A stretch of 64,000 nucleotides of DNA from Rikenellaceae bacterium (GTDB lineage Bacteria; Bacteroidota; Bacteroidia; Bacteroidales; Rikenellaceae): assembly GCA_045613745.1 (NCBI GenBank), contig JAZLBP010000010.1, positions 87,136 through 151,135 of the forward strand, given 5' to 3'. Both the position numbers and the translations under genes were made by a program. How positions within the stretch are numbered: position 1 is the stretch's first letter; each line of letters begins with the position of its first letter. Below the pieces are notes generated by a model. The model saw only the letters and a program-made list of their open reading frames with translations. It made no database searches and was not told the origin of the DNA. Shown piece after piece: positions 1-64,000 of this stretch.

Positions 1-1
1 G

Positions 2-157
2 GAGCGCATCATTGAGACTGCGGTTAACTATGCCGTTCAGTTCGATATGCTCGTTCCTCCCTACGAAAAGGTGAAACGTGTGAACGTCGAGCCCTTCAAC
101 ACCAAGGACGAGACCCCCAAAATCCCCACCGGCAAACGCATTAACCACGAGTTTTAG
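2..157 (+). CDS. C-terminal fragment of an unidentified protein (gene starts upstream of the window)
   Basis: Open frame from the window edge to TAG at 155-157 (...GKRINHEF*), ending 3 nt before rnhA. No family recognised from 51 aa. Confidence 0.4.
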   Translation, partial: ERIIETAVNYAVQFDMLVPPYEKVKRVNVEPFNTKDETPKIPTGKRINHEF

Positions 158-160
158 ACT

Positions 161-616
161 ATGCCCGCTCCCATCACAATCTACACCGACGGCTCATCGA
201 GGGGTAACCCCGGACCGGGTGGCTATGGTGTTGTGTTGATTTGTCCGCCATACCGCAAGGAGCTCAGCGCGGGCTATCGTCGCACAACCAACAACCGTAT
301 GGAGCTGCTGGGTGTGATTGTAGGCTTGGAGGCGTTGAAGTTCGAAGGTTCGGACGTAACCATTTACAGCGACTCGAAATATGTGGTCGATGCTGTGAGT
401 AAGGGTTGGGTCTATGGCTGGGAGCGCAAAGGCTTTGCCGGCAAGAAGAATCCCGACTTGTGGGCTCGTTTCCTACGCGTGTTCCGCCGACACAAGGTAC
501 GTTTCGTGTGGATTAAGGGTCACGCCGACAATGTCGAGAATGAGCGTTGCGACCGCCTTGCAGTTGCCGCCGCCGAGGGTGGGAATCTGCTTGAAGACTT
601 CGGCTACGAGGAATAA
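161..616 (+). CDS. rnhA: Ribonuclease HI
   Basis: 151 aa. IYTDGSSRGNPGPGGYG..., TNNRMEL, YSDSKYV and KGHADNVENERCD are typical RNase H type 1 motifs. Confidence 0.92.
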   Translation: MPAPITIYTDGSSRGNPGPGGYGVVLICPPYRKELSAGYRRTTNNRMELLGVIVGLEALKFEGSDVTIYSDSKYVVDAVSKGWVYGWERKGFAGKKNPDLWARFLRVFRRHKVRFVWIKGHADNVENERCDRLAVAAAEGGNLLEDFGYEE

Positions 617-736
617 TGTGCCTAATAAGGTGATTTCTGCGTTAAGCTCGTTCTTCAAATCCTCACATACGCCCAAGTATGGTGCGGTTTGTCGAACATC
701 GCAAGCCTTGAAATCCCTCTTATTATACACATTATT
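612..736 (+). repeat. Structured ~120-nt 3'-UTR repeat, copy A (after rnhA)
   Basis: Conserved core shared with 11125-11248, 19197-19320 and 43031-43147 (reverse-complemented there). Outer arms AATAATGTG/CACATTATT pair perfectly and include the rnhA stop codon (614-616). The strand given is that of the upstream gene. Confidence 0.8.
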
Positions 737-751
737 AAATAACAGCTAAAC

Positions 752-788
752 AAAAGGACTATCCACACAAGGACAGTCCTTTTATTTT
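752..788 (+). terminator. Intrinsic terminator after rnhA and repeat A
   Basis: AAGGACTATCC-loop-GGACAGTCCTT hairpin followed by a T-run. Confidence 0.6.
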
Positions 789-857
789 AATGTATATAAT
801 AAGAAGAGCGCTAGTTGCGATGCAACTAGCGCTCTCTTATTTTAGCCGTGGGCTAAA

Positions 858-2099
858 TTATTTTGTGCGGATCTTGTGACCAGCTACTGCGAAGTAGAGG
901 ATGAACAAGAAGCAAGGCAAGCACAGCCAGTAACCTACTTGTGCGCTGAAAGCCGATGCCAACAGACCGAACAGGGGAGGGAATACTGCACCACCTGCGA
1001 TACCCATAGTCAGCAGAGCCGAACCGTTTTTGGTAAATTTACCGAGGTCTTTGAGCGACAAGGGCCAGATAGCGGGAGCACCCATCGAGCAACCGAATGC
1101 TACAACCAGCAGCAACCAGGGAGCCATCTCGGGGAACAGGATAATACCCAGCGAACCCAGAGCACCAATCGACGAGCAGAGTTTCAGAGCTGTCTCTTGG
1201 CTCATAACTTTGGGGATGCAGATTACACCCAGGATGTAACCGAGCATCATACCGAAGCTGGGGAACCAGATAAGCAGCGAGTTGCCCAGAATCTTGATGT
1301 TATCCAAAGTCTCGTTCATACCTACGAACTCCGAAGCGGTGTTCAGCGACATAGTCTCAACGCCGGTGTAGATAAACAGAGCCAAAGCACCCATAATAGC
1401 GTGGGGGAATTGAGTAATCTTGGTTTTGCCAGCAGCGTAGCCACTCTCAGCAACCGACGACTCCTCGCCCTCACCCTCAGCTTTAACCTCGGGAAGGGGT
1501 GCAATCAGAGTCAGAACACCCAGCAGGATGAAGATACCCATAATAATAAAGAAGGGGGTAACCATTTGCGAGGGAGCGGTGATTTTCTCGCCAATGCCCA
1601 GAACTTGCATCAGGAACGAGAAGAATACGATTGCTACGGGGTAAGCCAGCTTGTTGCAGATACCCATAACGCAGATACGTTTTGCAGCAGTGTCGATGGG
1701 GCCGATAACCGAGATGTAGGGGTTAGCGGTTGCGTTCAGGAACGCGTTACCGATACCACCAACAAATGCCGACACATAGAACAGAATCAGACCCGATTGA
1801 CCGAGTTTAGCAGCCCAAGCGTACAGAGCGAACGATACGGCAAAGAAAACAAACGACAGAGCCATTGTTTTTTGGTAGCCGATTTTTTTGATGGTTGCAG
1901 TCGCAGGCATAGCGAACAGCAAGAACGGCAGGAACGACAGACCCAGTACCAGGTAACCGAGCGATTTGTTGATACCGTAGAGTGCATTCAGAGGACCAGC
2001 CAAGAAGCCGTTGATACCGAACGCGAAGCCAATAGCAAAGAACATCAGACCGATGAACGCAATAGCCAGGCCAAAGCTTTTTTGTTTAGCTTGTGTCAT
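858..2099 (-). CDS. MFS sugar transporter (FucP / glucose-galactose permease family)
   Basis: 413 aa, about 12 TM segments. The N-terminus SFGLAIAFIGLMFFAIGFAFGINGFLAGPL is typical of FucP/GluP-type MFS permeases. Confidence 0.8.
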   Translation of the reverse strand: MTQAKQKSFGLAIAFIGLMFFAIGFAFGINGFLAGPLNALYGINKSLGYLVLGLSFLPFLLFAMPATATIKKIGYQKTMALSFVFFAVSFALYAWAAKLGQSGLILFYVSAFVGGIGNAFLNATANPYISVIGPIDTAAKRICVMGICNKLAYPVAIVFFSFLMQVLGIGEKITAPSQMVTPFFIIMGIFILLGVLTLIAPLPEVKAEGEGEESSVAESGYAAGKTKITQFPHAIMGALALFIYTGVETMSLNTASEFVGMNETLDNIKILGNSLLIWFPSFGMMLGYILGVICIPKVMSQETALKLCSSIGALGSLGIILFPEMAPWLLLVVAFGCSMGAPAIWPLSLKDLGKFTKNGSALLTMGIAGGAVFPPLFGLLASAFSAQVGYWLCLPCFLFILYFAVAGHKIRTK

Positions 2100-2140
2100 A
2101 ATCTTTTGATAATAGGTTTATGAATTAGTTGAATTGTTTC

Positions 2141-3325
2141 TTACTTGATGCCAAGTTTCTTTTTGATATCTTTGGGCAGTGCGTTTTTGTTAACTACGTA
2201 GTTCAGAGTACGCAGAGCCACATAGGGTTTCGAAGCGTAGAAGTAACCGCCATAGATGTGGCCGTCGGTACCCCACGAGTTTTTAACCTTGTAGTACTCG
2301 GTGCCGTTTTGGTCGGTAGCCAGACCTACGATGTGCATACCGTGGTCATCGGTAGTGTCGTAGTTGTCGAAGCTCTCTTGACGCATCTCTTGGGTAATGG
2401 TTTTCTCTTTGCCGGGTTTGTCGAGTTTGTAGAGCTCGCGTTGTTTCTCGGCAGCGGTCAGAGCTACCCAACGGCTCAACTCGGTACCCTCCATGCTCTC
2501 GGTGTCTGCATCGGGCACAACGGCAAAGCCTTTACGCCAAGCGAAACCGGGGTCGCTAACGTCTGCACCCCAAGCGATGGTGTAGCCATTGTTCAGAGCG
2601 TGGTCCATAACTGCCATAAACTCGTCGATGGGCAGGTTGTACGACAGACCCCATTGGGTGTTGTCGGGAACCTCAATAGCAAAAGCTGTGTAGAAGGGGT
2701 GGTGAGTGTACGAAGTAATCGAGATGAAATCGTCGAAGTTAACACCCAGGCTCTCGGCAAAAGCTGCGGGAGTGTACTCCTTGCCCTCGTAGGTGAAGGT
2801 CTCGGGGCTCTCGCCAAGGTAAGCATCGAAGATACCAGCCAGACCTTGTTTCCAAACGGGAGTCAGGGTCTTCATAGGAGCTTTAACAATTACACCAACG
2901 TAAGCTTTAACCAGCGCGTCGAGCTCAGCGTGTTTGTGCAGGTCGGTGCCGTAGTTCAGACCTTTGTAAGCCTCCTCGGTAACGATACCTTTCTCTTTGA
3001 TGGTGTTGAAAACGTCGCAGAATGCGCCACCTGCCGAGCAGTTGGCATTGCCGTGCATACGAACATAGCGCTCGGCACGTTTCTCATAAGCGTGGCGAAC
3101 CACATACATATCGGCCAAGTCGAGCTCGGGGCCGCCGGCACGCATAATTTCCGACTCAACGAACGAGATACCGGAGAACGACCAGCAGGTACCGCTGCTT
3201 GCTTGGTTTTTAACCGAAGTAGCCTTCATCACTTTGGTGTCGGTGAATTTGTAGCCTTCGTTGTCTTGTGCCGAGAGCGAGAACACGCCCAATGCACATA
3301 CGACTGCGATTAGAAGTTTTTTCAT
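2141..3325 (-). CDS. C1-family cysteine peptidase (aminopeptidase C / bleomycin hydrolase-like), secreted
   Basis: QASSGTCWSFSG active-site Cys motif. Start moved to the internal ATG (3325), which gives the signal peptide MKKLLIAVVCALGVFSLSAQ. Confidence 0.85.
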   Translation of the reverse strand: MKKLLIAVVCALGVFSLSAQDNEGYKFTDTKVMKATSVKNQASSGTCWSFSGISFVESEIMRAGGPELDLADMYVVRHAYEKRAERYVRMHGNANCSAGGAFCDVFNTIKEKGIVTEEAYKGLNYGTDLHKHAELDALVKAYVGVIVKAPMKTLTPVWKQGLAGIFDAYLGESPETFTYEGKEYTPAAFAESLGVNFDDFISITSYTHHPFYTAFAIEVPDNTQWGLSYNLPIDEFMAVMDHALNNGYTIAWGADVSDPGFAWRKGFAVVPDADTESMEGTELSRWVALTAAEKQRELYKLDKPGKEKTITQEMRQESFDNYDTTDDHGMHIVGLATDQNGTEYYKVKNSWGTDGHIYGGYFYASKPYVALRTLNYVVNKNALPKDIKKKLGIK

Positions 3326-3499
3326 AGTTATTATTTTTCGTTTATTGGTTTCAATATTGCCACAAAGATAGCATTTTTTTTGATTATAATATAAAAAAGG
3401 TAACAAAACTCCCAAATACCCCAAACATTTCAGTAGCATAGTTTATCTTCTAACTTTCTGTATTATTGAGATTTCAAACATCAAAAACAAAAACAGATT

Positions 3500-4525
3500 C
3501 TAAATATCAATTGGCACGGGATCGTCGTAGAGATGTTGGTCTGTATGAAGAATCTTCGCTCCACCGTATCGCTCCACCGCGTAGTAGAATTCATTATAGT
3601 GGTTTGACTCCACACCGTGACAGAGTTCGTGCACGATTACTGCGTCAACTTGCAGAGGTGTGCATTTCATCAGGTGCATCGAGAGGTCAATATGCTTGTC
3701 TTCGGGGTAAAAGCAACCAAGCGTTGAGGTGCCGCGCGAGATATGGCAATATGAGTAGCCAAGGCCGATGCGCTCCGAGATAGTTTTAAGTCGTTGGGGA
3801 AGATACTCCTCGGCGGCTAATTTCATTAGTTTTAGGCCATATCGGATAATCGCCTCGCGCGAAATGCGCTCCTCAAAACGAATCGTGCTCGGAGCAATAA
3901 TTGTGTAGCGCATACCCTCGCGTCGGTAACTAAACGTATTATCGCCTCCTCGCTCTAAACGGAGTTGAAAGAGAGGATAGTCACGGCTGAGTGTTTCGTC
4001 GAGTACCTCAGGCAGATGGCTTTGACACTCTGCGCGTTTCTGCTCACGCACTTGTAAATCATTCCACAGCCACGCAACAGCCATATCATAGGGTCGCTCT
4101 TTGTCGATGGTCACCTCGGCATAATCCTCTTGGATGCGGCAACTATACACTCCACCCCTCTTGATTTTCACACGCCCTATGCCCCACACACGCATCTCGT
4201 CGGGCGTGGGTTGCGGTTGCGGTTTTTCGGCCTCCAAGTTGTCAGCGAGTGTCTTAATCCATTCGCCGTTTGGGTCTTTATAGCGCAACCCAAGCACCGC
4301 TAAACGATACCACTTCAGGGCAGTATAGGAGTCTTGAACGACCCCACGTCCGTTATTGTGCGCCCAACCCAACCAAGCAGCCACAACAGGTCGCATCTGA
4401 AATCTGTAAATTGATTCATATAGTGACCGATACAGCAAGGCAACAGCCTCACTATCGTGCATCTTGTCGGCCCGAAAGAGGTCAACGGCCCGCTGGAAAT
4501 ATGATTTCGGGTTGTTCATCTTCAA
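3500..4525 (-). CDS. YgjP/DUF45-type (M48-like) zinc metallopeptidase with an N-terminal Sel1-like repeat region
   Basis: C-terminal VHELCHGVESNHYNEFYY (HExxH...H) in a DUF45-like context. The N-terminal AAWLGWAHNNGRGVVQDSYTALKWYRLA resembles a Sel1 repeat. Confidence 0.7.
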   Translation of the reverse strand: MKMNNPKSYFQRAVDLFRADKMHDSEAVALLYRSLYESIYRFQMRPVVAAWLGWAHNNGRGVVQDSYTALKWYRLAVLGLRYKDPNGEWIKTLADNLEAEKPQPQPTPDEMRVWGIGRVKIKRGGVYSCRIQEDYAEVTIDKERPYDMAVAWLWNDLQVREQKRAECQSHLPEVLDETLSRDYPLFQLRLERGGDNTFSYRREGMRYTIIAPSTIRFEERISREAIIRYGLKLMKLAAEEYLPQRLKTISERIGLGYSYCHISRGTSTLGCFYPEDKHIDLSMHLMKCTPLQVDAVIVHELCHGVESNHYNEFYYAVERYGGAKILHTDQHLYDDPVPIDI

Positions 4526-4780
4526 TCAAACAAAAACATAGTCTTACAAAGATACGAAAAACTTACCAACGCCCACTCTCACAATTGCATTTAAACAAAA
4601 AAAAGACGACCATTCCATCACGGATAAGTCGTCCTTCGAAAGAAATTCAAAAGATTAATATGGCGGAAAGAAAAGTCAGAAGACTCCCCTACTCCATTCA
4701 CAAAATATGCCACACAGCCCCGCAGAGCCCCGAAACTCAAAATTATATGGGCAAAAGCGGACAATCCCCGCCTTTTTTAC

Positions 4781-4788
4781 TATATTTG
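4781..4788 (+). promoter_or_regulatory. Bacteroidetes-type -7 box (TATATTTG) upstream of the 5AR operon
   Basis: Matches the TAnnTTTG consensus, about 50 nt upstream of the ATG at 4838. Confidence 0.45.
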
Positions 4789-4837
4789 CAGGTTGATTTG
4801 CAACTTTTCAGAAACCGAAACATCCACGTAGTGGATA

Positions 4838-5638
4838 ATGCAAACATTTTATCAAACTATGATGACACTTGACGGATTTTATACTTTCCTGACGGTAATG
4901 GCAGCCATTGCCGCAGTTGTTTTCGTGGTACTCTTCTTTGTGGATGCAGGCTACGGAAAATTCCTCAACCCCAAATTCGGCCCCACCATTCCTAACCGCA
5001 TCGGATGGGTACTGATGGAGTGCCCCGTATTCATTGCAATGACCATCGTATGGTTGCTCTCGGAGCGCACCTGGGAGGTTATGCCGCTGGTATTCTTTGC
5101 GATTTTCCAAACACACTACTTCCAACGCTCGTTTATCTTCCCGATGCTGATTCGCGGCAACGGTCGTATTCCTATCAGTATCATGTTGATGGGCGCAACT
5201 TTCAACACCCTCAACGCGCTGATGCAGGGTGGTTGGATCTTCCACTTCGGAGCGATGGTAAACCCCGCGATGTATGAGATTAGCTGGTTGTGGTCGTGGC
5301 AGTTTATCGTAGGTACTTTGATGTGGGCTGCGGGCTTCTTTGTGAACCTGCAAAGCGACTACATCATCCGCCACCTACGCAAACCCGGCGACACCCGTCA
5401 CTACATCCCCCGCGGAGGTATGTTCCGCTATGTGTCGAGCGCCAACTATTTTGGCGAGTTTATGGAGTGGTGCGGATTTGCCCTTCTGACTTGGAGCCCC
5501 GCGGGTGCAGTGTTCGCAATTTGGACATTTGCAAACCTCGGTCCTCGTGCCAACTCCATCTATCATAAATACGAAAAAGAGTTCGGCGAGGAGTTTTCCA
5601 AACTCAAACTGAAAAGAATGATTCCTTTCATTTACTAA
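4838..5638 (+). CDS. 3-oxo-5-alpha-steroid 4-dehydrogenase (steroid 5-alpha-reductase, SRD5A) family membrane protein
   Basis: 266 aa and polytopic. The C-terminal GGMFRYVSSANYFGEFMEWCGFALLTWS matches the SRD5A-family signature. Confidence 0.8.
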   Translation: MQTFYQTMMTLDGFYTFLTVMAAIAAVVFVVLFFVDAGYGKFLNPKFGPTIPNRIGWVLMECPVFIAMTIVWLLSERTWEVMPLVFFAIFQTHYFQRSFIFPMLIRGNGRIPISIMLMGATFNTLNALMQGGWIFHFGAMVNPAMYEISWLWSWQFIVGTLMWAAGFFVNLQSDYIIRHLRKPGDTRHYIPRGGMFRYVSSANYFGEFMEWCGFALLTWSPAGAVFAIWTFANLGPRANSIYHKYEKEFGEEFSKLKLKRMIPFIY

Positions 5639-5662
5639 GCAAAAACAAAATCACACAATAAA

Positions 5663-6898
5663 ATGAGTAACACCAAAGATTCTCTGCTGTTTACCCCCTA
5701 TCAACTGGGTAACACTACCCTGCGCAACCGCACCATCCGTTCGGCTGCGTTCGAAGGAATGGGCAAAGATTTCAATCCCACTCAAAAACTCAAAGACTAT
5801 CACGTCAGCGTTGCACGCGGCGGTGTAGGTATGACCACTCTGGCCTATGCCTCGATTAACCGTAGCGGTATTTCGTTCAACTCGCAACTCTGGCTGCGCG
5901 ACGAAGTTGTTCCCGCGCTCCGCGATATTACCGACGCAATCCACGCCGAGGGTGCTGCTACAAGCATCCAAATCGGCCACTGCGGAAATATGACCCACTG
6001 GTCAACCGCAGGCAGCTTCCCCGTGTCGGCATCCAATGGTTTCAACCTCTACTCGCCCACCTTCCACCGCCGTATGTCGTACGACGAGATTCGTCAGACT
6101 GCCAAGGACTTCGGCACCGCAGTGCACACCGCCCACGAGGCAGGTTTCGACTGTGTGGAGGTACACGCAGGTCACGGCTACCTGATTTCGCAATTCCTGT
6201 CGCCGTGGACCAACCGCCGTCGTGACGAGTTCGGTGGCTCGCTCGAAAACCGCATGCGTTTTATGAAGATGTGCCTTACCGAGGTTATGGAGGCTGCTGC
6301 CAAAGAGGGAATGTCGGTGCTGGTGAAACACAATATGGAGGATGGCTTCCGTGGCGGTATCCAAATCCCCGAGAGCATCGAAATCGCCAAGGAGATTGAG
6401 AAATTCGGTGTAAACGGCATCGTACTGTCGAGCGGCTTTGTAAGCCGTGCGCCTATGGCCGTTATGCGCGGACGTATCCCGACCAAGACTATGAGCTACT
6501 TTATGGGTTGGAACGAGTGGCTGCAAAAGATTGTGGTTGACCTGTTCGGCCAATGGCTCATCAAACAATACGACTTCGAGGAGTGTTTCTTCTTGGAGAA
6601 CGCCAAGAAGTTCCGCGCCGCGCTCAAAGGCCCGCTGGTGTATGTGGGTGGTATCGTGAGCCGCGAGGGTATCGAGAAGGTACTCGACAGTGGTTTCGAG
6701 ATGGTACAAATTGCGCGCGCGCTCATCAACGACCCCAACTTTGTGAACAACCTCAAAGCGGGCGATATGTCAACCCGTTCGCGTTGCGACCACAAAGACT
6801 TCTGCATTGCGCGTATGTACTCCAAAGATATGATGTGCTGCCACAACTGCACCGAGGAGCTGCCCAAGCGCGTACGCAAAGAGATTGGACTGTTGTAG
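5663..6898 (+). CDS. NADH:flavin oxidoreductase, Old Yellow Enzyme / 2,4-dienoyl-CoA reductase-like TIM barrel with a Cys-rich tail
   Basis: HAGHGYLISQFLSPWTNRRRDEFGGSLENRMRF OYE motif. The C-terminal CDHKDFC...CCHNC cluster is present, but there is no FAD/NAD(P) C-terminal domain. Confidence 0.85.
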   Translation: MSNTKDSLLFTPYQLGNTTLRNRTIRSAAFEGMGKDFNPTQKLKDYHVSVARGGVGMTTLAYASINRSGISFNSQLWLRDEVVPALRDITDAIHAEGAATSIQIGHCGNMTHWSTAGSFPVSASNGFNLYSPTFHRRMSYDEIRQTAKDFGTAVHTAHEAGFDCVEVHAGHGYLISQFLSPWTNRRRDEFGGSLENRMRFMKMCLTEVMEAAAKEGMSVLVKHNMEDGFRGGIQIPESIEIAKEIEKFGVNGIVLSSGFVSRAPMAVMRGRIPTKTMSYFMGWNEWLQKIVVDLFGQWLIKQYDFEECFFLENAKKFRAALKGPLVYVGGIVSREGIEKVLDSGFEMVQIARALINDPNFVNNLKAGDMSTRSRCDHKDFCIARMYSKDMMCCHNCTEELPKRVRKEIGLL

Positions 6899-6901
6899 GC
6901 T

Positions 6902-7729
6902 ATGCTGGGACGTATCGAAAAGGGAAGCCGCACGGCACTCGTAACGGGTGGCGGTAGCGGTATCGGCAAGCAGCTGGCGCGTCAGTTGGCACGCCGTGGC
7001 TTCAACCTTCTGTTGGTGAGCCGCAATAGCGAGCGCCTGCAAGCCGCTGCCGACGAAATCAAAGCGGAATTTGGTGTCGAGACCGCAACTTACAGCCTCG
7101 ACTTGGCTGTACAGGACTCGGCCTACCGACTCTACGACTACTGCAAGGAACAGGGCCTCACCATCGACCTGCTGATAAACGACGCGGGTATGTTCATCTA
7201 CAACGACGTGCTCAAATGCGACACCAAGCGCATTGAGGACATTCTGAACCTGCACGTTGTGACCCTCACGCTGATGTGCCGTCTGTTTGGCAAGGATATG
7301 GCAGAGAGAGGTTGCGGATGGATTCTCAATCTGGCGTCATACTCCAAGTGGATGTGCTGGCCCGGTTTGAGCGTGTATAGCGCAAGCAAAAACTATGTAG
7401 AGAGCTTCTCGAAGGCGTTTGCTGCCGAGATGCGCGAGAGCGGTGTGAAGGTTATGGCTGTGTCGCCTGCGGGTGTTACAACCGACCTTTATGGCCTGCC
7501 CGAGAATCTGCAAAAGGTGGGTCTGTACTGCGGTGTACTGTGGACTCCGAGCCTGATTGCCAAGGTGACGCTCAACGCGCTCTTCTTTGGCCGTCGCAAG
7601 GGCCTTGTAATGGCAATCCGCAGCTATGTACCCGGCCTGCTGAATGTGGTGGTAATTCCGCTGCTGACGATTCTTCCCCGCAGCATTGTGTGGGTTATGC
7701 GTCAGTGCACCAAATCGTTACAAAGATAA
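6902..7729 (+). CDS. Short-chain dehydrogenase/reductase (SDR)
   Basis: TGGGSGIGKQLA (TGxxxGxG) and YSASKNYV (YxxxK). Starts 3 nt after the OYE stop codon. Confidence 0.88.
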   Translation: MLGRIEKGSRTALVTGGGSGIGKQLARQLARRGFNLLLVSRNSERLQAAADEIKAEFGVETATYSLDLAVQDSAYRLYDYCKEQGLTIDLLINDAGMFIYNDVLKCDTKRIEDILNLHVVTLTLMCRLFGKDMAERGCGWILNLASYSKWMCWPGLSVYSASKNYVESFSKAFAAEMRESGVKVMAVSPAGVTTDLYGLPENLQKVGLYCGVLWTPSLIAKVTLNALFFGRRKGLVMAIRSYVPGLLNVVVIPLLTILPRSIVWVMRQCTKSLQR

Positions 7730-7738
7730 ATCGGATAT

Positions 7739-8368
7739 ATGGCAAAAGTTAAGAACCTGCTGTTCGACCTCGGCGGAGTGCTGGTCGATTTGTGGTTGGA
7801 GAAGTGCTTGAAGGCATTTCACGACCTCGGCTTCGAGGGTATTGACAACGAGCTGCTCAACCCCTACCACACCGACGGAATGTTTGGCAACAGCGAGCTG
7901 GGTCTGGTGTCGGAGGATGAACTGCGCAACTATGTGCGCGAGCAGGCGGGAAACCCGAGTATCACCGACAAGCAAATTGACGACGCCTACTATGAGTTCA
8001 TCGGCGAGATTCCCGAGTACAAGCTCCAAATGCTGGCCGAGCTCAAAAAACACTATAATATCTATATGCTGAGCAACACCAGCTCGTTTGTATATCCCCG
8101 CATCGCGCGCCAGGAGTTTACCAAACTGGGCGCAACGGTGGAGGATTACTTCGACGGCATCTACTTGTCGTATGAGTTGCATTTGGCCAAGCCCGACCCC
8201 AAGGTGTTTGAGCACATTTTGGAGGACGCAGGCATCCGCGCCGAGGAGACTCTGTTCTTCGATGATAGTCAGGTAAACCTTGACGCAGCAGCAGAGCTCG
8301 GCTTCCAAACCTATCTGGTTGATGTGCAAGAGGATTTCCGCCACGTATTTGAGGAGTTGGAAAAATAG
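7739..8368 (+). CDS. HAD-superfamily hydrolase (subfamily IA-like)
   Basis: LLFDLGGVLVDL motif I and FFDDSQVNLDAA motif IV. Starts 9 nt after the SDR. Confidence 0.8.
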   Translation: MAKVKNLLFDLGGVLVDLWLEKCLKAFHDLGFEGIDNELLNPYHTDGMFGNSELGLVSEDELRNYVREQAGNPSITDKQIDDAYYEFIGEIPEYKLQMLAELKKHYNIYMLSNTSSFVYPRIARQEFTKLGATVEDYFDGIYLSYELHLAKPDPKVFEHILEDAGIRAEETLFFDDSQVNLDAAAELGFQTYLVDVQEDFRHVFEELEK

Positions 8369-8379
8369 AGTTTGCAAAG

Positions 8380-8486
8380 TCCGAAAAAAGGATTAACTTT
8401 GCGGTCGCAAAATCGCCTCACAAGGGGCTGAAATTGCAAAAGTTGTATTATGAGGGCGAGCAAAATTCAAAAAGCACCTTGTAAGA
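8380..8486. repeat. Degenerate relative of the ~120-nt structured repeat (copy E)
   Basis: Same length and shared blocks with copy B (AAGGATT, TTGCG, TGAGGGCGAGCAAAA at the same offset, AAA..CACC), but the central hairpin and closing helix are not preserved. Confidence 0.3.
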
Positions 8487-8499
8487 CAGCTTTCAAGTT

Positions 8500-8574
8500 C
8501 GGGGTGTAGCGCAGCCCGGTTAGCGCACCTGCTTTGGGAGCAGGGGGTCCCGCGTTCGAATCGCGGTACCCCGA
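8500..8574 (+). tRNA. tRNA-Pro (anticodon TGG)
   Basis: CGGGGTG acceptor pairing with TACCCCG, anticodon loop CTTTGGGAG, T-loop GTTCGAATC. Followed by a terminator hairpin. Confidence 0.9.
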
Positions 8575-8728
8575 CACAAAAGAAAGGCCTATCCAAGTTT
8601 TGGGTAGGCTTTTTTAGTATGTTGATTTTCAGCCCAATAATAATAATACAAAAAGCCGCTGAAATATTTGGAATTACTACTCCTTATTACTATTTTGGGG
8701 GAAAATAATCAACCTAACACACTTTACT

Positions 8729-9295
8729 ATGGAACGCAAAATCACAACTCCGTTTATAATCGCAGGCTTGGCAGTGGCATTTGCGGCCGTGTCGGCGTGG
8801 GTATGGCTCAGTGGTGGCAAAAATGCACGCGCAGTACGCACAAAATTCAAAATCGGCGGTATGCTCCTCACCCTTACCACCGCTGTGGCCACACAATCGT
8901 GCTTTGATATTAACAATGCTACTTGCTACGCCCCTGCATCAACACCATATTGCGACCTTTTTGACGAGGATATGAAATTCGCCAATGGCGACACACTACG
9001 GATTTATGCCTCATCCTACGACTACAAATACTACTCCTTCAATATCGTTGACAAAGAGAACAACGTACTACAAGAGGAGAAATTATCACGTCCCTATCCA
9101 TTGAGAGAGAACCCCGTGATTGTTGCCGTGGGTAACTATGTGGGTGAGGCCAAAGTAAATGTATATGGAGGTGGCGACGAGAACGCAGTCGCACAAGAAA
9201 ATCATATCAAGAGTTTCGACATCACAATCGAGGCTGTGGCAACACTCCCCGAGGACACAACCGAAACCGAAGAGAACACCGACAATGTCGAGTAA
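8729..9295 (+). CDS. Membrane-anchored / putative lipoprotein partner of the radical SAM enzyme (unknown function)
   Basis: 188 aa. It has a TM helix, then a second hydrophobic stretch ending ...TAVATQSC, then the Cys cluster CFDINNATCYAPASTPYC and an acidic C-terminal tail. The stop codon overlaps the next gene. Confidence 0.7.
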   Translation: MERKITTPFIIAGLAVAFAAVSAWVWLSGGKNARAVRTKFKIGGMLLTLTTAVATQSCFDINNATCYAPASTPYCDLFDEDMKFANGDTLRIYASSYDYKYYSFNIVDKENNVLQEEKLSRPYPLRENPVIVAVGNYVGEAKVNVYGGGDENAVAQENHIKSFDITIEAVATLPEDTTETEENTDNVE

Positions 9296-10310
9296 ACTAT
9301 CGCTCGGGCTGGTCGTATTTGAGACTACCGACGCGTGCAACCAGCGTTGCAAATTCTGTTACAACCACTGGAAGGCCGACGGCGATGTGTCGGCCGACGC
9401 ACCCGATTTTCGCCTTGCGCGTCGCACACTGCGCACCCTCTTGTCGCAGGCCGAGGTGACGCAAATCTCGATGTCGGGTGGCGAGCCCTTGCTTGTGCCC
9501 CGACTGCACGACCTGATATGGAGTGCGCGGTGGGCCGGTTCGGCGGTAAACGTGCTTACCAACGGCACTCGAATGAAGCCCGACACCCTTGCCATTTTGC
9601 ACGACTTGGGGGTACAACACATTCAGATACCCATCTTGGCCGACAATGCCGCCCTGCACGACTCCATTACGGGACTTGAAGGGTCGTGGCAGAGGTGTAC
9701 CGACACGGCGCGCCAAGTGGCCGAGATGCGCAAGGATTGGCTGACGCCCGTATTCATCCTATCAAGGCTCAACCGCGACAACATTGCGCCCACGCTCCGA
9801 TTGTACAGCAGTTTGGGGTGCAGGATTGCGATGTTCAACCGCTTTAACATCGGCGGCTTGGGTATTCACCACGCTGGGGAGCTGACATTGAGCAATGCGG
9901 AGTTGCAGGATGCTTTCGCTGTGGCAAGTCGCACCGCAACCGAACTAAATATGCTGCTCCACAACGGTGTATGCTCGCCAATGTGCGTACTCGACCCGAG
10001 CAAATATCCGCACATCATCTTCTCGCACTGCAACACCGACATCAAAAATCGCCCGCTAACCATCAACTATCGCGGTGACGTGCGTTTCTGCAACCACTCG
10101 CCACGCGTATTGGGCAACATCCACCAAAAGCCCTTGGCAGAGATTTTGGACGCCACACACATCGGCAACTTCTATGGCGGCACTCCCGACTATTGCAAAA
10201 GTTGCAAGCTGTGGGAGGTATGTCGAGGGGGTTGTCGCGCCGCATCGGAGCAACTCTACGGCACATTCAACCGCGTGGACCCGATTGTCGAGCAAACCGA
10301 CGCCGAATAA
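9285..10310 (+). CDS. Radical SAM / SPASM-domain protein (peptide/protein-modifying maturase type)
   Basis: CNQRCKFC (CxxxCxxC) near the N-terminus and SPASM-like C..CKSCKLWEVCRGGC at the C-terminus. Start set to the ATG at 9285 (MSSKLSLGLVVFETTDAC), which overlaps the upstream ORF by 11 nt. Confidence 0.85.
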   Translation: MSSKLSLGLVVFETTDACNQRCKFCYNHWKADGDVSADAPDFRLARRTLRTLLSQAEVTQISMSGGEPLLVPRLHDLIWSARWAGSAVNVLTNGTRMKPDTLAILHDLGVQHIQIPILADNAALHDSITGLEGSWQRCTDTARQVAEMRKDWLTPVFILSRLNRDNIAPTLRLYSSLGCRIAMFNRFNIGGLGIHHAGELTLSNAELQDAFAVASRTATELNMLLHNGVCSPMCVLDPSKYPHIIFSHCNTDIKNRPLTINYRGDVRFCNHSPRVLGNIHQKPLAEILDATHIGNFYGGTPDYCKSCKLWEVCRGGCRAASEQLYGTFNRVDPIVEQTDAE

Positions 10311-10348
10311 AAGAGCCCCGAAAATTTGGTTTTTCGCGGGTAATTCCC

Positions 10349-10356
10349 TAATTTTG
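10349..10356 (+). promoter_or_regulatory. -7 box TAATTTTG upstream of ppa
   Basis: TAnnTTTG match 22 nt upstream of the ATG at 10379. Confidence 0.45.
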
Positions 10357-10378
10357 TAGGAACTAAACAAAATCCATC

Positions 10379-11062
10379 ATGGGAAACAAAATCAACGACC
10401 CTATCGCGCGACTGATGGGACTGCGATACAAATCGCACCCCTGGCACGGAATCGAAGTGGGCGACGACGCACCTAATGTCATCACCGCTTTCATCGAAAT
10501 GGTGCCTACCGACACCGTAAAATACGAACTCGACAAGGTGAGCGGTTACATCAAAATCGACCGACCGCAAAAGTACTCGAACGTTATCCCCGCACTATAT
10601 GGTTTCGTTCCGCAAAGTTTCTGCGGCGAGAGCGTGGCAAGCTACTGTATGCAGCAGAGCGGACGCGAGGACATCGTTGGTGACAGCGACCCGCTGGATA
10701 TCTGCGTGCTGACCGAAAGGGACGTTTCGCACGGCGACATCATCGTCAACGCCCGCCCCATCGGAGGTTTCCGTATGTTGGACGGCAACGAGGCCGACGA
10801 CAAAATCATCGCAGTGTTGAGCCACGACGTAACTTACAGCGGCTACACCGACATCTCGGAACTGCCCCGAGGCGTGGTAAACCGTCTGAAACACTACTTC
10901 CTGACCTACAAGGATATGCCCGACGCAGGCGAAAACCAAAAGAAGAAGGTTGAAATCATCGACACCTACGGCCGCGACGAGGCTTGTGAAATCATCAACC
11001 GCTCGCTCGAAGACTACAAGTGTCACTTCGATAGTTTGGACGACATCCTCCGCCGCGTGTAG
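10379..11062 (+). CDS. ppa: Inorganic pyrophosphatase (family I)
   Basis: HPWHGIEVG, VKYELDK and DPLDICVL motifs. Confidence 0.88.
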   Translation: MGNKINDPIARLMGLRYKSHPWHGIEVGDDAPNVITAFIEMVPTDTVKYELDKVSGYIKIDRPQKYSNVIPALYGFVPQSFCGESVASYCMQQSGREDIVGDSDPLDICVLTERDVSHGDIIVNARPIGGFRMLDGNEADDKIIAVLSHDVTYSGYTDISELPRGVVNRLKHYFLTYKDMPDAGENQKKKVEIIDTYGRDEACEIINRSLEDYKCHFDSLDDILRRV

Positions 11063-11080
11063 GATACAAAATTCAATAAC

Positions 11081-11109
11081 AAAAGGCTGCCCCTCGGGAC
11101 AGCCTTTTT
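11081..11109. terminator. Bidirectional terminator between ppa and zupT
   Basis: AAAAGGCTGCCCCTCGGGACAGCCTTTTT hairpin with A/T runs on both sides. Confidence 0.6.
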
Positions 11110-11124
11110 CGTTTATTTCTTATT

Positions 11125-11248
11125 TAGAAATTGTATAAGAAGAGGATTTTCAAGGCTTGCGAAGCCCGAAAATGCGCAGTTTACTTGGCGTAAATGAGCA
11201 TTTTGAGGGCGAGCATAACGTAGAAAATACCTTTTTATACGATTTCTA
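11125..11248 (-). repeat. Structured ~120-nt 3'-UTR repeat, copy B (after zupT)
   Basis: Outer arms TAGAAATTG/CGATTTCTA (8 Watson-Crick pairs plus 1 G-U). The central hairpin TTTAC/GTAAA is a compensatory variant of CATAC/GTATG. Ends 2 nt from the zupT stop codon (11250-11252). Confidence 0.8.
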
Positions 11249-11249
11249 C

Positions 11250-12050
11250 CTACATCATCAAAATCACACTCACCGCCATAATCGCCATACCCGCAATCAA
11301 GCCATACATCTCGATATGGTTTTCGCCATACTCGCGGGCGGCGGGAAGCAGCTCGTCGAGCGAGATGTAAATCATAATACCCGACACCGCAGCCAACACA
11401 ATATTCATCGTCAGCGCCGACAGCAAGGGCATAAGCACTACAAATCCGACCAGCGCGCCCACAGGCTCGGCCAGACCCGATGCAAACGAGTACCAGAAGG
11501 CTTTGCGACGGTTGCCCGTAGCCGCAAGGATAGGCACCGACACCGCTACGCCCTCGGGGATGTTGTGGATTGCAACCGCAACGGCAACAGCCAGGCCCGT
11601 AGTAGCCGACTCATAGGCCGACATAAAGGTGGCGATACCCTCGGGGAAGTTGTGGATTGCGATGGCGAGAGCCGTAACCAAGCCCATACGTTGCAGTTTA
11701 TGGTGGTTATTAGCGTCGTTAAGTTCCTCGACCGAGTGCAGTTCGTGAGGGTTTTGCACCTCGGGCACAAGGCGGTCGATAATCATCGCAAGCAGCAGTC
11801 CTCCGAACATTGCAAGCACAGCATAGGTTGTGCCCGTCTGCTGGCCGAACTGCTCTTCGAGCGCCGATTGCGAGTCGGCAAAGAGTTCGCAAAACGACAC
11901 ATAGAGCATAACGCCCGCCGACAGACCCAACGCAAACGAAATGAAGCGTCGGTTGGTCGAACGAGTCAATATGGCAATCAGACTGCCCACGCCCGTAGCC
12001 ATTCCGGCAAAGAGCGACAGCACCAAAGCATATACAACAGCCGAGGTCAT
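11250..12050 (-). CDS. zupT: ZIP-family zinc transporter
   Basis: 266 aa. HNFPEGIATF and HNIPEGVAVS are ZIP signature repeats. Confidence 0.88.
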   Translation of the reverse strand: MTSAVVYALVLSLFAGMATGVGSLIAILTRSTNRRFISFALGLSAGVMLYVSFCELFADSQSALEEQFGQQTGTTYAVLAMFGGLLLAMIIDRLVPEVQNPHELHSVEELNDANNHHKLQRMGLVTALAIAIHNFPEGIATFMSAYESATTGLAVAVAVAIHNIPEGVAVSVPILAATGNRRKAFWYSFASGLAEPVGALVGFVVLMPLLSALTMNIVLAAVSGIMIYISLDELLPAAREYGENHIEMYGLIAGMAIMAVSVILMM

Positions 12051-12085
12051 AGTGTGGGGTTGGGAAAGCGACTAAATGCGTGTGA

Positions 12086-12598
12086 TTAGTTGACCTTCAT
12101 AGGCATCTCGACCTTACACAGATCGTCGTTTGCCTTGTCAATTTTGGCAGCCAGCTCCGCTTTGAACTTAACGATTTTCTCGCGCAGGGTTGCATCACCG
12201 TTAGCCATAATTTGGCAAGCGAGGATAGCAGCGTTGCGTGCGCCGTCCAGAGCTACGGTTGCCACGGGAATACCTGCGGGCATTTGGAGAATCGACAGAA
12301 TGCTGTCCAATCCCTCAATCGAGTTCGACGAACGGATGGGTACACCGATTACGGGCAGAGGGGTCGAGGCAGCAATTACACCGGGCAAGTGAGCTGCGCC
12401 ACCTGCACCTGCGATGATAACCTCGATACCGCGCTCGGCAGCGGTCTCGGCAAACTCCGCCACGCGACCGGGAGTGCGGTGAGCCGACAGAGCCAATACT
12501 TCGTAGGGAACCTCCATCGAGTCGAGCAGCTCGCAAGCGCCCTGCATAACCTTCAAATCCGAGGTACTTCCCATAATAACTGTTACACGTGCTTTCAT
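12086..12598 (-). CDS. purE: 5-(carboxyamino)imidazole ribonucleotide mutase
   Basis: [17 protein letters not shown] and [10 protein letters not shown] motifs. Confidence 0.92.
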
Positions 12599-12679
12599 AA
12601 TTTCGTACTATTTTTGGTTAAAATTTTTCTATTCGAGTTATAATTATTAACTTCGCAAAGTTAATTCTTTTTTGGCGAA

Positions 12680-13264
12680 ATGCCATATAGAAGAACTATT
12701 ATTATGACAACCGCGACAAAGAAACGAGTTACCCTCTACGACAAAACATTCGAAGTGATGATTCCCTTCGAAGAGTTGGATCAACACATCGAGAAGATTG
12801 CCGAACGCATAAACCGCGATTACAGCAACACCCCCCAGCCCCCCGTTGTGCTGGCTGTGCTGAACGGCTCATTTATGTTTATGGGCGATTTGATGAAGAA
12901 AATCGAGTTCAACTGCGAGGTACAGTTCATCAAGGTAGCGTCGTACGACGGAGGCCAAAGCACAGGCAAAGTACGCGAACTGATTGGTCTGAACGGCTCA
13001 TTGGAGGGTCGCGATGTGATTGTGGTCGAGGATATTGTCGAAACGGGCAACAGCATTGCACACATATTCGCCCTACTCCAAGCGCAAGGCGTGGCAAGCG
13101 TGGCTGTGGCAACAATGTTCTTCAAGCCCGAGCTCTACAACAAGGAGTTCGAGATTAAATACCCCGCAATGGTTATTGGCAACGACTTTATCGTGGGCTA
13201 TGGTTTGGATTACGACCAACTCGGCCGCAACCTTAAAGATATTTATGTTATTGTAAATGAGTAA
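12680..13264 (+). CDS. hpt: Hypoxanthine phosphoribosyltransferase
   Basis: VIVVEDIVETGNS PRPP-binding motif. An alternative start exists at the ATG at 12704. Confidence 0.88.
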   Translation: MPYRRTIIMTTATKKRVTLYDKTFEVMIPFEELDQHIEKIAERINRDYSNTPQPPVVLAVLNGSFMFMGDLMKKIEFNCEVQFIKVASYDGGQSTGKVRELIGLNGSLEGRDVIVVEDIVETGNSIAHIFALLQAQGVASVAVATMFFKPELYNKEFEIKYPAMVIGNDFIVGYGLDYDQLGRNLKDIYVIVNE

Positions 13265-13880
13265 ACCTGACTACAAAGACGGGCGACTGCTGCCGCTTGT
13301 CGAGGAATTCTATACGCTGCAAGGCGAGGGCTACCACACAGGTGTGGCCGCATATTTCATCCGCTTGGGCGGTTGCGATGTGGGTTGTCGCTGGTGTGAT
13401 GCCAAATACACTTGGAATGCTGCAGCGCATCCGCTGACCGAGGCCGATCAGATTATTGAGCGCGCTGCCTCCTACCCCGCACGTTCGATTGTGATTACGG
13501 GCGGAGAGCCACTGCTCTATCCGCTGGACTACCTGACCGGTGGTCTACACGAGCGCGGTTTGGAGATTTTCTTGGAGACATCGGGCTCGCACCCTTGGAG
13601 TGGCAACTTCGATTGGGTGTGTCTGTCGCCCAAGCGCCAAATGCCGCCGCTGGACGAAGCCTTTGAGCGTGCCGACGAGCTGAAAGTTATCATCGAGAAG
13701 CCCGAAGATTTGGAGTGGGCCGAGAGTTGCGCTGCGCGTGTGGGCGAAAAGTGCCGTCTGTACCTGCAACCCGAGTGGAGCCGCTTTGCCGAGATTATCC
13801 AACCCATCGTGGAGTATGCAATGAACAATCCCAAATGGAAGGTTTCGGTGCAAACCCACAAGTATATGAACATTCCCTAA
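13257..13880 (+). CDS. queE: 7-carboxy-7-deazaguanine synthase (radical SAM)
   Basis: EEFYTLQGEGYHTGVAAYFIRLGGCDVGCRWCD motif. Overlaps hpt by 8 nt. Confidence 0.88.
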   Translation: MSKPDYKDGRLLPLVEEFYTLQGEGYHTGVAAYFIRLGGCDVGCRWCDAKYTWNAAAHPLTEADQIIERAASYPARSIVITGGEPLLYPLDYLTGGLHERGLEIFLETSGSHPWSGNFDWVCLSPKRQMPPLDEAFERADELKVIIEKPEDLEWAESCAARVGEKCRLYLQPEWSRFAEIIQPIVEYAMNNPKWKVSVQTHKYMNIP

Positions 13881-13886
13881 CCAACG

Positions 13887-14174
13887 ATGAGTCTTTTACG
13901 AGAGAAAATAAATGAGTTGTCGCTGCGTGCCAAGATTTTGGGTGCGCTGATATTGTTGGTGGGTATAATCGTCATCGGCAACGAATTCATAACGATGATT
14001 CGCTTGCGTTTCGAGATTGCCGAGCTGCGCGACCGCATCGAATACTATCAGGAGCGTCTGCAACAAGACAGCCTGCTGATACAGCGTTTGGAGTCGCCCG
14101 AATACTTGGAGCGCTATGCCCGCGAGAAGTATTTTATGCACGCCAAAGACGAGGACATTTATATAATCCGCTAA
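13887..14174 (+). CDS. Septum formation initiator family protein (FtsB/DivIC-like)
   Basis: 95 aa with one TM segment followed by a coiled coil, ending ...YAREKYFMHAKDEDIYII. Confidence 0.7.
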   Translation: MSLLREKINELSLRAKILGALILLVGIIVIGNEFITMIRLRFEIAELRDRIEYYQERLQQDSLLIQRLESPEYLERYAREKYFMHAKDEDIYIIR

Positions 14175-14235
14175 AAGATAGTTCGTAAAATAAAACAACA
14201 AAGGTCGCAACCCGTTTGGTTTGCGACCTTTGTTG

Positions 14236-14321
14236 TACTCGGAGCGGGAATCGAACCCGCACGGGCATTTCTGCCCACAGGATTTTAAGTCCGGCGTGTC
14301 TACCTATTCCACCATCCGAGC
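14236..14321 (-). tRNA. tRNA-Leu (anticodon TAA)
   Basis: The reverse complement reads GCTCGGATGGTGGAATAGGTAGACACGCCGGACTTAAAATCC...GGTTCGATTCCCGCTCCGAGTA. It is a class II tRNA with a long variable arm. Confidence 0.9.
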
Positions 14322-14496
14322 CTGTTTGAAAACGTGTGCAAAGATACTATCAAATTTTGAAAGTGCAAACATTATCGAATCTTTCCGCCGTCAACACGCC
14401 GCAATCAACGCCCACAATGGCACAATATTAGCCACCTAGGCCACGTTTGTAGAGTAAAAAAAAAGCGCGCGCGGTAGAAAATCTTATCTTTTTTTG

Positions 14497-14504
14497 TATT
14501 TTTG
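14497..14504 (+). promoter_or_regulatory. -7 box TATTTTTG upstream of the lipoprotein gene
   Basis: TAnnTTTG match 31 nt upstream of the ATG at 14536. Confidence 0.45.
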
Positions 14505-14535
14505 CCGAATGTACAACGCAAAACCACAAAGTATT

Positions 14536-15849
14536 ATGCTGAAAAATATACTCAAAGCTACAATAACACTGCTCGCGGTTGCGATTGCGATGATTGGTTG
14601 TGCCGACGACGATTTGGTTATCACAAGCTTCTCGCTCGAAGGCTCGCAGAATGTCTATTTCGAGCCCGGACAGACCATCAAAATCTCGTACAAAAAGCAA
14701 CGTATCTCGAAAATCGAAATCACCGAGGCGCCCGCAGATTGGACTGTTGTCAATCGCAACAACTCCTACTTGGAGGTAACCGCGCCCAACGTCCTCCGCA
14801 CCGAGGCCGAGGTTATCGAGGTTAAGGGTACTTCGCCCGAGGGCACATCCAACTCCGACAAGATTACCGTTCAGGTACTCATTGCCGAGAGCATTTCGGA
14901 GGCAGGTGCCGCCAACTGCTACATTGCGCCCACCGAGGGTCGTTTCTCGTTTGACGGAACAACTATTGCAGGTAGCGACAAAAAGATTGAGTTCGCCAAG
15001 GCCGAACTGTTGTGGTGCGCACCCAAGAAAGCTGTTCATTCGGTACAAACACTCGACGACAACATCTCGTTCTCGACTTCTGGCACCGATGGCAACGCTG
15101 TGATTGCAGTACGCGACAGCAAAGATAACATTCTGTGGAGCTGGCACATCTGGGTTGCCGACTACAACCCCACAGAGAGCGCCATCGAGGGTATGATGTC
15201 GCGCAACATTGGCGCAAGTGCCGACCTTGCCGACACCGACGAGGAGGCTTGGATGGCAAGCGGCCTCTACTACCAATGGGGACGCAAAGACCCGTTCGTG
15301 GGTGGCAAATACTATATGTCGACCGTTGACCAAAATATGTACGACGCCGAGGGCAACTGGGTTGGTATCACCTATCTGCAAACCGCAAAATCGCGCGGAA
15401 CCATCGCCTACACAATCGCCAATCCCCTCACCTATCTGTATGGCGCCGAGAGCACCGGCTACGACTGGATGTTTGCCGAGCGCAACAACAAGTTGTGGGG
15501 TGGCGCAACCAAAAGTATGTATGACCCCTGCCCTGCCGGTTGGAGAGTAGCTTCGGCCAGCGCTTTTGATGGTGCAAAGATGGATGCCGCTGTGGGTGAC
15601 TACCTGCGTGGCTGGGAGGTTTCGACCGCAGAGGGCGAAAACTACCTTGTAGCAGCAGGTCGTCGCAGTTTTGCCGACGGACAGCTCACCAATGTGGATG
15701 TGACAGGCTATCTGCCCGTTGGTTTCATCTGGACTGCCGACACCAACGAAGGCAAAGCTACCGCTGTGGAGTTCACTCCCACAAGCCTTGGTATGGGTAC
15801 TGCATATCGCTCGAACGCCTGCCCCGTAAGGTGCTGCAAAGAGAACTAA
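14536..15849 (+). CDS. Lipoprotein with a C-terminal FISUMP-like domain (YQWGRKDP / DPCPAGWRV motifs)
   Basis: Start set at MLKNILKATITLLAVAIAMIGC (lipobox). The motifs LYYQWGRKDPF and YDPCPAGWRVAS are recurrent in Bacteroidales surface lipoproteins. The family name is uncertain. Confidence 0.7.
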   Translation: MLKNILKATITLLAVAIAMIGCADDDLVITSFSLEGSQNVYFEPGQTIKISYKKQRISKIEITEAPADWTVVNRNNSYLEVTAPNVLRTEAEVIEVKGTSPEGTSNSDKITVQVLIAESISEAGAANCYIAPTEGRFSFDGTTIAGSDKKIEFAKAELLWCAPKKAVHSVQTLDDNISFSTSGTDGNAVIAVRDSKDNILWSWHIWVADYNPTESAIEGMMSRNIGASADLADTDEEAWMASGLYYQWGRKDPFVGGKYYMSTVDQNMYDAEGNWVGITYLQTAKSRGTIAYTIANPLTYLYGAESTGYDWMFAERNNKLWGGATKSMYDPCPAGWRVASASAFDGAKMDAAVGDYLRGWEVSTAEGENYLVAAGRRSFADGQLTNVDVTGYLPVGFIWTADTNEGKATAVEFTPTSLGMGTAYRSNACPVRCCKEN

Positions 15850-15870
15850 TCAAGCGTGCACAAAGATTTA

Positions 15871-15914
15871 ACATTCGGGTCTGTCGGGAATCACCGACAG
15901 ACCCGAATGTTTTT
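15871..15914 (+). terminator. Intrinsic terminator
   Basis: 17-bp stem ACATTCGGGTCTGTCGG/CCGACAGACCCGAATGT followed by TTTTT. Confidence 0.75.
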
Positions 15915-16290
15915 AATATATGCAGAATGAAAAAGGCCAAATTGTTTGGCATAAGTCGTTTTATGACCAAAGAAAAAAGCCATACGCCAATAAAGGGGTA
16001 CAGCTTTATAATAAGTCATTAGAGGGCGGCGTTTCCTCTATTATTCGTACCGAATACTCGCCATCGACCGCAGGGTATTCTAACCTTTTGCCATCCTACG
16101 ATGGTATTGTATATTCTCATTTTGTCATTTAATAGAAACCAAACATAGGACGCAACTGTCTATTAAACAATCAGCCATACCCCTTTATGGGATATGGCTG
16201 ATTGTTTTTCCGCCGGTCTGCGGTGGCATAGCCACTTTTGCTACTGCCGTTCTAACCCCTGAACTTTTGGGATAAGGGCGGCAGCCAAAT

Positions 16291-16332
16291 CCGCCGGCTT
16301 GCGGCTGGTTCTTTTTGATGACTCAAAAAGAA
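16291..16332 (-). repeat. Two-hairpin module (GC hairpin plus the perfect palindrome TTCTTTTTGA-N4-TCAAAAAGAA), copy 1, after ubiA-like
   Basis: A near-identical module occurs at 30022-30070 in the same orientation relative to its upstream gene (yidD). Confidence 0.65.
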
Positions 16333-16336
16333 TATA

Positions 16337-17218
16337 TTACAGCACCATTGCAAGAATGGCGAAGGTGGCGAATACCAAACTTGCGATACCGTTCAAAGTT
16401 CCAAATGCGATACCGATATTTTTTTGTTGGGTGGGGGTTACGAGCAGGTGTTCGAGCACCAGAACTGCGCCAAACAAACCTGCGCCAATCCAATACCAAA
16501 GACCAAATCCGCACAACAGTCCGAAAAGGGCTACTGCGCCAAGGCTTATAACGTGCAGGGCAATGCTGATGGAGAGTGCGCCCCAACCCGAGAAACGTGC
16601 GGGGATAGAGTGCAGGCCGCGAGCGCGGTCAAACTCTGCATCCTGCATCGCATAAATGATGTCAAATCCGCCAACCCAAGTGAGTACCAGCGCCGATAAC
16701 ACCAAAGGCTCTGCAGCAAACTGACCCGTAACGGCAATGTAGGCACCCACAGGAGCGATTCCGAGCGCAAGGCCCAACACGATGTGGGCGAGTGCAGTAA
16801 AGCGTTTGCAGTAGCTGTATCCCATAACCACGAGCAGCGCCACGGGCGACAGGCACAAGGTCAGAGGGTTGATGGTTGCGGTCACGGCAACGAACAGCAA
16901 GGCATTAACAATCACAAAGGTGAGGGCTGCGCGAGGCGAAATCTGTCCCGACGGAATCTCACGCGAAGCGGTGCGGGGATTCTCGGCGTCGATGTGTCGG
17001 TCTGCCCAGCGGTTGAATCCCATTGCGGTGTTACGCGCCAGCACCATACAGGCCACAACCTGCACCAACAGCACCCAATCGAACACAGCCGAGGTAGAAG
17101 TCAGTGCCCAAGTGTAGCCCACCAGAGCAAAAGGCATAGCAAAGATGGTGTGCGAGAATTTCACCATCGACAGGTATTTACTTATTGTAGAGGTCATAAT
17201 GATTTTAATTTCCGACAA
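16337..17218 (-). CDS. UbiA-family aromatic polyprenyltransferase (4-hydroxybenzoate polyprenyltransferase-like)
   Basis: 293 aa, about 8 TM segments. NTAMGFNRWADRHIDAENPRT and YAMQDAEFD are Asp-rich UbiA motifs. Confidence 0.8.
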   Translation of the reverse strand: MSEIKIIMTSTISKYLSMVKFSHTIFAMPFALVGYTWALTSTSAVFDWVLLVQVVACMVLARNTAMGFNRWADRHIDAENPRTASREIPSGQISPRAALTFVIVNALLFVAVTATINPLTLCLSPVALLVVMGYSYCKRFTALAHIVLGLALGIAPVGAYIAVTGQFAAEPLVLSALVLTWVGGFDIIYAMQDAEFDRARGLHSIPARFSGWGALSISIALHVISLGAVALFGLLCGFGLWYWIGAGLFGAVLVLEHLLVTPTQQKNIGIAFGTLNGIASLVFATFAILAMVL

Positions 17219-17225
17219 AAATAAT

Positions 17226-17233
17226 TAACTTTG
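17226..17233 (+). promoter_or_regulatory. -7 box TAACTTTG upstream of lepA
   Basis: TAnnTTTG match 20 nt upstream of the ATG at 17254. Confidence 0.45.
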
Positions 17234-17253
17234 TGCTGTTTTAGAGAAAATTT

Positions 17254-19041
17254 ATGAAAAATATACGCAATTTCTGCATCATCGCCCATATCGACCACGG
17301 CAAGAGTACACTCGCCGACCGTATGATTGAAAAGACTAACACTCTGTCGGAAAGAGAGTTGCAAAGCCAAGTATTGGATGATATGGACCTCGAACGTGAG
17401 AAAGGTATCACCATCAAGAGCCACGCCATCCAGATGGAGTACATCAAGGACGGACAAAAATATGTCCTCAACCTGATTGACACTCCTGGACACGTTGACT
17501 TTTCGTATGAGGTGTCGCGTGCCATCGCTTCGTGCGAGGGTGCGTTGCTGGTTGTGGACGCCACACAAGGTATTCAGGCACAAACCATCTCGAACCTCTA
17601 CTTGGCGCTGGAAAATGACCTCGAAATCATCCCCGTGCTCAACAAAATCGACGTTGACTCGGCAATGGTGGATGAGGTGAAGGACCAAATCGTCGATCTG
17701 ATTGGCTGCAACCCCGACGACATTCTGCTGGCAAGTGGTAAGACAGGTCAAGGCGTTATGGAGGTGTTGGACGCTATCGTGGAGCGCATCCCCGCCCCCA
17801 AAGGCGACGAGGAGGCACCCCTGCAAGCGCTGATTTTCGACTCGGTGTTCAACTCTTTCCGCGGTATCATCGCCTACTTCCGTGTGATGAACGGCACCCT
17901 GCGCAAAGGCGACAAGGTGAAGTTTGTCAACCTCGGAAACGAATACACAGCCGACGAAATCGGTGTGCTGAAACTCAAACTCAGCCCCCGCGACGAGGTG
18001 AAAGCTGGTGACGTAGGATACATCATTTCGGGTATCAAGAACTCGGCCGATGTGAAGGTGGGTGACACCATCACACACGTTGCACGCCCCTGCGACGAGG
18101 GTATCGACGGTTTCGAGAACGTGAAGCCTATGCTCTTTGCAGGTGTCTATCCCGTTGACACAAGCGAGTATGAGGACCTGCGTGCATCTATCGAAAAGCT
18201 GCAACTCAACGACGCATCGCTCACCTTTGAGCCCGAGAGCTCGCTGGCGCTGGGATTCGGTTTCCGTTGCGGTTTCTTGGGTCTGCTTCACCTGGACATT
18301 ATTCAGGAGCGTCTGTACCGCGAGTTCGATATGGACGTTATCACCACCGTACCCAACGTTTCGTATCGCGTGACCACAACCAAAGGCGAGGTCAGCGAGG
18401 TACACAACCCCTCGGGACTGCCCGAGCCCACGCTCATTCAGAAGATTGAAGAGCCCTACATTATGGCTCAAATCATCACCAAGTCGGACTATCTGGGTAG
18501 CGTAATCAAGCTGTGTATCGACCGTCGTGGCACTCTTCTGAACCAGACATTCCTCACCCAAGATCGTGTGGAGGTGAACTTCGAGATGCCGTTGAGCGAG
18601 ATTGTGTTTGACTTCTACGATAAGCTCAAAAGCCTCTCGCGTGGCTATGCGTCATTCGACTACCACACAACAGGTTACAAGGATAGCAAACTCGCGAAAC
18701 TCGATATTCTGCTCAATGGCGAGCCCGTGGATGCGCTCAGTTCGCTTATCTACTACGACCACGCCTACGACTTCGGTCGCCGTATGTGCGAGAAGCTCAA
18801 AGAGCTCATCCCGCGCCAACAGTTTGACGTAGCAATTCAGGCTGCCATCGGCTCGAAGATTATCGCTCGCGAGACCGTGAAGGCTGTGCGTAAGGACGTA
18901 ACCGCCAAGTGTTATGGTGGTGACATCAGCCGTAAACGCAAACTGCTGGAGAAACAGAAGAAAGGTAAGAAACGTATGCGCCAAATCGGTAACGTAGAGG
19001 TGCCTCAACAAGCGTTCCTTGCCGTGCTTAAAATGGATTAA
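17254..19041 (+). CDS. lepA: Elongation factor 4
   Basis: [28 protein letters not shown] and NKID GTPase motifs. The 595-aa length is typical for LepA. Confidence 0.95.
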
Positions 19042-19090
19042 TTCTACTGTACTTTTGGACGCCCAAAAAGCGGGCGCAAACCGCCAGATA

Positions 19091-19144
19091 AAAAGTCATC
19101 CCTACCTCGCTTGTGAGGTAGGGATGACTTTTTTATGAATATTT
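19091..19144. terminator. Terminator between lepA and rlmH
   Basis: AAAAGTCATCCCTACCTC-loop-GAGGTAGGGATGACTTTTTT. Confidence 0.7.
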
Positions 19145-19196
19145 ACCATTCTCATTCTGTTCTGCGACACCCAACAGCACAATAGAACTAAAAATA

Positions 19197-19320
19197 TAAA
19201 ACGCGCATAACAAGAGGAAATTCAAGGCGCGCGAGCGTGAGAAACCGCAGCATACTTGGGCGTATGTGAGGATTTTGAAGGCGAGCGCAACGCCGAAGTT
19301 GCCTTGTTAGGCGTGTTTTA
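19197..19320 (-). repeat. Structured ~120-nt 3'-UTR repeat, copy C (after rlmH)
   Basis: Outer arms TAAAACGCG/CGTGTTTTA. The right arm contains the rlmH stop codon (19318-19320). Confidence 0.8.
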
Positions 19321-19791
19321 CTCGTGGTGGTATGGTTCGCCGCGGAGAATGGTAAACGCGCGATAAAGTTGCTCTGTAAAGATGGGACGGATGATTTGGT
19401 GCGAGAAGGTCATTCGGCTGAGCGAGAGTTTCTCGGCGGCGCGGGCGTAAACCTCCTTCGAAAAGCCATAGGGGCCACCCACGATGAACACCACGCGCTT
19501 GACACCGCTGTTCATACGCTTCTGCATCCACGAGGCAAACTCCAACGATGTGGGTTGCGCACCCTTGTCGTCAAGCAACACAACATAGTCGTCGCCCGAA
19601 AGCTGACGCAAAATCATCTCGCCCTCGGCACGTTTCTGCGCATCCTCGCTCATATTCTTGGAGTTACGAATGTCGGGCAGCTCGGTCAGGGTAAACTTGA
19701 TGTAGCGCGAAATACGACCTGCGTACATTCGCGTCAACTCGGCCACCTGCGCAGAGTCAGTTTTGCCTACGACAAGAAAATCGATGCTCAT
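19318..19791 (-). CDS. rlmH: 23S rRNA (pseudouridine1915-N3)-methyltransferase
   Basis: 157 aa SPOUT protein ending GGPYGFS...LSLSRMTFSHQIIRPIFTEQLYRAFTILRGEPYHHE. Confidence 0.9.
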   Translation of the reverse strand: MSIDFLVVGKTDSAQVAELTRMYAGRISRYIKFTLTELPDIRNSKNMSEDAQKRAEGEMILRQLSGDDYVVLLDDKGAQPTSLEFASWMQKRMNSGVKRVVFIVGGPYGFSKEVYARAAEKLSLSRMTFSHQIIRPIFTEQLYRAFTILRGEPYHHE

Positions 19792-19794
19792 AAT

Positions 19795-21168
19795 CTATTC
19801 CAATACTTCGGGATTAGGCAACACAAGGTCGTTGTTCCACTCGCCCTCGGCAAAGCGATAGACCGCGGGACGAAGGGTATCCAATTCGTGGAGCAGTTGA
19901 TACGATTTGTAGAGGTTGTAGCCATTGCCACCGCCCGCTGCAAGACTCCACGCCACAACACACGAATGGTTGCGGGTGCGACGTTGCATTGCGAGGGTGC
20001 GATAGAGCACCTCGTCGAGATAGTCGGGGTTGTTGAGCACAGTGCCGTTGTGACGAGCGCGGCTGCCACCCTTGGCGTCGGCATTAATCGCGGGGCAGTC
20101 GATGACATACATGCCCACTTTGTCACACGCACGATAGAACGCAATCTGCGCAGGCATCGAAAGAACAATGGTGTTGTAACCCTTGCGTTTGAGTTGGCGC
20201 ACCTGCTCCTCCATCGGAATATTGTAGTTGGGAGCAAACTCCACAGCACGCATCTCAACGGGCTCGTCGTTACGCATAAGCACGCCCGACGCATTGGCTG
20301 TACGAGCAGTGTAAGTAGTTGTACCCCAGCCTACTGACCAAGGCACATACTCCGTAATGCTGCCATATTGTTTGATATACATTGTCAGCGCGTAGAGGTT
20401 GGGGTTCTCGGCGCTCCAAAGGTATTTGGCAGTCGAATAGATGATGTTGTGGAAACGTACGGTGTCGCGCTTGCCGGGAGCCATATCCAGCTCGCGCAGG
20501 TCGTAGGTTTTGAGTTTACCCTTGGGGTCGTAGATGTCGAAACCAACCGAGAGATGTTGGTCGGCACGCGACGAGTTACGCACCACGATATGCAAATCCA
20601 AAAGGCCGTGATTGGCGGTCGAATCGGGCGAGGTTTTGAGGTCGAAATCCTCGATATAAACCTTGGGTTGCGACATAATGTGGCAGTTGCCGCCCATAGC
20701 AAGCAGACCACCCTTGTACATAGCCTCAATGGGTTGCACAGCACCCGCCTCGCAAGCCTCAATTCGGATACTGTTTTGGCCGTCGATAAGGAAGGGCGAG
20801 ATGCACACCTCCGAAGGGGTATAGGCATCGGACGAACTACCCGCAAGGCGGTCATTTACAAAAAGTTGATAAGCACCCGCACCACCCTCGCTACGGAAGA
20901 ATACATTGCGGTCACCATAGGCATAAGGAGCGTAAAATCGCACCGCACACACGCCGTTTTGATTGGCGTCGGCAGGAATGCTATTGAAGTATTGCGAATT
21001 GATGATTGCGCCAGCGGCAGCGTCCTCGCGGAGCTCATAGCTAAAAAACTCTGTGCGCGGAGGTTGAACCGAAGGGTTGGCCACCTGCTGCGCAGAAGCT
21101 CCGTTATGGGTCGCGGCCATAAACAAAAAGGCCGTCGAAAGTATCAAAATAAGTCTTGTATGCGACAT
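19795..21168 (-). CDS. GH2-like (beta-galactosidase N-terminal half) secreted protein lacking catalytic residues
   Basis: Collinear with LacZ through ...[17 protein letters not shown]...LRPAVYRF, then stops. WSLGNE is replaced by WSLAAG. Start set at [27 protein letters not shown] (signal peptide). Confidence 0.7.
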
Positions 21169-21297
21169 CTTGCTCGTATTTTGGGCAAATATACCGATAA
21201 AAAATGGGAGAAAGGTGATTTTTCTCAAAAAAAATTCGGATATTTGCGTTTTGTATTACCCCTTAGTGGCAAGAAAATTCTAAAAATTACAGATACT

Positions 21298-22695
21298 ATG
21301 CTCAATGCAGACAAAAGAAGAATCGCAGAGATACTCCGCTCCGAGGAGCGCAACTGCGATGTTACCGTAAAAGGTTGGGTACGCACCAAACGTGGTAACA
21401 AAAACGTGGCGTTCATCGCCCTGAACGACGGCTCGTGCGTAAGTAACATTCAAGTGGTTGTGGATGTAGCTCAATTTGACGAGGAGTTGCTCCGCCGCAT
21501 CACCACAGGCGCTTGCCTGCGCGTGGATGGCACTCTGGTCGAGAGTATGGGTTCGGGACAACCCGTCGAGGTTCAAGCCAAAGCTATCGAAATCTATGGC
21601 ACCGCTGACCCCGAGAGCTACCCCCTCCAAAAGAAAGGTCACTCGCTCGAATTCCTGCGAGAAATCGCCTACCTGCGCCCCCGCACCAACACCTTTGGTG
21701 CAATCCTGCGCATCCGCCACAATATGGCTTACGCAATCCACAAATACTTCAACGATCGTGGTTTCTACTATATGCACACCCCCATCATCACCGCTTCGGA
21801 CTGCGAGGGCGCGGGTGCAATGTTCCAAGTAACCACAATGGATATGAACAACCTGCCTCGTACCGAGGAGGGCGCTGTGGACTATTCGCAAGACTTCTTC
21901 GGCAAACCTTGCAGCATGACCGTATCGGGTCAGTTGGAGGGTGAGCTGGGCGCCTTGGCTCTGGGTCGCATCTACACCTTCGGCCCCACCTTCCGTGCCG
22001 AGAACTCCAACACTCCCCGCCACTTGGCAGAGTTCTGGATGATTGAGCCCGAGATGGCATTCTATGAGCTGGAGGACGATATGGAACTGGCCGAGGATTT
22101 CCTCAAATATCTGATCCGCTATGCTCTGGACAACTGCGCCGAGGATCTCGAATTTATGAACAAGATGTGGGACAACGGCCTTATCGAGCGTCTGAAATTC
22201 GTTGTTGACAACGATTTCGTTCGCCTGAACTACACCGAGGGTATCGAAATTCTCAAAGCAAGCGGTCGCAAATTTGAGTTCCCCTGCGAGTGGGGTTGCG
22301 ACCTGCAAAGCGAGCACGAGCGCTACCTGGTGGAGGAGCACTTCAAGAAGCCCGTTATCCTTATCAACTATCCCAAGGAGATTAAGGCTTTCTATATGAA
22401 ACAAAACGAAGACGGCAAGACCGTACGCGCAATGGACGTATTGTTCCCCAAAATCGGCGAGATTATCGGCGGTTCGGAGCGTGAGGCCGACTACGAGAAA
22501 CTCACCACTCGTGTTAAAGAGCTGGGTATGAGCGAGCGCGAGTTGTGGTGGTATCTCGACACCCGTCGTTGGGGTTCGGCTCCCCACAGCGGTTTTGGCT
22601 TGGGATTTGAGCGTTTGTTGCTCTTCGTTACCGGTATGGCCAACATCCGCGACGTGATTCCGTTCCCCCGTACTCCGGGCAACGCCGAATTCTAA
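21298..22695 (+). CDS. asnS: Asparagine--tRNA ligase
   Basis: Start at [13 protein letters not shown]... Class II aaRS motifs are present ([28 protein letters not shown]). The long N-terminal extension in the track is antisense to the GH2-like gene. Confidence 0.93.
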
Positions 22696-22875
22696 TAAGC
22701 GGGGCGCTCCACAAGGGGCGTTTCGGACTACTACTATCAGCAAATTATTTGGGGGCAGCAATTCCATATTGCACCCCCAATAATTATAAATAAACCAACA
22801 CCAGAAGCTTATTTGCGTGAAGACACTATAATTTTAATTAACATTACTTCGTTACTAAAACAAAAAGGTGTCATT

Positions 22876-24300
22876 ATGTCAAACATCGGTCAATTTCAGC
22901 AACAGCGTCTGTCGCAGAGTCTGTCGCCGCAGCAAATCCAAATGATAAAACTGCTGGAGCTGCCCGCCATTCAACTCGAACAGCGTGTCAAACAGGAAAT
23001 CGAAGAGAACCCCGTATTGGAGGACGAGCCCGCAATCAACGACGAACGCGGTGAGGAGTGCGAGCCCAAGGAGATTTCGGTCGAGGAGTATCTCAAAGAG
23101 GACGACACGCCGCACTACAAGATGCGCACAAACAACTACTCGAAGGATGACCCGCAGCGAAGTGTGCCCATCACGGGAGGACGTTCGTTGCAGGAGTATC
23201 TGGTCGAGCAGTTGGGTTATCGTGACCTGACCGAACGCCAAAGTGTCATTGCCGAATACATCGTGGGCAGTCTGGATGAGGATGGTTACCTGCGCCGAGA
23301 TATGCTGTCGCTGTCGGACGACTTGGCCTTCACACTGGGTATCGAGGCCTCGGAGGCGGAGTTGGAGGAGTTGCTGGCAGTGATTCAGGACTTGGAGCCC
23401 GCGGGCATTGGTGCGCGCAACCTGCAAGAGTGTCTGCGACTGCAACTCGACCAAGTGGAGATGACGAGCAAGGCGCGCCGCTTGGCACGCAAGATTGTGA
23501 CCAGCCACTTCGAGGACTTTTCGAAAAAACACTACGAAAAGCTACTCGCCCGTCTGGGTGTGGATGAGGAGTTGTTCCGCGATGCTATTGGCGAAATCAA
23601 AAAGCTGTCGCCCAAGCCGGGCAACCTCTATCTTGATGCAGGCTCGGATACTATTCCTTATATTATTCCCGACTTTGTATTGGACTACCGCGACGGAGAG
23701 TTTGAGTTGTCGCTCAGTTCGGCCTCTATTCCCGAAATCCGCGTAAACAAACGTTATGTCGAGATGATTCGCCAAATGGCGGGTCAGGGAGGAAGTGCCG
23801 ACCGCGAGGCGATGCAGTTTGTCAAAAACAAGTTGGACTCGGCCAAGTGGTTTATCTCGGCAATCAAACAGCGTCACGACACACTGCTGCGCACAATGAC
23901 CGAGATGCTGGACTACCAACGTGAATACTTCAAGGATGGCGACAAGAGCAAACTGCGTCCGATGATTCTCAAAGATATTGCCGACCGCACGGGGTTGGAT
24001 GTTTCGACCATTTCGAGGGTTGTCAACAGCAAGTATGTACAGACCCACTTTGGAATTCTGTCGCTCAAACAGCTCTTCTCGGAGGCTATGCAGACCAACG
24101 ACGGCACCGAGGTGTCGAGCTACGAAATCAAGCAGATTTTGGAGGAGTGCATCGATGCCGAGGACAAGCGCAAACCCCTGACCGACGAGACACTGATGGA
24201 GATTCTCAACGACAAGGGCTATCACATCGCGCGACGCACCGTAGCTAAGTATCGCGAAATGCTCGGAATCCCCGTAGCACGACTTCGAAAACAGATTTAA
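22876..24300 (+). CDS. rpoN: RNA polymerase sigma-54 factor
   Basis: The N-terminus QQQRLSQSLSPQQIQMIKLLELP (region I) and the C-terminal ARRTVAKYRE RpoN box. Confidence 0.93.
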   Translation: MSNIGQFQQQRLSQSLSPQQIQMIKLLELPAIQLEQRVKQEIEENPVLEDEPAINDERGEECEPKEISVEEYLKEDDTPHYKMRTNNYSKDDPQRSVPITGGRSLQEYLVEQLGYRDLTERQSVIAEYIVGSLDEDGYLRRDMLSLSDDLAFTLGIEASEAELEELLAVIQDLEPAGIGARNLQECLRLQLDQVEMTSKARRLARKIVTSHFEDFSKKHYEKLLARLGVDEELFRDAIGEIKKLSPKPGNLYLDAGSDTIPYIIPDFVLDYRDGEFELSLSSASIPEIRVNKRYVEMIRQMAGQGGSADREAMQFVKNKLDSAKWFISAIKQRHDTLLRTMTEMLDYQREYFKDGDKSKLRPMILKDIADRTGLDVSTISRVVNSKYVQTHFGILSLKQLFSEAMQTNDGTEVSSYEIKQILEECIDAEDKRKPLTDETLMEILNDKGYHIARRTVAKYREMLGIPVARLRKQI

Positions 24301-24328
24301 CAAACCTTCTAAAAACCTATAAACTACT

Positions 24329-24808
24329 ATGGATAGCAAGAAAAAATACATTTGGAGAGCCGTAAAATACTTCATCCGTCTGATGTTGTTGTTTGTCGTA
24401 CTGTTCGGCATTATGCTCGCTACGAACACCACCACTCTGTCGGCTGAAAACTTCTTTGCAGAGTTCTTCGGCTCGCAAAGGGGACAAATCTTCACCGCCA
24501 TCGTACTGATTTGGTGTATATTCTACCCTCGCGTGGAGTTTGTGGCTATGCCCATCGGCATCCGTCTGACAGACCACAAAAGCAGCATCAACGAGGCTAT
24601 GCAGTCGCTGGGTATGGCACTGGTCGAGGAGCGTGAGGATGCAATGGTGTTCCGCGCCACCAACAAATTGAGCCGCGCTTGGCAGATGTGGGAGGACGCT
24701 GTGGAGGTACGCACCTCGGCAAACGGCGGAATCGAGGTAGCAGGTTCGCGCAAGAACGTGTCGAACGCGCTGTTCAAAATCAAACTCTATGCAGAGCGTG
24801 AAGCGTAG
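24329..24808 (+). CDS. Hypothetical membrane protein
   Basis: 159 aa with two N-terminal TM segments. No family recognised. Confidence 0.55.
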   Translation: MDSKKKYIWRAVKYFIRLMLLFVVLFGIMLATNTTTLSAENFFAEFFGSQRGQIFTAIVLIWCIFYPRVEFVAMPIGIRLTDHKSSINEAMQSLGMALVEEREDAMVFRATNKLSRAWQMWEDAVEVRTSANGGIEVAGSRKNVSNALFKIKLYAEREA

Positions 24809-26453
24809 AACACTCAAAATAGCTGCCATTGCGGCAGCAGCCACTCTGTGTGTGGGATTCACATCGGTTGCGGTACGCGACGCCCGCCTCGGACGAAACA
24901 TCGAGGTGCTGGTGGGTATGTTCCGCGACCTGTCGCTATTTTATGTCGATGATGTGAACACCGACAAACTGCTCAAAGATGCCGCCAAAGGTATGGCTGC
25001 GTCGCTTGACCCCTACACCGAACTCTACACCACCGAGGGTGTCGAGGAGTTGGAGATGATGACCACAGGCAAGTATGGCGGTATCGGTTCGGTAATCCGT
25101 GCCGACAGCGACTATGTGCGCATTGCCGAGCCCTATCGTGGTTCGCCTGCCGACCGCGCAGGACTCCAAATCGGCGACAAAATCCTCAGCGTCGATGGCA
25201 AAGACTTGAAGGGCGCAACCACCCAAGAGGTGAGTTCGCGTCTGAAAGGCGAGCCCGGAACAACACTCCGACTGACCGTACGTAAGTTCCGCACGGGTGA
25301 GGTACAAAAACTCACCATCCGTCGCGAGCGCATCGCAATCCCCGCCCTGCCCTACTATGGTATGCTGGGCGACTCGCTGGGTTACATCCACCACAACGAC
25401 TTTACCGAGGGGTGTTCGGGTCAGATGCGCAAAGCCATCGAGGAACTTCGCAAGCAGGGAGCACGAGGCCTTATCCTCGACTACCGAGGCAACGGCGGAG
25501 GTATCGTTCAAGAGGCTATCAGCATACTCTCGATGTTCGTTCCGTCGGGCACCGAGGTGCTGGTTATGAAGGGCAAGGTTGAGGAGGCTGGCAAGGTATT
25601 CCGCACAACCGAGGAGCCCATTGCACGCACACTGCCGCTGGTAGTGCTGGTGGATAATTACACAGCATCGGCAGCCGAGATTGTGGCAGGTGCCATTCAA
25701 GACCTCGACCGAGGAGTGGTAGTGGGTCAGCGCACCTTTGGTAAGGGCTTGGTACAATCCACCCGTCCGCTGGGCTACGACTCATTCCTGAAACTCACCA
25801 CCGCAAAATACTACACTCCGAGCGGACGCTGCATCCAGTCGTTCGACTACTCGGACAAGGGTCGCAAGGGCGGCTCGCACATCCCCGACTCACTTATCAA
25901 CGAATTTAGCACCGCCGCAGGACGCAAAGTGTATGATGGCGGAGGTATCACACCCGATGTGGTGCTGACACCCGAGTACATCAACAAGTTCCCGATGATG
26001 CTCTATGCCACAGGCATTTTGGACGACTATGCCGACCTCTACACTCTCAAAAATGGTGTGGAGGGTATTGATATTGACTCTTTTGCACTCACCGACGCCG
26101 ACTACGACGACCTTGTTGCAATGGTTGGCAACCGCCCGCTGGACTATGAGTCCGAAACCCGCGCGGTAATCAAGGCTCTGCGCGAAGTCTCGACAGAGGA
26201 GGGTTACGCCGCTGAGATTACTACCGAGTTAGAGGCTTTGGAGCGTAAGGTGGCAAGCGACAACGAGACTCTGCTCCGTCGCCATCGCTCGCAAATCAGC
26301 GATATGATTGAGGAGTGCATCGTGTTGCGTGCGGCATACAGCGAGGGTGTGGCACGTCATAGTCTGCACAAGGACACCACTGTGGCCGAAGCTGCACGTC
26401 TGCTGTCGGACAGCGAGGCCTACGCCAAAATCCTGACCCCCCAAGCCGAATAA
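24789..26453 (+). CDS. S41-family C-terminal processing peptidase (PDZ-containing)
   Basis: GGIGSV...PADRAGLQIGDKILSVDG (PDZ), LDYRGNGGG and TASAAEIVAGA (S41 catalytic region). Confidence 0.88.
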   Translation: MQSVKRRTLKIAAIAAAATLCVGFTSVAVRDARLGRNIEVLVGMFRDLSLFYVDDVNTDKLLKDAAKGMAASLDPYTELYTTEGVEELEMMTTGKYGGIGSVIRADSDYVRIAEPYRGSPADRAGLQIGDKILSVDGKDLKGATTQEVSSRLKGEPGTTLRLTVRKFRTGEVQKLTIRRERIAIPALPYYGMLGDSLGYIHHNDFTEGCSGQMRKAIEELRKQGARGLILDYRGNGGGIVQEAISILSMFVPSGTEVLVMKGKVEEAGKVFRTTEEPIARTLPLVVLVDNYTASAAEIVAGAIQDLDRGVVVGQRTFGKGLVQSTRPLGYDSFLKLTTAKYYTPSGRCIQSFDYSDKGRKGGSHIPDSLINEFSTAAGRKVYDGGGITPDVVLTPEYINKFPMMLYATGILDDYADLYTLKNGVEGIDIDSFALTDADYDDLVAMVGNRPLDYESETRAVIKALREVSTEEGYAAEITTELEALERKVASDNETLLRRHRSQISDMIEECIVLRAAYSEGVARHSLHKDTTVAEAARLLSDSEAYAKILTPQAE

Positions 26454-26465
26454 AACTACCAGAAG

Positions 26466-27629
26466 ATGTTGGGACGTATATTAAATAAGGTGACGGCTAT
26501 GTTCCGCAACAGCGCATTTGTACTTGTACTGTGGGCCATTGTGAGCATTGTGAGTATGATCGCATCAAGCGTGATGGTGAATGTTTTGCGCCAAAAGGAG
26601 ACCTACTACGTTTCGTTGTGGAGCTACGCAATGGGACGCCTGGGTGTGTTCGACGAAAACGACCCGCTCATCACCGAGATAATGAAGCATAACACCATTC
26701 CGTTTGTGATTACCAACGAGCGCTTGCAGGTCAAATACTACCACCTTGTGCCCGACGCAATCATCGACCACCCCACCCGACTCCGCAATCTGATTGACAA
26801 CTATTCGGGCGACGGCAACACGATTATCATCCAGTCGTGGGACGGCGGCAAACACTATGTATTCTATGACGAGAGTCTGGTTTTGCGTATGCTAAAATAC
26901 TTCCCCATCGGTCAGATGTCGCTGTTTGTGATGTTGCTGCTGCTGGGCTATAATGTCTATCGCGTGTCGAACGACAGCCGTCAAAATCGCGTGTGGGTGG
27001 GACTTGCCAAGGAGACAGCCCACCAGCTCGGAACACCCATCTCGTCGCTGCTCGGATGGATTGAGTACCTGCGCTCGCAGGGTATCGACCCCGACGTGGT
27101 GGCCGAGATGAACAAGGATGTCACACACCTGCAAAAAATCACCGACCGTTTCTCGAAAATCGGCTCGCAAACCGAACTCACACCCGCCAACATCAACGAA
27201 CTTGTGGGCGAGAGTGTGATGTACTTCCGTCGCCGCATCCCGCGCAACGTGTCGCTGGACTACAACGGCTTGGCTATGGCTCCCGTGCAGGCGAATGTCA
27301 ACAGCGCGCTGTTTGAGTGGGTAATCGAAAACCTACTCAAAAACTCGCTCGACGCACTGCAAGGCAAGGGACGCATCGAGGTTGAAATCTCGGCCTCGCA
27401 AAACTGGATTAACATCGATGTGCGAGACACTGGCAAAGGTATGCCCAAGAGCAACTTCAAGAAGGTGTTTGAGCCCGGATTCTCGACCAAAACCCGCGGT
27501 TGGGGATTGGGTCTTTCGCTCAGCCGCCGCATTGTCGAGGACTACCACTCGGGAAAAATCTTTGTGCTCGAATCCGAAATCGGTAAGGGCACAACCTTCC
27601 GCGTACAACTCAAACGATACTATGCCTAA
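26466..27629 (+). CDS. Sensor histidine kinase (HisKA/HATPase_c)
   Basis: H-box AHQLGTPISSLLGW, the N/G boxes NLLKNSLDA and DTGKGM, and GWGLGL. Confidence 0.85.
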   Translation: MLGRILNKVTAMFRNSAFVLVLWAIVSIVSMIASSVMVNVLRQKETYYVSLWSYAMGRLGVFDENDPLITEIMKHNTIPFVITNERLQVKYYHLVPDAIIDHPTRLRNLIDNYSGDGNTIIIQSWDGGKHYVFYDESLVLRMLKYFPIGQMSLFVMLLLLGYNVYRVSNDSRQNRVWVGLAKETAHQLGTPISSLLGWIEYLRSQGIDPDVVAEMNKDVTHLQKITDRFSKIGSQTELTPANINELVGESVMYFRRRIPRNVSLDYNGLAMAPVQANVNSALFEWVIENLLKNSLDALQGKGRIEVEISASQNWINIDVRDTGKGMPKSNFKKVFEPGFSTKTRGWGLGLSLSRRIVEDYHSGKIFVLESEIGKGTTFRVQLKRYYA

Positions 27630-28429
27630 TGACCGACTCTCTGAAATATAACCTCGCAAGCCAGCTCGCAACGCAAGCCGATACGCTCACTCCCGCAACA
27701 AACATCGTGGAGTGTGCCGACAGCGTGTGGATTGGCGGCAGTGCTGTTGCCACCGAGGCTATACCTACGCTCCGCACATCGTTGGAGGTGTTGCTTGCCG
27801 ACCCTCTGATGCAGAGTGTACTGCTTGTGCTGACACTTACCTACCTGACCATTATGTGTCGCCGCTTTGGCGAGGCTATTGAGATGTCGTCGTGGCTATT
27901 CCTACCCTCGGCTACCACCGTATGCGAGGAGCACGCCGACCGAAGGATGGGTCTGTCGTGGCGATTGCTCGGACTCGCAACCCTGGGTTGCTTTGCCACA
28001 ATGCTGTTCTACAAGACCATTGACACAGAGCTGAATCTACGCTCGTGGGTGGTTATTGCGGCCATCATCGCAGGGGTTACTTTGGTGTGGGGAGCACAAG
28101 AGTTGATACTGAGTTTTTCGGGCGAGGCAGTGCTTCAACATCGCTTCACACGAACCCTGACCGCAGTACGTTGCTACACGGTCGAAATGGCAGGCGTATG
28201 GCTCACCCCGCTGGTGGTGGGATGTGCACTGAGTAGCGGCGCTATGTCGGTGATACTTTGGTGGATAGTTGTTGTAATAGGCTCTATATTAATTCTGGTT
28301 CACTTATTAAAAATTTTAAATTTATTTATGGGTGCAGGATTTTCAATTTTCTATTGGATTTTATACCTTTGCGCCGTCGAAATTTTTCCAACGAGCCTTG
28401 CAGTAGCTGTAACGCTCAGAATATTATAA
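27629..28429 (+). CDS. Polytopic membrane protein (DUF4271-like)
   Basis: 266 aa, about 6 TM segments. TAATG overlap with the kinase gene, and it lies upstream of a hemD-like gene, as I recall for DUF4271. The family name is from memory. Confidence 0.6.
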   Translation: MTDSLKYNLASQLATQADTLTPATNIVECADSVWIGGSAVATEAIPTLRTSLEVLLADPLMQSVLLVLTLTYLTIMCRRFGEAIEMSSWLFLPSATTVCEEHADRRMGLSWRLLGLATLGCFATMLFYKTIDTELNLRSWVVIAAIIAGVTLVWGAQELILSFSGEAVLQHRFTRTLTAVRCYTVEMAGVWLTPLVVGCALSSGAMSVILWWIVVVIGSILILVHLLKILNLFMGAGFSIFYWILYLCAVEIFPTSLAVAVTLRIL

Positions 28430-28442
28430 AGTTATAAGAAAA

Positions 28443-29318
28443 GTGAAGATTACATCAGTACTTGTATCGCAACCACGACCCGCGGCTGTCGAGAAGTCGC
28501 CTTTCTATGAAGTTTCACAAAAATGTGAGCTGGAAATCGAATATTCGCCCCTGATCAAAGTCGAGGGTGTTTCGCTCAAGGAGTTCCGCTCACAAAGGAT
28601 TGAGGTGTTGGACCACACGGCTCTGATTTTCACCAGCCGTACTACTGTGGATAGTTTCTTCAAAGTGTGCGAACAGGCCCGTATCACCGTGCCCGAAACA
28701 ATGAAATACTTGTGCAGCACTGAGGCTATCGCTTTGTATCTCCAAAAATACATCGTATATCGCAAACGCAAAATCTCGTTTGCCGACGGCTCCTTCACTG
28801 GACTGATGGACCTTATCATCAAACACAAAACCGAGAAATTGCTGCTCACACTCACCGAGCCTCACAAACCCGAGTTGATTCAGACTATGGAGAAACTCAA
28901 AATCAAATTCGACAAAATCGTGTTGGCACACACCGTGAGCGCCGACCTCTCGGCTATCGACCCTGCAAAGTATCAACTCGCAGTGTTGTACAGCCCCGCC
29001 GAGGTAACCGCATTTATGAACGGTTGGAGCGAGGAGAAACGCCCTATGATTGCAACTTTTGGCGACGGTACAACCCGCTTCGCCATCAACAACGGACTCA
29101 ACGTAAGCGTTATGGCACCCACTCCCCAAGCGCCCTCGATGGCCAAAGCCGTTGAGTTGTTCGTAAGCAAAATCAATGCGGGCGAGGAGGTTGAGCCCAT
29201 TGTTTTGGAGGACAACCACCAAGCCGAGGATTTTGTAAAGGCAGTTCAAGCCAAGGACAGCCGTCGTTACAAAACCAAAAAGTCCACAACAACGGCAACT
29301 ACCACAACAAAAAAATAG
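28443..29318 (+). CDS. hemD: Uroporphyrinogen-III synthase-like protein (HemD family)
   Basis: The HemD-like N-terminus is SVLVSQPRP...IEYSPLIKVE...ALIFTSRTTVDSFF. The ORF has a GTG start and a Thr/Lys-rich tail. Confidence 0.7.
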   Translation: MKITSVLVSQPRPAAVEKSPFYEVSQKCELEIEYSPLIKVEGVSLKEFRSQRIEVLDHTALIFTSRTTVDSFFKVCEQARITVPETMKYLCSTEAIALYLQKYIVYRKRKISFADGSFTGLMDLIIKHKTEKLLLTLTEPHKPELIQTMEKLKIKFDKIVLAHTVSADLSAIDPAKYQLAVLYSPAEVTAFMNGWSEEKRPMIATFGDGTTRFAINNGLNVSVMAPTPQAPSMAKAVELFVSKINAGEEVEPIVLEDNHQAEDFVKAVQAKDSRRYKTKKSTTTATTTTKK

Positions 29319-29334
29319 AAGGGTCTTAAACAAG

Positions 29335-29799
29335 ATGACTCTGTCGCACATAAATGAAAACGAGATTCTACCTCCCCGCGAAATGCATGAATCATTCTGC
29401 GAGGAGGTAGAACTTTGCAACTCGCTCTCCAAGCGCGAGATACTGCGCACACCCGCCGTCATCGACTCGCTGTTTGCAAAGGGACGCAGGGGCACCGTGG
29501 CACCCATTCGTTATGTGTGGCAAGTAATTCGTGGCACCGAGCAAACCTCCGCCGAGGGTGTGGGTATTATGTTCTCGGTACCCAAAAAGTTCTTCAAGCG
29601 TGCCAACAAGCGCAACCTGTTGCGTCGTCGCATGAAGGAGAGCTATCGTCAGGCAAAGCACGACCTCGTTCGCGAGGCTGCCGAGAAGGGCATCTCACTC
29701 AACATCGCCCTGATTTACACATCAAAAGAGATTTCAGATTACAACACCATCAACAATGTCGTGTGCAGAATTTTGGAGCAGATTCGCGAGCGTCTGTAA
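29335..29799 (+). CDS. rnpA: Ribonuclease P protein component
   Basis: [26 protein letters not shown] motif. The true start may lie further downstream. Confidence 0.85.
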
Positions 29800-30016
29800 A
29801 CGTATATTGGTGTTTCCCGCCATCGCACTGGTACGTTTCTACCAGCTATGCATATCACCTCTGACACCTCCGTCGTGTCGATTCACCCCAACGTGTTCAC
29901 AATACGCCATCCAGGCCCTGCGCAAGCACGGCATATTCAAAGGCGGATGGCTCACAATAAAACGCATAGCTCGTTGCCACCCTTGGGGCGGCAGCGGCTA
30001 CGACCCCGTGCCGTAG
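29756..30016 (+). CDS. yidD: Membrane protein insertion efficiency factor
   Basis: [23 protein letters not shown]...[13 protein letters not shown] motif. Confidence 0.9.
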
Positions 30017-30021
30017 TGCAT

Positions 30022-30070
30022 GTTCTTTTTGAGTCATCAAAAAGAACCAAAAAATGACCCGCAGACCGGG
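30022..30070 (+). repeat. Two-hairpin module (palindrome GTTCTTTTTGA-N4-TCAAAAAGAAC plus a GC hairpin), copy 2, after yidD
   Basis: Starts 6 nt after the yidD stop codon and matches 16291-16332 in reverse complement. Confidence 0.65.
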
Positions 30071-30076
30071 GGTGTA

Positions 30077-30118
30077 AATACAAAAGGAGTCCCACTTTGC
30101 AGGACTCCTTTTGTATTT
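30077..30118. terminator. Bidirectional terminator between yidD and mtaB
   Basis: AAATACAAAAGGAGTCC-loop-GGACTCCTTTTGTATTT. Confidence 0.7.
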
Positions 30119-30169
30119 ATATAAACCACGGACGGGACATTTTGATTCATTGACAAATCAAATGAACAA

Positions 30170-31438
30170 TTACAACACAATATTATCCTCGGTCAAGGTT
30201 ACATCTACAATAGTATTAGCCAGCGACTTATCGTAGGGAATGGCGACTTTGACGTAGTTACCCGTAAAGCCTGTCATAAGACCATTTTTGGAGGCGTTTT
30301 CGAACAGCACGGGCAGGGTGCGACCTACCTGCGAGAGGCAGAACTCGCGGTGCAGACGCTGACACAACTCATCAAGACGTGCAGCGCGCTCGGTCTTAAC
30401 ACTCGCCTTCACTTGACCCTTCATCGAGTAGGCGGGGGTGCCTGGACGTGCCGAGAAGGGGAAAATGTGCAGATAGGCGGGGTGCAAACGCTCCAACAAC
30501 AAGTAGGTAGCCTCAAACTCCTCGTCGGTCTCGCCGGGGAAACCGACAATAACATCAATACCGAAGAATGTGTCGGGCATAAGGCTGCGTACCTTGGCTA
30601 TGCGGTCGGCAAAACGCTCGGTGTTGTAGCGACGACCCATACGTTCCAACACGGTGTCAGAACCACTCTGAATAGGAATATGGAAGTGGGGTTGGAACTT
30701 CGACGACGCGGCGCAGAACTCGGCAACCTCGTCGGTGAGCAGGTTAGGCTCGATGGAGGAGATGCGATAGCGGTCGATACCCTCGACGGTGTCCAACGCA
30801 CGAATAAGGTCGATGAAACTCTCGCCCGTAGAGTGGCCGAAGTCACCCACATTGATACCCGTCAGGACAATCTCGCGAACACCCGATGCGGCAATCTCGC
30901 GTGCTTCCTCTACCAGCTGCGCAATGGGAGCATTGCGGCTCGAACCACGCGCGTAATGTATTGTGCAATAAGCACATTTGTAATCGCATCCGTCTTGCAC
31001 TTTTAGGAACGATCGGGTGCGGTCGCCTTGCGAGAAGGCGGCAAAAAAGTTTGTCAGTTCGGAAGTTTCACAACTCAAAACCTTGGCCTCGGAGCGCGCT
31101 CCCAGAGCCATAACCTCGTCGAAGAGGTCGGCCTTGCTGCGGTTCGACAACACGATATCTACACCCTCGATGGCTGCAATTTCGTGGGGTTTGAGTTGGG
31201 CATAGCAACCCGTCACTGCGATTATGGCCTGCGGATTGCGCGTGTGGCAACGTCGCACAATATTACGACACTTTTTGTCGGCGTGCTCGGTGACCGAACA
31301 GCTGTTAATCACATAGACATCAGCCTCGGCCGCAGGGGCTACGCGGACATAACCTGCCGACTCAAAACGGCGGGCAAGAGTGGAAGATTCGGCGAAGTTG
31401 ACCTTGCAACCGAGAGTATGGAATGCGACTCGTTTCAT
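30170..31438 (-). CDS. mtaB: tRNA (N6-threonylcarbamoyladenosine-37) methylthiotransferase, MiaB-like
   Basis: FHTLGCKVNFAES (UPF0004 domain) and the CDYKCAYC radical SAM motif. 422 aa. Confidence 0.88.
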   Translation of the reverse strand: MKRVAFHTLGCKVNFAESSTLARRFESAGYVRVAPAAEADVYVINSCSVTEHADKKCRNIVRRCHTRNPQAIIAVTGCYAQLKPHEIAAIEGVDIVLSNRSKADLFDEVMALGARSEAKVLSCETSELTNFFAAFSQGDRTRSFLKVQDGCDYKCAYCTIHYARGSSRNAPIAQLVEEAREIAASGVREIVLTGINVGDFGHSTGESFIDLIRALDTVEGIDRYRISSIEPNLLTDEVAEFCAASSKFQPHFHIPIQSGSDTVLERMGRRYNTERFADRIAKVRSLMPDTFFGIDVIVGFPGETDEEFEATYLLLERLHPAYLHIFPFSARPGTPAYSMKGQVKASVKTERAARLDELCQRLHREFCLSQVGRTLPVLFENASKNGLMTGFTGNYVKVAIPYDKSLANTIVDVTLTEDNIVL

Positions 31439-31518
31439 AGTTAATGTGCGAATTTGTCGCTACGAAAGTACAAAAACCGCGAGAATCAAGCAAAAAGGAT
31501 AGGATTTTTTGCGCAAAA

Positions 31519-32388
31519 ATGGTAAATTTGCGCGCATTAATTACAGAAGGATTGGAAACACTCATCGAGATATTGGGCTATCGCTTTATGCAGAACGCAC
31601 TTTTGGCGGCTCTGTTTTCGGGCGTAACCTGCGGAATTATCGGCTCATACATCGTGGCACGACGCAATGTTTTTCTGAGCGGCGGCATCACACACGCCTC
31701 GTTTGGCGGTATCGGCCTTGCATACTACACGGGACTCAATCCCATACTTGGAGCTACCATCTTTGCCGTAGCGGCAGCACTCGGAATCGAACTTTCGACA
31801 CAGAGGGGAGGCATCCGACAAGACTCGGCAACGGGTATTGTGTGGAGCGTGGGTATGGCTCTAGGTATCATCTTCATTCACCTCACACCCGGCTACACTC
31901 CCGACGCTACGGGCATCCTGTTTGGAAATATTTTGGCTGTAAGCCGACCGACCATTGTGGCCGCGGCTGTGCTTACAGCGGTGGTAATCGCAATTTTCGC
32001 CATCTGGCAACGAGCAATATTCTATGCCGCCTTCGATGGCGAGTTTGCGCGCAGCCAGGGTGTCAACACTTCGCTGATTTCGTACGGAATGGCCGTGCTG
32101 ACGGCGCTGACCATCGTTCTGTCGATTCAGGCGGTGGGTATCGTGCTGTTGATTTCGCTGCTCACGTTCCCCGCAACCATCGTAGGACAAGTCACCAAAT
32201 CGTACAGCAAAATCACTTGGTGGAGCGCCGCAGTAGCCGTTGTGGCGGGCGTTGCAGGCCTTGCAGCAAGCTACCAAATGAATATTCCCGCAGGTGCAGC
32301 GACAATATTTGTGCTGGCGGCTTCGCTTATTGTGGTAAAATTATTAACTTTGTGTTTTAAACACACCTCGACCTTGAAATGTAAATGA
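31519..32388 (+). CDS. Metal ABC transporter permease (ABC-3 / ZnuB-MntB family)
   Basis: Polytopic, with ABC-3-like sequence throughout. No cognate ATPase or binding protein occurs in the window. The start is uncertain (31519, or a later Met). Confidence 0.75.
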   Translation: MVNLRALITEGLETLIEILGYRFMQNALLAALFSGVTCGIIGSYIVARRNVFLSGGITHASFGGIGLAYYTGLNPILGATIFAVAAALGIELSTQRGGIRQDSATGIVWSVGMALGIIFIHLTPGYTPDATGILFGNILAVSRPTIVAAAVLTAVVIAIFAIWQRAIFYAAFDGEFARSQGVNTSLISYGMAVLTALTIVLSIQAVGIVLLISLLTFPATIVGQVTKSYSKITWWSAAVAVVAGVAGLAASYQMNIPAGAATIFVLAASLIVVKLLTLCFKHTSTLKCK

Positions 32389-33842
32389 AAACCATAGATA
32401 AATTTACACTCCGTTCGTTTCTGGGCCCGCTACTGGCGTCGTTCTTCATCATCATGTTCGTGTTGATGATGAACGCGGTGTGGCGTTTCATCGACGATCT
32501 GGTGGGCAAGGGACTCGGACTCGGAACAATCGCCGAGTTGATTTTCTATGCGATTGCCAACCTTATTCCGCTTGGTCTGCCCCTTGTGGCGCTGTTTGCC
32601 GCCATCCTGACTATGAGTAATATGGGCGAGAGCTACGAACTGCTGGCTATGAAGTCGGCAGGTATGAGTCTGCCGCGAATTATGCGACCGCTGATTGTGG
32701 TGGCTGCGCTGTTCTCGATAGGCAGTTTCTTTGTGGCAAACAACTACGTTCCCTATGCCAACCAGCAGATGATGTCGATTCTGTATGACATCAAACAACA
32801 GAAACAGGAGATGGAGTTCAAGGACGGCGCCTTCTTCAACGGTATCGACGATATGAGTATCCGCGTGGAGCACCAAGATCCCGAGACCAAGTGTCTGTAC
32901 AAGGTGCTGATTTACGATAACCGCGACAAGAAGGGCGCAATGACCGTAACTCTGGCGGACTCGGGTTATATCCGTCTGTCGGAAAACAAAAAATTCCTGC
33001 TGGTGACGCTGTTCAATGGCGAGACCTACGAGGAGACTCGCGGCAAGGAGTGGGTAACGGGTGCTATGCGCCACCACAAATTTGCAAAGCAGGATGGCTG
33101 TATCCCCACATCGGGTTTTGTTGTCGAGAAGAGCGACCGCTCGATGTTTGGCGGCAGTCAGACCAAAAATATGGAGGAACTCGACAAGGACATCGACTCG
33201 CTGGAGCACACCGTAAACGTTGTGACCGCCAAGTCGTATGAGCCTCTGCTCAAAAACTACGTCTTCACCAACGACCCTCTGCGCATTATCGCACCCGACA
33301 GCTCGGCACGTGATGGCGAGATTAGAGTATTGGCTGACCTGCGCGACAGCATCAAACGCCGCAGTATCGACGACAAGGTGCGCATCCTCAACGACGCCTA
33401 CCGCAATGCTATGAGTTCGAGCAACGTGGTTACCTACGACGAGTATTCGAGCAAGGAGGCACTCAACCAGCTCTACCGCTCGCGCATCGAGTGGCACCGC
33501 AAGTTGGCGCTGCCCGTATCGGTAATGATTTTCTTCTTGATTGGCGCGCCGCTGGGAGCTATCATCCGCAAGGGTGGTCTCGGTATGTCGGTGTTGATTT
33601 CGGTAATCTTCTTTGTGATTTACTATGTAATCATCCTGATGGGCGAGAAGATGGCCCGCGACGGCGTTATGCCCGCCTACGTCGGAATGTGGATTTCGAC
33701 CTACATACTATTCCCGATAGCAGTTTATCTGACATACAAGGCTACCACCGACTCCAACCTCATGAGTGGCGACTGGTACTACAACCAATGGATTCGCCTT
33801 CGCGAGTGGGCCGAAGAACACGGACTGAAAAAACGAAAATAA
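32385..33842 (+). CDS. LptF/LptG-family permease (YjgP/YjgQ)
   Basis: IDKFTLRSFLGPLLASFFIIMFVLMMN is a typical N-terminus. ATGA overlap with the upstream permease. Confidence 0.85.
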   Translation: MKTIDKFTLRSFLGPLLASFFIIMFVLMMNAVWRFIDDLVGKGLGLGTIAELIFYAIANLIPLGLPLVALFAAILTMSNMGESYELLAMKSAGMSLPRIMRPLIVVAALFSIGSFFVANNYVPYANQQMMSILYDIKQQKQEMEFKDGAFFNGIDDMSIRVEHQDPETKCLYKVLIYDNRDKKGAMTVTLADSGYIRLSENKKFLLVTLFNGETYEETRGKEWVTGAMRHHKFAKQDGCIPTSGFVVEKSDRSMFGGSQTKNMEELDKDIDSLEHTVNVVTAKSYEPLLKNYVFTNDPLRIIAPDSSARDGEIRVLADLRDSIKRRSIDDKVRILNDAYRNAMSSSNVVTYDEYSSKEALNQLYRSRIEWHRKLALPVSVMIFFLIGAPLGAIIRKGGLGMSVLISVIFFVIYYVIILMGEKMARDGVMPAYVGMWISTYILFPIAVYLTYKATTDSNLMSGDWYYNQWIRLREWAEEHGLKKRK

Positions 33843-33857
33843 AAAACATAACAAGAT

Positions 33858-35093
33858 ATGAGCGAACAAATTGTACTCAACACCATCGAAGAGGCATTGG
33901 AGGATTTCCGTGCCGGTAAGATAATTATCGTAGTGGACGACCCCGACCGCGAGAACGAAGGCGATTTTGTGTGCGCCGCCGAACTTATCACACCCGAAAC
34001 CGTAAACTTTATGTTACACCACGGTCGCGGTGTGCTGTGCGCCCCCATCACCGAAGACCGCTGCAAAGAGCTGGAGCTCGGAATGATGGAGAGCAACAAC
34101 ACCTCGCTGCTGGGTACACCCTTCACCGTTGCGGTTGACCTTCTGGGCGACGACTGCACCACAGGTGTGTGTGCCACCGACCGCGCCAAAACCATCCGCG
34201 CGTTGGCAAACCCCGCAACCCGTCCCGCAGACTTGGGACGCCCCGGCCACATCTTCCCCTTGCGTGCACGCAACAAAGGCGTACTGCGCCGCCCCGGACA
34301 CACCGAGGCTGCGGTGGACCTGGCCCGTCTGGCAGGACTCTATCCCGCAGGTGCTCTCATCGAGATTATGAACGAGGACGGAACTATGGCCCGTCTGCCC
34401 CAACTGATGGAGATTGCTGCCAAGTACGATATGAAAATCATCTCGATTGCCGACCTGATTGAGTATCGCCTGCGCACCGAGACCATCGTTGAGAAGGGCG
34501 AGATTGCCGAGATGCCTACCGAGTGGGGTTACTTCAAGATTATCCCCTTCCGCCAAAAGAGCAACGGCTTGGAGCACATTGCGCTGGTTAAGGGCGAGTG
34601 GGCAGAGAATGAGCCTGTGCTGGTTCGTATGCACTCGTCGTGCGCTACGGGCGATATCTTCGGTTCGTGCCGCTGCGACTGCGGTGAGCAACTCCACCAA
34701 GCAATGCGTATGGTTGAGCAAGAGGGCAAGGGTGCCATCGTTTATCTGAGCCAAGAGGGACGCGGCATCGGTCTGTTCAACAAGATTTCGGCCTACAAGC
34801 TCCAAGAGCAAGGTATGGACACTGTGGAGGCTAACTTGGCTCTCGGATTCAAGGCCGATGAGCGTGACTATGGCGTAGGTGCAAGCATCCTGCGCGAGTT
34901 GGGTATCAACAAGATGCGTCTGATGACCAACAACCCGCTTAAACGTGTGGGCTTGGAGGGTTACGGCCTGTCGATTGAGGAGATTGTTCCCATTGTGATT
35001 GCTCCCAACAAGTACAACCGCGACTACCTCAACACCAAAGAGACTCAAATGGGTCACACCCTGGGTTTGTGTAGCAAACAAAACAAACAATAA
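33858..35093 (+). CDS. ribBA: Bifunctional 3,4-dihydroxy-2-butanone-4-phosphate synthase / GTP cyclohydrolase II
   Basis: [12 protein letters not shown] (RibB) and [18 protein letters not shown] (RibA zinc site). Confidence 0.95.
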
Positions 35094-35106
35094 GGAGCAC
35101 ACAGGT

Positions 35107-36075
35107 ATGAGCGGCAAGGATTTGAGAATCGTGTTTATGGGCACACCCGAATTTGCGGTGCACTCGCTTCGTGCGCTTGTCGAGGGTGGCTACAACATTG
35201 TGGCTGTGGTTACCACACCCGACAAACCCGCAGGTCGTGGCCAGAAGATGCACCAAAGTGATGTGAAGGTGTATGCCGAAAGCGTAGGACTGAAAGTGTT
35301 GCAACCCGTAAAACTCAAAGATGAGGAGTTTGTCGAGGAGTTCCGCGCACTGAATGCCGACCTTGGAGTGGTGATTGCGTTCCGTATGCTGCCCGAGGTT
35401 ATTTGGTCGATGCCCCGCTTGGGTACTTTCAACCTGCACGCCTCGCTGCTGCCCCAATATCGCGGCGCCGCCCCCATCAACTGGGCGGTAATCAATGGCG
35501 ACAAGGTGAGCGGTATCACAACCTTTATGCTCAAACACGAGATTGACACAGGCGATGTCATCGAACGCCGCGAGGTGGAGATTACCAACAATGATACCGC
35601 AGGCACCCTGCACGACAAACTGATGGAGGTGGGACGCGACGCAGTGCTCTCAACCGTCGAGAAGATTGCAGCCGGCGACTACGAGGCTATTCCGCAAGAC
35701 AACCTCACCGAAGGTGAGCTTCGTCCCGCGCCCAAAATCTTCAAGGAGGATTGCCGCATCGATTGGAAAAACGAAGGTGAGAAGATTGCCTTGCTCATCC
35801 GCGGACTTTCGCCCTACCCCGCTGCGTGGACACCTCTGTTCGACGCCGAGGGTAGCGAGTGTGGTTCTATCAAGATTTTCAAAGCACAATTTGTGGCGGG
35901 CGGAAGCCTTGCCGTAGGCGAAATAAAAGCTGACACACGCACTCTCGAAATTGGTTGCGCCGATGGCCGACTCTCGATTCTCGAACTGCAAATGGCAGGC
36001 AAACGTCGTATGGGCGTGGAGGATTTCCTGCGTGGAGTGCGCGACGTGGAGCGTTACAGCGCCCAGCAAAAATAA
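35107..36075 (+). CDS. fmt: Methionyl-tRNA formyltransferase
   Basis: RIVFMGTPEFAV and NLHASLLPQYRGAAPINWA motifs. Start set at the ATG at 35107. Confidence 0.93.
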   Translation: MSGKDLRIVFMGTPEFAVHSLRALVEGGYNIVAVVTTPDKPAGRGQKMHQSDVKVYAESVGLKVLQPVKLKDEEFVEEFRALNADLGVVIAFRMLPEVIWSMPRLGTFNLHASLLPQYRGAAPINWAVINGDKVSGITTFMLKHEIDTGDVIERREVEITNNDTAGTLHDKLMEVGRDAVLSTVEKIAAGDYEAIPQDNLTEGELRPAPKIFKEDCRIDWKNEGEKIALLIRGLSPYPAAWTPLFDAEGSECGSIKIFKAQFVAGGSLAVGEIKADTRTLEIGCADGRLSILELQMAGKRRMGVEDFLRGVRDVERYSAQQK

Positions 36076-36099
36076 CAACACAACAAAGCGAAAACCACT

Positions 36100-36891
36100 A
36101 TGAATATCAAGTTCAATAAGTTTCGTTTGAACACCGCAAACATCCGAATCAAAAGTCTGCGCAGCAAAGTTATGCTGGGCTTCCTCGGATTGGTTGTACT
36201 ACTGCTCTTTTCGAGCGCCATCTCGCTGTTTGAGTTGCGCCACATCGGCTGGCAAACCCAAACCATCCTGGCAGAGAGCAACCGCAATATGACACTGGCG
36301 GGCGACCTGCTTGACGCCGTAGAGGAGCAAAACCACGCACTGCAACAGATGTTTCTGCGTGGCGATATGACCTACGATACGGTCTATTCCAAACGTCTGT
36401 CGGATCTGTCGGCGCGCCTCACTCTGGCTCGCGAGCAACAGACCGCAGGTATCGACTCGGTGGAGAGCGCTTTTGAGAGCTACACCGAGGTGGCCAAGTT
36501 CTATCGCATCCGCAGCGCCATTGGCGACGTGGAGTGGTATTCGACCGACTATGCCGAGGCCTATCGCAAACTGATTGCTGCCATTCGCGACTATATGGAG
36601 TCATCGCAGGTGGCTCTCGGTCCGCAAGCCCTGGCTATTGAGCATAACGCCTATCGCGCCATCACCCCGAGTGTGATTACCATTGGTGTGATTCTGATTA
36701 TTGTACTGATGTTGTGGTACTTCCTTGATATGTACGGCGTGCAGACCGTAACCAAGGTAAACCGCGCTTTGGGCGAATACCTCAAATACGGCATACCCTA
36801 CAACGCCAAAGTCAAAGGCAACGACGACATCGAAGAGCTCAGTGCCCGCATCGAGGAGTTGATTGCACGAACCGAAAAGAAAAACCGATAA
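36100..36891 (+). CDS. Membrane protein with an N-terminal MCP-type four-helix-bundle-like sensor region
   Basis: TM1, a helical ectodomain and TM2, with a short cytoplasmic tail and no output domain recognised. Confidence 0.55.
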   Translation: MNIKFNKFRLNTANIRIKSLRSKVMLGFLGLVVLLLFSSAISLFELRHIGWQTQTILAESNRNMTLAGDLLDAVEEQNHALQQMFLRGDMTYDTVYSKRLSDLSARLTLAREQQTAGIDSVESAFESYTEVAKFYRIRSAIGDVEWYSTDYAEAYRKLIAAIRDYMESSQVALGPQALAIEHNAYRAITPSVITIGVILIIVLMLWYFLDMYGVQTVTKVNRALGEYLKYGIPYNAKVKGNDDIEELSARIEELIARTEKKNR

Positions 36892-36912
36892 AGACCAAAC
36901 ACTCATCCCACT

Positions 36913-38346
36913 ATGAGAGCCAATATAGTAATGCGATATATGGGTTATGTGATGTTGCTCAACGCAGCCTTTATGCTGTTGTCGGCAGCCACAAGCCACT
37001 ACTTCGGCGACACGGCACTCTATCCGCTGTTGCTGTCGGGCGTACTGACGGCAGCCGTCGGAGCCATACCCATTATGTTCGTTCCGGGTGGCGAGAAAAT
37101 CAGCAACAAGGAGGGCTACTGCATTGTCGTTGGCTCGTGGATGATGTCGTGTCTGGTGGGTATGATGCCCTATCTGCTGTGGGGCGGAGAGTTCACGTTG
37201 GTCAACGCGTGGTTTGAGAGTGTGTCGGGCTACACCACAACGGGAGCCTCGATTCTCAAAAACATCGAAGCCGTACCCAAAGGACTGCTCTTCTGGCGCT
37301 CGGCGACCCACTGGATGGGAGGTATCGGCGTAGTTATGTTCGCGCTGGTGATTCTGCCCTCCATCGGCAAAACCAAGATGACAATTTCGAGTGTGGAGAT
37401 TTCTAACCTCGCCAAAGACAATTATCAGTACCGCAGCAACGTTATTATGCATATCCTGCTGTGGTGCTATGTGACTATGACGCTGGTCTGCACCGTGCTG
37501 TTGAAGATTTGCGGTATGAACTGGTTTGACGCAGTGAATCACGCATTCTCGGCAGTGGCTACGGGTGGTTTCAGCACCAAAAACCTGAGCGTCGGTGCAT
37601 TCCACAATGGCTGGGCAGAGTTGGTTTTGGCCTTCTTTATGTTGCTGTCGTCGATTCACTACGGAGTAATCTTCGCAACCATTACGGGCAAACACAACAA
37701 CCTGTTCCGCTCGGAGGTGGTGCGCTACTTCTTGGGATCGGTGGTCGTGTGTGGAGTTATCTGCGCCGTCAGCACCCGTTTGGGCGGATTGTACGACTCG
37801 TTTGGTCAGGCTCTGCGTGCGGGACTTTTCCAATGCGCATCGCTTGTGACCACAACGGGATTCGCCACCACAAATGTCTTTGCGTGGGGCTCCATTGCAA
37901 TGATGGCACTGCTGTTTATGTCGATTCAGTGCGGTTGCGCGGGCTCGACAAGTGGAGGACTCAAAGCCGACCGCGTGGTGCTGGCCTTCAAGGTGTTCAA
38001 GATGCGTATCAAACAACAGCAACACCCCAACGCTGTGATTCGTATCAAACTCAACGGACAGATTCAGGAGTCGGGCGTGGTGGACTACGCAATGCAGTTT
38101 GTTGTGGCATACGCATTGATGATTGCCGTAGGCGCTGTGGTATTTGCTATGTGCGGCTTCTCGTTCGACGGAGCAGTGTCGGCGTCGGTGGCAAGTATCG
38201 GCAATGTGGGTATGGAGGTGTGCGACTTCGGTGGCTTCCCCAATGCGCCCTCGTTTGTTAGATTCTTCTCGCCCGTACTGATGTTGTTCGGTCGTTTGGA
38301 GATTTTCGGATTCATTCAGTTGTTCTTGTTAAGTACTTGGAAATAA
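36913..38346 (+). CDS. trkH: TrkH/KtrB-family potassium uptake protein
   Basis: 477 aa and polytopic, with the repeated selectivity-filter-like motifs TTTGAS, ATGGFS and TTTGFA. Confidence 0.88.
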   Translation: MRANIVMRYMGYVMLLNAAFMLLSAATSHYFGDTALYPLLLSGVLTAAVGAIPIMFVPGGEKISNKEGYCIVVGSWMMSCLVGMMPYLLWGGEFTLVNAWFESVSGYTTTGASILKNIEAVPKGLLFWRSATHWMGGIGVVMFALVILPSIGKTKMTISSVEISNLAKDNYQYRSNVIMHILLWCYVTMTLVCTVLLKICGMNWFDAVNHAFSAVATGGFSTKNLSVGAFHNGWAELVLAFFMLLSSIHYGVIFATITGKHNNLFRSEVVRYFLGSVVVCGVICAVSTRLGGLYDSFGQALRAGLFQCASLVTTTGFATTNVFAWGSIAMMALLFMSIQCGCAGSTSGGLKADRVVLAFKVFKMRIKQQQHPNAVIRIKLNGQIQESGVVDYAMQFVVAYALMIAVGAVVFAMCGFSFDGAVSASVASIGNVGMEVCDFGGFPNAPSFVRFFSPVLMLFGRLEIFGFIQLFLLSTWK

Positions 38347-38356
38347 TTTTAGAGAG

Positions 38357-39925
38357 ATGTTACGCAAGTTTACCATACTGACCCTGCTGGTCGTGGCTAC
38401 ACTCGGGCTTTTGGCACAAAACCCCGAGGTGAAGGCACGTGTCAAAGGGTTGGAAAACAATAAAGAGTATATGGAGTTGTTGCACCAAGAGAAAAACTTG
38501 GAGAGGCAGAGCGACTCCATTCAACAACAGGTTGCCGTGTTCCGTCAGGAGTATCGCACCGATACCCTCAATCGTGCCGCGCGCGCTGTGCAAATCCTCG
38601 AAATTGAGGAGGTGCTGTTTGACTTGCGCGACCGTCTGGGCGAGTTGAGCAACCGCATCAACATCATCGAGCAGGATTGGATTCTGCAACACCTCAACGA
38701 CAATGTGGCCGAAGCACCCGCCGACACCACCGAGGCCGACGCGGCCGATGTAGTAGCTTCGCCCGACTCGCTGATTGCCGAGGTCAAGGACACCACAAGC
38801 CGCAACCTGCTCTACAACGAGCGTCTTGCAGCCGAGCTTGACGCCGAAGATATTGCCGCCATCCGCGCGGGACAAGAGGTGGAGATTCGCCTTGTGAACG
38901 ACGCCAAGGAGTATGCAAAGTACCACCATCTGCTGCTCGACCTGAAAAACCGCCACTCGATGGCCGACAGTGCATCGCTTGCAACCCGTCTGTTCGAGGA
39001 GTTTACCGACGTCACCGAGAACAACCTCGAAATCGAGAGCCGCATTGCCGACGATTGGAACGAAGTGTTCGACAACAAGTCGTACACCTACAACTATCTG
39101 CTCGACAAACTGGGCAACACCTCGCTGCGCGACTCGTTTAACCTACGTCTTAACAACATTGCCGCACGCGTAATTGACAGCGACGTTCCCTCGGCCGCCG
39201 TGCTGAACTATGCCCTGCAACGTCGCGCCCTGACCGAGTATGAGTTGGCTATCGCTCGTTCGCTGGGATTGGACAACGCCGCCGACTCGCTGGCCGCACA
39301 ACTCGCAGCAGATGACTACCAAACACTCGTGGCGCTGTCGCCCATTGGCCGAATTGCCGAGCGTGTGTTCCTCAACTACGAGGACATCACTACTCACAGT
39401 AGCTCTCCCTACAACTCGCGCAACCCCATCCCCGAGTGTGAGATATATCCCAAAGGTACAATCTATCGTATCCTTATTGGTACCTTCTCGTCGGAGCAGT
39501 CGCCCACCATCTTCCGCGGCGCGGCACCTCTGTACGTTCAGCCGATTATGGGCAAGTATCGCTACTTCCTTGGTGGTTTCGCCTCGGACAGCACAGCCTT
39601 TGCCGCCGCCGAGCAGTGTCGCAAAATCGGTTTCCGCAAACCCGAGGTCGTGGTGTGGGTCGATGGCCAATACTTCAACCTGAGCGAGGAGGCCGAAGGC
39701 GAGGAGGAGAGCCGCCGTTTCCGCATTGTGATTGACAGCGAGGAGCCGCTCAGCGAAGAGCTTGTGCGACAAATCAAGGAGAGCACCAACAATGCCGACA
39801 TCGTCAAGATGGGTAACTCCTACTCTATCGACAACATCGAGGGCAATCTGAATGCCCTGCGAATCAAAGAGGGCATCGAGGCTGTGGGAAAAATTCCCGC
39901 CCGAATCGAGGAGATTGGAAATTAA
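38357..39925 (+). CDS. Secreted coiled-coil protein with C-terminal SPOR-like domain(s)
   Basis: Signal peptide present. IYRILIGTFSSEQSP...YRYFLGGFASDSTAFAAAEQCRKIGF resembles a SPOR repeat. Confidence 0.65.
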   Translation: MLRKFTILTLLVVATLGLLAQNPEVKARVKGLENNKEYMELLHQEKNLERQSDSIQQQVAVFRQEYRTDTLNRAARAVQILEIEEVLFDLRDRLGELSNRINIIEQDWILQHLNDNVAEAPADTTEADAADVVASPDSLIAEVKDTTSRNLLYNERLAAELDAEDIAAIRAGQEVEIRLVNDAKEYAKYHHLLLDLKNRHSMADSASLATRLFEEFTDVTENNLEIESRIADDWNEVFDNKSYTYNYLLDKLGNTSLRDSFNLRLNNIAARVIDSDVPSAAVLNYALQRRALTEYELAIARSLGLDNAADSLAAQLAADDYQTLVALSPIGRIAERVFLNYEDITTHSSSPYNSRNPIPECEIYPKGTIYRILIGTFSSEQSPTIFRGAAPLYVQPIMGKYRYFLGGFASDSTAFAAAEQCRKIGFRKPEVVVWVDGQYFNLSEEAEGEEESRRFRIVIDSEEPLSEELVRQIKESTNNADIVKMGNSYSIDNIEGNLNALRIKEGIEAVGKIPARIEEIGN

Positions 39926-40005
39926 TTACTATCTTTATGGTGCGAACTATTATATAATAGGTAGTCGCACCTAAACACAACCCTCACACAAAAAACACAG
40001 CGCGT

Positions 40006-40467
40006 ATGTGGATTATCATTTTTCTTTTGCTTCTGGGTACCCTGCTCCTGCTGAGTGAGTTGCTGATATTTACGGGCACAGCCATTGCGGGAATCCTCTC
40101 GGTGGTGGCCTATGGCGTGGCAGCCGCAATGTCGTGGCAGCTGAATGGTTGGACAGGACTTGCCATAACTCTCGGCGTAATCATCGTAATCTCGCTGGCT
40201 ATGGCGGCGATTTTCCTGCGCTCGGGAATGTGGAAGAAGCTGACCTTGGCTGACAGCATCGACAGCGTATCGCAAGCCGCCCCCCAACAAAATGTGGCAG
40301 TGGGCGACCGAGGCATCACAACTACACGCCTTGCACCAAGCGGCAAAGTCCTAATCAACGGCCAAACCTTCGAGGCACGCAACAACGAAGCCTACACCGA
40401 GCCACAAACCCAAGTCGAAGTGATTGGGTTTGACAACTTCACCATTCTGGTCAAAACAGTCGAATAA
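40006..40467 (+). CDS. NfeD-family membrane protein
   Basis: N-terminal TM segments and a C-terminal OB-like GDRGITTTRLAPSGKVLINGQTFEAR. Lies upstream of floA. Confidence 0.8.
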   Translation: MWIIIFLLLLGTLLLLSELLIFTGTAIAGILSVVAYGVAAAMSWQLNGWTGLAITLGVIIVISLAMAAIFLRSGMWKKLTLADSIDSVSQAAPQQNVAVGDRGITTTRLAPSGKVLINGQTFEARNNEAYTEPQTQVEVIGFDNFTILVKTVE

Positions 40468-40488
40468 CATCAAAAAAAACGATAAGCT

Positions 40489-41451
40489 ATGTTTGAGTCA
40501 TCACCCGTAAGTTTGATTGTCATCGCGGTATTGAGCATCATACTGCTGTGGATTATTCTCTATTATGTACCCGTAGGCCTGTGGTTCTATGCCATCATCT
40601 CGGACGCCAAGGTAGGTCTGCTGCAACTTGTGTTTATGCGCTGGCGTAAGGTTCCGCCCACAGTCATCGTGTCGTCGATGGTCGAGAGTACCAAGGCGGG
40701 ATTGCGACTGAATGCCAACGAGTTGGAAGCGCACTATCTGGCAGGAGGTAACGTAACCAATGTTGTTCACGCCCTTGTGTCGGCACAAAAGGCCGGTATC
40801 GCACTCGACTTCCAAATGGCAACCGCCATCGACCTGGCAGGTCGTAACGTATTGGAGGCTGTACAGATGTCGGTTAATCCCAAGGTAATCAATACTCCGT
40901 CGGTTGCTGCGGTGGCCAAGGATGGTATTCAGCTTATTGCCAAGGCGAGGGTTACCGTGCGTGCCAACATCCGTCAGTTGGTGGGTGGTGCCGGCGAGGA
41001 GACTATTTTGGCTCGCGTAGGCGAAGGCATCGTGTCGAGTATCGGTTCGAGCGAAACCCATAAAGTGGTATTGGAGAACCCCGACGTGATTTCGAAAACC
41101 GTATTGGCAAAGGGTCTGGACGCAGGTACTGCGTACGAAATTCTGTCGATTGACATTGCCGACATCGACGTTGGTAAAAACATCGGCGCCGAGCTGCAAA
41201 TCGACCAAGCAAATGCCGACAAGAACATTGCCCAAGCCAAGGCAGAGGAGCGTCGTGCTATGGCTGTGGCTTTGGAGCAGGAGAACATCGCCAAGGCGCA
41301 AGACGCGCGCGCGAAGGTTATCTTGGCCGAGGCCGAAGTACCCCTTGCAATGGCAGAGGCTTTCCGCAACGGCAACCTCGGCATTATGGACTACTACAAG
41401 ATGCGCAACATTCAGGCTGACACCTCGATGCGCGAAAAGATTGGTAAGTAG
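40489..41451 (+). CDS. floA: Flotillin-like protein FloA (SPFH, UPF0365)
   Basis: [31 protein letters not shown] and the Ala/Glu-rich C-terminus. Confidence 0.88.
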
Positions 41452-41507
41452 CGCCGTGCCACTGAAACTAAAAGAGCTGTACTTCCGATGGGAGTACAGC
41501 TCTTTTT

Positions 41508-42107
41508 TTAGTAGTCAGTTACATCAATCAACTTATTGAGGATTGCATAGACCGTAAGACCTGATATTGAATTAATACCCAACTTGTGGGAAATGTTCTT
41601 GCGGTGGGTAATGACTGTGTGTACCGAGAGGTTGAACTCGTCGGCTATCTCCTTGTTGGTTTTACCACGAGCAACGGCGGTCAGGATGTCGCGCTCTCGG
41701 GCCGACAGTTCATCGCTTTCGGTGCGCAAAGGTGAGCCAGCATTTTGCTCAACCACCGACGACAGGCGCGCAAGGATGGTTTCGGAACTGTCGTAAAGTC
41801 CCACAACGCCATCGAAGCTGCGGACAAGCGACTCATCGAGCGGTAGACCGCAATTCAGCGCCAACACGGGAACTCCGCGACCACTCAATCGGCGGCGCAA
41901 CTCACCACGCTCGTCCCACGACGCAACGGCGGGATCCACCAGCACGACATCGCACGCGCCAAACTTGGCATCGGAGTAGAAGTCGAGATTGGGGAGCGTT
42001 CCGCAGGGGACAAACTCGCGACTGCGCAACAAAATCTCGCTCACACCCGCCGCAACAATCTCGGAGGGAGTGATGATAAGTACATTGTATTTGGTGCGGC
42101 TATTCAT
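41508..42107 (-). CDS. LuxR-family HTH regulator with a degenerate receiver-like N-terminal domain
   Basis: LSARERDILTAVARGKTNKEIADEFNLSVHTVITHRKNI motif. The N-terminal domain lacks the DD pocket, and the conserved T/S and K positions look substituted. Confidence 0.8.
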   Translation of the reverse strand: MNSRTKYNVLIITPSEIVAAGVSEILLRSREFVPCGTLPNLDFYSDAKFGACDVVLVDPAVASWDERGELRRRLSGRGVPVLALNCGLPLDESLVRSFDGVVGLYDSSETILARLSSVVEQNAGSPLRTESDELSARERDILTAVARGKTNKEIADEFNLSVHTVITHRKNISHKLGINSISGLTVYAILNKLIDVTDY

Positions 42108-42798
42108 CCTTTTCGAGTTTTGCTACCAGCGGAATGAGTATTCGGTTTTCTATTTCGGTGTGGCGGTCGAGGTCCTTCTCGATGCGGAAGATGTCCTCCA
42201 ACACCGCGTGACGCTCGGTAACGGCCGAACTCTCGGGCAGGTATTTAAGTACAATATTTTTGATGTCATTGAGTTTGTCCTCGATGTTGCCGTGATTGTG
42301 GCCAAACTGGTCGATGTTGTAGCCATCGACACGCGCGCCACCCGAAATAAGCGACTCAATGTAGGGGAATACGGTCTCCTCCTCATAGGCAAAGTGGTTG
42401 TCAACCTCGGCCTGATAGTCGTCGAAGAAGCGGTCGATTACGCGGCGGTTGGTGACATCCAGCGATGCAACCATTGCGTGGATATGCTCGTGCAGACGGG
42501 GGAAACACACCTCGGCATAGTAGCGGTGCGAAGCGCGCAGGTAGGCCACCAAATGAGGTAGGTCCTCGCGGCGAAGCTCCTCGATGTGAGGCACATATCC
42601 ATCAAAAGAATAGACATTGCAAATCATCAGAAACAGTTCGGGCGACAGGCCATAGCGGCGGCAGATGTCGTCAACAGTGGCATCGCCAAAACCCAGACGG
42701 ATACCCAATCGCTCGACGATTCCGAGCAACATCAGTTCGGCTGAAATCATATCGGCGAGTTTGCATCGTCGGTTGTATGGAGCAAAACGTATTGTCAT
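42100..42798 (-). CDS. Hemerythrin (HHE) domain protein, RIC/ScdA-like
   Basis: H...YY..E, HEHIH, EEETVFPYIE, HNHGNIE and HTEIEN are His/Glu ligand-like motifs. Overlaps the luxR-type gene by 8 nt. Confidence 0.7.
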   Translation of the reverse strand: MTIRFAPYNRRCKLADMISAELMLLGIVERLGIRLGFGDATVDDICRRYGLSPELFLMICNVYSFDGYVPHIEELRREDLPHLVAYLRASHRYYAEVCFPRLHEHIHAMVASLDVTNRRVIDRFFDDYQAEVDNHFAYEEETVFPYIESLISGGARVDGYNIDQFGHNHGNIEDKLNDIKNIVLKYLPESSAVTERHAVLEDIFRIEKDLDRHTEIENRILIPLVAKLEKDE

Positions 42799-42985
42799 TG
42801 TGTGTGTCGTATTTTTGCAAAGTTAGTGTTTTTTTTCGAAACTCCGACTCACAATATTGAGGTATTCGGCGGTGTCAAATACCAACATCGTGCGATTGTG
42901 CGGCACGCGCCAAGGCCCTATCTTTGCAGTGTTATTTTAGTTGAATGGTGATTTTGATTATTCTGTTGGAATCTTGATTCCATCG

Positions 42986-43020
42986 AAAAAGAGTTGTCGG
43001 GATGACAACTCTTTTTGTTT
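42986..43020. terminator. Bidirectional terminator downstream of feoAB and repeat D
   Basis: AAAAAGAGTTGTC-GGGAT-GACAACTCTTTTT, followed by GTTTT. Confidence 0.7.
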
Positions 43021-43030
43021 TATATAATAA

Positions 43031-43147
43031 GAACGTGTATAAGAAGAGGGCAAGGCTTGCGAAACGCGAGAAACCGCAGCATACTTGGGTGTATGTGAAG
43101 ATTTCGAGCGAAAACGTAACGCAGAAATCACCCTCTTAGGCACGTTC
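43031..43147 (-). repeat. Structured ~120-nt 3'-UTR repeat, copy D (after feoAB)
   Basis: Outer arms GAACGTG/CACGTTC abut and overlap the feoB stop codon (43147-43149). Confidence 0.8.
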
Positions 43148-45525
43148 TACATAAATAAGCCAGCGATTATAAATGTAAGCCAAGCCATTAACCAAGCAAT
43201 AGCAGTGTTGTAAAGCACCGTAAACCACGCCCATCGGCGGCTTCCCGTTTCGTGGCGCACCGTAGCCACTGTGGCTATGCACGGGAAGAACAGCAGCACG
43301 AAGATCATAAACGACAGTGCCGAGGCGGGGGTAAAGCCGCTTGACGAGGCAAGCGAAGTGGCAAGTCCCTCTTCGGAGTCGGCACCACACAATACGCCAA
43401 GTGTACTCACCACCAGCTCCTTGGCGGGGATGCTTGTCAACAGGGCCACACTTGCGCGCCAGTCGAGTCCGAGGGGTTTCATTATGGGTTCGATAACTCG
43501 GCCCACGCGACCCACAAACGAGTACTCTTGTTGTGCGGCTACGGGATCAGTCGAAGCATCGAGGGTTGCAGCATCCAAGCGAGGGAAGTAGCCCAGCACC
43601 CATATTATAATGGTAGCCAGCAGAATGACCGTACCGATTTTACGCAGGTATTGTTCGCACTTGTCCCACATATGTTTGAGGGTAGCCAAGAGTGTCGGCA
43701 CGCGATAGGGCGGAAGCTCCATTACAAAGGGTGTTTCGTCCTTATGGAACTTAATGGCGCGTAACAGACGGGCCGTAATACCCGCAACCGCGATACCGCA
43801 AAGGTACAATCCCACCAACACCAGCGGAGCCGCATCGGGGAAGAATGCACCAGCAAGCAGAATATAGACGGGGAGTCGCGCACTGCACGACATAAACGGA
43901 GTGATGAGGATTGTTATGAGTCGGCTGCTACGGCTCTCGATGGTGCGCGTCGCCATAATCGCGGGCACGTTACATCCGAAGCCCATCAGCAAGGGGATGA
44001 ACGACTTGCCGTGCAGACCCATTCGGTGCATCACCCTATCCATAATGAATGCCGCGCGAGCCATATAGCCCGAGTCCTCCATCAGCGAGATAAACAAGTA
44101 TAGTATCAAGATATTGGGCAGGAACACAGCCACGCTTCCCACACCGCCGACAATTCCATCGACCAGCAGGCTACGCAGCCAACCCTCGGGTACAATCGCC
44201 CCCAGCCACTCGCCAAGCAGGGCAAAAGCCATCTCAATCCACGCCTGCGGATATGCACCAAGCTTGAAGGTGGCAAAGAACATCAGCCACATCACAAAAA
44301 CAAAAATCGGGAAGCCCAGCCATTTGTTGGCAACCAGACGGTCGATACGGCGGGTACGGCGATTGGTGTCACGCGTGGGCTCGGTCATAGTCTCGGCCAG
44401 TGCACCCGCAATGAAACCATACTTTGCGTCACTGACTGCCATCTCGACATCCTTGCCCGTGCGTCGTTCGACAATCGCGGCCGCCTTGACACCCTCGGCA
44501 ACCCACTCATCGAAATTGCGGCACGCCGACAGTACCGACAGCGCCTCCTTGTCACCCTCAATAAGTTTGACAGCCCAATAGCGGACGGGAAACTGCTTTG
44601 GCAGGTCGTCGCACGGACGAATCATTGCTGCAAGCTCGGCTATCTGCTCCTCCATCACACTGCCATAGCCGATGTGGATGTGGCGGGCAACGGAGTTGGT
44701 ACCCTCGAACATCTCGATTACGGTATCGAGCAGCTGTTCCAAACCTCTGCCACTGCGCGCAACGGTGGGCACCATAGGCACACCCATCATAGCGCCAAGC
44801 GTTTGGTAATCAAGCGTAGCACCGCTTGCGGCCAACTCGTCGTACATATTGAGAGCCACCACGGTACGTTGGTTCAGGTCGATAAGTTCGGTTGTGAGGT
44901 AGAGGTTGCGCTCGACATTGGAGGCCACCACCGAGTTTACAATAACGTCGGGCATCTGTTCGTAGAGGTGACGACGCACATAGACCTCCTCGGGCGAGTA
45001 GGCCGACAGCGAATAGGTACCCGGCAGGTCGGTGATATTAATTTTATAGCCCTTGTAGGAAAAGTGTCCCGTTGTGGCATCCACCGTCACGCCGCTATAG
45101 TTGCCGACGTGTTCGCTTGCACCCGACAGAGCATTGAACAGCGAGGTCTTGCCACTATTGGGATTGCCGACCAGCGCCACATTGATTACGTTTTGGCGTG
45201 TAGCCTTGCGCATTCGGCGGAAACAATCCACCACCGAACACTCGCCACACATCGAGTCGCAGCCCACGGTAGCCACAGCCTCAACTTGAAGTTGAGCCTC
45301 GGCCTCGGGCAACACCTCGATCATTGCGGCCTCGCTACGGCGCAACGACACATCGTAGCCCATAACGGTATATTTCACAGGGTCGCTGAACGGCGAGTCG
45401 AGCACCGACAACACCTTTTGTCCTCGCACGAAGCCCATCTCCATAATGCGCTTGCGAAAACCTCCGTGTCCCGACACTCGGACAATTACGGCAGATTCGC
45501 CGTTTTTGAGTTCCGACAGTTTCAT
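43147..45525 (-). CDS. feoB: Ferrous iron transporter, fused FeoA-FeoB
   Basis: N-terminal FeoA (LSELKNGESAVIVRV), G-domain GNPNSGKTSLFN, and a polytopic C-terminus. Start set at the ATG at 45525. Confidence 0.93.
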   Translation of the reverse strand: MKLSELKNGESAVIVRVSGHGGFRKRIMEMGFVRGQKVLSVLDSPFSDPVKYTVMGYDVSLRRSEAAMIEVLPEAEAQLQVEAVATVGCDSMCGECSVVDCFRRMRKATRQNVINVALVGNPNSGKTSLFNALSGASEHVGNYSGVTVDATTGHFSYKGYKINITDLPGTYSLSAYSPEEVYVRRHLYEQMPDVIVNSVVASNVERNLYLTTELIDLNQRTVVALNMYDELAASGATLDYQTLGAMMGVPMVPTVARSGRGLEQLLDTVIEMFEGTNSVARHIHIGYGSVMEEQIAELAAMIRPCDDLPKQFPVRYWAVKLIEGDKEALSVLSACRNFDEWVAEGVKAAAIVERRTGKDVEMAVSDAKYGFIAGALAETMTEPTRDTNRRTRRIDRLVANKWLGFPIFVFVMWLMFFATFKLGAYPQAWIEMAFALLGEWLGAIVPEGWLRSLLVDGIVGGVGSVAVFLPNILILYLFISLMEDSGYMARAAFIMDRVMHRMGLHGKSFIPLLMGFGCNVPAIMATRTIESRSSRLITILITPFMSCSARLPVYILLAGAFFPDAAPLVLVGLYLCGIAVAGITARLLRAIKFHKDETPFVMELPPYRVPTLLATLKHMWDKCEQYLRKIGTVILLATIIIWVLGYFPRLDAATLDASTDPVAAQQEYSFVGRVGRVIEPIMKPLGLDWRASVALLTSIPAKELVVSTLGVLCGADSEEGLATSLASSSGFTPASALSFMIFVLLFFPCIATVATVRHETGSRRWAWFTVLYNTAIAWLMAWLTFIIAGLFM

Positions 45526-45553
45526 CTTTTGTTTATCACTATTTTTGCTGATG

Positions 45554-45561
45554 CAAAAATA
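45554..45561 (-). promoter_or_regulatory. -7 box TATTTTTG upstream of feoAB
   Basis: TAnnTTTG on the minus strand, about 28 nt upstream of the ATG and embedded in a direct repeat. Confidence 0.45.
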
Positions 45562-45670
45562 CCCACTTTTGGAGTGTGCATCAATACCCACATTTAGGTA
45601 TTTTAGGTGGTAATGCTATTGAATTTCGCGAAAAAGATGTAACTTTCGGGCACAAAACAAAACATTACAA

Positions 45671-45964
45671 ATGAATTTCGAGGGATTAATCGCAGGAGTC
45701 TGCACGTTTCTTATAATCGGATTGTTTCACCCCATTGTCATCAAAGCGGAGTACTATTGGGGCGTGCGTTGTTGGTGGATTTTTCTGCTTGCGGGCATAG
45801 GAGCCGCTGTGGCTTCGTTGTTGGTCGAAAGTCTTATGATTTCGACACTGCTGGGTGTGTTTGCCTTCTCATCGTTTTGGAGCATTCACGAACTCTTTGA
45901 GCAGCGCGAACGTGTGCGCAAAGGGTGGTTCCCCAAAAATCCCAAACGCAAGGAACGCAGTTAA
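45671..45964 (+). CDS. Small membrane protein (DUF4491-like)
   Basis: 97 aa with 3 TM segments. The family name is from memory. Confidence 0.55.
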   Translation: MNFEGLIAGVCTFLIIGLFHPIVIKAEYYWGVRCWWIFLLAGIGAAVASLLVESLMISTLLGVFAFSSFWSIHELFEQRERVRKGWFPKNPKRKERS

Positions 45965-47328
45965 TCACGCAGTCGAAGCACCATTGCAAGGTCGCGTTCG
46001 GGCTCTCCTGTACCGAGGTCAAAGGTTGAGTGGGCGCCCGTAAAGCACTCTTCGCCAAGGCGGTCGCCACCACGCGAGCCAAACGACATCGCAAAGCGCT
46101 CGTCGGCAAATCCAAACTTCGCATACAGCGCTCGCAGACTCTCGTCAGCAGGAATCACACACACGGCATCGAACTCGCCACCCCACCCCTCGCGGACTTT
46201 GGTAAGCGCGTCAGTTATAACCCTGCGTGCGAGGCCGCGACCACGAAACGACTCATCCACCGCCACGGCATAGAGATAGGCAGTGCGTCCGAGGTCGGTA
46301 GTGAGCGGCACGATGTGCGCCATAGCCACAACTTGCCCCTCCTCGCTGTGGGTAAAGCATAGTTGCGGATCGTAGAAACGTGCCAGAAAGCTATCAACCC
46401 ACGCAGGTTGGTCGCCAAACACACGGCACCACAGCGCGCGAACTCCTCGCAAGTGGTCGTCAAGTTGCAGGGCGGTATATTTGCGAAGTAACATCGCGGG
46501 ACGGTACGACAACTTGGCACGGCGCAGGCCCTCGATACCCAAATCTTCCTCGCGATTGATGTAGCGTATAGTGTCGGGAAGTTGAAGCGCCATCATCCGA
46601 TTGACCACGGCATAGGCTCCGTCGAAGTTGGTGTCGGCCTTCTCGCAATGGACGCAAAAAGTGTCATCGGTGAGTTGTGAGCCAAAGGTAAAAGCCACCA
46701 CGCGGCCATCCACTCGCAGCACCACTCCTCGCAAATCTAACTCCGCAAAGCAGTGCAACTTACGGCGCAAGGCAAGGGCCTCGGCTGCATCAGTTGAGCC
46801 GCGTCGGAGGCGCCACTCGGCATCCACCGAAAGGCACTCCTCGATGTTGTCGGAGGTCAGCGGCTCGACAGTATAATTATAGCGACTCTCGAAGCGCGCA
46901 ATGTGGTTGCGTTTGGTCTTGAAACCACTGCCCGAAAGTTGCGCCAACTCGTCGCGGTGATAGATGTAGTCGCACGCATCGCGGTTGCAATCCACTGCCC
47001 AGCAGTCGGCGTCAAGCTGTTCCACACCACTACCATCCAACATCAGTCGCAGGGGTTGTCCCTCGCGTCGGGCATCCTCGGCCAAGAGCGGCACAAGGGG
47101 CATAAAATCGGCACTTCCCAGAGGTTGCATATAGGCAGTGCGAGGCAGGCCATCGATGCGGTATTTGAGAACTAGCCACTCACCCAGCTCAGCCACACGG
47201 CTGTCGAAGAGGTGCAGCCAGCCGAAAATGTTGGCAAACGACAGGTCGCAGCTACGCACGCCTGCCGCACTCACTCGGTTCTCAATCAGCGCCTTATGAC
47301 GCATCTCTATCTCTTTAAAACTCAACAT
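45961..47328 (-). CDS. DUF2156 (MprF C-terminal-like) domain fused to a GNAT acetyltransferase
   Basis: The N-terminal FANIFGW... region is DUF2156-like. The C-terminal AVAVDESFRGRGLARRV is GNAT motif A. Confidence 0.7.
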   Translation of the reverse strand: MLSFKEIEMRHKALIENRVSAAGVRSCDLSFANIFGWLHLFDSRVAELGEWLVLKYRIDGLPRTAYMQPLGSADFMPLVPLLAEDARREGQPLRLMLDGSGVEQLDADCWAVDCNRDACDYIYHRDELAQLSGSGFKTKRNHIARFESRYNYTVEPLTSDNIEECLSVDAEWRLRRGSTDAAEALALRRKLHCFAELDLRGVVLRVDGRVVAFTFGSQLTDDTFCVHCEKADTNFDGAYAVVNRMMALQLPDTIRYINREEDLGIEGLRRAKLSYRPAMLLRKYTALQLDDHLRGVRALWCRVFGDQPAWVDSFLARFYDPQLCFTHSEEGQVVAMAHIVPLTTDLGRTAYLYAVAVDESFRGRGLARRVITDALTKVREGWGGEFDAVCVIPADESLRALYAKFGFADERFAMSFGSRGGDRLGEECFTGAHSTFDLGTGEPERDLAMVLRLRD

Positions 47329-47419
47329 ACACTCGTCCGCAACGGGTTAATCAAAAATTCAACTGCAAATATACACATCGTGCGCAAAGTTTTGGCTTTA
47401 TAAATTCAGAAAAAATAAG

Positions 47420-47427
47420 TAACTTTG
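47420..47427 (+). promoter_or_regulatory. -7 box TAACTTTG upstream of mrcA
   Basis: The TAnnTTTG match overlaps the TTG start used in the ORF track, which supports the ATG at 47449 as the true start. Confidence 0.45.
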
Positions 47428-47448
47428 TCGGATAAATTGCACAAAACT

Positions 47449-49845
47449 ATGGCAAGAAATACGACAAAACGCGCAAGCAGCACCCCGCAAAAGAAAGAAT
47501 CAAACCGAGCAAAGCGTTCAAGATTAATTCGTTGGGCGTGGGGCATAGTGTATATTCCGGTGGCAATGCTCGCCATTGTTCTTACACTGACCGCTTTCGG
47601 AGTGTTCGGCAAACTGCCCACCTTCGAGGAGTTGGAGAACCCCAAAAGCGCACTCGCAACCGAAATATACTCCGAGGACGGAAAGTTGCTCGGCTCGTTT
47701 TTTATCGAAAACCGCTCGAATGTGGAGTACGATGAGCTGGCACCCGCACTGGTGGCTGCACTCGTAGCAACCGAGGATGCGCGTTACTACTCGCACTCGG
47801 GTATCGACTTCATTTCGCTGGCGCGTGTGGCGGTCAAAACTCTGGTGGGTGGCGACTCGTCACAAGGTGGCGGTAGTACCATCACCCAACAGCTGGCCAA
47901 AAACCTTTTCCCTCGCGGAATCAACTCGGCAAGCACCTCTCTGGGTCGTAAAATCAAACTCGTAAGCTCGAAATTCAAGGAGTGGATTGTGGCCGTAAAG
48001 CTCGAACACAACTACACCAAAGAGGAGATTGTGGCAATGTACTTCAACACTATGGACTACGGCAGCAACGCTGTGGGTATCAAGTCGGCAGCACAAACCT
48101 TCTTCGGCAAACTCCCCTCGGAACTGTCGATTCAGGAGTCGGCAATGCTGGTGGGCGTGCTCAACGCAACAACCCGTTACAGCCCCGTGCGCAACTACGA
48201 CAATGCCATCAAACGACGCAACCTTGTGCTCAACCGTATGAAGGTGAACGGCTCGCTGACCAAGGCACAATGCGACTCTATCTCGGCAATGCCCATCGAA
48301 CTGAACTATCGCCCCATCTCGCAAAACGAGGGTATGGCTCAATACCTGCGTGGTATGATTCGTCAGGTGATGACCGCGCGTGAGCCTCAACGTCGCAACT
48401 ACTGGAGCGAGTACGACTACAAATACGAGCTCGAACGTTGGAACAACAACCCCCTCTACGGCTGGTGTCACAAGAACAAAAAGCCCGACGGCACAAACTA
48501 TAACCTCGACATCGATGGTCTGAAAATCTACACCACCATCAACTCGGTGATGCAGGCCTATGCCGAGGAGGCTGTGGTACAGGAGCTCGCCAAAACACAA
48601 AAGGCGATGGACGCACAAGTGCGCTCGACCAAACAGCTCTTTGTGGACACCACTCCCGAACAACGCGACAAGATTATCCAAAGCGCAATGCGTACCAGCG
48701 ACCGTTGGCGCGAGATGAAAAACGATGGTTACACCACCGACCAAATCACCGCATCGTTCAAGGTTCCCTGCAAGATGCGTATCTTCACCTACAAGGGTAT
48801 CAAAGATACGGTGATGACCCCGCACGACTCGATTATGCACCACAAACGCATTATGCGTGGTTCGTTTATGGCCGTTGAGCCCCAAACAGGATACGTCAAG
48901 GCCTATGTCGGCGGTCCCAACTACCGATACTTCAAGTACGATATGGCAAAGCAGAGCAAGCGTCAGCCCGGCTCGACCATCAAGCCCTTTATCTATACCT
49001 TTGCCATCGACCACTTGGGATTCACCCCTTGCACAATGGTGCCCAACCTGCCCGTAACAATCGAGACCTATACGGGTGAGCCCTGGACTCCCAAAGAGGC
49101 GGGCAAGGTGGAGTACACAGGCGAACCCAAACCTCTGAAATGGGGCTTGGCCAACAGCCGCAACAACTACTCGGCGTGGATTATGAAACAAGCCAAACAG
49201 CCCGAGGCGGTGGCTGACTTCCTACACAATATGGGTATCCGTTCGTTCATCGATCCGGTGTATGCAATGTGTCTGGGTTCGAGCGAGGTGTCGCTCTTTG
49301 AGATGACAGGCGCCTTTGCAACCTTCGCCAACCACGGTGTAAACATCGAGCCTATCTTCGTAACCCGCATCGAGGACCGTCAAGGCAACCTCCTGGCAAG
49401 TTTCGTACCCACAAGCAACGACGCAGTGAGCGAGGAAACTGCCCACACAATGCTCGGTATGTTGCAGAATGTTATCAACGCAGGTACGGGTGGCCGTCTG
49501 CGCTGGCAGTATGGTTTCCGCGGCGAAATGGGTGGTAAGACAGGTACCTCGCAAGAGAACCGCGACGCGTGGTTTATCGGCGTAACACCCAAACTTGTAG
49601 CTGGTGTATGGGTCGGCGGCGAGGATCAGAGTGTCCACCTGCTGCGTGGCGGCGAGGGCTCTCAACGTGCACTGCCCATCTTCGGCGAATTTATGAAGCG
49701 TGTCTATGCCAACCCCCGACTGGGCGTGTACGAGACCGACTCGTTTGGTATTCCGCCTTCGCAACTCTATCTGAACTGCGAGGAGGAGGAGCTGCAACAA
49801 GCAACCACTCCCTCAATCAGCGAGGACGACGAATTCTTTGACTAA
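47449..49845 (+). CDS. mrcA: Penicillin-binding protein 1A (bifunctional glycosyltransferase/transpeptidase)
   Basis: EDARYYSHSGID and GGSTITQQLAKN (GT51 domain), plus SKRQPGSTIKP (SxxK). Confidence 0.93.
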   Translation: MARNTTKRASSTPQKKESNRAKRSRLIRWAWGIVYIPVAMLAIVLTLTAFGVFGKLPTFEELENPKSALATEIYSEDGKLLGSFFIENRSNVEYDELAPALVAALVATEDARYYSHSGIDFISLARVAVKTLVGGDSSQGGGSTITQQLAKNLFPRGINSASTSLGRKIKLVSSKFKEWIVAVKLEHNYTKEEIVAMYFNTMDYGSNAVGIKSAAQTFFGKLPSELSIQESAMLVGVLNATTRYSPVRNYDNAIKRRNLVLNRMKVNGSLTKAQCDSISAMPIELNYRPISQNEGMAQYLRGMIRQVMTAREPQRRNYWSEYDYKYELERWNNNPLYGWCHKNKKPDGTNYNLDIDGLKIYTTINSVMQAYAEEAVVQELAKTQKAMDAQVRSTKQLFVDTTPEQRDKIIQSAMRTSDRWREMKNDGYTTDQITASFKVPCKMRIFTYKGIKDTVMTPHDSIMHHKRIMRGSFMAVEPQTGYVKAYVGGPNYRYFKYDMAKQSKRQPGSTIKPFIYTFAIDHLGFTPCTMVPNLPVTIETYTGEPWTPKEAGKVEYTGEPKPLKWGLANSRNNYSAWIMKQAKQPEAVADFLHNMGIRSFIDPVYAMCLGSSEVSLFEMTGAFATFANHGVNIEPIFVTRIEDRQGNLLASFVPTSNDAVSEETAHTMLGMLQNVINAGTGGRLRWQYGFRGEMGGKTGTSQENRDAWFIGVTPKLVAGVWVGGEDQSVHLLRGGEGSQRALPIFGEFMKRVYANPRLGVYETDSFGIPPSQLYLNCEEEELQQATTPSISEDDEFFD

Positions 49846-49882
49846 CGAAATAATTATAAACTAACACCATAAAAATAGAGAA

Positions 49883-50881
49883 ATGAATGTAGCTATTGTT
49901 GGCGCAAGTGGCGCAGTGGGACAAGAGTTCCTGCGTCTGCTGGCCGAGAGAGAGTTTCCCATCGACACCCTGACACTGTTTGGCTCGGAGCGTAGCGCAG
50001 GTCGCGTGTATGAGTTCAAGGGACAACAACTGACCGTGAAACTGTTGCAACACAACGACGACTTCAAAGGTATCGACGTAGCCTTTGTAAGCGCCGGCGG
50101 CGGCACCTCGAAGGAGTTCGAGAAGACCATCACCAAACACGGTGCACTGATGATTGACAATTCGAGCGCATTCCGTATGGACGAGGATGTGCCCCTGGTA
50201 GTACCCGAAGTGAACGGCGAGGATGCTCACAACACCCCCCGCAACGTGATTGCCAACCCCAACTGTACAACCATCCAAATGGTAGTAGCGCTGAAAGCCA
50301 TCGAGGATTTGAGCCACATCAAACGTGTACACGTTTCGACCTACCAATCGGCAAGTGGCGCAGGTGCAGCCGCAATGGACGAGCTGGTTGAGCAACACGC
50401 ACAAATGGCACGCGGCGAGGAGCCTACCGTAAACAAATTCGCATACCGTTTGGCCTACAACGTGATTCCCCACATTGATGTATTCACCGACAACGGCTAC
50501 ACCAAAGAGGAGATGAAGATGTTCCACGAGACTCGCAAGATTATGCACTCGGATGTGTCGGTGAGCGCAACTTGTGTTCGTGTACCCGTACTCCGCAACC
50601 ACTCGGAGAGCATCTGGGTTGAGACCGAGCGCCCCATTTCGGTGGAGGAGGCACAAGCAGCTTTCGCCGCAGCACAAGGCGTAACCCTGTGGGACAAACC
50701 CGAGGAGAAGTTCTACCCTATGCCTCTGAACTTGGAGTCGTGCGACGACGTGTATGTAGGTCGCGTGCGTAAAGACCTCGCAAACGAGAATGGCCTGACC
50801 TTCTGGACTGTGAGCGACCAAATCCGTAAGGGTGCCGCTCTGAATGCCGTTCAAATCGCCGAGTACCTCTTCAAAAAATAG
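49883..50881 (+). CDS. asd: Aspartate-semialdehyde dehydrogenase
   Basis: [14 protein letters not shown] and [10 protein letters not shown] (active-site Cys). 332 aa. Confidence 0.93.
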
Positions 50882-50932
50882 AGCGCACAAGTATTAAAGT
50901 TTGGGTTAGTAGTTTTAGAGCAATCCCCAAAC

Positions 50933-50976
50933 AAATAAGAGCTGCCCGACCGAAAATGGTTGGGCAGCTCTTATTT
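50933..50976. terminator. Bidirectional terminator after asd
   Basis: AAATAAGAGCTGCCC-loop-GGGCAGCTCTTATTT. Confidence 0.7.
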
Positions 50977-51013
50977 GTTATCGTGTCGCGGAGAGTTTGG
51001 GTGCGAAAGCAAG

Positions 51014-51114
51014 GCTCTCGCCGCTCGGGTTGTCCGAACCGTACCCTACCCTCCCCACACAAAAAAAATAGTCGCAAACCAAATGATTTGCGACCCTTAG
51101 TAGCGGGAGTGGGA
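51014..51114 (-). repeat. Unit 1 of a tandem duplicated [tRNA 3'-end 15-mer + terminator + conserved box]
   Basis: GTAGCGGGAGTGGGA at 51100-51114 equals 51266-51280. Hairpin at 51071-51094. The box at 51014-51060 is similar to 51179-51228. Confidence 0.6.
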
Positions 51115-51178
51115 TTGACTGCGCTTCGCTTGTCTTCAATCCGTCGCAACTCGGCATAGCTCGTGCAAGCACAGCTCT

Positions 51179-51266
51179 GCTCTCGCTGCTAGGATTGTCC
51201 GAACCTGTGGTTCTCGTCCCCACGAAACAAAAAAAAGGACTAATCTTGCGATTAGTCCTAACTGTG

Positions 51267-51280
<14 letters not shown>
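51179..51280 (-). repeat. Unit 2 of the tandem duplicated [tRNA 3'-end + terminator + conserved box]
   Basis: Includes the true 3' end of tRNA-Met, the terminator hairpin at 51236-51259, a T8 run and the box. Confidence 0.6.
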
Positions 51281-51340
<60 letters not shown>

Positions 51341-51423
51341 ATGTTTGATGGTGCAAAGGTAAGCATTATTTTTGAATCTCCAAAAATTTGGACAAAAAAA
51401 TATTTTTTCTTACCTTTGAGGTT

Positions 51424-52098
51424 ATGACTAAACATTGGACTATCATCGTTGCAGGCGGCACAGGAATGAGAATGGGAGCCGAAATCCCCAAGCAATTTCT
51501 CACTCTTGCAGGCAAGCCTATTCTTGTTCACACTCTGGAAGCATTCCACAATGCCGACCCCAATATGGGGCTGGTTGTGGTGCTCCCCCAAGCACACATT
51601 GATATGTGGAACGACATCTGCAAAACCTATGCCACCCCCGCCCACACGATTGCAGTGGGAGGTGCCTCGCGCTTCGACTCCGTAGCGTCGGGTTTGGCCG
51701 CCGTGCCCACCGAGGCCGAGGTCATTGGTGTGCAGGATGGCGTGCGCCCCTTTGCATCGAAGGAGCTTATTGAACGCTGTTTCGCGCAGGCGGCGCAGAG
51801 TGGCTCGGCAATCCCCGTAGTTGCGGCTGTGGACTCGTTCCGCGCGGTGCGCGAGGACGACACTTCGGAGATTGTGGACCGCAGTGTTTTGCGCGCAGTG
51901 CAAACCCCTCAGGTATTCCGTGCCGAGTTGCTGCGAAGGGCCTATGCCGAGTGTAGCGGTGGCGCAGGATTCACCGACGACGCATCGGTTGTCGAGGGTG
52001 TGGGCGCGAGCGTAACCCTTGTCGAGGGCGAGCGCTTCAACATCAAAATCACCACCCCCGAGGACCTTCTTATCGGCGAGGCAATCAAAGAAATGTAG
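51424..52098 (+). CDS. ispD: 2-C-methyl-D-erythritol 4-phosphate cytidylyltransferase
   Basis: IIVAGGTGMRMG...PKQF and VQTPQVF motifs. Start set at the ATG at 51424. Confidence 0.9.
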   Translation: MTKHWTIIVAGGTGMRMGAEIPKQFLTLAGKPILVHTLEAFHNADPNMGLVVVLPQAHIDMWNDICKTYATPAHTIAVGGASRFDSVASGLAAVPTEAEVIGVQDGVRPFASKELIERCFAQAAQSGSAIPVVAAVDSFRAVREDDTSEIVDRSVLRAVQTPQVFRAELLRRAYAECSGGAGFTDDASVVEGVGASVTLVEGERFNIKITTPEDLLIGEAIKEM

Positions 52099-52129
52099 CC
52101 CGAAGCAAGTTTTTTAGGCCAAAGATATT

Positions 52130-52137
52130 TATCTTTG
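52130..52137 (+). promoter_or_regulatory. -7 box TATCTTTG upstream of the orphan lipoprotein
   Basis: TAnnTTTG match 33 nt upstream of the ATG at 52171. Confidence 0.45.
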
Positions 52138-52170
52138 CGCTCCCAAACAAGCAAAAAAAAGAACACAGAT

Positions 52171-53841
52171 ATGAAAAACAACAAATTCAGCAAAGCGATT
52201 TTGAGCCTTCTGCTCGGCGCAATGGTAGCACTCGCAGGCTGCGGCAACGGAGAGTCTATAATTACCAACGTGGGAAGCGACAACGGAGATTTTGGCGACA
52301 ACGACCTCTATCAAATGAGTGTAAGACCCGTGGGACTTGATATGAAAGGAGTCAAGGGTTTTGCCGTGTTGGGCAACCACGACGTCACGAGAGCAGATAT
52401 GGAGTCGGGCAACGGAGAGATTGATGAGGAGGTGAATGACGAGGTCATCCAAGAGCCCATCAATATTCCTGCGCCCTACTCGCTGTATAGTATCAACGAG
52501 AATAACGAAATCAGCCTCTCGGTGTTCTATTTCGAGGCAACCACCACCAACCAAGGTCTGCAAGAGATTATCGAAAACGAGTTAAAAGGCGTCATTCAAG
52601 TTGTGCCCTCGCTGCTGACCGACCTCGGCAAATACATTCTGTTCTCGGGTTGCCAATTCCATGTTTGCAAGGCAGGCCTTTCGGATGAGTTGCAACAGAT
52701 TTGCGATGCGATTATCGAGAATCAACGATTAAAGTATAACGGTTACAACCAAGAGTACCTGCTTCGCAAGTCCGACGGCGCGCTGTTCGATATCACCGAG
52801 CAAGAACTCTTCACATTCTATACCAATACTGCCTATGGTGGAGTTTCGTTTGAAGTTACAAGCAGCAAATGGAGCTCCTCGCTCGAAGCGATTGTTCCTA
52901 ACTCATACTTTATCCACAAAGACAATATCTATGTGATGACTCCTCTCTGCGTCCTTCAAAAACTCGAGGATAATGGTGATGCCATAGATGTATCGAGAGT
53001 TACCCAAGGGGGACTTTGTCGAACCGCACTCCTCGACAAAGATGATAACATCTTTGCTCTGATGGAAGATGGATTGCATATCTATCGTGCCGAAGGTGGA
53101 TTCAATATCCTCTACTTTGGTAATGGCGAGGAGCTTGTCAGTCTGGGAAAAGATAACCAAGGCAATGCATATCTCTTCACCAAAGAGTATAACAATGGCT
53201 TTATGGTAACCTCGTTGGCTAATGGTAATCCTCAAAAGATTTTCACCTCGGGCAAAGAGTTTTGGGATGAATACCACCCTCAATACGGACATCTCGAACT
53301 CTGTCATCAATACCTCACCTATGGCCCCAAAGACAGCGCTTATGGCGACAGTGGCTTCTCTTACTCGTTAGGTTACAACAATGGCACTTTTAGGTGGTTC
53401 TTTGGATATGAAGATTTCTTGACCTCGGATTATAGTGTCTACGTACCATACATAGTGCAGTATGTACCCGCCAAAAACGAAGTCGAGTTCGTAGAGATAC
53501 CCGCCAATGTCAAGGCCGCGCTTGAAGATCAATATGACTATATGGCATTAGGTGCAATTTGTTACGGCATCAAGGTTGATGGCATCAATATCGAAGTTAC
53601 CAAGATTGATATCTCTAACGAGGCTGTCACCACTAACTCCTTCGTGGTAGAGCCCATCTCGTCAATCGTAGGTCGCAAATACCAAATAGCGCAGTTTGCC
53701 ACCCCCACCCTCTATGTGTCGGGACGCAACAACATCAATGGTGCCCCTGCGATGGTTTCGATTAACCTGCTCACGGGCGACAACAGCGCATCGTTCGCAG
53801 GCGACGCTCGCAGCGTAGTAACCCTGCTGCGCATCAACTAA
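52171..53841 (+). CDS. Orphan lipoprotein, unknown function (lower GC than flanking genes)
   Basis: MKNNKFSKAILSLLLGAMVALAGC lipobox. 556 aa and beta-rich, with no family recognised. By-eye GC is about 38-47% over most of the gene, against about 55-60% in neighbours. Confidence 0.7.
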   Translation: MKNNKFSKAILSLLLGAMVALAGCGNGESIITNVGSDNGDFGDNDLYQMSVRPVGLDMKGVKGFAVLGNHDVTRADMESGNGEIDEEVNDEVIQEPINIPAPYSLYSINENNEISLSVFYFEATTTNQGLQEIIENELKGVIQVVPSLLTDLGKYILFSGCQFHVCKAGLSDELQQICDAIIENQRLKYNGYNQEYLLRKSDGALFDITEQELFTFYTNTAYGGVSFEVTSSKWSSSLEAIVPNSYFIHKDNIYVMTPLCVLQKLEDNGDAIDVSRVTQGGLCRTALLDKDDNIFALMEDGLHIYRAEGGFNILYFGNGEELVSLGKDNQGNAYLFTKEYNNGFMVTSLANGNPQKIFTSGKEFWDEYHPQYGHLELCHQYLTYGPKDSAYGDSGFSYSLGYNNGTFRWFFGYEDFLTSDYSVYVPYIVQYVPAKNEVEFVEIPANVKAALEDQYDYMALGAICYGIKVDGINIEVTKIDISNEAVTTNSFVVEPISSIVGRKYQIAQFATPTLYVSGRNNINGAPAMVSINLLTGDNSASFAGDARSVVTLLRIN

Positions 53842-53975
53842 CTGCGCGCGACATAACTCCGCCCACACGCGGAGTTCCCACCCTACGAGGCTATCGGCAA
53901 GCAGCACCGACGGCCTCGTTTTTGTCTGCGCCCAAGATGTCGTAGTGCGATGTTGCTTTTTGAAAGAAAAAATCG

Positions 53976-53983
53976 TAACTTTG
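53976..53983 (+). promoter_or_regulatory. -7 box TAACTTTG upstream of the LytS-type kinase
   Basis: TAnnTTTG match 33 nt upstream of the ATG at 54017. Confidence 0.45.
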
Positions 53984-54016
53984 CCATAATTGGGAAGAAG
54001 TGAAATCCTACCGAGT

Positions 54017-55381
54017 ATGAAAAAGAATCACGTTTTATTGAGCCTGATTGTCGCAACGGCGGTCAGCCTGATTGTAAATTTCGCCTATCTGCTCTCTATC
54101 TGGGTTGTTAACGACAACAACACAGCCAGCGACGAGAAACCGCGTCCCGAAATCACCTTTGAGGGCGTGGCACACATCAATGCCGACGGCTATGGCTACA
54201 TCCTGACCACAGTCGTAGATGAGAGTGCATTGGAGGAGGCCGAGAGCGCCGAAGACACACTCCGCCCGAGCCTCGTTCAACATAGTTTCGACTCGGTGTA
54301 CATTTCGAGCAACCGCGCCCACCGTTTGGGAGTGCGCGATGGTATGACCATTACGGGTACTGCCGAGCCCGCACGACGCCCCGATGCGCGACCTGTGCTG
54401 ATGCGAATCGACACCATCAACGGCGAGGAGTTCGATTACTCGGCTCTGTTCAAACGCCCCGATGACAATCTGCTGGCAGCCATTCAGGTGGGATTCTATC
54501 TGCTGGTAGCATTCTTGATGTGTCTGATTTTCACACACAACACACAGGGCAATCAACGCAAACACATTGACTTCTTCACTCGTCTGGGATTGTGTGTCGT
54601 GGTGGCTGCTGTGGCCTTCCTGCTGGCACCCGTTGTGGAGCGCTACTCGGGCGAGATTCGCCTCAACATAATGAGCTATAATACGTTCAATCCGATGGTG
54701 ATGTTGCAGTGTACATTTGCGCTTGTGGTGTGTGCGCTGTATGGCCTGACTTGGAGGATGATGGTTCATCAGAGCGCCATCAGCGTCGAGATGGAACGAT
54801 TGAAAGGCGAGGCTTTGGCGGCACGTTACGATGTGCTGGTGGGACAAATCAACCCCCACTTCCTGTTTAACTCGCTCAACTCGCTGTCGATGTTGGTGCG
54901 CGAGGGCAACACCGAGGGTGCACTCAAATACATCGACCAACTCTCCTACACCTTCCGCTATACCATCCGTCCCGACGGCCGAAATATGGTATCGCTGGAA
55001 GAGGAGCTCAAATTCCTGAACGCCTATCGCCACCTTTTGGAAGTGCGCTATGCCGACAAACTCTTCTTTGACATCCGCATCGACGAGGCTATGCGCGAGT
55101 GGTTAATGCCCGCGCTGTCGTTGCAGCCGCTGGTGGAGAATGCTGTCAAACACAACAGCATTACCTCGGCCTGCCCGCTCACAATATCAATCTACACCGA
55201 GGGTGACAACCTTGTCATCAGCAATCCCATCGTGCCCAAGCTCACAAGCGAGGAGAGCACCGGCATCGGTCTGCACAACCTGACCGACCGCTGGTCGATG
55301 TTGGTGGGTCGCCGCGTCGAGGTATCGAAGGATGGCGGCGTGTTCCGCGTTGTGTTACCCCTAATTCACGAAGCACGATGA
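54017..55381 (+). CDS. LytS/YehU-type sensor histidine kinase with a Rho-N-terminal-like OB domain in the first extracytoplasmic loop
   Basis: GQINPHFLFNSLNS (His_kinase PF06580-type H-box) and LQPLVENAVKH. There are 4 predicted TM segments. Residues about 45-138 (counted from the ATG at 54017) resemble the Rho RNA-binding domain. Confidence 0.85.
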   Translation: MKKNHVLLSLIVATAVSLIVNFAYLLSIWVVNDNNTASDEKPRPEITFEGVAHINADGYGYILTTVVDESALEEAESAEDTLRPSLVQHSFDSVYISSNRAHRLGVRDGMTITGTAEPARRPDARPVLMRIDTINGEEFDYSALFKRPDDNLLAAIQVGFYLLVAFLMCLIFTHNTQGNQRKHIDFFTRLGLCVVVAAVAFLLAPVVERYSGEIRLNIMSYNTFNPMVMLQCTFALVVCALYGLTWRMMVHQSAISVEMERLKGEALAARYDVLVGQINPHFLFNSLNSLSMLVREGNTEGALKYIDQLSYTFRYTIRPDGRNMVSLEEELKFLNAYRHLLEVRYADKLFFDIRIDEAMREWLMPALSLQPLVENAVKHNSITSACPLTISIYTEGDNLVISNPIVPKLTSEESTGIGLHNLTDRWSMLVGRRVEVSKDGGVFRVVLPLIHEAR

Positions 55382-56127
55382 GAGCAGTAATCATTGAGGA
55401 CGAAACCGCAGCAGCTCGCAACCTACAAGCGCTGTTGCAAAGTGTGGTGCCCGACATCGAAATCTGCGCCACCCTCGAAAGCATTGCCGAGAGCGTGCAG
55501 TGGCTGAATGCCAACCCCCAACCCGATGTGCTGTTTATGGATATTCACCTGGCCGATGGCGATTCGTTCAGGATCTTCGACTTGGTTAGCATTGAGTGTC
55601 CCATAATCTTTACCACCGCCTACGACCAATATGCACTCAAAGCGTTCAGCGTAAACAGCATCGACTATCTGCTCAAACCGATTGCCCAGAGCGACCTGGA
55701 GCGTGCAGTGACCAAACTCCGCAGGCTTACCCCCTCGGAGCGCACGGAGATGCGTCGCAAAATCGACCGCGTGGTGGAGGAGGAACGTCCGCGCTCGTTC
55801 TTGGTACAGGTCAAGGATCGTATCATTCCGTTGAAGATAGAGGAGGTGGCCTACTTCTACACCTGCGCCGAAAAGGTGTGGGCTTACACCGACGAGGGCC
55901 GTACCTATATAATAAATCGCACACTCGACAAACTCTCGGCACAACTTCCACCCGAGGAGTTCTTCCGTGCCAACCGTCAGTTTATAGTTGCGCGCCGAGC
56001 AGTGCGAGATATTTCGGTGTGGTTTGGCAGCCGCGTAGCAGTCAATGTTATGCCCGAAGCACCCGAAAGAATCGTGGTCAGTAAGGAGCGCAGCGGCGAA
56101 TTCAAGCGCTGGCTCGCACAAGGATAG
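55378..56127 (+). CDS. LytTR-family response regulator
   Basis: The REC domain has IIEDE and FMDIHLADG. A C-terminal LytTR DNA-binding domain is present. 4-nt overlap with the kinase gene. Confidence 0.88.
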   Translation: MRAVIIEDETAAARNLQALLQSVVPDIEICATLESIAESVQWLNANPQPDVLFMDIHLADGDSFRIFDLVSIECPIIFTTAYDQYALKAFSVNSIDYLLKPIAQSDLERAVTKLRRLTPSERTEMRRKIDRVVEEERPRSFLVQVKDRIIPLKIEEVAYFYTCAEKVWAYTDEGRTYIINRTLDKLSAQLPPEEFFRANRQFIVARRAVRDISVWFGSRVAVNVMPEAPERIVVSKERSGEFKRWLAQG

Positions 56128-56417
56128 TTCCGTTCAAACCGCCATTTGGTCGGTTCACCGCCCAAAAATTCCGTTTCACCCGACACAGTGTATGTGTCGG
56201 GTTTTTTATTACTAATTTTGTTCTCAGAAAAAGCAACCAAACACAATTCCAAACAATGAAACGCTTATACCAAATAGTACGATGCACGGCCACGGGGCTG
56301 ACGACGACGCAAACGCGCCGCTAATCCCCGCACACTCCGTATCCCCGTCCAACCCTCGGGTCGGACACAACAACATCACACATTATTTAGTATAACACAC
56401 AAAAAACACAAGAAACT

Positions 56418-57041
56418 ATGAAAAAGATTGTAATGGCGGCAATGGCATTGGTAGTAATCCTCTCCGCATCGGTTGTAAACGCTAACGCACAAATGCGACA
56501 CCTGTCGCCCGAACAAATAGCCGAGATTCGCTCGGATCGTATGGCTCGTGAACTGCACCTCAGCGCAGCACAATACGCAAAACTGTATAAACTCAACCTC
56601 CGAGAGGCTCGTCGAATGGATCGCCACGGCGCATACTTCTTCGACTGCGAGGATTACAGATGCGACCTGCTCCGAATCATTGGCGATATTAATTACAGAT
56701 TGTACGAATCGATGGTGCACAACCACCGCAAAAACCACAGAGGACACCTGCACGCACAAGCGCCACACGTTGCGCCTCACGTTGCGCCTCACGCAGTGCA
56801 TCATCAAGCACACGTAGCGCCACACGTTGCACCGCACGCGAAACCCCACGTCGAGGCTCACAAAGCACACGTAAAGCCTCACGCGGAGCCCCACGCAAAA
56901 CCTCACGCAGCGCCCGCTCCTAACAAGGGTGGCGCAAGCAAACCCGAGGTAGGCAAGCCCGGTGCAGGTAAACCCGAGGCAGGCAAACCCGGTGGTGGCA
57001 ATGGCGGACCCCAAAATCGTCCCCAATTCAGAATGAAGTAA
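56418..57041 (+). CDS. Secreted His-rich repeat protein with a Spy/CpxP/ZraP-like (LTxxQ-type) N-terminal region
   Basis: Signal peptide MKKIVMAAMALVVILSASVVNANAQ. The helical region contains LSPEQIAEI and LSAAQYAKL. It is followed by (A/K)PH(V/A) tetrapeptide repeats and then a GKP-rich tail. Confidence 0.75.
   Translation: MKKIVMAAMALVVILSASVVNANAQMRHLSPEQIAEIRSDRMARELHLSAAQYAKLYKLNLREARRMDRHGAYFFDCEDYRCDLLRIIGDINYRLYESMVHNHRKNHRGHLHAQAPHVAPHVAPHAVHHQAHVAPHVAPHAKPHVEAHKAHVKPHAEPHAKPHAAPAPNKGGASKPEVGKPGAGKPEAGKPGGGNGGPQNRPQFRMK
56718..56909 (+). repeat. In-frame 12-nt periodic coding repeat (His-x-x-Pro type tetrapeptides)
   Basis: HNHRKNHRGHLHAQAPHVAPHVAPHAVHHQAHVAPHVAPHAKPHVEAHKAHVKPHAEPHAKPH. 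I count 19 His in 64 residues. Confidence 0.8.
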
Positions 57042-57201
57042 CTCTCGAAAGAGTCGCACCCCCCTGGCCGAGTACACTACTCAGTTTTATATATCCCCAG
57101 TTTTCGGAGTGGGAGGTTTCGGTCGGATTATTATTTGTTGGTCGAGGACCCGATTAGAGTTGGTCGGGTCCTCCTTTTTTGCATATTAAAGAGCATAATT
57201 A

Positions 57202-57209
57202 TATCTTTG
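57202..57209 (+). promoter_or_regulatory. -7 box TATCTTTG only 4 nt upstream of the OMP start codon
   Basis: The TAnnTTTG match implies a leaderless or near-leaderless mRNA if it is used. Confidence 0.35.
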
Positions 57210-57213
57210 CTGA

Positions 57214-60210
57214 ATGAAAAAGATTTTCTTGACACTTATCTTCGCCGCGACAACGCTGATTGCTGTGGCTCAAAGCGGTAGCATTACCGGTAGAATCATT
57301 GACTCCACAACAAGCGAGGCAATCCTCGGTGCTGTGGTTGAGGTGGTTAATGCAAAGGACTCATCAAGCGTCAAAGTTGTGGCTTCGGGCCTCGAAGGAC
57401 GCTTCTCGACTTCGGGAGTGCCCTCGGGTGACTATATGCTGAGAGTAAGATACCTCGGCTACAAATCGCCCGACCTGCAATTCAAGGTCGAAAAGGGCAA
57501 AGCCGAGCTGGGCGATGTAAAACTCGTTCAGGGTATTGCCATCGAGACCGTTGTCAAGGAGGTTGAGGCACTGCGTACCACCCAGAATGGCGACACGCTG
57601 ATTTATAATGCCGACGCGTTCAAGGTAGCCCAAGACGCAACCGTCGAGGGTCTGCTCAAAAAGATGCCCGGTGTTGAGGTGTCGGATGGCGAGGTAAAAG
57701 CACAAGGCGAGACCATCAAGAAGATTCTGGTGGATGGCAAGGAGTTCTATGGCGAGGATGTCAAGAGTGCTATTTCGACCCTGCCTGCCGAGGCTGTCAA
57801 GAACATCGAGGTATTCAACAAGTTGAGCGACAACGCCGAGTTTACCAAACAGGACGACGGCGAGAGCTATAAGGCTATCAATATCGTAACAAAAATCAAC
57901 GTCCGCAAAGGTCAATATGGCCAATTCTCGGGATTGTATGCCCTCGGACTCGGCGCCCAAAACAAGTGGGAGAACTACTTTATGGGCGGTGGTTACATCA
58001 ACATCAACAACAATGACGCCCGTATCAGCATCAATGGTATGGCCAACAATATGAACGTTCGTCGTTACAACGAGAACGACCTGCTGGGTGCTGTGACTGC
58101 AAGCGGCGGTAGCGGTGGTGTGGCCCACACCGCCAACATCGGCGCCAACTATAGCGACACTTGGGGCAAAAAGGATCAGGTTGAGTTCTCGGGTAGCTAT
58201 GGCTTCAACATCAGCAACACCAACAACGAGCGCATTACCGACCGCGACTACTTCTCGGACTCGGTGACTCAAAACCTTTACAGCAAACTCTATCAGGTAA
58301 ATACCTCTACGTCGCGCAACTACAACCACAACCTGAACGCCAACATCCGAGCTAAATTTGGCCAAAAGGCTCAACTGCGCGTACGCCCCTCGTTCGGCTA
58401 TCAATACAACTCGTCGGCAGGTGCAACAACTTCGACCTACACCCCGACTCAAAGTGTTGACAGGTTGGTACAAGAGATTCTCAACAGCCACAACAACCGA
58501 CTCAGCTCGGGTTGGAACTCGGGATTGAACGTGAACTACAACCAAAAAATCACCGACAAACCCGGCCGCGCGCTGAACGTGAACTTCAACGGCTCGTACT
58601 CGCGCAACAATGGCGATGGCAACTCGCTGTCGCAAACCGAAAACCTGCCCGACAGCGTAGGTATGGACTCGCCGCTGTATGGCGACTTCTTCAAGAACCA
58701 AGATTGGTTGCAAAACTCCTACAATTACAGCATTCGCGGAGGCGCGACCTACACCGAGCCTTTGAGCAAGGAGATGTCGCTGAGCGTGAACTACGAAGTG
58801 CAATATCGCTACTCGGATGCCGACAAGAAGACCTACTTGGGTGAGTGGAATCCCACCGACTCGACTTGGACTTATATGGTTGATTTCGATCCGCAATACT
58901 CGAACACCCAAAACAGCGGCTACCTGATTAACCGCATTGGCCCCGGCTTCAACTACTCGAAGAGCGGTACCAACATCAACCTGCGTGTGTACTACCAAAA
59001 CGCAGTATTGAGTGGCGAGCGTCAATTCCCCCAAGAGGTGCACTTCTCGCCCCGTTCGTTCAACGATGTGACCTACTCGGCAAACTTCCGCATCAAGATC
59101 GACAACACCAATAGCGTCCGCATCCGCGTAAACTCATCGACCTCGAACCCCTCGATTACCAACCTGCAAGATGTTGTGGACATCTCGAACGTACAAGCAG
59201 TGAGCTGCGGTAACTCGGCGCTCAAACCCTCGTACTCGCACAATATGTTCACGCACTACATCCGCTCGAACATCGAGAAAGGTCGTACATTTATGATTGG
59301 TGGAGGTTTCAACATCACTCAAAACAGTATCGTAAACCAAGTGATTCGCAACTCGCCCGGCTACGAAGTTAAAGACCCCATCACAGGTCAGCCTCTGGCC
59401 AAACTGTCGAGCACCGCAACCTTCTCGTCGCCCATCAATATGGATGGCAACTGGAGTGTGAACGGTATGATTAGCTATGGTATGCCGTTGTCGTTTATGA
59501 AGTGCAACCTCAACATGTCGGCCAACGTAAGCTACCGCCAATCGCCCACCGTAACCGGTGTGATGACCGATGCGGCAACCCAACACGTTGAGTACACAAC
59601 CAATATTTCGAAAAACCTCAGTCCCGGCGGTAACATTACCATCGGTAGCAACATCAGCGAAAATGTGGACTTCTTTGTAGGTTATCGCGCCAACTACAAC
59701 CACGTTCGCAACACCTTCAACCTGAGAAACAACAACGACTACCTGAGCCACTCGGCGTGGGGTAATGTCAAGGTTATTCTGCCGCTCGGATTCACCATTG
59801 CGTCGGATGTCACCTACACCCAAAACTTCGGCTTGAAGGGCAGTGACTTTGATGTAGCCTACACAATGTGGAATATCAGCATTGGTAAGAAAATCTTCCG
59901 CAACAATCGTGGCGAGGTCAACCTGTTTATGAACGACATCCTCGACCAAAACCGCAGTTTCCAACGTCAATGGAACTCGCTCTATATGCAGAACGTAACC
60001 AACACTTCGATTGGTCGTTACGTTGGTATCAGCCTGACCTACAACCTGCGTAACTACGGCAGCAAAGAGGAGCGCGAAAATATGCGCGGCAACTTTGAGA
60101 GTCTGCGTGACGGACGTCCCGAAGGTATGCCCGCGCCTCCCGCAGGAATGATGCGTGGCGGTTTCGGCGGACCTCCTCCCGGAGGCTTCGGCGGCGGTCG
60201 TCCGATGTAA
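57214..60210 (+). CDS. Outer-membrane beta-barrel protein with an N-terminal CarboxypepD_reg-like domain and plug-like region (TonB-dependent-receptor-like)
   Basis: Signal peptide, then GSITGRIIDSTTSEAILGAVVEV. 998 aa with alternating beta-strand patterns and the C-terminal tail ...GMPAPPAGMMRGGFGGPPPGGFGGGRPM. Confidence 0.8.
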   Translation: MKKIFLTLIFAATTLIAVAQSGSITGRIIDSTTSEAILGAVVEVVNAKDSSSVKVVASGLEGRFSTSGVPSGDYMLRVRYLGYKSPDLQFKVEKGKAELGDVKLVQGIAIETVVKEVEALRTTQNGDTLIYNADAFKVAQDATVEGLLKKMPGVEVSDGEVKAQGETIKKILVDGKEFYGEDVKSAISTLPAEAVKNIEVFNKLSDNAEFTKQDDGESYKAINIVTKINVRKGQYGQFSGLYALGLGAQNKWENYFMGGGYININNNDARISINGMANNMNVRRYNENDLLGAVTASGGSGGVAHTANIGANYSDTWGKKDQVEFSGSYGFNISNTNNERITDRDYFSDSVTQNLYSKLYQVNTSTSRNYNHNLNANIRAKFGQKAQLRVRPSFGYQYNSSAGATTSTYTPTQSVDRLVQEILNSHNNRLSSGWNSGLNVNYNQKITDKPGRALNVNFNGSYSRNNGDGNSLSQTENLPDSVGMDSPLYGDFFKNQDWLQNSYNYSIRGGATYTEPLSKEMSLSVNYEVQYRYSDADKKTYLGEWNPTDSTWTYMVDFDPQYSNTQNSGYLINRIGPGFNYSKSGTNINLRVYYQNAVLSGERQFPQEVHFSPRSFNDVTYSANFRIKIDNTNSVRIRVNSSTSNPSITNLQDVVDISNVQAVSCGNSALKPSYSHNMFTHYIRSNIEKGRTFMIGGGFNITQNSIVNQVIRNSPGYEVKDPITGQPLAKLSSTATFSSPINMDGNWSVNGMISYGMPLSFMKCNLNMSANVSYRQSPTVTGVMTDAATQHVEYTTNISKNLSPGGNITIGSNISENVDFFVGYRANYNHVRNTFNLRNNNDYLSHSAWGNVKVILPLGFTIASDVTYTQNFGLKGSDFDVAYTMWNISIGKKIFRNNRGEVNLFMNDILDQNRSFQRQWNSLYMQNVTNTSIGRYVGISLTYNLRNYGSKEERENMRGNFESLRDGRPEGMPAPPAGMMRGGFGGPPPGGFGGGRPM

Positions 60211-60291
60211 TAATACAAAACAAACGAAATAATAAGGGGGCTTCGGCCCCTTTATTCGTTGTAGAAAGCGAGGTAATATCAAAAAGTTTTG

Positions 60292-60299
60292 TATATTTG
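60292..60299 (+). promoter_or_regulatory. -7 box TATATTTG, about 230 nt upstream of the flavoprotein gene
   Basis: The TAnnTTTG match predicts a long structured leader. Confidence 0.4.
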
Positions 60300-60531
60300 C
60301 GTAATATATAGGCGTATTGTGGCCATTAAAAAGCGCTCCGCAACAGCCTTAATAATGGATTTGGTCTTAAAACTCGTTCGGAGCCGTAGGCGACAAAGTC
60401 CCCTCCGAGGAGGGGATTTAGGGGAGGGTCAGACTTACTGACGCGGCGGTGCGCCGCGAAACCTCCGCCTAAAACAGAACCAAGGTTTTTGAGTGAAGTA
60501 AAGCAAACGCCAAAGAAAAAAGTTTTTGATT

Positions 60532-61788
60532 ATGTACGATTTGGTTGTAATAGGCGGCGGTGCCGCAGGTATGATGGCAGCAGGATGGGCCGCAAAGAAT
60601 GGCTCAAAGGTGTTGCTTATCGAAAAAATGGAGAAACTCGGACGCAAGGTGCGTATCAGCGGCAAGGGACGATGCAACATCACCAACAGTTGCACACCCG
60701 AGGAGTTCGTTGAGCGTCTGCGCACGGGCAAAGAGTTCTTCCGTCCCGCATTCAAGGCCTTCAACAACCGCTCGGCTGTGCGTTTCTTCGAACGTATGGG
60801 CGTGCGCACCGTCGAGGAGCAAGGTGGTCGTATCTTCCCCAAAAGCGGCAACGCGTGGGATGTGGCCGATGCGCTGATGTACTGGTGCCGCGACAACGAG
60901 GTCGAAATCCAACTCAACACCAAAGTAACAAACATTTTGACCGCCGCAAACACAATCTACGGCGTGGAATTCGAGAATAAACGAGGATTCAAGCGCAGAG
61001 TTGAGACCCGCAACGTAGTTATCGCAACGGGTGGTGTGACCTATCCGCTGACAGGCTCGACAGGTGACGGCTACGATTTTGCCGACCGCGCAGGACACTC
61101 CATCGTACCCCTGCGTCCGTCGCTTGTGCCCCTTGTGCCCGACGTCAAGGACATCGACCTGCTGGTAGGTCTCAAACTCAAAAACGTAAACGTAGAGCTG
61201 ATTGTCAATGGCAAGAGTACCGCTGCGGAGTTTGGCGAGATGAGTTTCTCGGCTCGTGGAGTTGAGGGTGCTGTGGTGTTGCGACTGAGCCGCGACGCTG
61301 TGGATGCGCTGTGCGACGACAAGAAGGTGGCACTCAAAATCGACCTCAAACCCGCCCTCACACCCGAAATCATCAAGGCACGCATTGAACGCGAACGTGG
61401 CGATATGGCCGACGACGCATTCTTCGGCGATTTGTTGCGCCGACTCGCTCCGCCCCAACTTGTGGTATATATCGCAGGATGGCTGGGTATTCCCACCACA
61501 ACATATCTTTCGAAAATCACCGACAAGCAAGTGGATATGCTTATCGACACGCTCAAATGTCTGGTGATTCCGATTGCCGACTTCCGCCCGATGAGCGAAG
61601 CTATCGTTACGGCCGGCGGTGTGTCGCTCGACGAGGTTGACCCCGAGTCGATGCAGTCGCTCAAAGTCAAAGGATTATACTTCGCCGGCGAGGTGCTCGA
61701 CCTTGACGGCAACACAGGAGGTTTCAATCTCCAAATAGCATTCTCGACGGGATATCTCGCCGGACAACTTAAAACCAGAAGCCTATGA
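60532..61788 (+). CDS. HI0933/BaiN-family NAD(P)/FAD-dependent oxidoreductase
   Basis: YDLVVIGGGAAGMMAA...ISGKGRCNITN and the C-terminal GGFNLQIAFSTG. Start set at the ATG at 60532. Confidence 0.85.
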   Translation: MYDLVVIGGGAAGMMAAGWAAKNGSKVLLIEKMEKLGRKVRISGKGRCNITNSCTPEEFVERLRTGKEFFRPAFKAFNNRSAVRFFERMGVRTVEEQGGRIFPKSGNAWDVADALMYWCRDNEVEIQLNTKVTNILTAANTIYGVEFENKRGFKRRVETRNVVIATGGVTYPLTGSTGDGYDFADRAGHSIVPLRPSLVPLVPDVKDIDLLVGLKLKNVNVELIVNGKSTAAEFGEMSFSARGVEGAVVLRLSRDAVDALCDDKKVALKIDLKPALTPEIIKARIERERGDMADDAFFGDLLRRLAPPQLVVYIAGWLGIPTTTYLSKITDKQVDMLIDTLKCLVIPIADFRPMSEAIVTAGGVSLDEVDPESMQSLKVKGLYFAGEVLDLDGNTGGFNLQIAFSTGYLAGQLKTRSL

Positions 61789-62330
61789 AAAGACCCAAAA
61801 ACATCCGCCGCAATGTGATGCGTGGGTACTACTTTGTGCGTAATATGATGCGCGTCAAACACTATCGAGGTTATGGCGTGCACTCGCCCTTTGTCTATGG
61901 CCTTGTGCGCAACTCGGTAATGATGAAAACATCGATTGTGGGCGATGATTGCACAGTCTTCAACGACTTGTGCGAAATCGGAGTGCCCCAAAAGCGCGCC
62001 ATCCAACTGCAAAATATGTTCAACTGGGCGGGCTATAAAAGCGCAGTCTATCTGACAAGCACCGACAGCAAGGTGGAGGTCTCGGAACTCAACGACCGCA
62101 CAGTGTGCTTTGTGACTCCCGACTACCCGATGGAACAAACCCTCAAACTGTGTGCTACCTGCGCCGAGAGCGAGGCTGTGCTGTGCATCCTGAAGCCCTA
62201 TGACTCGCGCCTGCGTTCGAAGGCTTGCCTCGACATCATCCGCACACACAAACACACAAGCGTGGACAACCGTGGTTTCCTACTGCTGTTCTTCAATCCG
62301 CGCCACCCCAAACAACACTTCAAGTTGTAG
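61785..62330 (+). CDS. Hypothetical protein (181 aa)
   Basis: ATGA overlap with the upstream flavoprotein gene. No family confidently recognised. Confidence 0.55.
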   Translation: MKRPKNIRRNVMRGYYFVRNMMRVKHYRGYGVHSPFVYGLVRNSVMMKTSIVGDDCTVFNDLCEIGVPQKRAIQLQNMFNWAGYKSAVYLTSTDSKVEVSELNDRTVCFVTPDYPMEQTLKLCATCAESEAVLCILKPYDSRLRSKACLDIIRTHKHTSVDNRGFLLLFFNPRHPKQHFKL

Positions 62331-62336
62331 CAGACT

Positions 62337-62885
62337 ATGGCAATCTACACCAAAACAGGCGACAAGGGCACAACCGCGCTTATTGGCGGCGAACGTGTAG
62401 CCAAATTCGACCTCCGCGTGGAGGCCTATGGCACAGTTGATGAGCTGCAAGCGCAGATGGCTCTGCTGGGAGATATGGTCGAGGAACACCTCGCCGACTC
62501 GCCCACAAGGGAGTGGATTGAGCGCATCGTGTGCGAACTTATGACCGTCGAGAGCCTGCTGGCCCAAGGCGAGGGAGTTAATTATATCGCTCCGCTGGGT
62601 GCCGAGAGTGTGGCTCGTTTGGAGCAACAAATTGACTATATGACCGAACGCCTGCCCCGCATCGACAAGTTTACCGTGCCGGGTGGAAATGTGGCCTGCT
62701 CGCAGTGTCACGTTGTGCGTACGGTGTGCCGCCGAGCCGAGCGACGCGCTGTGGAGGCTGCCGAGGTGCACCATATCAACGAGAGCGCGCTGATCTACCT
62801 GAACCGCCTTTCGGATTGGCTGTATGCCTTTGGCCGCTATCTGTATGTGTGTTTAGGAGTTGCCGAGAAGTTGTGGATTCCGTAA
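62337..62885 (+). CDS. ATP:cob(I)alamin adenosyltransferase, PduO type
   Basis: MAIYTKTGDKGTT...RVEAYGTVDEL and FTVPGG motifs. Confidence 0.88.
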   Translation: MAIYTKTGDKGTTALIGGERVAKFDLRVEAYGTVDELQAQMALLGDMVEEHLADSPTREWIERIVCELMTVESLLAQGEGVNYIAPLGAESVARLEQQIDYMTERLPRIDKFTVPGGNVACSQCHVVRTVCRRAERRAVEAAEVHHINESALIYLNRLSDWLYAFGRYLYVCLGVAEKLWIP

Positions 62886-62936
62886 GGGTTCGAAGCAAAA
62901 AAGAGGTGTAATTATTGATTTTTAGATATTTTTTAA

Positions 62937-62944
62937 TACTTTTG
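62937..62944 (+). promoter_or_regulatory. -7 box TACTTTTG inside a ~37-bp palindrome upstream of the DUF2795 gene
   Basis: TAnnTTTG match. The palindrome spans 62933-62971. Confidence 0.4.
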
Positions 62945-62991
62945 CGCTTTCGAAACGCGACAAAGTATTAATAATTAATTGAAATAGAACT

Positions 62992-63213
62992 ATGTACTGG
63001 ACATTGGAACTTGCATCGAAATTGGAGGATGCACCCTGGCCCGCAACCAAAGAGGAGCTGATTGACTATGCTGAGCGTACCGGCGCTCCCCTCGAAGTAA
63101 TCGAGAACTTGGAGGAGATCGAGGACGAAGGCGATATCTACGAGAGCATCGAAGACATCTGGCCCGACTACCCCAGCAAAGACGACTTCCTGTTTAACGA
63201 AGAGGAGTATTAG
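62992..63213 (+). CDS. DUF2795-like small acidic protein
   Basis: 73 aa. DAPWPATKEELIDYAERTGAP...VIENLEEI motif. Confidence 0.7.
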   Translation: MYWTLELASKLEDAPWPATKEELIDYAERTGAPLEVIENLEEIEDEGDIYESIEDIWPDYPSKDDFLFNEEEY

Positions 63214-63401
63214 TAGTTTTTATCAGTCAGCACACTGGTAATCAAAAAGAGAAACAAGCACTTGCTTGTTTCTCTTTTTTTTTGTTGCAGTTGTCTTTTG
63301 TGAGGAGTGGGTTGTTTGACAAAAAATCACTATCTTCGTTGTAGCCAACACGAGGCAGAGGCCGCGCGGAGGATTGGGGATAATTTAAGCAATTTGCAGG
63401 T

Positions 63402-63833
63402 ATGACGATAACCAAGGAACTGTTGAAAGAGCTGTATCAAGAGTATAATGCCAAATATTTTGACAACCAGTTAGGCAAGTGCGAGTTCTCGTTCTTCTCT
63501 AAAAACATAACACACTTAGGGTGGTATTGCGCCAAAGAGGATAAGAAAGGACGAGCAAAAGATAAAATTTGGATTGGAACATGCATCTATTGGGATGAGG
63601 AGATACTCAAACGCATATTGATTCACGAGATGATTCATATGTATGTCCACCGCGTCGAGGGGCACAAATACGACGGTCTGTTGGGTCACGGCAGGCGTTT
63701 CAGAAGGCAATGCAAGCGCATTAGAGAGCAATACGGCATCGAGACACTGAAACTGCCCAAGGTGGAGTTCATAAACAAAAAGCACGAGCCCAAATTATGG
63801 GAGCGAGTTGTGTTATGGATAATCGATAGATAG
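63402..63833 (+). CDS. SprT-like zinc metallopeptidase domain protein (low GC)
   Basis: ELYQEYNAKYFDNQL and LIHEMIHMYV (HExxH). By-eye GC is about 37-40%. Confidence 0.7.
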   Translation: MTITKELLKELYQEYNAKYFDNQLGKCEFSFFSKNITHLGWYCAKEDKKGRAKDKIWIGTCIYWDEEILKRILIHEMIHMYVHRVEGHKYDGLLGHGRRFRRQCKRIREQYGIETLKLPKVEFINKKHEPKLWERVVLWIIDR

Positions 63834-64000
63834 CCAAGGGAACAACCATCAGGCGATTACCCACGCCCAAGGCAATAGTAAAAAAAAGAGCTTGTCCGAA
63901 GTGGACAAGCTCTTTGTGGTTGGGGCGATGCGGCGTGCACGGCCCCGTATGCCTAATGCAAATTGGTTACACGAAGGGGAATTTAACCACCTCGGCTTTG

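Follow-up and report, generated by a model that had tools for sequence, protein, structure and literature searches.

A hairpin-forming sequence of ~125 nt, lying directly behind the stop codons of unrelated genes, recurs in the 64-Kbp stretch of DNA analyzed here (the window). We regard it, with a probability of about 0.6 for the proposal as a whole, as a non-autonomous interspersed repeat of the same general kind as the REP/REPIN, ERIC and Correia elements, and its placement and orientation are unusually strict for such repeats. The 49 loci at which it was collected all come from MAGs of Alistipes, Tidjanibacter or other Rikenellaceae, and it was not found in 80 more distant zupT loci.

With a covariance model trained on 24 copies, exactly four full copies are detected in the window, the same four sites scoring only 22–31 bits on the opposite strand. 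Copy 1, on the + strand at positions 612–736 (model 611–737; 140 bits), lies 3′ of rnhA (161–616), whose TAA stop (614–616) falls inside the left arm (arms 612–620 and 728–736); its conserved apical helix is placed by sequence and fold at ~661–687. The other three copies are on the − strand. Copy 2 (11125–11248, model 11124–11249; 128 bits) lies 3′ of zupT (11250–12050), has its arms at 11240–11248 and 11125–11133, and carries a variant apex, CUCAUUUAC..GUAAACUGCG, with compensatory changes. Copy 3 (19197–19320, model 19196–19321; 120 bits) lies 3′ of rlmH (19318–19791), the TAA stop of which (19318–19320) forms the first 3 nt of the left arm (arms 19312–19320 and 19197–19205). Copy 4 (43031–43149, model 43028–43150; 114 bits) lies 3′ of feoB (43147–45591), with a TAG stop (43147–43149) overlapping the left arm (arms 43141–43147 and 43031–43037) and a 4-nt deletion in the right arm. 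NCBIfam models identify the four upstream genes as encoding RNase HI, ZupT, RlmH and FeoB. All four copies fold far better than their shuffled counterparts, with the exception of the sense strand of the rlmH copy, which is weaker.

These results agree with a preliminary description of this DNA in that the four copies are flush with the stop codons of unrelated genes, share one orientation relative to the upstream gene (4/4) and have outer arms that pair as inverted repeats, as seen in both the sequence and the folds. The zupT stop (TAG, 11250–11252) is indeed next to the arm, at a distance of 1 nt rather than the 2 nt given earlier. The assertion that the repeat always follows a stop codon holds for the four intact copies but not for a degenerate relic (repeat family D3) at 8406–8496 on the − strand (18 bits, E 0.06), in which the left arm is recognizable (GCTGTCTTACAAGGTGCTTTTTG..) and the apex is lost, and which lies between a HAD-hydrolase gene and a tRNA gene with no co-oriented gene before it.

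Each window copy is followed by a hairpin of A-tract/stem/T-tract type that is distinct from the repeat. Behind copy 1, a bidirectional terminator hairpin is found on the + strand at 752–788 (AAAAGGACTATCC..GGACAGTCCTTTT and a T-run; scan match 787–748), 15 nt past the repeat; on the − strand, terminator hairpins lie at about 11081–11109 (AAAAAGGCTGTCCCGAGGGGCAGCCTTTT on that strand, 15 nt past copy 2), at about 19090–19134 (AAAAAAGTCATCCCTACCTC..GAGGTAGGGATGACTTTTT, ~62 nt past copy 3) and at 42986–43016 (AAAAAGAGTTGTCATCCCGACAACTCTTTTT, from the terminator scan, 14 nt past copy 4). A separate terminator 10–52 nt beyond each copy had been described; the separate hairpin is present in 4/4 cases, but the gap of ~62 nt at rlmH exceeds that range. 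We rejected the idea that the repeat is itself an intrinsic (Rho-independent) terminator, as the sense strand has no T-run after the 125-nt hairpin, and a separate canonical terminator comes 14–62 nt later. In one MAG, the repeated unit extends to the end of the terminator T-tract (L020, L029, L041), the terminators of a Tidjanibacter MAG resemble one another, and at feoB the entire stop-to-terminator block is unlike the empty allele. As a general part of the repeated unit, the terminator was nevertheless rejected: the downstream sequences are highly variable, and the zupT and rlmH terminators are common to alleles with and without the element.

The placement rule was quantified in a census of 61 copies. 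In 52 of them, the element is preceded by an ORF of ≥300 nt on the same strand, with a stop codon that begins at −29 to +14 nt relative to the first position of the element; for 35 of these 52 copies, this offset is within ±3 nt. The mirror position, with a convergent long ORF abutting the other end, was seen for 1 of the 61 copies, and one copy begins 1–2 nt after a tRNA-Leu gene. The element thus occupies the 9- to 20-nt spacer between the end of the gene (a stop codon, or once a tRNA 3′ end) and the terminator, co-oriented with the gene. Stop codons TAA, TAG and TGA are used 36, 13 and 3 times, respectively, against 119, 61 and 24 in the background; as this usage is not clearly different, a stop-codon preference was not retained. 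Neither was an explanation by replication direction, since the window copies, spaced by 8–24 kb, are present on both strands inside 11 kb and the window contains no skew switch. Copies are found at the same gene ends in several species, which could also mean that they are useful to the host and retained, and a given gene end carries different subfamilies in different genomes.

The unit forms a single irregular helix, the apex of which has the consensus CUCACAUA[C/G]-loop-[G/C]UAUGCUGCG. This conserved 28-nt motif (5 bp, a bulge, 2 bp, a 1×1 mismatch and 2 bp, with a loop of free sequence) sits on very different stems. The long stem is strongly divergent among subfamilies, its pairing being preserved by double substitutions. 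In the alignment of 24 copies, 95.9% of cells pair and both-side changes occur in 23 of the 40 pairs, including the outermost four; none of 500 shuffles reached the observed pairing and double-change values, and slid controls gave a pairing of only 35–45%. Note that, because an exact apex pattern served to collect most loci, apex conservation is partly a property of the sampling. This bias is lessened only in part by the phage copies and by 13 copies found by the model alone outside the search pattern; in these 13, the apical helix persists, with a compensatory C/G swap, and the loop is variable. In contrast to the apex, the helix base varies more than any other part of the repeat. The arms of the window copies differ in sequence yet are homologous and fit TA[G/A]AAnnnG/CnnnTT[C/T]TA; in other MAGs, they take the conserved form TAGAAGYTG/CARCTTCTA, and the termini vary by subfamily (GAAGYTG, AAAATCA, AAGGYCGAT and CACAAGATAAAAT). 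The 7- to 9-bp outer arms are the base of the element's own helix and arrive with the element; they form the fast-evolving part of one helix that covaries over its full length.

A search of Rfam 15 at the gathering score returned tRNAs only, and at E values up to 10 there was no match on the element itself. In FopS sRNAs, a single-stranded 5′ seed is combined with a terminator and a dedicated promoter (PMC11697453); this architecture differs from that of the repeat, and a GibS/FopS-type Bacteroides sRNA family was set aside. Inspection by eye for an internal antisense terminator or a Bacteroidetes-type promoter gave a TAnnTTTG box in one subfamily only and no consistent T-run, and both were likewise set aside.

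We then compared the folding of the two strands. The strand antisense to the gene is the more stable one in 35/35 copies, with means of −50.2 and −42.3 kcal/mol for antisense and sense, respectively, and these 35 copies contain 119 G·U pairs on the antisense strand against 53 on the sense strand. The alignment fold displays the same bias (−39.3 versus −28.7 kcal/mol), the sense strand having 73 A·C cells for 15 G·U cells, an excess located largely at subfamily-conserved positions and thus reflecting a few ancestral states rather than many independent events. With DNA energy parameters, antisense is again better in 4/4 window copies. The preliminary description had left the structurally relevant strand undecided from the G-U versus A-C asymmetries that it saw; in this wider set of copies, the evidence favors the antisense strand. 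Avoidance by the sense transcript of a long duplex of the RNase III type was considered and rejected, the longest uninterrupted helix having a median of 8 bp in sense and 10 bp in antisense, a difference that is too small.

The repeat multiplies and turns over. Near-identical copies occupy unrelated loci within a genome (L004, L006 and L008 in one MAG; L020, L029, L031 and L041 in another), the repeat forms tandem arrays whose copies have no ORFs between them, internally deleted variants exist (e.g. L006), and an extra module of ~70–80 nt is nested at fixed internal sites (L009, L044, L026, L046, L033). Strains that share synteny and have 99%-identical RlmH differ at the rlmH site: the window, L141 and L143 have the copy, whereas L140, L142 and L144 have a different repeat there. 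At rnhA, ten strains with identical RnhA all have the copy; in one strain, the 3′ end of copy 1 is the exact junction with a tyrosine-integrase element. The zupT slot harbors an HNH-domain ORF in a strain with 97%-identical ZupT; in relatives whose identity is 86% and 83%, both the repeat and the HNH ORF are missing. The same zupT terminator is retained in L156, a strain without the repeat. At feoB, an empty site made of the stop, 9 nt and the terminator is seen in the syntenic locus L192, the FeoB of which is 86% identical. More generally, element-free orthologous loci consist of a stop, a 9- to 20-nt spacer and a terminator (rlmH, L130–133 and L136; zupT, L157 and L161; feoB, L192). A second, unrelated hairpin repeat of the same genome (family 2) obeys the same placement rule: it is found 1–3 nt after the yidD and ubiA stops and, in other strains, 1–3 nt after the rlmH stop.

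No consistent target-site duplication emerged among the copies compared. TA is present at both ends of L004, L012, window copy 2 and perhaps L008, and TA flanks are missing from L006, L016, L020, L029, L031 and window copies 1, 3 and 4. A TA target duplication may apply to a few copies but was rejected as a general feature; note that the earlier argument that target duplications cannot be inverted fails for TA, which is its own complement.

Beyond the Rikenellaceae, apex-bearing hairpins of ~100 nt occur on phage contigs (some Bacteroidales phages) in both orientations, including antisense and promoter-region contexts. A literature search for a repeat of such type in Bacteroidetes or Alistipes returned nothing specific. 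Candidates for a mobilizing function were sought in several ways. A six-frame scan for the HUH/Y1 (Y..NP) motif found none in the window or in the ~190 collected loci, and an all-versus-all comparison of 722 ORFs for a recurrent neighbor protein family yielded orthologous loci only. There were no integrase homologues near other copies, no mobile-element gene among the ~45 window ORFs examined and no parent element with a transposase in the collected loci.

In the reading that we favor, propagation of the repeat would require hairpin formation by the antisense (transcription-template) DNA strand, a step that we infer to be necessary from the G·T/G·U wobbles that preserve pairing on this strand. 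A putative trans-acting enzyme would recognize the apex, and the arms would remain complementary because only a foldable copy gets copied. The placement and orientation rule would most likely be a genomic-niche filter rather than recognition of the stop codon, as the same slot is used by an unrelated hairpin repeat, an HNH gene and an integrase element: the position just past a gene end may be where insertions are tolerated, with a single orientation tolerated in the transcript. Against this stand the negative outcome of the searches for a mobilizing gene in the window and the collected loci, the inconsistent target flanks, the occurrence of both orientations on phage contigs and the expectation that a near-symmetrical transposing palindrome should appear in both orientations, so that the ~50:1 bias needs an extra, unproven cause. 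Another reading, in our view very improbable, is that the mobile unit is a piece of transcript, the gene 3′ trailer (hairpin with or without terminator) being copied via RNA/cDNA. If true, this would be a bacterial SINE-like retroposed 3′-UTR module, and it would explain why orientation follows the upstream gene and not replication direction, why the left boundary is the end of the gene product (stop or tRNA 3′ end), why the unit reaches the terminator T-tract in the three loci cited above, and why the pairing constraint falls on the antisense strand, as this would correspond to first-strand cDNA. The data do not call for such a route, and no reverse transcriptase was seen.

The repeat could instead be a host-selected cis-acting 3′-UTR RNA, its sense hairpin, flush with the stop codon, acting in the mRNA as a block to 3′–5′ exonucleases, in coupling translation termination to mRNA fate, as the source of a 3′-UTR-derived sRNA or as a protein-binding platform via the apex. 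E. coli REPs located at most 15 nt from a stop codon reportedly provide such a coupling of termination to mRNA fate. We consider this account rather unlikely, while giving it appreciable weight: since the terminator is a separate one placed after the element, gene and element share a transcript, and the strict sense orientation with stop adjacency, the strong covariation, the resemblance of the irregular apex to a protein-binding site, the occupancy of the same gene ends in several species and the second hairpin repeat with the same placement rule are all as it predicts. However, the wobbles favor antisense in 35/35 copies, the sense RNA having A·C mismatches at these positions, and this asymmetry argues against a simple sense-strand function in the 3′ UTR. 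The changes are mostly double, transversions included, with few sense G·U intermediates, and a seed in the loop is unlikely given that the loop is not conserved. Bursts of near-identical copies, tandem arrays and replacement between strains are typical of mobile DNA; moreover, one copy follows a tRNA gene, where no ribosome terminates, phage copies lie in antisense and promoter-region contexts, and the upstream genes are functionally unrelated. Of the earlier proposal that the arms co-evolve to keep a long helix in a 3′-UTR RNA, the helix is borne out by the covariation among 24 copies, and the antisense asymmetry speaks against a simple sense-strand RNA role. We also find it improbable that this is a REPIN-like repeat whose mobilization depends on a RAYT (a Y1 HUH transposase that has been domesticated and acts on single-stranded DNA), with the apex hairpin as the REP unit. 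Such a mechanism would account for bottom-strand folding being preserved with both DNA and RNA parameters, for the conserved part being the apex, a short imperfect bulged hairpin, and for an extragenic, abundant element with compensatory changes. RAYT genes are normally flanked by their own repeats; here, no HUH + Y ORF was found in the window or the ~190 loci, and the conserved GTAG-type foot is missing. Furthermore, orientation follows the gene and not a fixed strand, with no skew switch in 64 kb, unlike what a transposase targeting the lagging-strand template would produce. There is a literature on RAYTs of Bacteroidetes, which form subclass 2.6 (PMC6006769); the motif does not appear in the supplementary text of the RAYT survey.

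We give next to no credence to two further accounts. The preliminary description had proposed insertion into the loop of a small hairpin already present behind the stop, which would make the arms target sequence. The differences among the arms of the four window copies suggested as much, and in L013, L041:4172 and L019:7801 the helix reaches the last codons of the gene. But the arms are homologous across copies and genomes and covary within the model, the element-free rlmH, zupT and feoB loci contain neither a hairpin nor the arm sequence between stop and terminator, and two unrelated genes share the same coding-overlapping arm (AAGCAAATAAAA), which indicates that the arm derives from the element. 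The other account takes the repeat as an integron-type attC-like site, folded on the bottom strand and attached to ordinary genes. Position and polarity are the same (immediately downstream of an ORF, in many cases overlapping its stop codon, and with the bottom strand as the more foldable one), as are a length of 100–130 nt and the conservation of structure above sequence; the window subfamily has the consensus GTCTAAC...GTTATAC, to be compared with RYYYAAC...GTTRRRY in attC, and one copy ends exactly at a tyrosine-integrase element. These resemblances do not extend to the boxes themselves: RYYYAAC (R″) is met in 10/24 copies and GTTRRRY (R′) in 0/24, and the AAC/GTT triplets covary to AAT/ATT, AAG/CTT and AAA/TTT and are missing from other subfamilies. 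The apex conserved here is the variable part in attC, the housekeeping genes are many kb apart and form no cassette arrays, tandem copies lack intervening ORFs, and no intI-like gene is present among the ~45 ORFs examined in the window.

The interspersed repeat that we favor shares features with several known systems and matches none of them fully. Like REP/BIME and REPIN sequences, associated with RAYTs in Enterobacteria and Pseudomonas, it is an abundant extragenic hairpin found mostly at gene 3′ ends, compensatory changes maintain its stem, conservation centers on a short imperfect hairpin of a size suited to recognition, and folding appears to matter on one DNA strand; some REPs are likewise at most 15 nt from stop codons. 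It differs in lacking a foot of the GTAG or CGTC type at the 5′ base of the hairpin, in having the conserved unit at the apex of a ~50-bp stem and not at the ends of a doublet, in an orientation tied to the upstream gene (52:1) and in the absence of a RAYT from the window and the collected loci. ERIC/IRU elements of Enterobacteria, Yersinia and Vibrio are also ~125-nt imperfect palindromes in transcribed intergenic DNA, with extra modules of ~70–80 nt at fixed internal sites, internally deleted variants and no known transposase. They occur in both orientations, often between the genes of an operon, whereas the present repeat, unrelated in sequence and with stems far more diverse between copies, is flush with the stop and upstream of the terminator. 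The Correia/NEMIS repeats of Neisseria are hairpins of 100–155 bp near genes, co-transcribed into long RNA hairpins, with TA at both ends, as in some copies here, and again no known mobilizing enzyme. Conserved 26-bp inverted-repeat ends, a regular TA duplication and an internal IHF site characterize Correia elements; in our repeat the ends are the most variable part, TA flanks are confined to some copies and orientation is strict.

Integron attC sites, such as the Vibrio cholerae repeats, resemble it as imperfect palindromes of similar length directly behind a stop, with a fixed polarity and the bottom strand as the better folder; but the repeat lacks conserved R″/R′ boxes, has its conserved part at the apex and not at the base, and lies behind core genes and a tRNA gene, with neither cassette arrays nor intI. 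PATEs derived from IS200/IS605 are non-autonomous, depend on hairpins in single-stranded DNA and produce no target duplication. They retain two subterminal hairpins that differ from each other, and their left end adjoins a target tetranucleotide of fixed sequence, in contrast to the single long hairpin and variable left flanks observed here, with no TnpA/TnpB in the window or the collected loci. Finally, the repeat is small, non-coding and multi-copy, with insertion polymorphism, like a classical MITE, but has no conserved terminal inverted repeats common to a parent IS.

REP, ERIC and Correia elements are, to our knowledge, among the least understood abundant features of bacterial genomes, their spread and role being mostly unsettled. 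The present repeat offers several handles on such palindromic repeats: an apex conserved on very different stems and also in phages, suggestive of a single trans-acting partner; a ~50:1 rule for placement and orientation that is common to an unrelated repeat of the same genome; natural presence/absence alleles among near-identical strains; and a strand asymmetry that indicates which strand is read as structure. What mobilizes these repeats, and whether their position results from targeting or from selection, thereby become testable questions in an abundant gut lineage. The rule would also help the annotation of Rikenellaceae MAGs, where repeats break assemblies and create spurious ORFs, and the interpretation of 3′-UTR variation between strains.

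A covariance model of the main repeat, a hairpin-forming quasi-palindrome of ~125 nt, was built from 24 copies and run on the window, where it identified exactly four full copies: copy 1 at 611-737 (+ strand, 140 bits), copy 2 at 11124-11249 (-, 128 bits), copy 3 at 19196-19321 (-, 120 bits) and copy 4 at 43028-43150 (-, 114 bits). Scored on the reverse strand, the same sites reach merely 22-31 bits, and the remaining matches in the window are weak and terminator-like. The upstream genes encode RNase HI, ZupT, RlmH and FeoB (NCBIfam), and each copy has the polarity of its gene (4/4). The left arm of copy 1 contains the rnhA stop (TAA, 614-616), the zupT stop (TAG, 11250-11252) precedes the arm of copy 2 by one base, and the rlmH (TAA, 19318-19320) and feoB (TAG, 43147-43149) stops form the first bases of the arms of copies 3 and 4. 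The sequence and the covariance model thus bear out the four intact, stop-flush and gene-co-oriented copies of the preliminary description. The separate terminator it reported after each copy is also present, as an A-tract/stem/T-tract hairpin at a spacing of 15, 15, ~62 and 14 nt (rnhA, zupT, rlmH and feoB, respectively), the rlmH value exceeding the range it gave. That the repeat "always" sits between a stop codon and a terminator is contradicted by a degenerate fifth copy (8406-8496, -, 18 bits), which has lost its central part, the apex, and retains a recognisable left arm. This relic lies between the stop of a HAD-hydrolase gene (8366-8368) and a tRNA gene (8500-8574), with no co-oriented gene before it.

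Every copy forms a single long, irregular hairpin with a stability far above that of shuffled sequence. A search with the central 22 nt, run on a single genome for each species, gave 49 loci. Every one belongs to Alistipes, Tidjanibacter or another Rikenellaceae MAG, and ruminant gut is the most frequent source; the apex motif is absent from 80 zupT loci of more distant bacteria (≤64% identity). Placed side by side, the 49 loci bear the central segment on several quite different stems, ..GAAGYTGTCTAACAAGGTGATTTC.. (type 1, that of the window), AAAATCATTCTGATTGG.. (type 2) and CACAAGATAAAATAAGG.. (type 3), as well as on hybrids among the three, and the bases adjoining the segment vary in coordination. 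The alignment of 24 window-type copies yields a consensus structure of 40 pairs, with 95.9% of cells paired and two-sided changes in 23 of the 40, the four outermost included (the composition of the terminal pair is GC 11, AU 7, GU 2, CG 1 and UA 1). None of 500 shuffles reached the observed pairing and covariation values, and pairing falls to 35-45% once the partner is slid by 1-3 columns. The covariance model also found 13 additional copies outside the search pattern; their apical helix reads CUCACAUA[C/G] - 5-6 nt loop - [G/C]UAUGCUGCG, in which C and G are swapped in a compensatory manner and the loop sequence is unconstrained. As the helix is kept and the loop is free, the conserved feature is not the loop but an irregular helix of 28 nt (5 bp, a bulged C, 2 bp, a U.C mismatch and 2 bp). 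Note that the sampling itself accounts for part of the apex conservation, since most loci were collected via the apex motif, a bias only partly lessened by the model-only and phage copies.

The outer arms, the 7-9 bp at the base of the helix, had been described as specific to each copy. Their sequences do differ, but they can be aligned with each other in the window (TA[G/A]AAnnnG / CnnnTT[C/T]TA) and with TAGAAGYTG / CARCTTCTA, conserved in other genomes, and they covary as the rest of the stem does. From the outer arms up to its conserved apex, the element covaries as a single helix, which upholds the earlier suggestion that the arms co-evolve to keep a long helix. In some copies the helix extends into the final codons of the gene; two unrelated upstream genes have identical arm sequence in their last codons, indicating that this sequence derives from the element. 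The other suggestion, insertion into the loop of a pre-existing post-stop hairpin, was confronted with element-free orthologous 3' regions. Stop codons are followed there by ~20 nt and a terminator at rlmH (TAA; proteins 92%, 83% and 78% identical), by ≤17 nt and a terminator or the next gene at zupT (TAG; 86% and 83%), and by 9 nt and a terminator at feoB (TAA; 86%, synteny conserved), with no small hairpin at any of the three loci; a true pre-insertion allele was not recovered. Given arms that are homologous and covarying, and no hairpin at element-free loci, we reject insertion into hairpins. At feoB, the window (42970-43150) and the 86%-identity relative (L192:3879-3960) have unrelated sequence from the stop codon to a point shortly after the terminator. 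They then nearly coincide over the next ~50 nt (CAACAGAATAATCAAAATCACC..), which lie ahead of the RIC/hemerythrin gene, a comparison that suggests block replacement of the 3' region next to a strongly conserved regulatory stretch.

We then took a census of placement over 61 copies, corresponding to ~47 independent loci by our own count of orthologous groups, in which ORFs were called mechanically and the longest ORF with a stop starting -45 to +30 nt from the first model position of the element was retained. A same-strand ORF of ≥300 nt precedes the element in 52 of the 61 copies, with stop offsets from -29 to +14 (within ±3 in 35). In the mirror test, for convergent ORFs abutting the other end, eight ORFs of that length were found, only one of them (L048) in the equivalent position. 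One further copy starts 1-2 nt past a tRNA-Leu gene, so that the rule reads "end of gene" rather than "stop codon". The stops before the element (TAA 36, TAG 13, TGA 3) do not differ clearly from background (119/61/24). Orientation tracks the gene and not the chromosome arm, as opposite-strand copies lie 11 kb apart with no skew switch in the window. Overall, the habitat of the repeat is the spacer between the stop, or gene end, and the terminator, in the orientation of the gene.

To the right of the main repeat, shortly before the start of the following gene, many Rikenellaceae loci carry 7-8 nt tandem repeats, with units (GCTAATGG)n, (ACTACTC)n, (AATTCTC)n, (AATTGTC)n and (AAATTAA)n (L007:2990-3040, L011:6870-6900, L017, L030, L032, L035, L001, L019 and L036); Tandem Repeats Finder detected none of that kind in the window. 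Periodic repeats of 12, 15 and 24 nt (GCGCCTCACGTT, GCAGGCAAACCCGAG) do occur at 56760-56991, within overlapping ORFs (56376-57077, -; 56418-57041, +), and probably encode a repetitive protein. A LytS-type histidine kinase ORF (53990-55381, +) shows a weak N-terminal match to the Rho RNA-binding domain (PF07497, 29.8 bits).

The two strands of the element are not equivalent. The bottom strand, antisense to the upstream gene, folds better in all 35 non-redundant copies (mean -50.2 versus -42.3 kcal/mol for the sense strand; Wilcoxon p = 6e-11), with 119 G.U pairs against 53, and the alignment consensus fold behaves likewise (-39.3 versus -28.7 kcal/mol). With DNA parameters too, the bottom strand is the more stable in the four window copies. 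In the antisense-derived structure, 73 cells are A.C in the sense strand versus 15 that are G.U there. Within a subfamily, many of the A.C positions are invariant and so count as few events. Of the mismatch types, however, A.C alone turns into a wobble pair when the opposite strand is read. The asymmetry argues that pairing is preserved on the bottom strand.

Viral (IMG/VR) contigs, scanned with a relaxed apex pattern, contain ~100-nt hairpins with the same apex on unrelated stems (L162-L168, L170, L173-L176, L178, L179, L183-L185, L189 and L190), about one-third of the matches to this pattern being chance occurrences without a surrounding hairpin. A Mu-like phage has it between its portal and Mu-F genes, in antisense orientation relative to the operon; on a GC-rich contig it comes immediately after a 710-aa ORF, in sense, and on another contig it occupies a divergent intergenic region. 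The bottom-strand stability bias is also seen in phage hairpins (e.g. -42 versus -28 kcal/mol).

The main repeat is a proliferating, non-autonomous hairpin repeat. Among the comparison genomes, which are MAG fragments of ≤8 kb around each hit, near-identical copies occupy unrelated loci within one MAG (L004, L006, L008) and within another (L020, L029, L031, L041), and the same orthologous gene is followed by different subfamilies in different genomes. Copy 1 is kept in 10/10 strains with identical RnhA, and the rlmH site is polymorphic among strains with 99%-identical RlmH and intact lepA synteny: it holds the main repeat in the window, L141 and L143, and a different segment of ~155 nt in L140 (3474-3628), L142 and L144. 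This segment represents a second hairpin repeat family, unrelated to the main one (ATGTTCTTTTTGAG[CT]CATCAAAAAGAACC..CCGCAGACCGG), also found in the window at 30017-30070 (+), after the yidD stop (30014-30016), and at 16208-16336 (-), after the stop of a ubiA-family gene (16337-16339), each time 1-3 nt past the stop and in sense, a flush placement common to both families. In L156 (835-1932; 97%-identical ZupT), a 365-aa ORF with a hydrophobic N-terminus, a coiled middle and a C-terminal HNH domain begins 2 nt after the zupT stop, in the slot of the repeat; the terminator after it is that of the window. In one of the ten strains that keep copy 1 (L150:2075-3456), post-rnhA synteny ends exactly at the hairpin 3' end (..CACATTATTAAATAA|ACCCC), and a tyrosine integrase gene (Arm-DNA-bind_5, SAM_5 and Phage_integrase domains) starts ~250 nt beyond the junction; the repeat end or flank may be the attachment site of this integrase element. 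No similar integrase was found near other copies. The few bases past a gene end are thus a general landing place in these genomes, of which the main repeat is one among several occupants.

Copies also occur in tandem, as an array directly behind a gap gene (3.6 units of 113 nt, L037:547-953) and as pairs (L038:646-906, L019:7801-8000, L027:5986-6200). In L001 (825-1010), a full copy of one subfamily precedes the right half of another, a layout suggesting that new copies enter on the gene-proximal side. Of the L006 copy only the outer stems remain. A module of ~80 nt with two hairpins (L009:4600-4700, L044:3711-3917, L026:2380-2480, L046, L033) is nested either in the left arm or, in reverse complement, at the mirror site of the right arm, and one of its small stems has changed in a compensatory way (CCATC/GATGG versus CCTTC/GAAGG).

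The best overall explanation, to which we assign a probability of about 0.6, is a mobile hairpin repeat that folds on the bottom strand and whose gene-end position is set by a niche filter. Propagation would require folding of the bottom DNA strand, a trans-acting factor would read the apex, and arm complementarity would persist because only foldable copies propagate. Template switching between arms, known for quasipalindromes, may also help to keep them complementary, which would fit the scarcity of single-sided intermediates in the alignment. A niche filter is more likely than stop-codon recognition, as an unrelated repeat obeys the rule, other insertions share the slot and one copy follows a tRNA gene. 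A sense-RNA element selected by the host would agree with placement and apex; strand asymmetry, bursts of near-identical copies, the copy behind a tRNA gene and the phage contexts make it unlikely. A REPIN-RAYT system is attractive because Bacteroidetes own a RAYT subclass flanked by "atypical secondary structures" (PMC6006769), yet we find it doubtful at best, with no Y1 motif found in the window or comparison loci, no GTAG-type foot in the main repeat and an orientation that tracks genes, not replication. Copying of 3' trailers via RNA/cDNA would unite gene-linked polarity, boundaries and antisense constraint, and is given a slim chance. Hardly any weight goes to an attC-like site, whose defining boxes are not conserved in the main repeat, or to insertion into pre-existing hairpins, contradicted at three loci.

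The main repeat works like REP/REPIN, ERIC and Correia elements, but it is a member of none by sequence or defining features. ERIC elements have variants with an extra module at a fixed site, and the main repeat resembles them in this and in length. No Rfam family matches it, the FopS/GibS sRNA family was considered and rejected, and literature searches found no description of it. Its unusual traits are a gene-linked polarity of ~50:1 for a near-symmetrical element, a flush position at gene ends that is common to the second repeat, an apex conserved over unrelated stems and in phages, and a wobble bias toward the bottom strand.

Follow-up and report, generated by a model that had tools for sequence, protein, structure and literature searches.

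The four genes at positions 4838 to 8368 of the window (the whole stretch of 64,000 nucleotides of Rikenellaceae DNA that was analysed) are, judged by sequence comparison, a further copy of the known Bacteroidales 5AR/5BR steroid A-ring cluster. They very probably act together as an operon for the isomerisation/reduction of the A ring of 3-oxo steroids or bile acids. The kind of cluster is already known. The window copy is set apart by its third gene, a short-chain dehydrogenase (SDR) of the subfamily called SDR1 here, and by an added HAD gene. The following features were identified.

4781–4788, plus strand: Bacteroidetes-type -7 box TATATTTG, match to TAnnTTTG, putative promoter
4838–5638, plus strand: 5AR, SRD5A1/2-type 3-oxo-5-alpha-steroid 4-dehydrogenase, membrane protein, 266 aa (PF02544)
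5663–6898, plus strand: 5BR-type short Old Yellow Enzyme (OYE), flavin 3-oxo-delta4 dehydrogenase/reductase, 411 aa (PF00724)
6785–6838, plus strand: C-x-H-x3-C-x10-C motif in the OYE tail (C375, H377, C381, C392), from conservation
6902–7729, plus strand: SDR1, classical short-chain dehydrogenase, 275 aa, moderately hydrophobic C-terminus (PF00106)
7739–8368, plus strand: HAD-IA (YihX-like) phosphatase-type hydrolase, 209 aa, lineage-specific fourth gene (PF00702/PF13419)

Organization of the operon

The gaps between the four open reading frames are 24, 3 and 9 nt long, the same values that the original prediction gave. Its assignment of the genes to an SRD5A-family reductase, an OYE without the C-terminal domain, a classical SDR and a HAD hydrolase agrees with the Pfam results and the ORF coordinates, and the motifs it quoted, GGMFRYVSSANYFGEFMEWCGF, TGGGSGIG and YSASK, were found. 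The TATATTTG box is the sole plus-strand match to TAnnTTTG from 4781 to 8393, as expected from the claim of one -7 box ahead of the four genes. This pattern is enriched across the window, with 72 matches against 29.7 expected. The box is likely to be the single promoter for all four genes, and we infer that they are co-transcribed. A sigma-70 promoter scan and an intrinsic-terminator scan gave no more matches than chance. The host is an uncultured Rikenellaceae-type gut bacterium with a small genome of ~1.8 Mb.

The 5AR gene

The product of the 5AR gene matches PF02544 with an E-value of 3.6e-41 (141 bits against the Pfam cut-off of 22.6). The ORF had been predicted correctly, but the first ATG (4838) is probably not its start. 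The homologues begin at 4859, and the G004 orthologue has a stop upstream of that point. The second ATG at 4859 is therefore probably the start, which would give a protein of 259 aa. The 5AR is of the same family and length as bacterial PbSRD5A (PDB 7C83; E about 1e-57 to 6e-57) and human SRD5A2 (PDB 7BW1; E about 1e-39 to 4e-39), whereas a TECR-like protein is matched with an E-value of merely 5e-5. A polyprenol reductase or TECR identity was rejected, since the protein is far nearer to the solved SRD5A enzymes than to the TECR-like protein. The residues E61, Y94, D174, R181, E207, R237 and Y245 are invariant in the alignment of 5AR homologues and align with E57, Y91, D164, R171, E197, R227 and Y235 of SRD5A2, respectively. 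We take E57 and Y91 to be the catalytic residues of SRD5A2, and D164, R171, E197, R227 and Y235 to have roles at its NADPH site. With a score above the family cut-off and with the aligned Glu/Tyr and NADPH-site residues kept, the 5AR is a member of the SRD5A1/2 type. It differs from human SRD5A2 and PbSRD5A in its bacterial operon setting, in which it is paired with a flavin delta4-dehydrogenase. The 5AR of Parabacteroides acidifaciens (locus L122) shares 61% identity with it. A separate second PF02544 clade is 35–41% identical and has no OYE or SDR neighbours.

The short Old Yellow Enzyme

Directly downstream of the 5AR gene lies a short OYE-type 5-beta-reductase gene. Its product matches PF00724 (E 8.8e-56, 190 bits), and its HxxHxY motif (H168, H171, Y173) is invariant among 88 homologues and aligns with HAAHGY of YqjM. 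The structural model (pLDDT 82) matches OYE folds, with FadH (1PS9) and 2-naphthoyl-CoA reductase as the best, so that domain, motif and fold all place the protein among the Old Yellow Enzymes. The Pfam search of the OYE gave no FAD/NAD domain or Pyr_redox match, in agreement with the predicted absence of this C-terminal domain, and the short form is normal for this cluster. A truncated gene was ruled out, as all 88 of the 88 homologues share the length and the tail. The validated 5BR has a mass of ~45.3 kDa (10.1101/2021.01.08.425963), with which the 45.35 kDa computed for a 408-aa short OYE agrees. Aligned over 405 aa, the window OYE and the P. merdae OYE (P0289) are 58% identical; the latter falls in one 90%-identity cluster with that of P. 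acidifaciens (L122).

BaiCD/BaiH of the C. scindens bai operon and FadH, the 2,4-dienoyl-CoA reductase of E. coli, have the OYE TIM barrel in common with the window OYE and are its best NCBIfam and fold matches. They also resemble it in having a conserved Cys/His motif right after the barrel. However, these enzymes have ~640–670 aa and a C-terminal FAD/NAD(P) domain, which is missing as a whole from the window OYE. The BaiCD model is covered at positions 4–257 of 642 only, and the score of 182 bits is far from the cut-off of 825. The window OYE thus falls outside the BaiCD/FadH-type Fe-S flavoenzymes, lacking their C-terminal domain and having three Cys and one His in the tail; the FadH motif, by contrast, is C-x2-C-x3-C-x11-C. 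The Cys-rich tail of the original prediction was recovered for C375, C381 and C392, which are invariant in the 88 homologues, and for H377, which is 97% conserved; these four are the only conserved residues of the Cys-rich tail. The motif may be a metal or Fe-S site. The tail segment has a low pLDDT in the model, and the matches of the PDB profile searches stop short of it.

The third gene

SDR1 and SDR2 are the names given here to the two SDR subfamilies that accompany the cluster. The window SDR1 matches PF00106 (E 2.7e-41) and has TGGGSGIG, NDAG, S146 and Y159-x3-K163, which make it a classical SDR; TGxxxGIG, NxAG, S and YxxxK are kept across 84 SDR1 homologues. SDR2, which is carried by Parabacteroides, is an RDH12-like, soluble protein of 283 aa. 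Coprobacter and Muribaculaceae have SDR1 followed by SDR2, and the Rikenellaceae-type clade, including the window, has SDR1 only. The SDR1 members share 40–63% identity with each other and 23–31% with SDR2. The window SDR is 24% identical to the Parabacteroides third gene product (P0301, SDR2). An SDR2 orthologue was sought across this genome and not found, the best match being 28% identical (E 9e-9). Orthologues of SDR1 are present in Alistipes putredinis (49% identity) and Barnesiella viscericola. A protein atlas search with SDR1 returned generic SDR names only, and the JGI label of the protein is "short-subunit dehydrogenase".

The synteny in a congener, the size and the solubility suggest that SDR2 is the type best fitting the validated 3-beta-HSDH (Bacdor_03089/Parmer_04018). 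Provided that SDR2 is this enzyme, the 24% identity to P0301 places the window SDR1 outside the validated 3-beta-HSDH type. By its place in the gene arrangement, SDR1 may correspond to the "putative 17-beta-HSDH" of Li et al.

Relation to the known Bacteroidales cluster

For the gene sets Bacdor_03091/90/89, Parmer_04016-18 and Bvu_1964-66, the 5BR and the 5AR were reported to act on 3-oxoLCA and 3-oxo-delta4-LCA, and a P. merdae deletion mutant no longer made the products (10.1101/2021.01.08.425963). The window has the same gene order, 5AR-OYE-SDR, as these sets. It thus shares with the Bacteroidota isoalloLCA or "indirect allo-bile-acid" cluster (5AR-5BR-3-beta-HSDH; Li et al. 2021, 10.1101/2021.01.08.425963; Sato et al. 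2021, reviewed in PMC10382948) the first two enzymes, their order, and an SDR in third place. At 58–61% identity to Parabacteroides, with the short OYE architecture in both and with the P. acidifaciens and P. merdae OYEs clustering together, the window 5AR and OYE are, on sequence grounds, orthologous to the 5AR and 5BR validated in Bacteroidales. The predicted bile-acid cluster is borne out for these two genes, but not for the third, which belongs to a different SDR subfamily, and the window adds the HAD-IA gene. The Alistipes/Rikenellaceae-type variant 5AR-OYE-SDR1 (Alistipes putredinis, Millionella massiliensis) falls in the same clade of the 5AR+OYE tree as the window, with 100% support. 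Its members also have SDR1 only; most of them are without HAD, whereas the window keeps it.

Synteny in relatives, proposed earlier as a check, was confirmed: the order 5AR-OYE-SDR is kept in 61 of the 67 related loci with enough flanking sequence, and the OYE adjoins the 5AR in 63 of them. It is also seen in most same-genus genomes and across families. The scan of relatives by contigs covered the 80 closest relatives, which include no Phocaeicola and no Parabacteroides; the named reference proteins from Parabacteroides and Alistipes were identified via exact cluster look-ups. A protein search seeded with locus L095, labelled "Bacteroides sp.", gave Muribaculaceae-like matches and not Phocaeicola. 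The relatives live in the guts of ruminants, horses, birds and rodents. Among them are the rumen MAGs RUG11609 and RUG14714, and the ruminant relatives are mostly hindgut MAGs (rectum, caecum, colon). Of 17 same-genus genomes, 5 gave no 5AR match, some of these five being incomplete assemblies, and strong PF02544 matches occur in only ~60 of 301 order-level genomes.

The HAD gene

The product of the fourth gene scores 60.6 bits against TIGR01509 (cut-off 29.4) and contains HAD motifs I–IV as FDLGGV, LSNTS, KPDP and FFDDS, and is thus a HAD-IA hydrolase. All equivalog models score far under their cut-offs. As had been claimed, the HAD gene lies outside the described clusters; within the Rikenellaceae-type clade it is a recurrent add-on. 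There is about an even chance that it is a mere passenger at the 3′ end of the operon with no role in the pathway. HAD-IA phosphatases are generic enzymes, and we know of no phosphorylated intermediate in the pathway. The gene is missing in 38 of the 52 Rikenellaceae-type rows and kept in 14, the window among these, and genomes without 5AR hold HAD homologues at 27–41% identity. On the other hand, it is found in 6 of 17 same-genus relatives, each time as the 3′-terminal gene of the operon and nowhere else. The HAD-bearing loci are scattered and deep-branching in the 5AR+OYE tree, requiring 6 changes. Among them the HADs share no more than 38–48% identity, a pattern in keeping with a long period of co-inheritance and repeated losses later on.

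Proposed pathway and substrates

The proposed pathway builds on the gene content, the orthology of 5AR and OYE, the conserved catalytic residues, the synteny and the non-orthology of the SDR to its Parabacteroides counterpart, and we infer its substrates, the direction of flux and the SDR1 and HAD steps. The short OYE of 5BR type would interconvert 3-oxo-5-beta substrates and 3-oxo-delta4 enones with its flavin. Next, the membrane-bound 5AR would attack the delta4 bond from the opposite face with NADPH as the reductant, and 3-oxo-5-alpha ("allo") products would result. The step after this is probably the reduction of a keto group by SDR1, most likely at C3, and the HAD phosphatase would be an accessory gene of the Rikenellaceae-type clade. 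The conversion of bent 3-oxo-5-beta into flat 3-oxo-5-alpha compounds is well supported and isoalloLCA as the end product is not, because the 5AR and the OYE are orthologous to validated enzymes and the third gene is SDR1, not SDR2. The original prediction of a conversion to (iso)allo-LCA is therefore unsupported at its last step, given that the genome has no SDR2 orthologue.

Since the rumen contains few bile acids and rumen MAGs are among the relatives, the natural substrate may be something other than a bile acid. It is possible, though not the favoured view, that the same chemistry serves steroid hormones, sterol derivatives of the cholestenone type or, in the guts of herbivores, 3-oxo-delta4 compounds from plants. 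The range of hosts would fit this. The 5AR is near SRD5A2, which acts on steroid hormones, and the moderately hydrophobic C-terminus of SDR1 would suit a membrane-bound lipid substrate. Against it, most of the ruminant relatives come from the hindgut, where bile acids are present. Furthermore, the tests of the cluster in the literature consulted concern bile acids only (10.1101/2021.01.08.425963, PMC10382948).

It is unlikely that the operon is a complete isoalloLCA pathway in which SDR1 itself acts as a 3-beta-HSDH on 3-oxoalloLCA. The catalytic residues of SDR1 are intact and its gene keeps its place directly after the OYE in the syntenic loci. Li et al. allow for further 3-beta-HSDHs in Bacteroidetes, and isoalloLCA was still made by strains without the HSDH of the cluster (10.1101/2021.01.08.425963). 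However, SDR1 is only distantly related to SDR2, of which no orthologue was found in this genome. According to two reviews, isoalloLCA formation needs 5AR plus "3-beta-HSDH-II" (Sato et al., in PMC11487953), and another 20 strains of Bacteroidota went no further than 3-oxoalloLCA (PMC10382948).

More speculatively, and with still lower confidence, SDR1, together with the co-inherited HAD in some lineages, could define a Rikenellaceae-type branch with an end product other than isoalloLCA, such as a 3-alpha-hydroxy-5-alpha (allo) steroid, a product of reduction elsewhere, or one formed via a phosphorylated intermediate; the OYE might transfer electrons through a metal or Fe-S site of three Cys and one His. 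An endogenous lipid pathway, with TECR/KAR-like acyl-chain or polyprenol reduction in place of steroid conversion, is very improbable: enoyl-CoA and polyprenol reductases do belong to the SRD5A superfamily, and mycolate reductase, a lipid keto-reductase, is among the best NCBIfam matches of SDR1 (E 1e-34, far under the cut-off), but the 5AR sides strongly with the SRD5A structures, the patchy distribution of the cluster is not expected of a core lipid pathway, and the orthologues act on bile acids, as cited above.

Implications for isoalloLCA production

Steroid or bile-acid A-ring conversion to 3-oxo-5-alpha products thus remains the preferred reading of the operon. In their flat "allo" form, bile acids and steroids act as antimicrobials and modulate immunity, and knowing which version of the cluster each lineage carries helps to predict the isoalloLCA makers in the gut. 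Caution is needed with the Alistipes/Rikenellaceae-type clade. As this clade carries SDR1 only, a putative HSDH, metagenomic counts of the "5AR-5BR-HSDH cluster" may overstate the capacity for isoalloLCA production.

Organization of the operon

The four genes are located on the + strand, and the gaps between consecutive reading frames are, in order, 24, 3 and 9 nt.

Features of the operon
4781–4788, +, TAnnTTTG box TATATTTG, the only + strand TAnnTTTG from 4781 to 8393
4838–5638, +, SRD5A-type 5-alpha-reductase (5AR), Pfam Steroid_dh PF02544, E 3.6e-41
5663–6898, +, Old Yellow Enzyme (OYE), 411 aa, Pfam Oxidored_FMN PF00724, E 8.8e-56
6902–7729, +, SDR of subfamily SDR1, Pfam adh_short PF00106, E 2.7e-41
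7739–8368, +, HAD protein, Pfam HAD PF00702/PF13419

The reading frames, their spacing and Pfam families and the single upstream box confirm the four-gene arrangement described in the original prediction. The 5AR most likely starts at position 4859, since its homologues begin there and the orthologue in the relative G004 has a stop codon in the preceding stretch. Generic sigma-70 and terminator scans gave no more matches than expected by chance.

The −7 box TAACTTTG at 8394 is the tRNA-Pro(TGG) gene's own (8500–8575, + strand). This unit (8394–8575, +) begins 25 nt past the HAD stop codon, and no terminator-like hairpin was found between the two. On the other side, between a C1-peptidase gene and the 5AR, the − strand encodes a protein of 341 aa (3500–4525) in which a YgjP-like metallopeptidase domain is recognized, along with a weak match to Sel1. 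Its counterpart was not found by tblastn in 14 searched loci of related genomes, and four close same-genus loci leave too little room for the gene between C1 peptidase and 5AR.

The 5AR and the OYE

Among solved structures the window 5AR matches bacterial SRD5A (7C83) with E 6e-57 and, with E 4e-39, human SRD5A2 (7BW1); for a TECR-like enzyme E is only 5e-5. Its residues E61 and Y94 are invariant among homologues and align to the catalytic E57 and Y91 of SRD5A2. The PF02544 proteins of the order form two clades, the first of which shares 48–100% identity with the window 5AR and is followed by OYE and SDR genes. Members of the second clade in Bacteroidales genomes (L106–L115; e.g. L106:5773–6582 and L107:6314–7069) share 35–41% identity with it, have neither OYE nor SDR adjoining and score above it in Pfam.

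No FAD/NAD(P) domain was found in the OYE by Pfam, and it covers only positions 4–257 of the 642-position BaiCD model, with a score far under the cut-off. The window OYE is 58% identical over 405 aa to the Parabacteroides merdae OYE P0289, whose mass of 45.35 kDa agrees with the figure of ~45.3 kDa given for the validated 5BR; a short OYE is thus normal in this cluster. The OYE of Parabacteroides acidifaciens (L122) falls into the same 90% cluster as P0289, and the 5AR of this species is 61% identical to that of the window. Its three genes span 2865 bp, in agreement with the 2.86 kb implied by the P. merdae knockout PCR sizes. Other loci were named by exact matching as Coprobacter (L116 and L121) and Barnesiella propionica (L118).

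Residues 375–396 of the OYE hold five cysteines. Three of them (C375, C381 and C392) show no variation among homologues and, together with the 97% conserved H377, give the pattern C-x-H-x3-C-x10-C. The AlphaFold model (mean pLDDT 82, pTM 0.85) shows a TIM barrel, followed by a tail of low confidence. Its top PDB fold matches, the Fe-S flavoenzymes FadH (1PS9) and 2-naphthoyl-CoA reductase, rank just marginally above classical OYEs. In FadH a C-x2-C-x3-C-x11-C motif at the equivalent place binds the 4Fe-4S cluster, so the tail may form a variant metal or Fe-S site.

The window OYE shares 84–86% identity with its counterparts in several 'Alistipes sp.' MAGs (comparison set L028, L029, L037, L069) but only 67–76% with those of some genomes assigned to the same genus. 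This pattern is not seen for the 5AR and SDR, and the history of the operon may be mosaic.

The third gene

In the published cluster the order is 5AR, 5BR and 3-beta-HSDH (Bacdor_03091/90/89, Parmer_04016-18, Bvu_1964-66). Lysates expressing Bacdor_03090 oxidized 3-oxoLCA to 3-oxo-delta4-LCA, Bacdor_03091 reduced the latter to 3-oxoalloLCA, and purified Bacdor_03089 formed isoallolithocholic acid (isoalloLCA); all these products were gone in a P. merdae cluster deletion (Li et al., preprint 10.1101/2021.01.08.425963). The 5AR and 5BR genes adjoin in most gut Bacteroidales (10.1101/2024.03.08.584156).

The SDRs of the cluster fall into two subfamilies, SDR1 and SDR2, with 40–63% and 40–59% identity within and 23–31% between them. 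The window SDR belongs to SDR1 and retains the TGxxxGIG, NxAG and YxxxK motifs together with the Ser; with P0301, the SDR2 of P. acidifaciens, it shares 24% identity. Its orthologues include those of Barnesiella viscericola and, at 49% identity, Alistipes putredinis. No SDR2 orthologue was found in the source genome (1.8 Mb, 15 contigs, 97.8% complete), where the top match has 28% identity and E 9e-9. Parabacteroides carries SDR2 only. Coprobacter (L116 and L121) and Muribaculaceae carry SDR1 followed by SDR2, which corresponds to the extra HSDH that Li et al. describe ahead of the 3-beta-HSDH (10.1101/2021.01.08.425963). SDR2 proteins have a mass of 31.2–31.9 kDa and no hydrophobic tail; those of SDR1 have 29.8–30.5 kDa and a moderately hydrophobic C-terminus. 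Bacdor_03089 (~31.7 kDa) was purified from the soluble fraction (10.1101/2021.01.08.425963). As SDR2 fits it in arrangement, mass and lack of a hydrophobic tail, we infer from these sequence features that the validated 3-beta-HSDH is probably SDR2 rather than SDR1.

Conservation of the operon and the HAD gene

Synteny was counted at 67 loci on relatives' contigs, those where the sequence downstream of the 5AR amounts to 3.5 kb or more.

Gene arrangements at the 67 loci
5AR-OYE-SDR1: 35
5AR-OYE-SDR1 and a second SDR (19 SDR2, 1 unclear): 20
5AR-OYE-SDR1-HAD: 6
5AR alone: 4
5AR-OYE-SDR2: 2

Same-genus relatives include Rikenellaceae bacterium SIG167 and Alistipes sp. UBA934 (NCBI titles). The relatives listed are chiefly MAGs of ruminant hindgut, horse, bird and rodent gut, with two rumen MAGs. 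Most same-genus genomes possessing a 5AR keep the triad. In three (L018 of G005, L019 of G010, L017 of G008) no complete OYE or SDR adjoins the 5AR, and the OYE of G008 has the first 184 residues only; these loci suggest that the operon has decayed in some lineages. At L024 (G012:C1:1411000–1423000) stops or frameshifts split the 5AR, OYE and C1 peptidase. The genome is a single contig, merely 64% complete, and assembly errors are more likely here than true pseudogenes.

A quick, midpoint-rooted FastTree of concatenated 5AR and OYE (90 rows), used for grouping alone, separated two clades with 100% support. The Rikenellaceae-type clade of 52 rows has SDR1 only in 38 and SDR1 with HAD in 14, and SDR2 in none. 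The second clade comprises the other Bacteroidales, mostly with SDR1 and SDR2 and in a few cases SDR2 only.

The product of the HAD gene is a HAD-IA protein that is intact and has YihX-like motifs; no equivalog model scored above its cut-off. It occurs in 6 of 17 same-genus relatives, every time at the 3′ end of the operon; in same-genus genomes lacking it there, several of them incomplete, it was not found elsewhere. The HAD-bearing loci are scattered, often early-branching in the Rikenellaceae-type clade (6 changes are needed on the tree), and their HADs are merely 38–48% identical to that of the window, a pattern pointing to a long-standing association that was lost repeatedly rather than to a recent chance insertion.

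Probable function of the operon

The operon belongs to the known Bacteroidales A-ring cluster and represents its Rikenellaceae-type form, in which SDR1 is the sole SDR; the HAD is retained. IsoalloLCA requires 5AR and '3-beta-HSDH-II' (review PMC11487953), and many Bacteroidota end at 3-oxoalloLCA (Sato et al., as reviewed in PMC10382948). The original prediction, a steroid or bile-acid A-ring module resembling the clusters that convert 3-oxo-delta4-LCA to (iso)allo-LCA, is partly supported. IsoalloLCA formation is not supported; membership of the Bacteroidales cluster holds, and orthology gives good support to a conversion of 3-oxo-5-beta compounds into their 3-oxo-5-alpha forms.

Follow-up and report, generated by a model that had tools for sequence, protein, structure and literature searches.

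The window analyzed here is a 64-kb stretch of DNA (64,000 nucleotides) from a Rikenellaceae bacterium, in which two overlapping genes form a cassette between tRNA-Pro and ppa. The cassette and its upstream flank comprise:

8581-8615, + strand: hairpin followed by a U-run, located 3' of tRNA-Pro
8729-9295, + strand: partner gene encoding 188 aa; the window protein is the founding member of its Bacteroidales family, which has no name
9285-10310, + strand: radical SAM/SPASM enzyme gene encoding 341 aa, with its start inside the last 11 nt of the partner gene

The ORF list confirms the arrangement described in an earlier note on this DNA, namely a 188-aa ORF, an 11-nt overlap and a 341-aa radical SAM enzyme between tRNA-Pro and ppa. 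The ATG at 9285 yields an enzyme N-terminus (MSSKLSLGLVVFE) that agrees with those of all homologues, and the overlap is exactly 11 nt (ATGTCGAGTAA). Upstream, tRNA-Pro(TGG) occupies positions 8500-8575 and is followed by the hairpin, which has a 16-bp stem with a dG of -20.3 kcal/mol and a z of -5.86; none of 200 shuffled sequences folds as well. This element, which a simple scan does not report, probably terminates the tRNA transcript and delimits the cassette on its upstream side. On the other side, ppa (10379-11062) is named by synteny with locus L001, where the counterpart carries PF00719, and a Bacteroidetes-type TAnnTTTG motif lies at 10349, just 5' of the gene. No exact copy of this motif is found upstream of the pair within 8616-8728, and the sigma-70 promoter scan is uninformative for Bacteroidetes. 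The hairpin and the motif at 10349 both back the view that the cassette is a self-contained unit. The flanking spacers measure 153 nt (tRNA to partner gene) and 68 nt (enzyme gene to ppa) and contain no conserved small ORF; they leave no room for a short precursor, in line with the original failure to find a convincing one.

As a two-gene unit, the pair is unnamed and strictly conserved in Bacteroidales of the gut and rumen. Among species-level GTDB genomes, 78 loci have enough upstream DNA to be counted, and a partner homologue touches the radical SAM gene in every one of them. The partner ends within a few nucleotides of the enzyme start in 77 loci and lies immediately downstream in the 78th; the genes frequently overlap, by 4, 11, or 17 nt. 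Look-ups from the partner side give the same picture, with the enzyme gene directly downstream in six of six cases; throughout the census the pairing is obligate and the genes usually overlap. Representatives occur in Rikenellaceae, Paludibacteraceae, Tannerellaceae, Cryptobacteroides, and rumen Bacteroidales (Alistipes, Tidjanibacter, and Paludibacter are among the genera). The flanks are otherwise unrelated, and no other neighboring gene is conserved across lineages in the loci examined. Most loci have a single partner gene per enzyme. Two partner paralogues accompany the enzyme in five species; at L063, L077, L081, and L083 both are full length, each with the helix, loop, and Cys-Tyr dipeptide described below, and the extra copy at L069 is partial. 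The census also bears on the idea that the adjacency is meaningless, or that the true substrate is an unannotated short RiPP precursor encoded nearby. Its one point of support is that, in general, short peptides are frequent substrates of SPASM enzymes. Set against it are the invariable adjacency across lineages with otherwise unrelated flanks and the two short spacers devoid of a conserved small ORF, and we regard it as highly improbable.

The partner family comprises 443 clusters at 50% identity and 302 clusters at 90% identity. Profile searches return no Pfam or NCBIfam match for the partner, and nothing was found in the literature searched on this radical SAM/partner family. The window protein is divided into the following segments:

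8744-8809, + strand: N-terminal hydrophobic helix TM1, residues 6-27 (helical over 6-27 in the AF2 model)
8810-8860, + strand: basic loop SGGKNARAVRTKFKIGG, residues 28-44, net charge +5
8861-8902, + strand: short hydrophobic stretch ending in a lipobox-type Cys58 (TQS-C)
8918-8947, + strand: linker with the sequon, A-T-C66-Y67-A-P-A-S-T-P in the window protein (Cys-Tyr codons at 8924-8929)
8948-9232, + strand: Ig-like/FN3-like β-sandwich body, residues 74-168
9233-9292, + strand: acidic, disordered C-terminal tail

Conservation is concentrated in the N-terminal region (2.5-3.4 bits per column vs 1.5 for the mature body) and peaks in the basic loop. TM1 has a mean length of 20 aa and a mean Kyte-Doolittle hydropathy of 2.35 over 76 members, is conserved at 2.66 bits per column and contains invariant F18 and W24. 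The 17-aa basic loop is the best-conserved segment of the partner (3.42 bits per column), with K39, G43, and G44 invariant and a net charge that averages +5.1 in the 76 members. It is followed in all 76 paired members by an h-region of about 12 aa and a Cys, preceded by Ser, Ala, or Gly in 75 of them. The lipobox-type ending first noticed in the window protein, which resembles a signal-peptidase-II-type signal, thus holds for every paired member. All 76 members also follow the lipoprotein-signal pattern of a basic segment, an h-region, a Cys and then an acidic stretch, though the additional preceding TM helix is atypical; diacylglycerol modification and signal peptidase II cleavage are further defining traits of bacterial lipoproteins. 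One paralogue (L063:1337-1855) is devoid of the lipobox Cys. From these features the partner is predicted to be lipidated and to adopt an N-out/loop-in/C-out topology, in which the basic loop would be the only part facing the cytoplasm; the loop may serve the enzyme as a docking or leader element. An N-in/C-in topology, under which the Cys-Tyr dipeptide would always be accessible to the enzyme, was judged unlikely, as it places the +5 loop outside and both the Ig-like domain and the lipobox inside.

The window partner contains three Cys residues (C58, C66, and C75) with a spacing of C-x7-C-x8-C, rather than C-x8-C-x9-C as first reported. Only C58 and C66 are conserved. C75 is replaced by Tyr in P0014-P0016 and is absent in Alistipes and other lineages, so the tight three-Cys cluster that the earlier note had emphasized is not a family feature. 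Its third Cys is lineage-specific, and the invariant elements are instead the lipobox Cys, the Cys-Tyr dipeptide, and the TM helix with its basic loop. In addition, the distance from the lipobox Cys to Cys-Tyr varies from 3 to 20 residues. Because C75 is unconserved and this spacing is variable, a fixed CxnC metal or disulfide motif is unlikely, and the three-Cys cluster is ruled out as a functional core on the same grounds. Only two Cys residues are present in 17 of the 86 members, presumably the lipobox Cys and that of the Cys-Tyr dipeptide.

C66 and Y67 are invariant in alignments of 76 and 86 sequences. The dipeptide occurs once in 58 and twice in 28 of the 86 proteins, compared with an expectation of 0.185 per protein. 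Given this enrichment and the recurrence of the gene pair in all 78 informative loci, the pairing is not a chance association. Across the family, the dipeptide is embedded in a [VIT][TS]-C-Y-[DE]-P-A-P-P sequon within a Pro-rich linker that is otherwise variable and predicted to be disordered (coil in the AF2 model of the window protein, pLDDT 61-67). Relative to the Cys, position -2 is Val, Ile, or Thr, -1 is Thr or Ser, +2 is Asp or Glu in 103 of 111 sites, and +3 to +5 are Pro, Ala, and Pro. The window partner has Ala at +2 (CYAP) in place of the acidic residue.

The β-sandwich body is predicted with seven strands at a pLDDT of 85-94. It is fast-evolving (1.48 bits per column) and retains only small NGD, LQ, and GDYxGxA motifs. 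No specific homology to a known domain could be assigned to this region: Pfam yields scattered single matches at E<=1, and Foldseek recovers only generic Ig-like folds (MG, FN3, PKD, and CARDB domains, E about 1e-3). The acidic tail noted previously is indeed present in the window protein (pLDDT about 53), but it is missing from Alistipes and other members and, at 0.26 bits per column, is a lineage-specific addition rather than a feature of the family.

Two regions of the enzyme contain its conserved Cys residues:

9336-9359, + strand: CxxxCxxC motif CNQRCKFC (C18, C22, and C25), identified from the sequence, for the SAM-binding [4Fe-4S] cluster
9972-10235, + strand: putative SPASM auxiliary-cluster region, containing eight conserved Cys (C230, C234, C249-x14-G-x4-C269, and C304-x2-C307-x5-C313-x3-C317)

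The original assignment as a radical SAM/SPASM enzyme is supported by PF04055 (58 bits, cut-off 29.5) and PF13186 (30.6 bits, cut-off 21.5), which together with PF13353 are its only Pfam matches. The motif, the PF04055 score, and the predicted β/α core all place it in the radical SAM superfamily. The AF2 model has a pLDDT of 84 and a pTM of 0.86, with the β/α core above 90 over residues 41-180. The CxxxCxxC motif begins at residue 18, at the extreme N-terminus, too early for an N-terminal RRE/PqqD-like domain to precede it. A PqqD-like gene is not adjacent in any locus examined either, and the protein does not have the makeup of an RRE-dependent maturase. The SPASM motif is commonly written as CX9-15GX4C … CX2CX5CX3C … C, in which seven Cys residues serve two auxiliary Fe-S clusters. 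The usual seventh Cys downstream of CX2CX5CX3C is missing here, and two extra invariant Cys residues (C230 and C234) are found upstream. All eight Cys of the region are invariant in alignment A2; in A6 seven are invariant and C249 is at least 90% conserved.

The enzyme belongs to no characterized or named family. Its best NCBIfam match is the GeoRSP model TIGR04303, with 96.9 bits against a cut-off of 400, and PqqE (TIGR02109) yields 82.1 against 381.35. These are the best full-length HMM matches, yet the scores are four to five times below the cut-offs, and membership in either family was rejected; no PqqA/PqqD-like or GeoRSP partner gene lies near the pair. Nothing on GeoRSP was found in the literature searched. 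Foldseek identifies SkfB, SuiB, anSME, CteB, and PqqE as the closest folds, with E-values of 3.8e-15 for SkfB and 2.2e-12 for CteB (5why). The highest full-length TM-scores belong to anSME (0.72-0.75, at 13-14% identity). By sequence, the best solved structure in phmmer is PqqE (6c8v, E 3.8e-10), and SkfB follows at 1.9e-9. The match to anSME (4k37) reaches E 8.5e-4 over the SPASM region only, with no stretch above threshold on its own; no anSME model is among the best 25 NCBIfam matches, and the partner sequon contains no Arg. An identity with anSME was rejected on these grounds, the fold alone being common to both. A prokaryotic viperin (pVip) or defense assignment was discarded as well, as the PADLOC matches are confined to residues 11-105 of the generic radical SAM core and a SPASM domain is present.

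The earlier note pointed to an uncharacterized TIGRFAMs "rSAM/lipoprotein system" that the pair resembles. This corresponds to TIGR04133 (rSAM_w_lipo, NCBIfam cut-off 425 bits) and TIGR04134 (lipo_with_rSAM, 39.8 bits). TIGR04133 is absent from the best 25 NCBIfam matches of the window enzyme, and its Alistipes orthologue scores 38.9 bits, compared with 574.6 for the true TIGR04133 gene in the same locus. TIGR04134 matches neither the window partner nor the Alistipes homologue. An hhalign comparison of the two lipoprotein families (A4 vs A5) pairs the hydrophobic stretch of the partner with the signal peptide and lipobox of TIGR04134 proteins over 15 signal-peptide columns only, with a probability of 27%. 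In TIGR04134 proteins an ordinary signal peptide, lacking the TM helix and basic loop, is followed after the lipobox by an [EAM]-Y-G-x-P motif and a CarboxypepD_reg-like β-domain, whereas the present partner adds the helix and loop and has CY[DE]P instead of YG.P. They also occur in one to five copies per enzyme, whereas the present partner is found 1:1 and its gene usually overlaps that of the enzyme. Judged by the score cut-offs, membership in this system is already refuted, and we give it next to no credence. The pointer was nevertheless a useful lead. Both systems place a SPASM enzyme beside small, lipobox-bearing β-sandwich proteins with a Tyr motif soon after the lipobox Cys, and they occur in the same taxa. 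Physical linkage is seen in operons of Alistipes: the pair sits inside the same co-directional gene array as genuine TIGR04133/TIGR04134 genes in 34 of 80 species loci, labeled Alistipes sp. or unclassified Bacteroidetes. Most lineages have the pair with no TIGR04134 genes nearby, and tblastn detects no TIGR04133 or TIGR04134 homologues within the 64-kb window.

We propose that the two genes constitute an enzyme-substrate module in which the enzyme would modify its partner at Cys66-Tyr67 in the cytoplasm before export, a reading to which we assign a probability of roughly 0.55. The earlier nomination of the 188-aa protein as the obvious substrate candidate is supported by the obligate pairing and by spacers too short for a precursor ORF, and the partner is probably the substrate. 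A co-encoded peptide or protein is the characteristic target of SPASM enzymes (PMC10114670). The two paralogues per enzyme in some species parallel the many-to-one ratio of TIGR04134 to TIGR04133, and we count this as substrate-like behavior. A leader-like logic is suggested by an N-terminus that is far more conserved than the mature body, with its peak in the predicted cytoplasmic loop. A role as a stable anchor would explain the loop's extreme conservation just as well.

In this module the partner would be a pre-protein whose unusually long conserved N-terminus consists of the TM helix, a basic cytoplasmic loop, the hydrophobic stretch, and the lipobox Cys. Its Ig-like β-sandwich would end up outside the cytoplasm, probably tethered through a lipidated Cys58. 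The enzyme, putatively cytoplasmic, with no RRE and an anSME-like architecture, would be made from the same mRNA by coupled translation and could recognize the partner by the basic loop, the sequon, or both. Hydrogen abstraction by a 5'-deoxyadenosyl radical would then modify Cys66-Tyr67 before the C-terminal part is exported, for which the action of anSME on sulfatases and of QhpD on QhpC would be precedents. The most likely chemistry would be an intramolecular thioether or other cross-link at Cys66, with Tyr67 or the usually acidic +2 residue as candidate acceptors; a Cys-to-Asp/Glu(+2) thioether is not the universal chemistry, because the window protein has Ala at this position. The predicted topology exports Cys-Tyr about 8 residues behind the hydrophobic stretch, so that the site could be modified only if export were delayed or post-translational. 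A further point against the proposal is the hydrophobicity of TM1, which is sufficient for an SRP substrate and would favor co-translational insertion. In Alistipes, the module would work beside TIGR04133/TIGR04134, which probably serves its own lipoproteins in an analogous way.

Among known systems, anSME/AtsB/ChuR offer the best full-length structural match and are likewise radical SAM/SPASM enzymes of similar size with no RRE. It is known that anSME modifies signal-peptide-bearing sulfatases in the cytoplasm before their export. Its target is one Cys, set in a short sequon within a full-length protein (PMC10114670). The differences are substantial: besides the low identity, the anSME sequon is C/S-x-P-x-R rather than [VIT][TS]CY[DE]PAPP, anSME acts on many unlinked sulfatases whereas the present partner is a dedicated, co-encoded, and translationally coupled small protein, and the present SPASM pattern is without the C-terminal seventh Cys. 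These comparisons bear on whether the enzyme acts on the same substrate and site with a chemistry other than a thioether, through either Cβ oxidation of Cys66 or a Tyr67-centered reaction. The former might proceed as in anSME to formylglycine or to a thioaldehyde-derived product, and the latter might give a C-C or C-O cross-link or a backbone rearrangement; the outcome would be a reactive or rigid element beside the lipid anchor. The anSME-like architecture of the 341-aa enzyme fits such a chemistry, the short sequon that an enzyme could read around one Cys is reminiscent of C-x-P-x-R in sulfatases, the Tyr is as invariant as the Cys, and the TIGR04134 system keeps its Tyr motif at the same position relative to the lipobox, with mini-lipoproteins of 57-62 aa comprising little besides. 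The sequence similarity to anSME is marginal, however, with no model among the best NCBIfam matches, and the Pro of the sequon is at +3 instead of +2 with no Arg. We consider a non-thioether chemistry unlikely.

QhpD, a radical SAM/SPASM enzyme of quinohemoprotein amine dehydrogenase γ-subunit maturation, installs Cys-to-Asp/Glu thioethers in the small co-encoded QhpC before it leaves the cytoplasm (PMC10114670). QhpC, like the present partner, is a co-encoded protein outside the classical RiPPs, and the present sequon usually has Asp or Glu at +2. On the other hand, no QhpD-type model is found among the best NCBIfam matches of the enzyme, the partner has one or two candidate sites as opposed to three or four, the +2 acid is not invariant, and neither dehydrogenase subunits nor a dedicated exporter are encoded near the pair. 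The sactipeptide and ranthipeptide synthases SkfB, CteB, AlbA, and PapB, which include the closest folds by Foldseek E-value, are Cys-centered radical cross-linkers of a co-encoded precursor with a conserved N-terminal part (PMC10114670). These synthases use an N-terminal RRE and short secreted peptides, whereas here the enzyme has no RRE, a TM helix and lipoprotein signal are part of the putative leader, and a folded, membrane-tethered protein would result.

A different role for the partner would be that of a membrane adaptor or scaffold, with the loop docking a soluble radical SAM enzyme at the inner membrane to act on something else. Targets might include exported lipoproteins entering the Sec/Lgt pathway (eg, those of TIGR04134), a membrane lipid, or a small molecule, and the external Ig-like domain and Cys-Tyr site would then have a separate role. 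The concentration of conservation in the predicted cytoplasmic loop is consistent with docking; strict adjacency, a mostly single partner gene and overlapping reading frames are typical of complex subunits, and the pair is embedded among TIGR04134 lipoprotein genes in 34 of the 80 species. An adaptor role nevertheless leaves unexplained why the disordered extracytoplasmic linker carries a Cys-Tyr sequon that is invariant and in some members duplicated, and it fits poorly with the two paralogues per enzyme in some genomes and with the majority of lineages, including that of the window, that have no TIGR04134 genes nearby. Furthermore, the substrate of SPASM enzymes that have two auxiliary clusters is nearly always a polypeptide encoded alongside them (PMC10114670). 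Weighing these points, we find the adaptor role doubtful.

Within the enzyme-substrate module, we tentatively suggest that the pair could represent a new maturation route for Bacteroidales cell-envelope proteins, in which a hairpin-type lipoprotein signal doubles as a RiPP-style leader and recruits the enzyme to install a new Cys-Tyr cross-link or cofactor within a few residues of the future lipid anchor. The TM helix, basic loop, and lipobox would hold the pre-protein at the cytoplasmic face. If the N-terminus is indeed a leader, this would be a new coupling of cytoplasmic modification to lipoprotein export, with a bearing on the surface-protein biology of abundant gut commensals. Radical SAM/SPASM enzymes are a main source of new post-translational chemistry. 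To our knowledge, almost all characterized SPASM cases act on short secreted peptides, and few act on real proteins (eg, anSME and QhpD). The compact two-gene system defined here is common among Bacteroidales of gut and rumen. Its proposed target is narrowed to the 188-aa partner, with a single dipeptide as the most probable site, which makes the function of Bacteroidales radical SAM/lipoprotein systems directly testable. Should the maturation route be real, the pair together with TIGR04133/TIGR04134 (YG.P) would form a family of "radical-SAM-matured lipoproteins" with a chemistry not yet seen in proteins.

The pair occupies a short stretch of the window, with the following features:

8500-8575, tRNA-Pro(TGG), upstream of the pair
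8581-8615, terminator-like hairpin with U-run, following the tRNA (dG -20.3 kcal/mol, z -5.9)
8729-9295, + strand, partner gene, an ORF of 188 aa
9285-10310, + strand, enzyme gene, start ATG at 9285, 341 aa, N-terminus MSSKLSLGLVVFETTDACNQRCKFC
10349, TAnnTTTG, a Bacteroidetes-type motif preceding the pyrophosphatase gene
10379-11062, inorganic pyrophosphatase gene, downstream of the pair (PF00719 in the syntenic locus L001)

The observation of a coupled radical SAM (rSAM)/SPASM gene and partner gene is confirmed: both ORFs are present, they overlap by 11 nt (ATGTCGAGTAA), and the enzyme matches Pfam PF04055 (58 bits) and PF13186 SPASM (30.6 bits), both above the cut-offs. The enzyme start lies inside a longer ORF (9159-10310), whose internal ATG at 9285 yields the 341-aa protein and matches the start point of all homologues. 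With the tRNA and hairpin upstream and the TAnnTTTG motif and pyrophosphatase gene downstream, the cassette is a bounded two-gene unit. The hairpin was not reported by a simple scan. TAnnTTTG, the Bacteroidetes -7 motif, is over-represented in the window (72 copies vs 29.7 expected); the 113 nt ahead of the partner gene (8616-8728) contain no exact copy, and a near match, TATTTTGG, is seen by eye at ~8692. A second, small radical SAM gene (207 aa, 13257-13880) lies 3 kb downstream, behind a phosphoribosyltransferase gene. It was assigned to Fer4_12/PF04055 via synteny with L001, and is probably a housekeeping activase-type enzyme with no relation to the pair.

The database holds at least 742 relatives of the enzyme at E<=1e-10. 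Scanning one genome for each GTDB species by pattern plus tblastn gave 135 relatives, and 80 loci were taken, spanning Rikenellaceae (Alistipes, Tidjanibacter and MAGs), Paludibacter, Paludibacteraceae, Tannerellaceae, Cryptobacteroides, Coprenecus and many rumen Bacteroidales. All ORFs of these loci were searched with a profile built from the window partner and three Alistipes homologues. Of these loci, 78 have 560 nt or more of upstream sequence. In 77 of them the end of a partner homologue lies within a few nt of where the rSAM gene begins, often with a gene overlap of 4, 11 or 17 nt; in the remaining locus, L086, the partner is directly downstream of the rSAM gene. Two further loci without a partner match end at the enzyme's start and are not counted among the 78. 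The reverse look-up from partner proteins in assemblies found an rSAM/SPASM gene immediately downstream in 6/6 cases. The pairing is therefore obligate, and the two genes almost certainly form a functional pair. Chance adjacency, or a short precursor hidden nearby as the true substrate, is refuted by synteny in 78/78 loci and by too little intergenic space. Leaving aside the TIGR04133/04134 genes of Alistipes-type loci, the flanks depend on lineage (HAD/tRNA/ppa in the window, lgt/SPOR in L003, ispG/recO in Alistipes, unknown proteins in L088), so the conserved unit is the pair itself. At L088:1-2989, from a rumen Bacteroidales lineage, two large genes precede the pair (411+ aa and 607 aa); neither product has a Pfam match, and the 607-aa one carries a lipoprotein-type signal.

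The enzyme attains no curated family cut-off in NCBIfam. The best scores are 96.9 bits for TIGR04303 GeoRSP (cut-off 400) and 82.1 bits for PqqE (cut-off 381), with the remaining models lower. By sequence, PqqE (E 3.8e-10) and SkfB (1.9e-9) are the closest proteins of solved structure, and the anaerobic sulfatase-maturating enzyme anSME is marginal (8.5e-4). The AF2 model (pLDDT 84, pTM 0.86) finds its best fold matches in SkfB, SuiB, anSME, CteB and PqqE, all of which modify peptides or proteins. The top full-length TM-scores are with anSME (0.72-0.75), because neither protein has an RRE domain; the CxxxCxxC motif starts at residue 18, leaving no N-terminal recognition domain. The SPASM region (window 9972-10235, residues 230-317) contains eight conserved Cys in the pattern C230, C234, C249-x14-G-x4-C269, C304-x2-C307-x5-C313-x3-C317. 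Downstream of CX2CX5CX3C the canonical seventh Cys is absent, and two extra invariant Cys (C230 and C234) lie upstream, so the auxiliary clusters may be ligated in another way than those of anSME or CteB. A viperin reading of the enzyme was rejected, as the PADLOC matches are confined to the generic core.

The partner family comprises 443 clusters at 50% identity (E<=1e-3) and 302 at 90%, all unnamed and matching no Pfam or NCBIfam model. A common plan emerges both from alignments (17, 76 and 86 members) and from a rule-based survey covering 76 paired members.

Segments of the partner family from N- to C-terminus, with conservation in bits/column
N-tail, 3-9 residues, charge +1 to +2; 2.66 jointly with TM1
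TM1, hydrophobic helix of ~20 aa, mean hydropathy 2.35, F18 and W24 invariant; 2.66 jointly with the N-tail
Basic loop, 17 aa, S-G-G-[RK]-[SN]-A-[KR]-A-[VI]-[RK]-x-K-[FY]-[RK]-[LI]-G-G; 3.42, the highest of all segments
h2 and lipobox, hydrophobic stretch of ~12 aa terminating in Cys, preceded by S/A/G in 75/76; 2.45
Linker, net-acidic, bearing the sequon [VIT]-[TS]-C-Y-[DE]-P-A-P-P; 2.27
Body, β-sandwich; 1.48
Tail, lineage-specific; 0.26

The loop has a mean net charge of +5.1 with K39, G43 and G44 invariant, and the sequon lies 3-20 residues (mean 8.7) after the lipobox Cys. In the AF2 model of the window partner (mean pLDDT 78.9), residues 6-27 and 33-59 are helical, 60-73 form coil, 74-168 hold seven β-strands, and the tail is disordered; Foldseek returns only generic Ig-like, FN3, MG, PKD and CARDB sandwiches.

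The Cys-Tyr dipeptide of the linker is invariant: of 86 proteins, 58 have a single copy and 28 have two, where composition would predict 0.185 per protein. The earlier note had proposed a three-Cys cluster as the target. The window cysteines are residues 58, 66 and 75, so that the spacing is C-x7-C-x8-C, one less at each interval than first given. C75 is not conserved, and exactly two cysteines occur in 17 members; the cluster thus shrinks to the lipobox Cys and the Cys of Cys-Tyr. The first interpretation is upheld in part, with its target motif and Cys spacing corrected, as well as the TIGRFAM assignment discussed below.

SPASM enzymes are cytoplasmic Fe-S enzymes. With the N-tail at about +2 and the loop at about +5, the positive-inside rule predicts that the partner should insert N-out/loop-in/C-out, with its Ig-like body outside. 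The second hydrophobic stretch would serve as a lipoprotein signal. We propose that the enzyme meets the partner ahead of export of its C-terminal part, recognizes it through a leader-like use of the basic loop, an anSME-like reading of the sequon, or both, and modifies the Cys66-Tyr67 site; export of the product would follow, probably together with lipidation at Cys58 and cleavage. The invariant dipeptide in a disordered linker, its sequon-like flanks, the duplication of the motif and the paralogues in five species favor the partner as substrate, with a probability of roughly 0.6-0.7. The main alternative, a role as a membrane adaptor, would account for the conservation of the basic loop and for the near 1:1 pairing, but it leaves the Cys-Tyr sequon unexplained and appears unlikely. 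The odds that Cys-Tyr is the modification site are about even.

SPASM enzymes take hydrogen from a co-encoded polypeptide, and their products include thioethers (sacti- and ranthipeptides, and QhpD acting on the protein QhpC) and C-C or C-O links, while anSME oxidizes Cys/Ser to formylglycine (PMC10114670). A Cys-centered thioether is the most common precedent, and we put it forward as a tentative, rather doubtful candidate for the product; a different chemistry at the same Cys-Tyr site seems quite improbable. The residue at +2 to Cys is Asp/Glu at 103 of 111 sites and Ala in the window, and a Cys-to-Asp/Glu(+2) link therefore cannot be universal.

Two partner paralogues per enzyme are present in five species. 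Those at L063:1337-2403, L077:2779-4004, L081:3402-5647 and L083:3393-5586, in tandem or flanking the enzyme on the opposite strand, all retain the TM helix, basic loop and Cys-Tyr; the paralogue at L063:1337-1855 is without the lipobox Cys.

The earlier note had likened the pair to an uncharacterized Bacteroidetes 'rSAM/lipoprotein system' in TIGRFAMs, which corresponds to TIGR04133 (rSAM_w_lipo enzyme) and TIGR04134 (lipo_with_rSAM lipoprotein). Both occur beside our pair: in 34/80 species loci, labelled Alistipes sp. or unclassified Bacteroidetes, partner (P) and enzyme (A) sit in a co-directional array. Small lipoprotein genes, one to six in number, are followed there by P, A and another rSAM/SPASM gene (B); some of them lie between A and B.

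L004:4040-9041, array
L006:2945-7305, array
L090:321-5959, array (30 further GTDB loci include L022, L027 and L061)
L006:6049-6222, mini-lipoprotein adjoining the pair
L090:2770-2958, mini-lipoprotein adjoining the pair
L091:2775-2960, mini-lipoprotein adjoining the pair
L092:2769-2954, mini-lipoprotein adjoining the pair

Gene B is a genuine TIGR04133 member (574.6 bits vs a cut-off of 425), and the small lipoproteins belong to TIGR04134 (scoring as high as 81.9 bits vs 39.8). On TIGR04133, the window-enzyme orthologue from the locus of this gene B reaches only 38.9 bits. The partner gives no match to TIGR04134, and its profile-profile alignment with that family is limited to the signal peptide and lipobox. 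These results place the pair outside the TIGR04133/04134 system and refute simple membership; the 64-kb window contains no homologues of either family. The pair is a distinct sister-type module, physically linked to that system in one genus, and the shared array suggests that two different rSAM/lipoprotein modules serve a common pathway. Systems in which an rSAM/SPASM enzyme acts on a protein substrate of its own are already known. Literature searches on the pair's family found nothing; neither the family nor its Cys-Tyr sequon, nor its extended signal or leader of hairpin type, has been described.

A few residues past their lipobox Cys, TIGR04134 proteins keep a motif that includes Tyr, [EAM]-Y-G-x-P (or PYYV), much as the partner family has CY[DE]P. 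Apart from a lipobox-bearing signal peptide and an acidic tail, the mini-lipoproteins (57-62 aa) have little besides their Y-G-x-P motifs, which number one to three (MYGPVPMYGPIHAEYG or LDAYGVPYSEY; L006:6049-6222 has three). This suggests that the Tyr-Gly motif forms the functional core of TIGR04134-type proteins. The Y-G-x-P motifs are similar to the XYG motifs present in spliceotide precursors. A third unnamed lipoprotein family of ~200 aa, matching no NCBIfam model, occurs in the same operons in 13/80 GTDB loci (e.g., L004:6081-6680, L006:2945-3577 and L090:804-1427) and carries a C-terminal CR[IV]C....GC motif.
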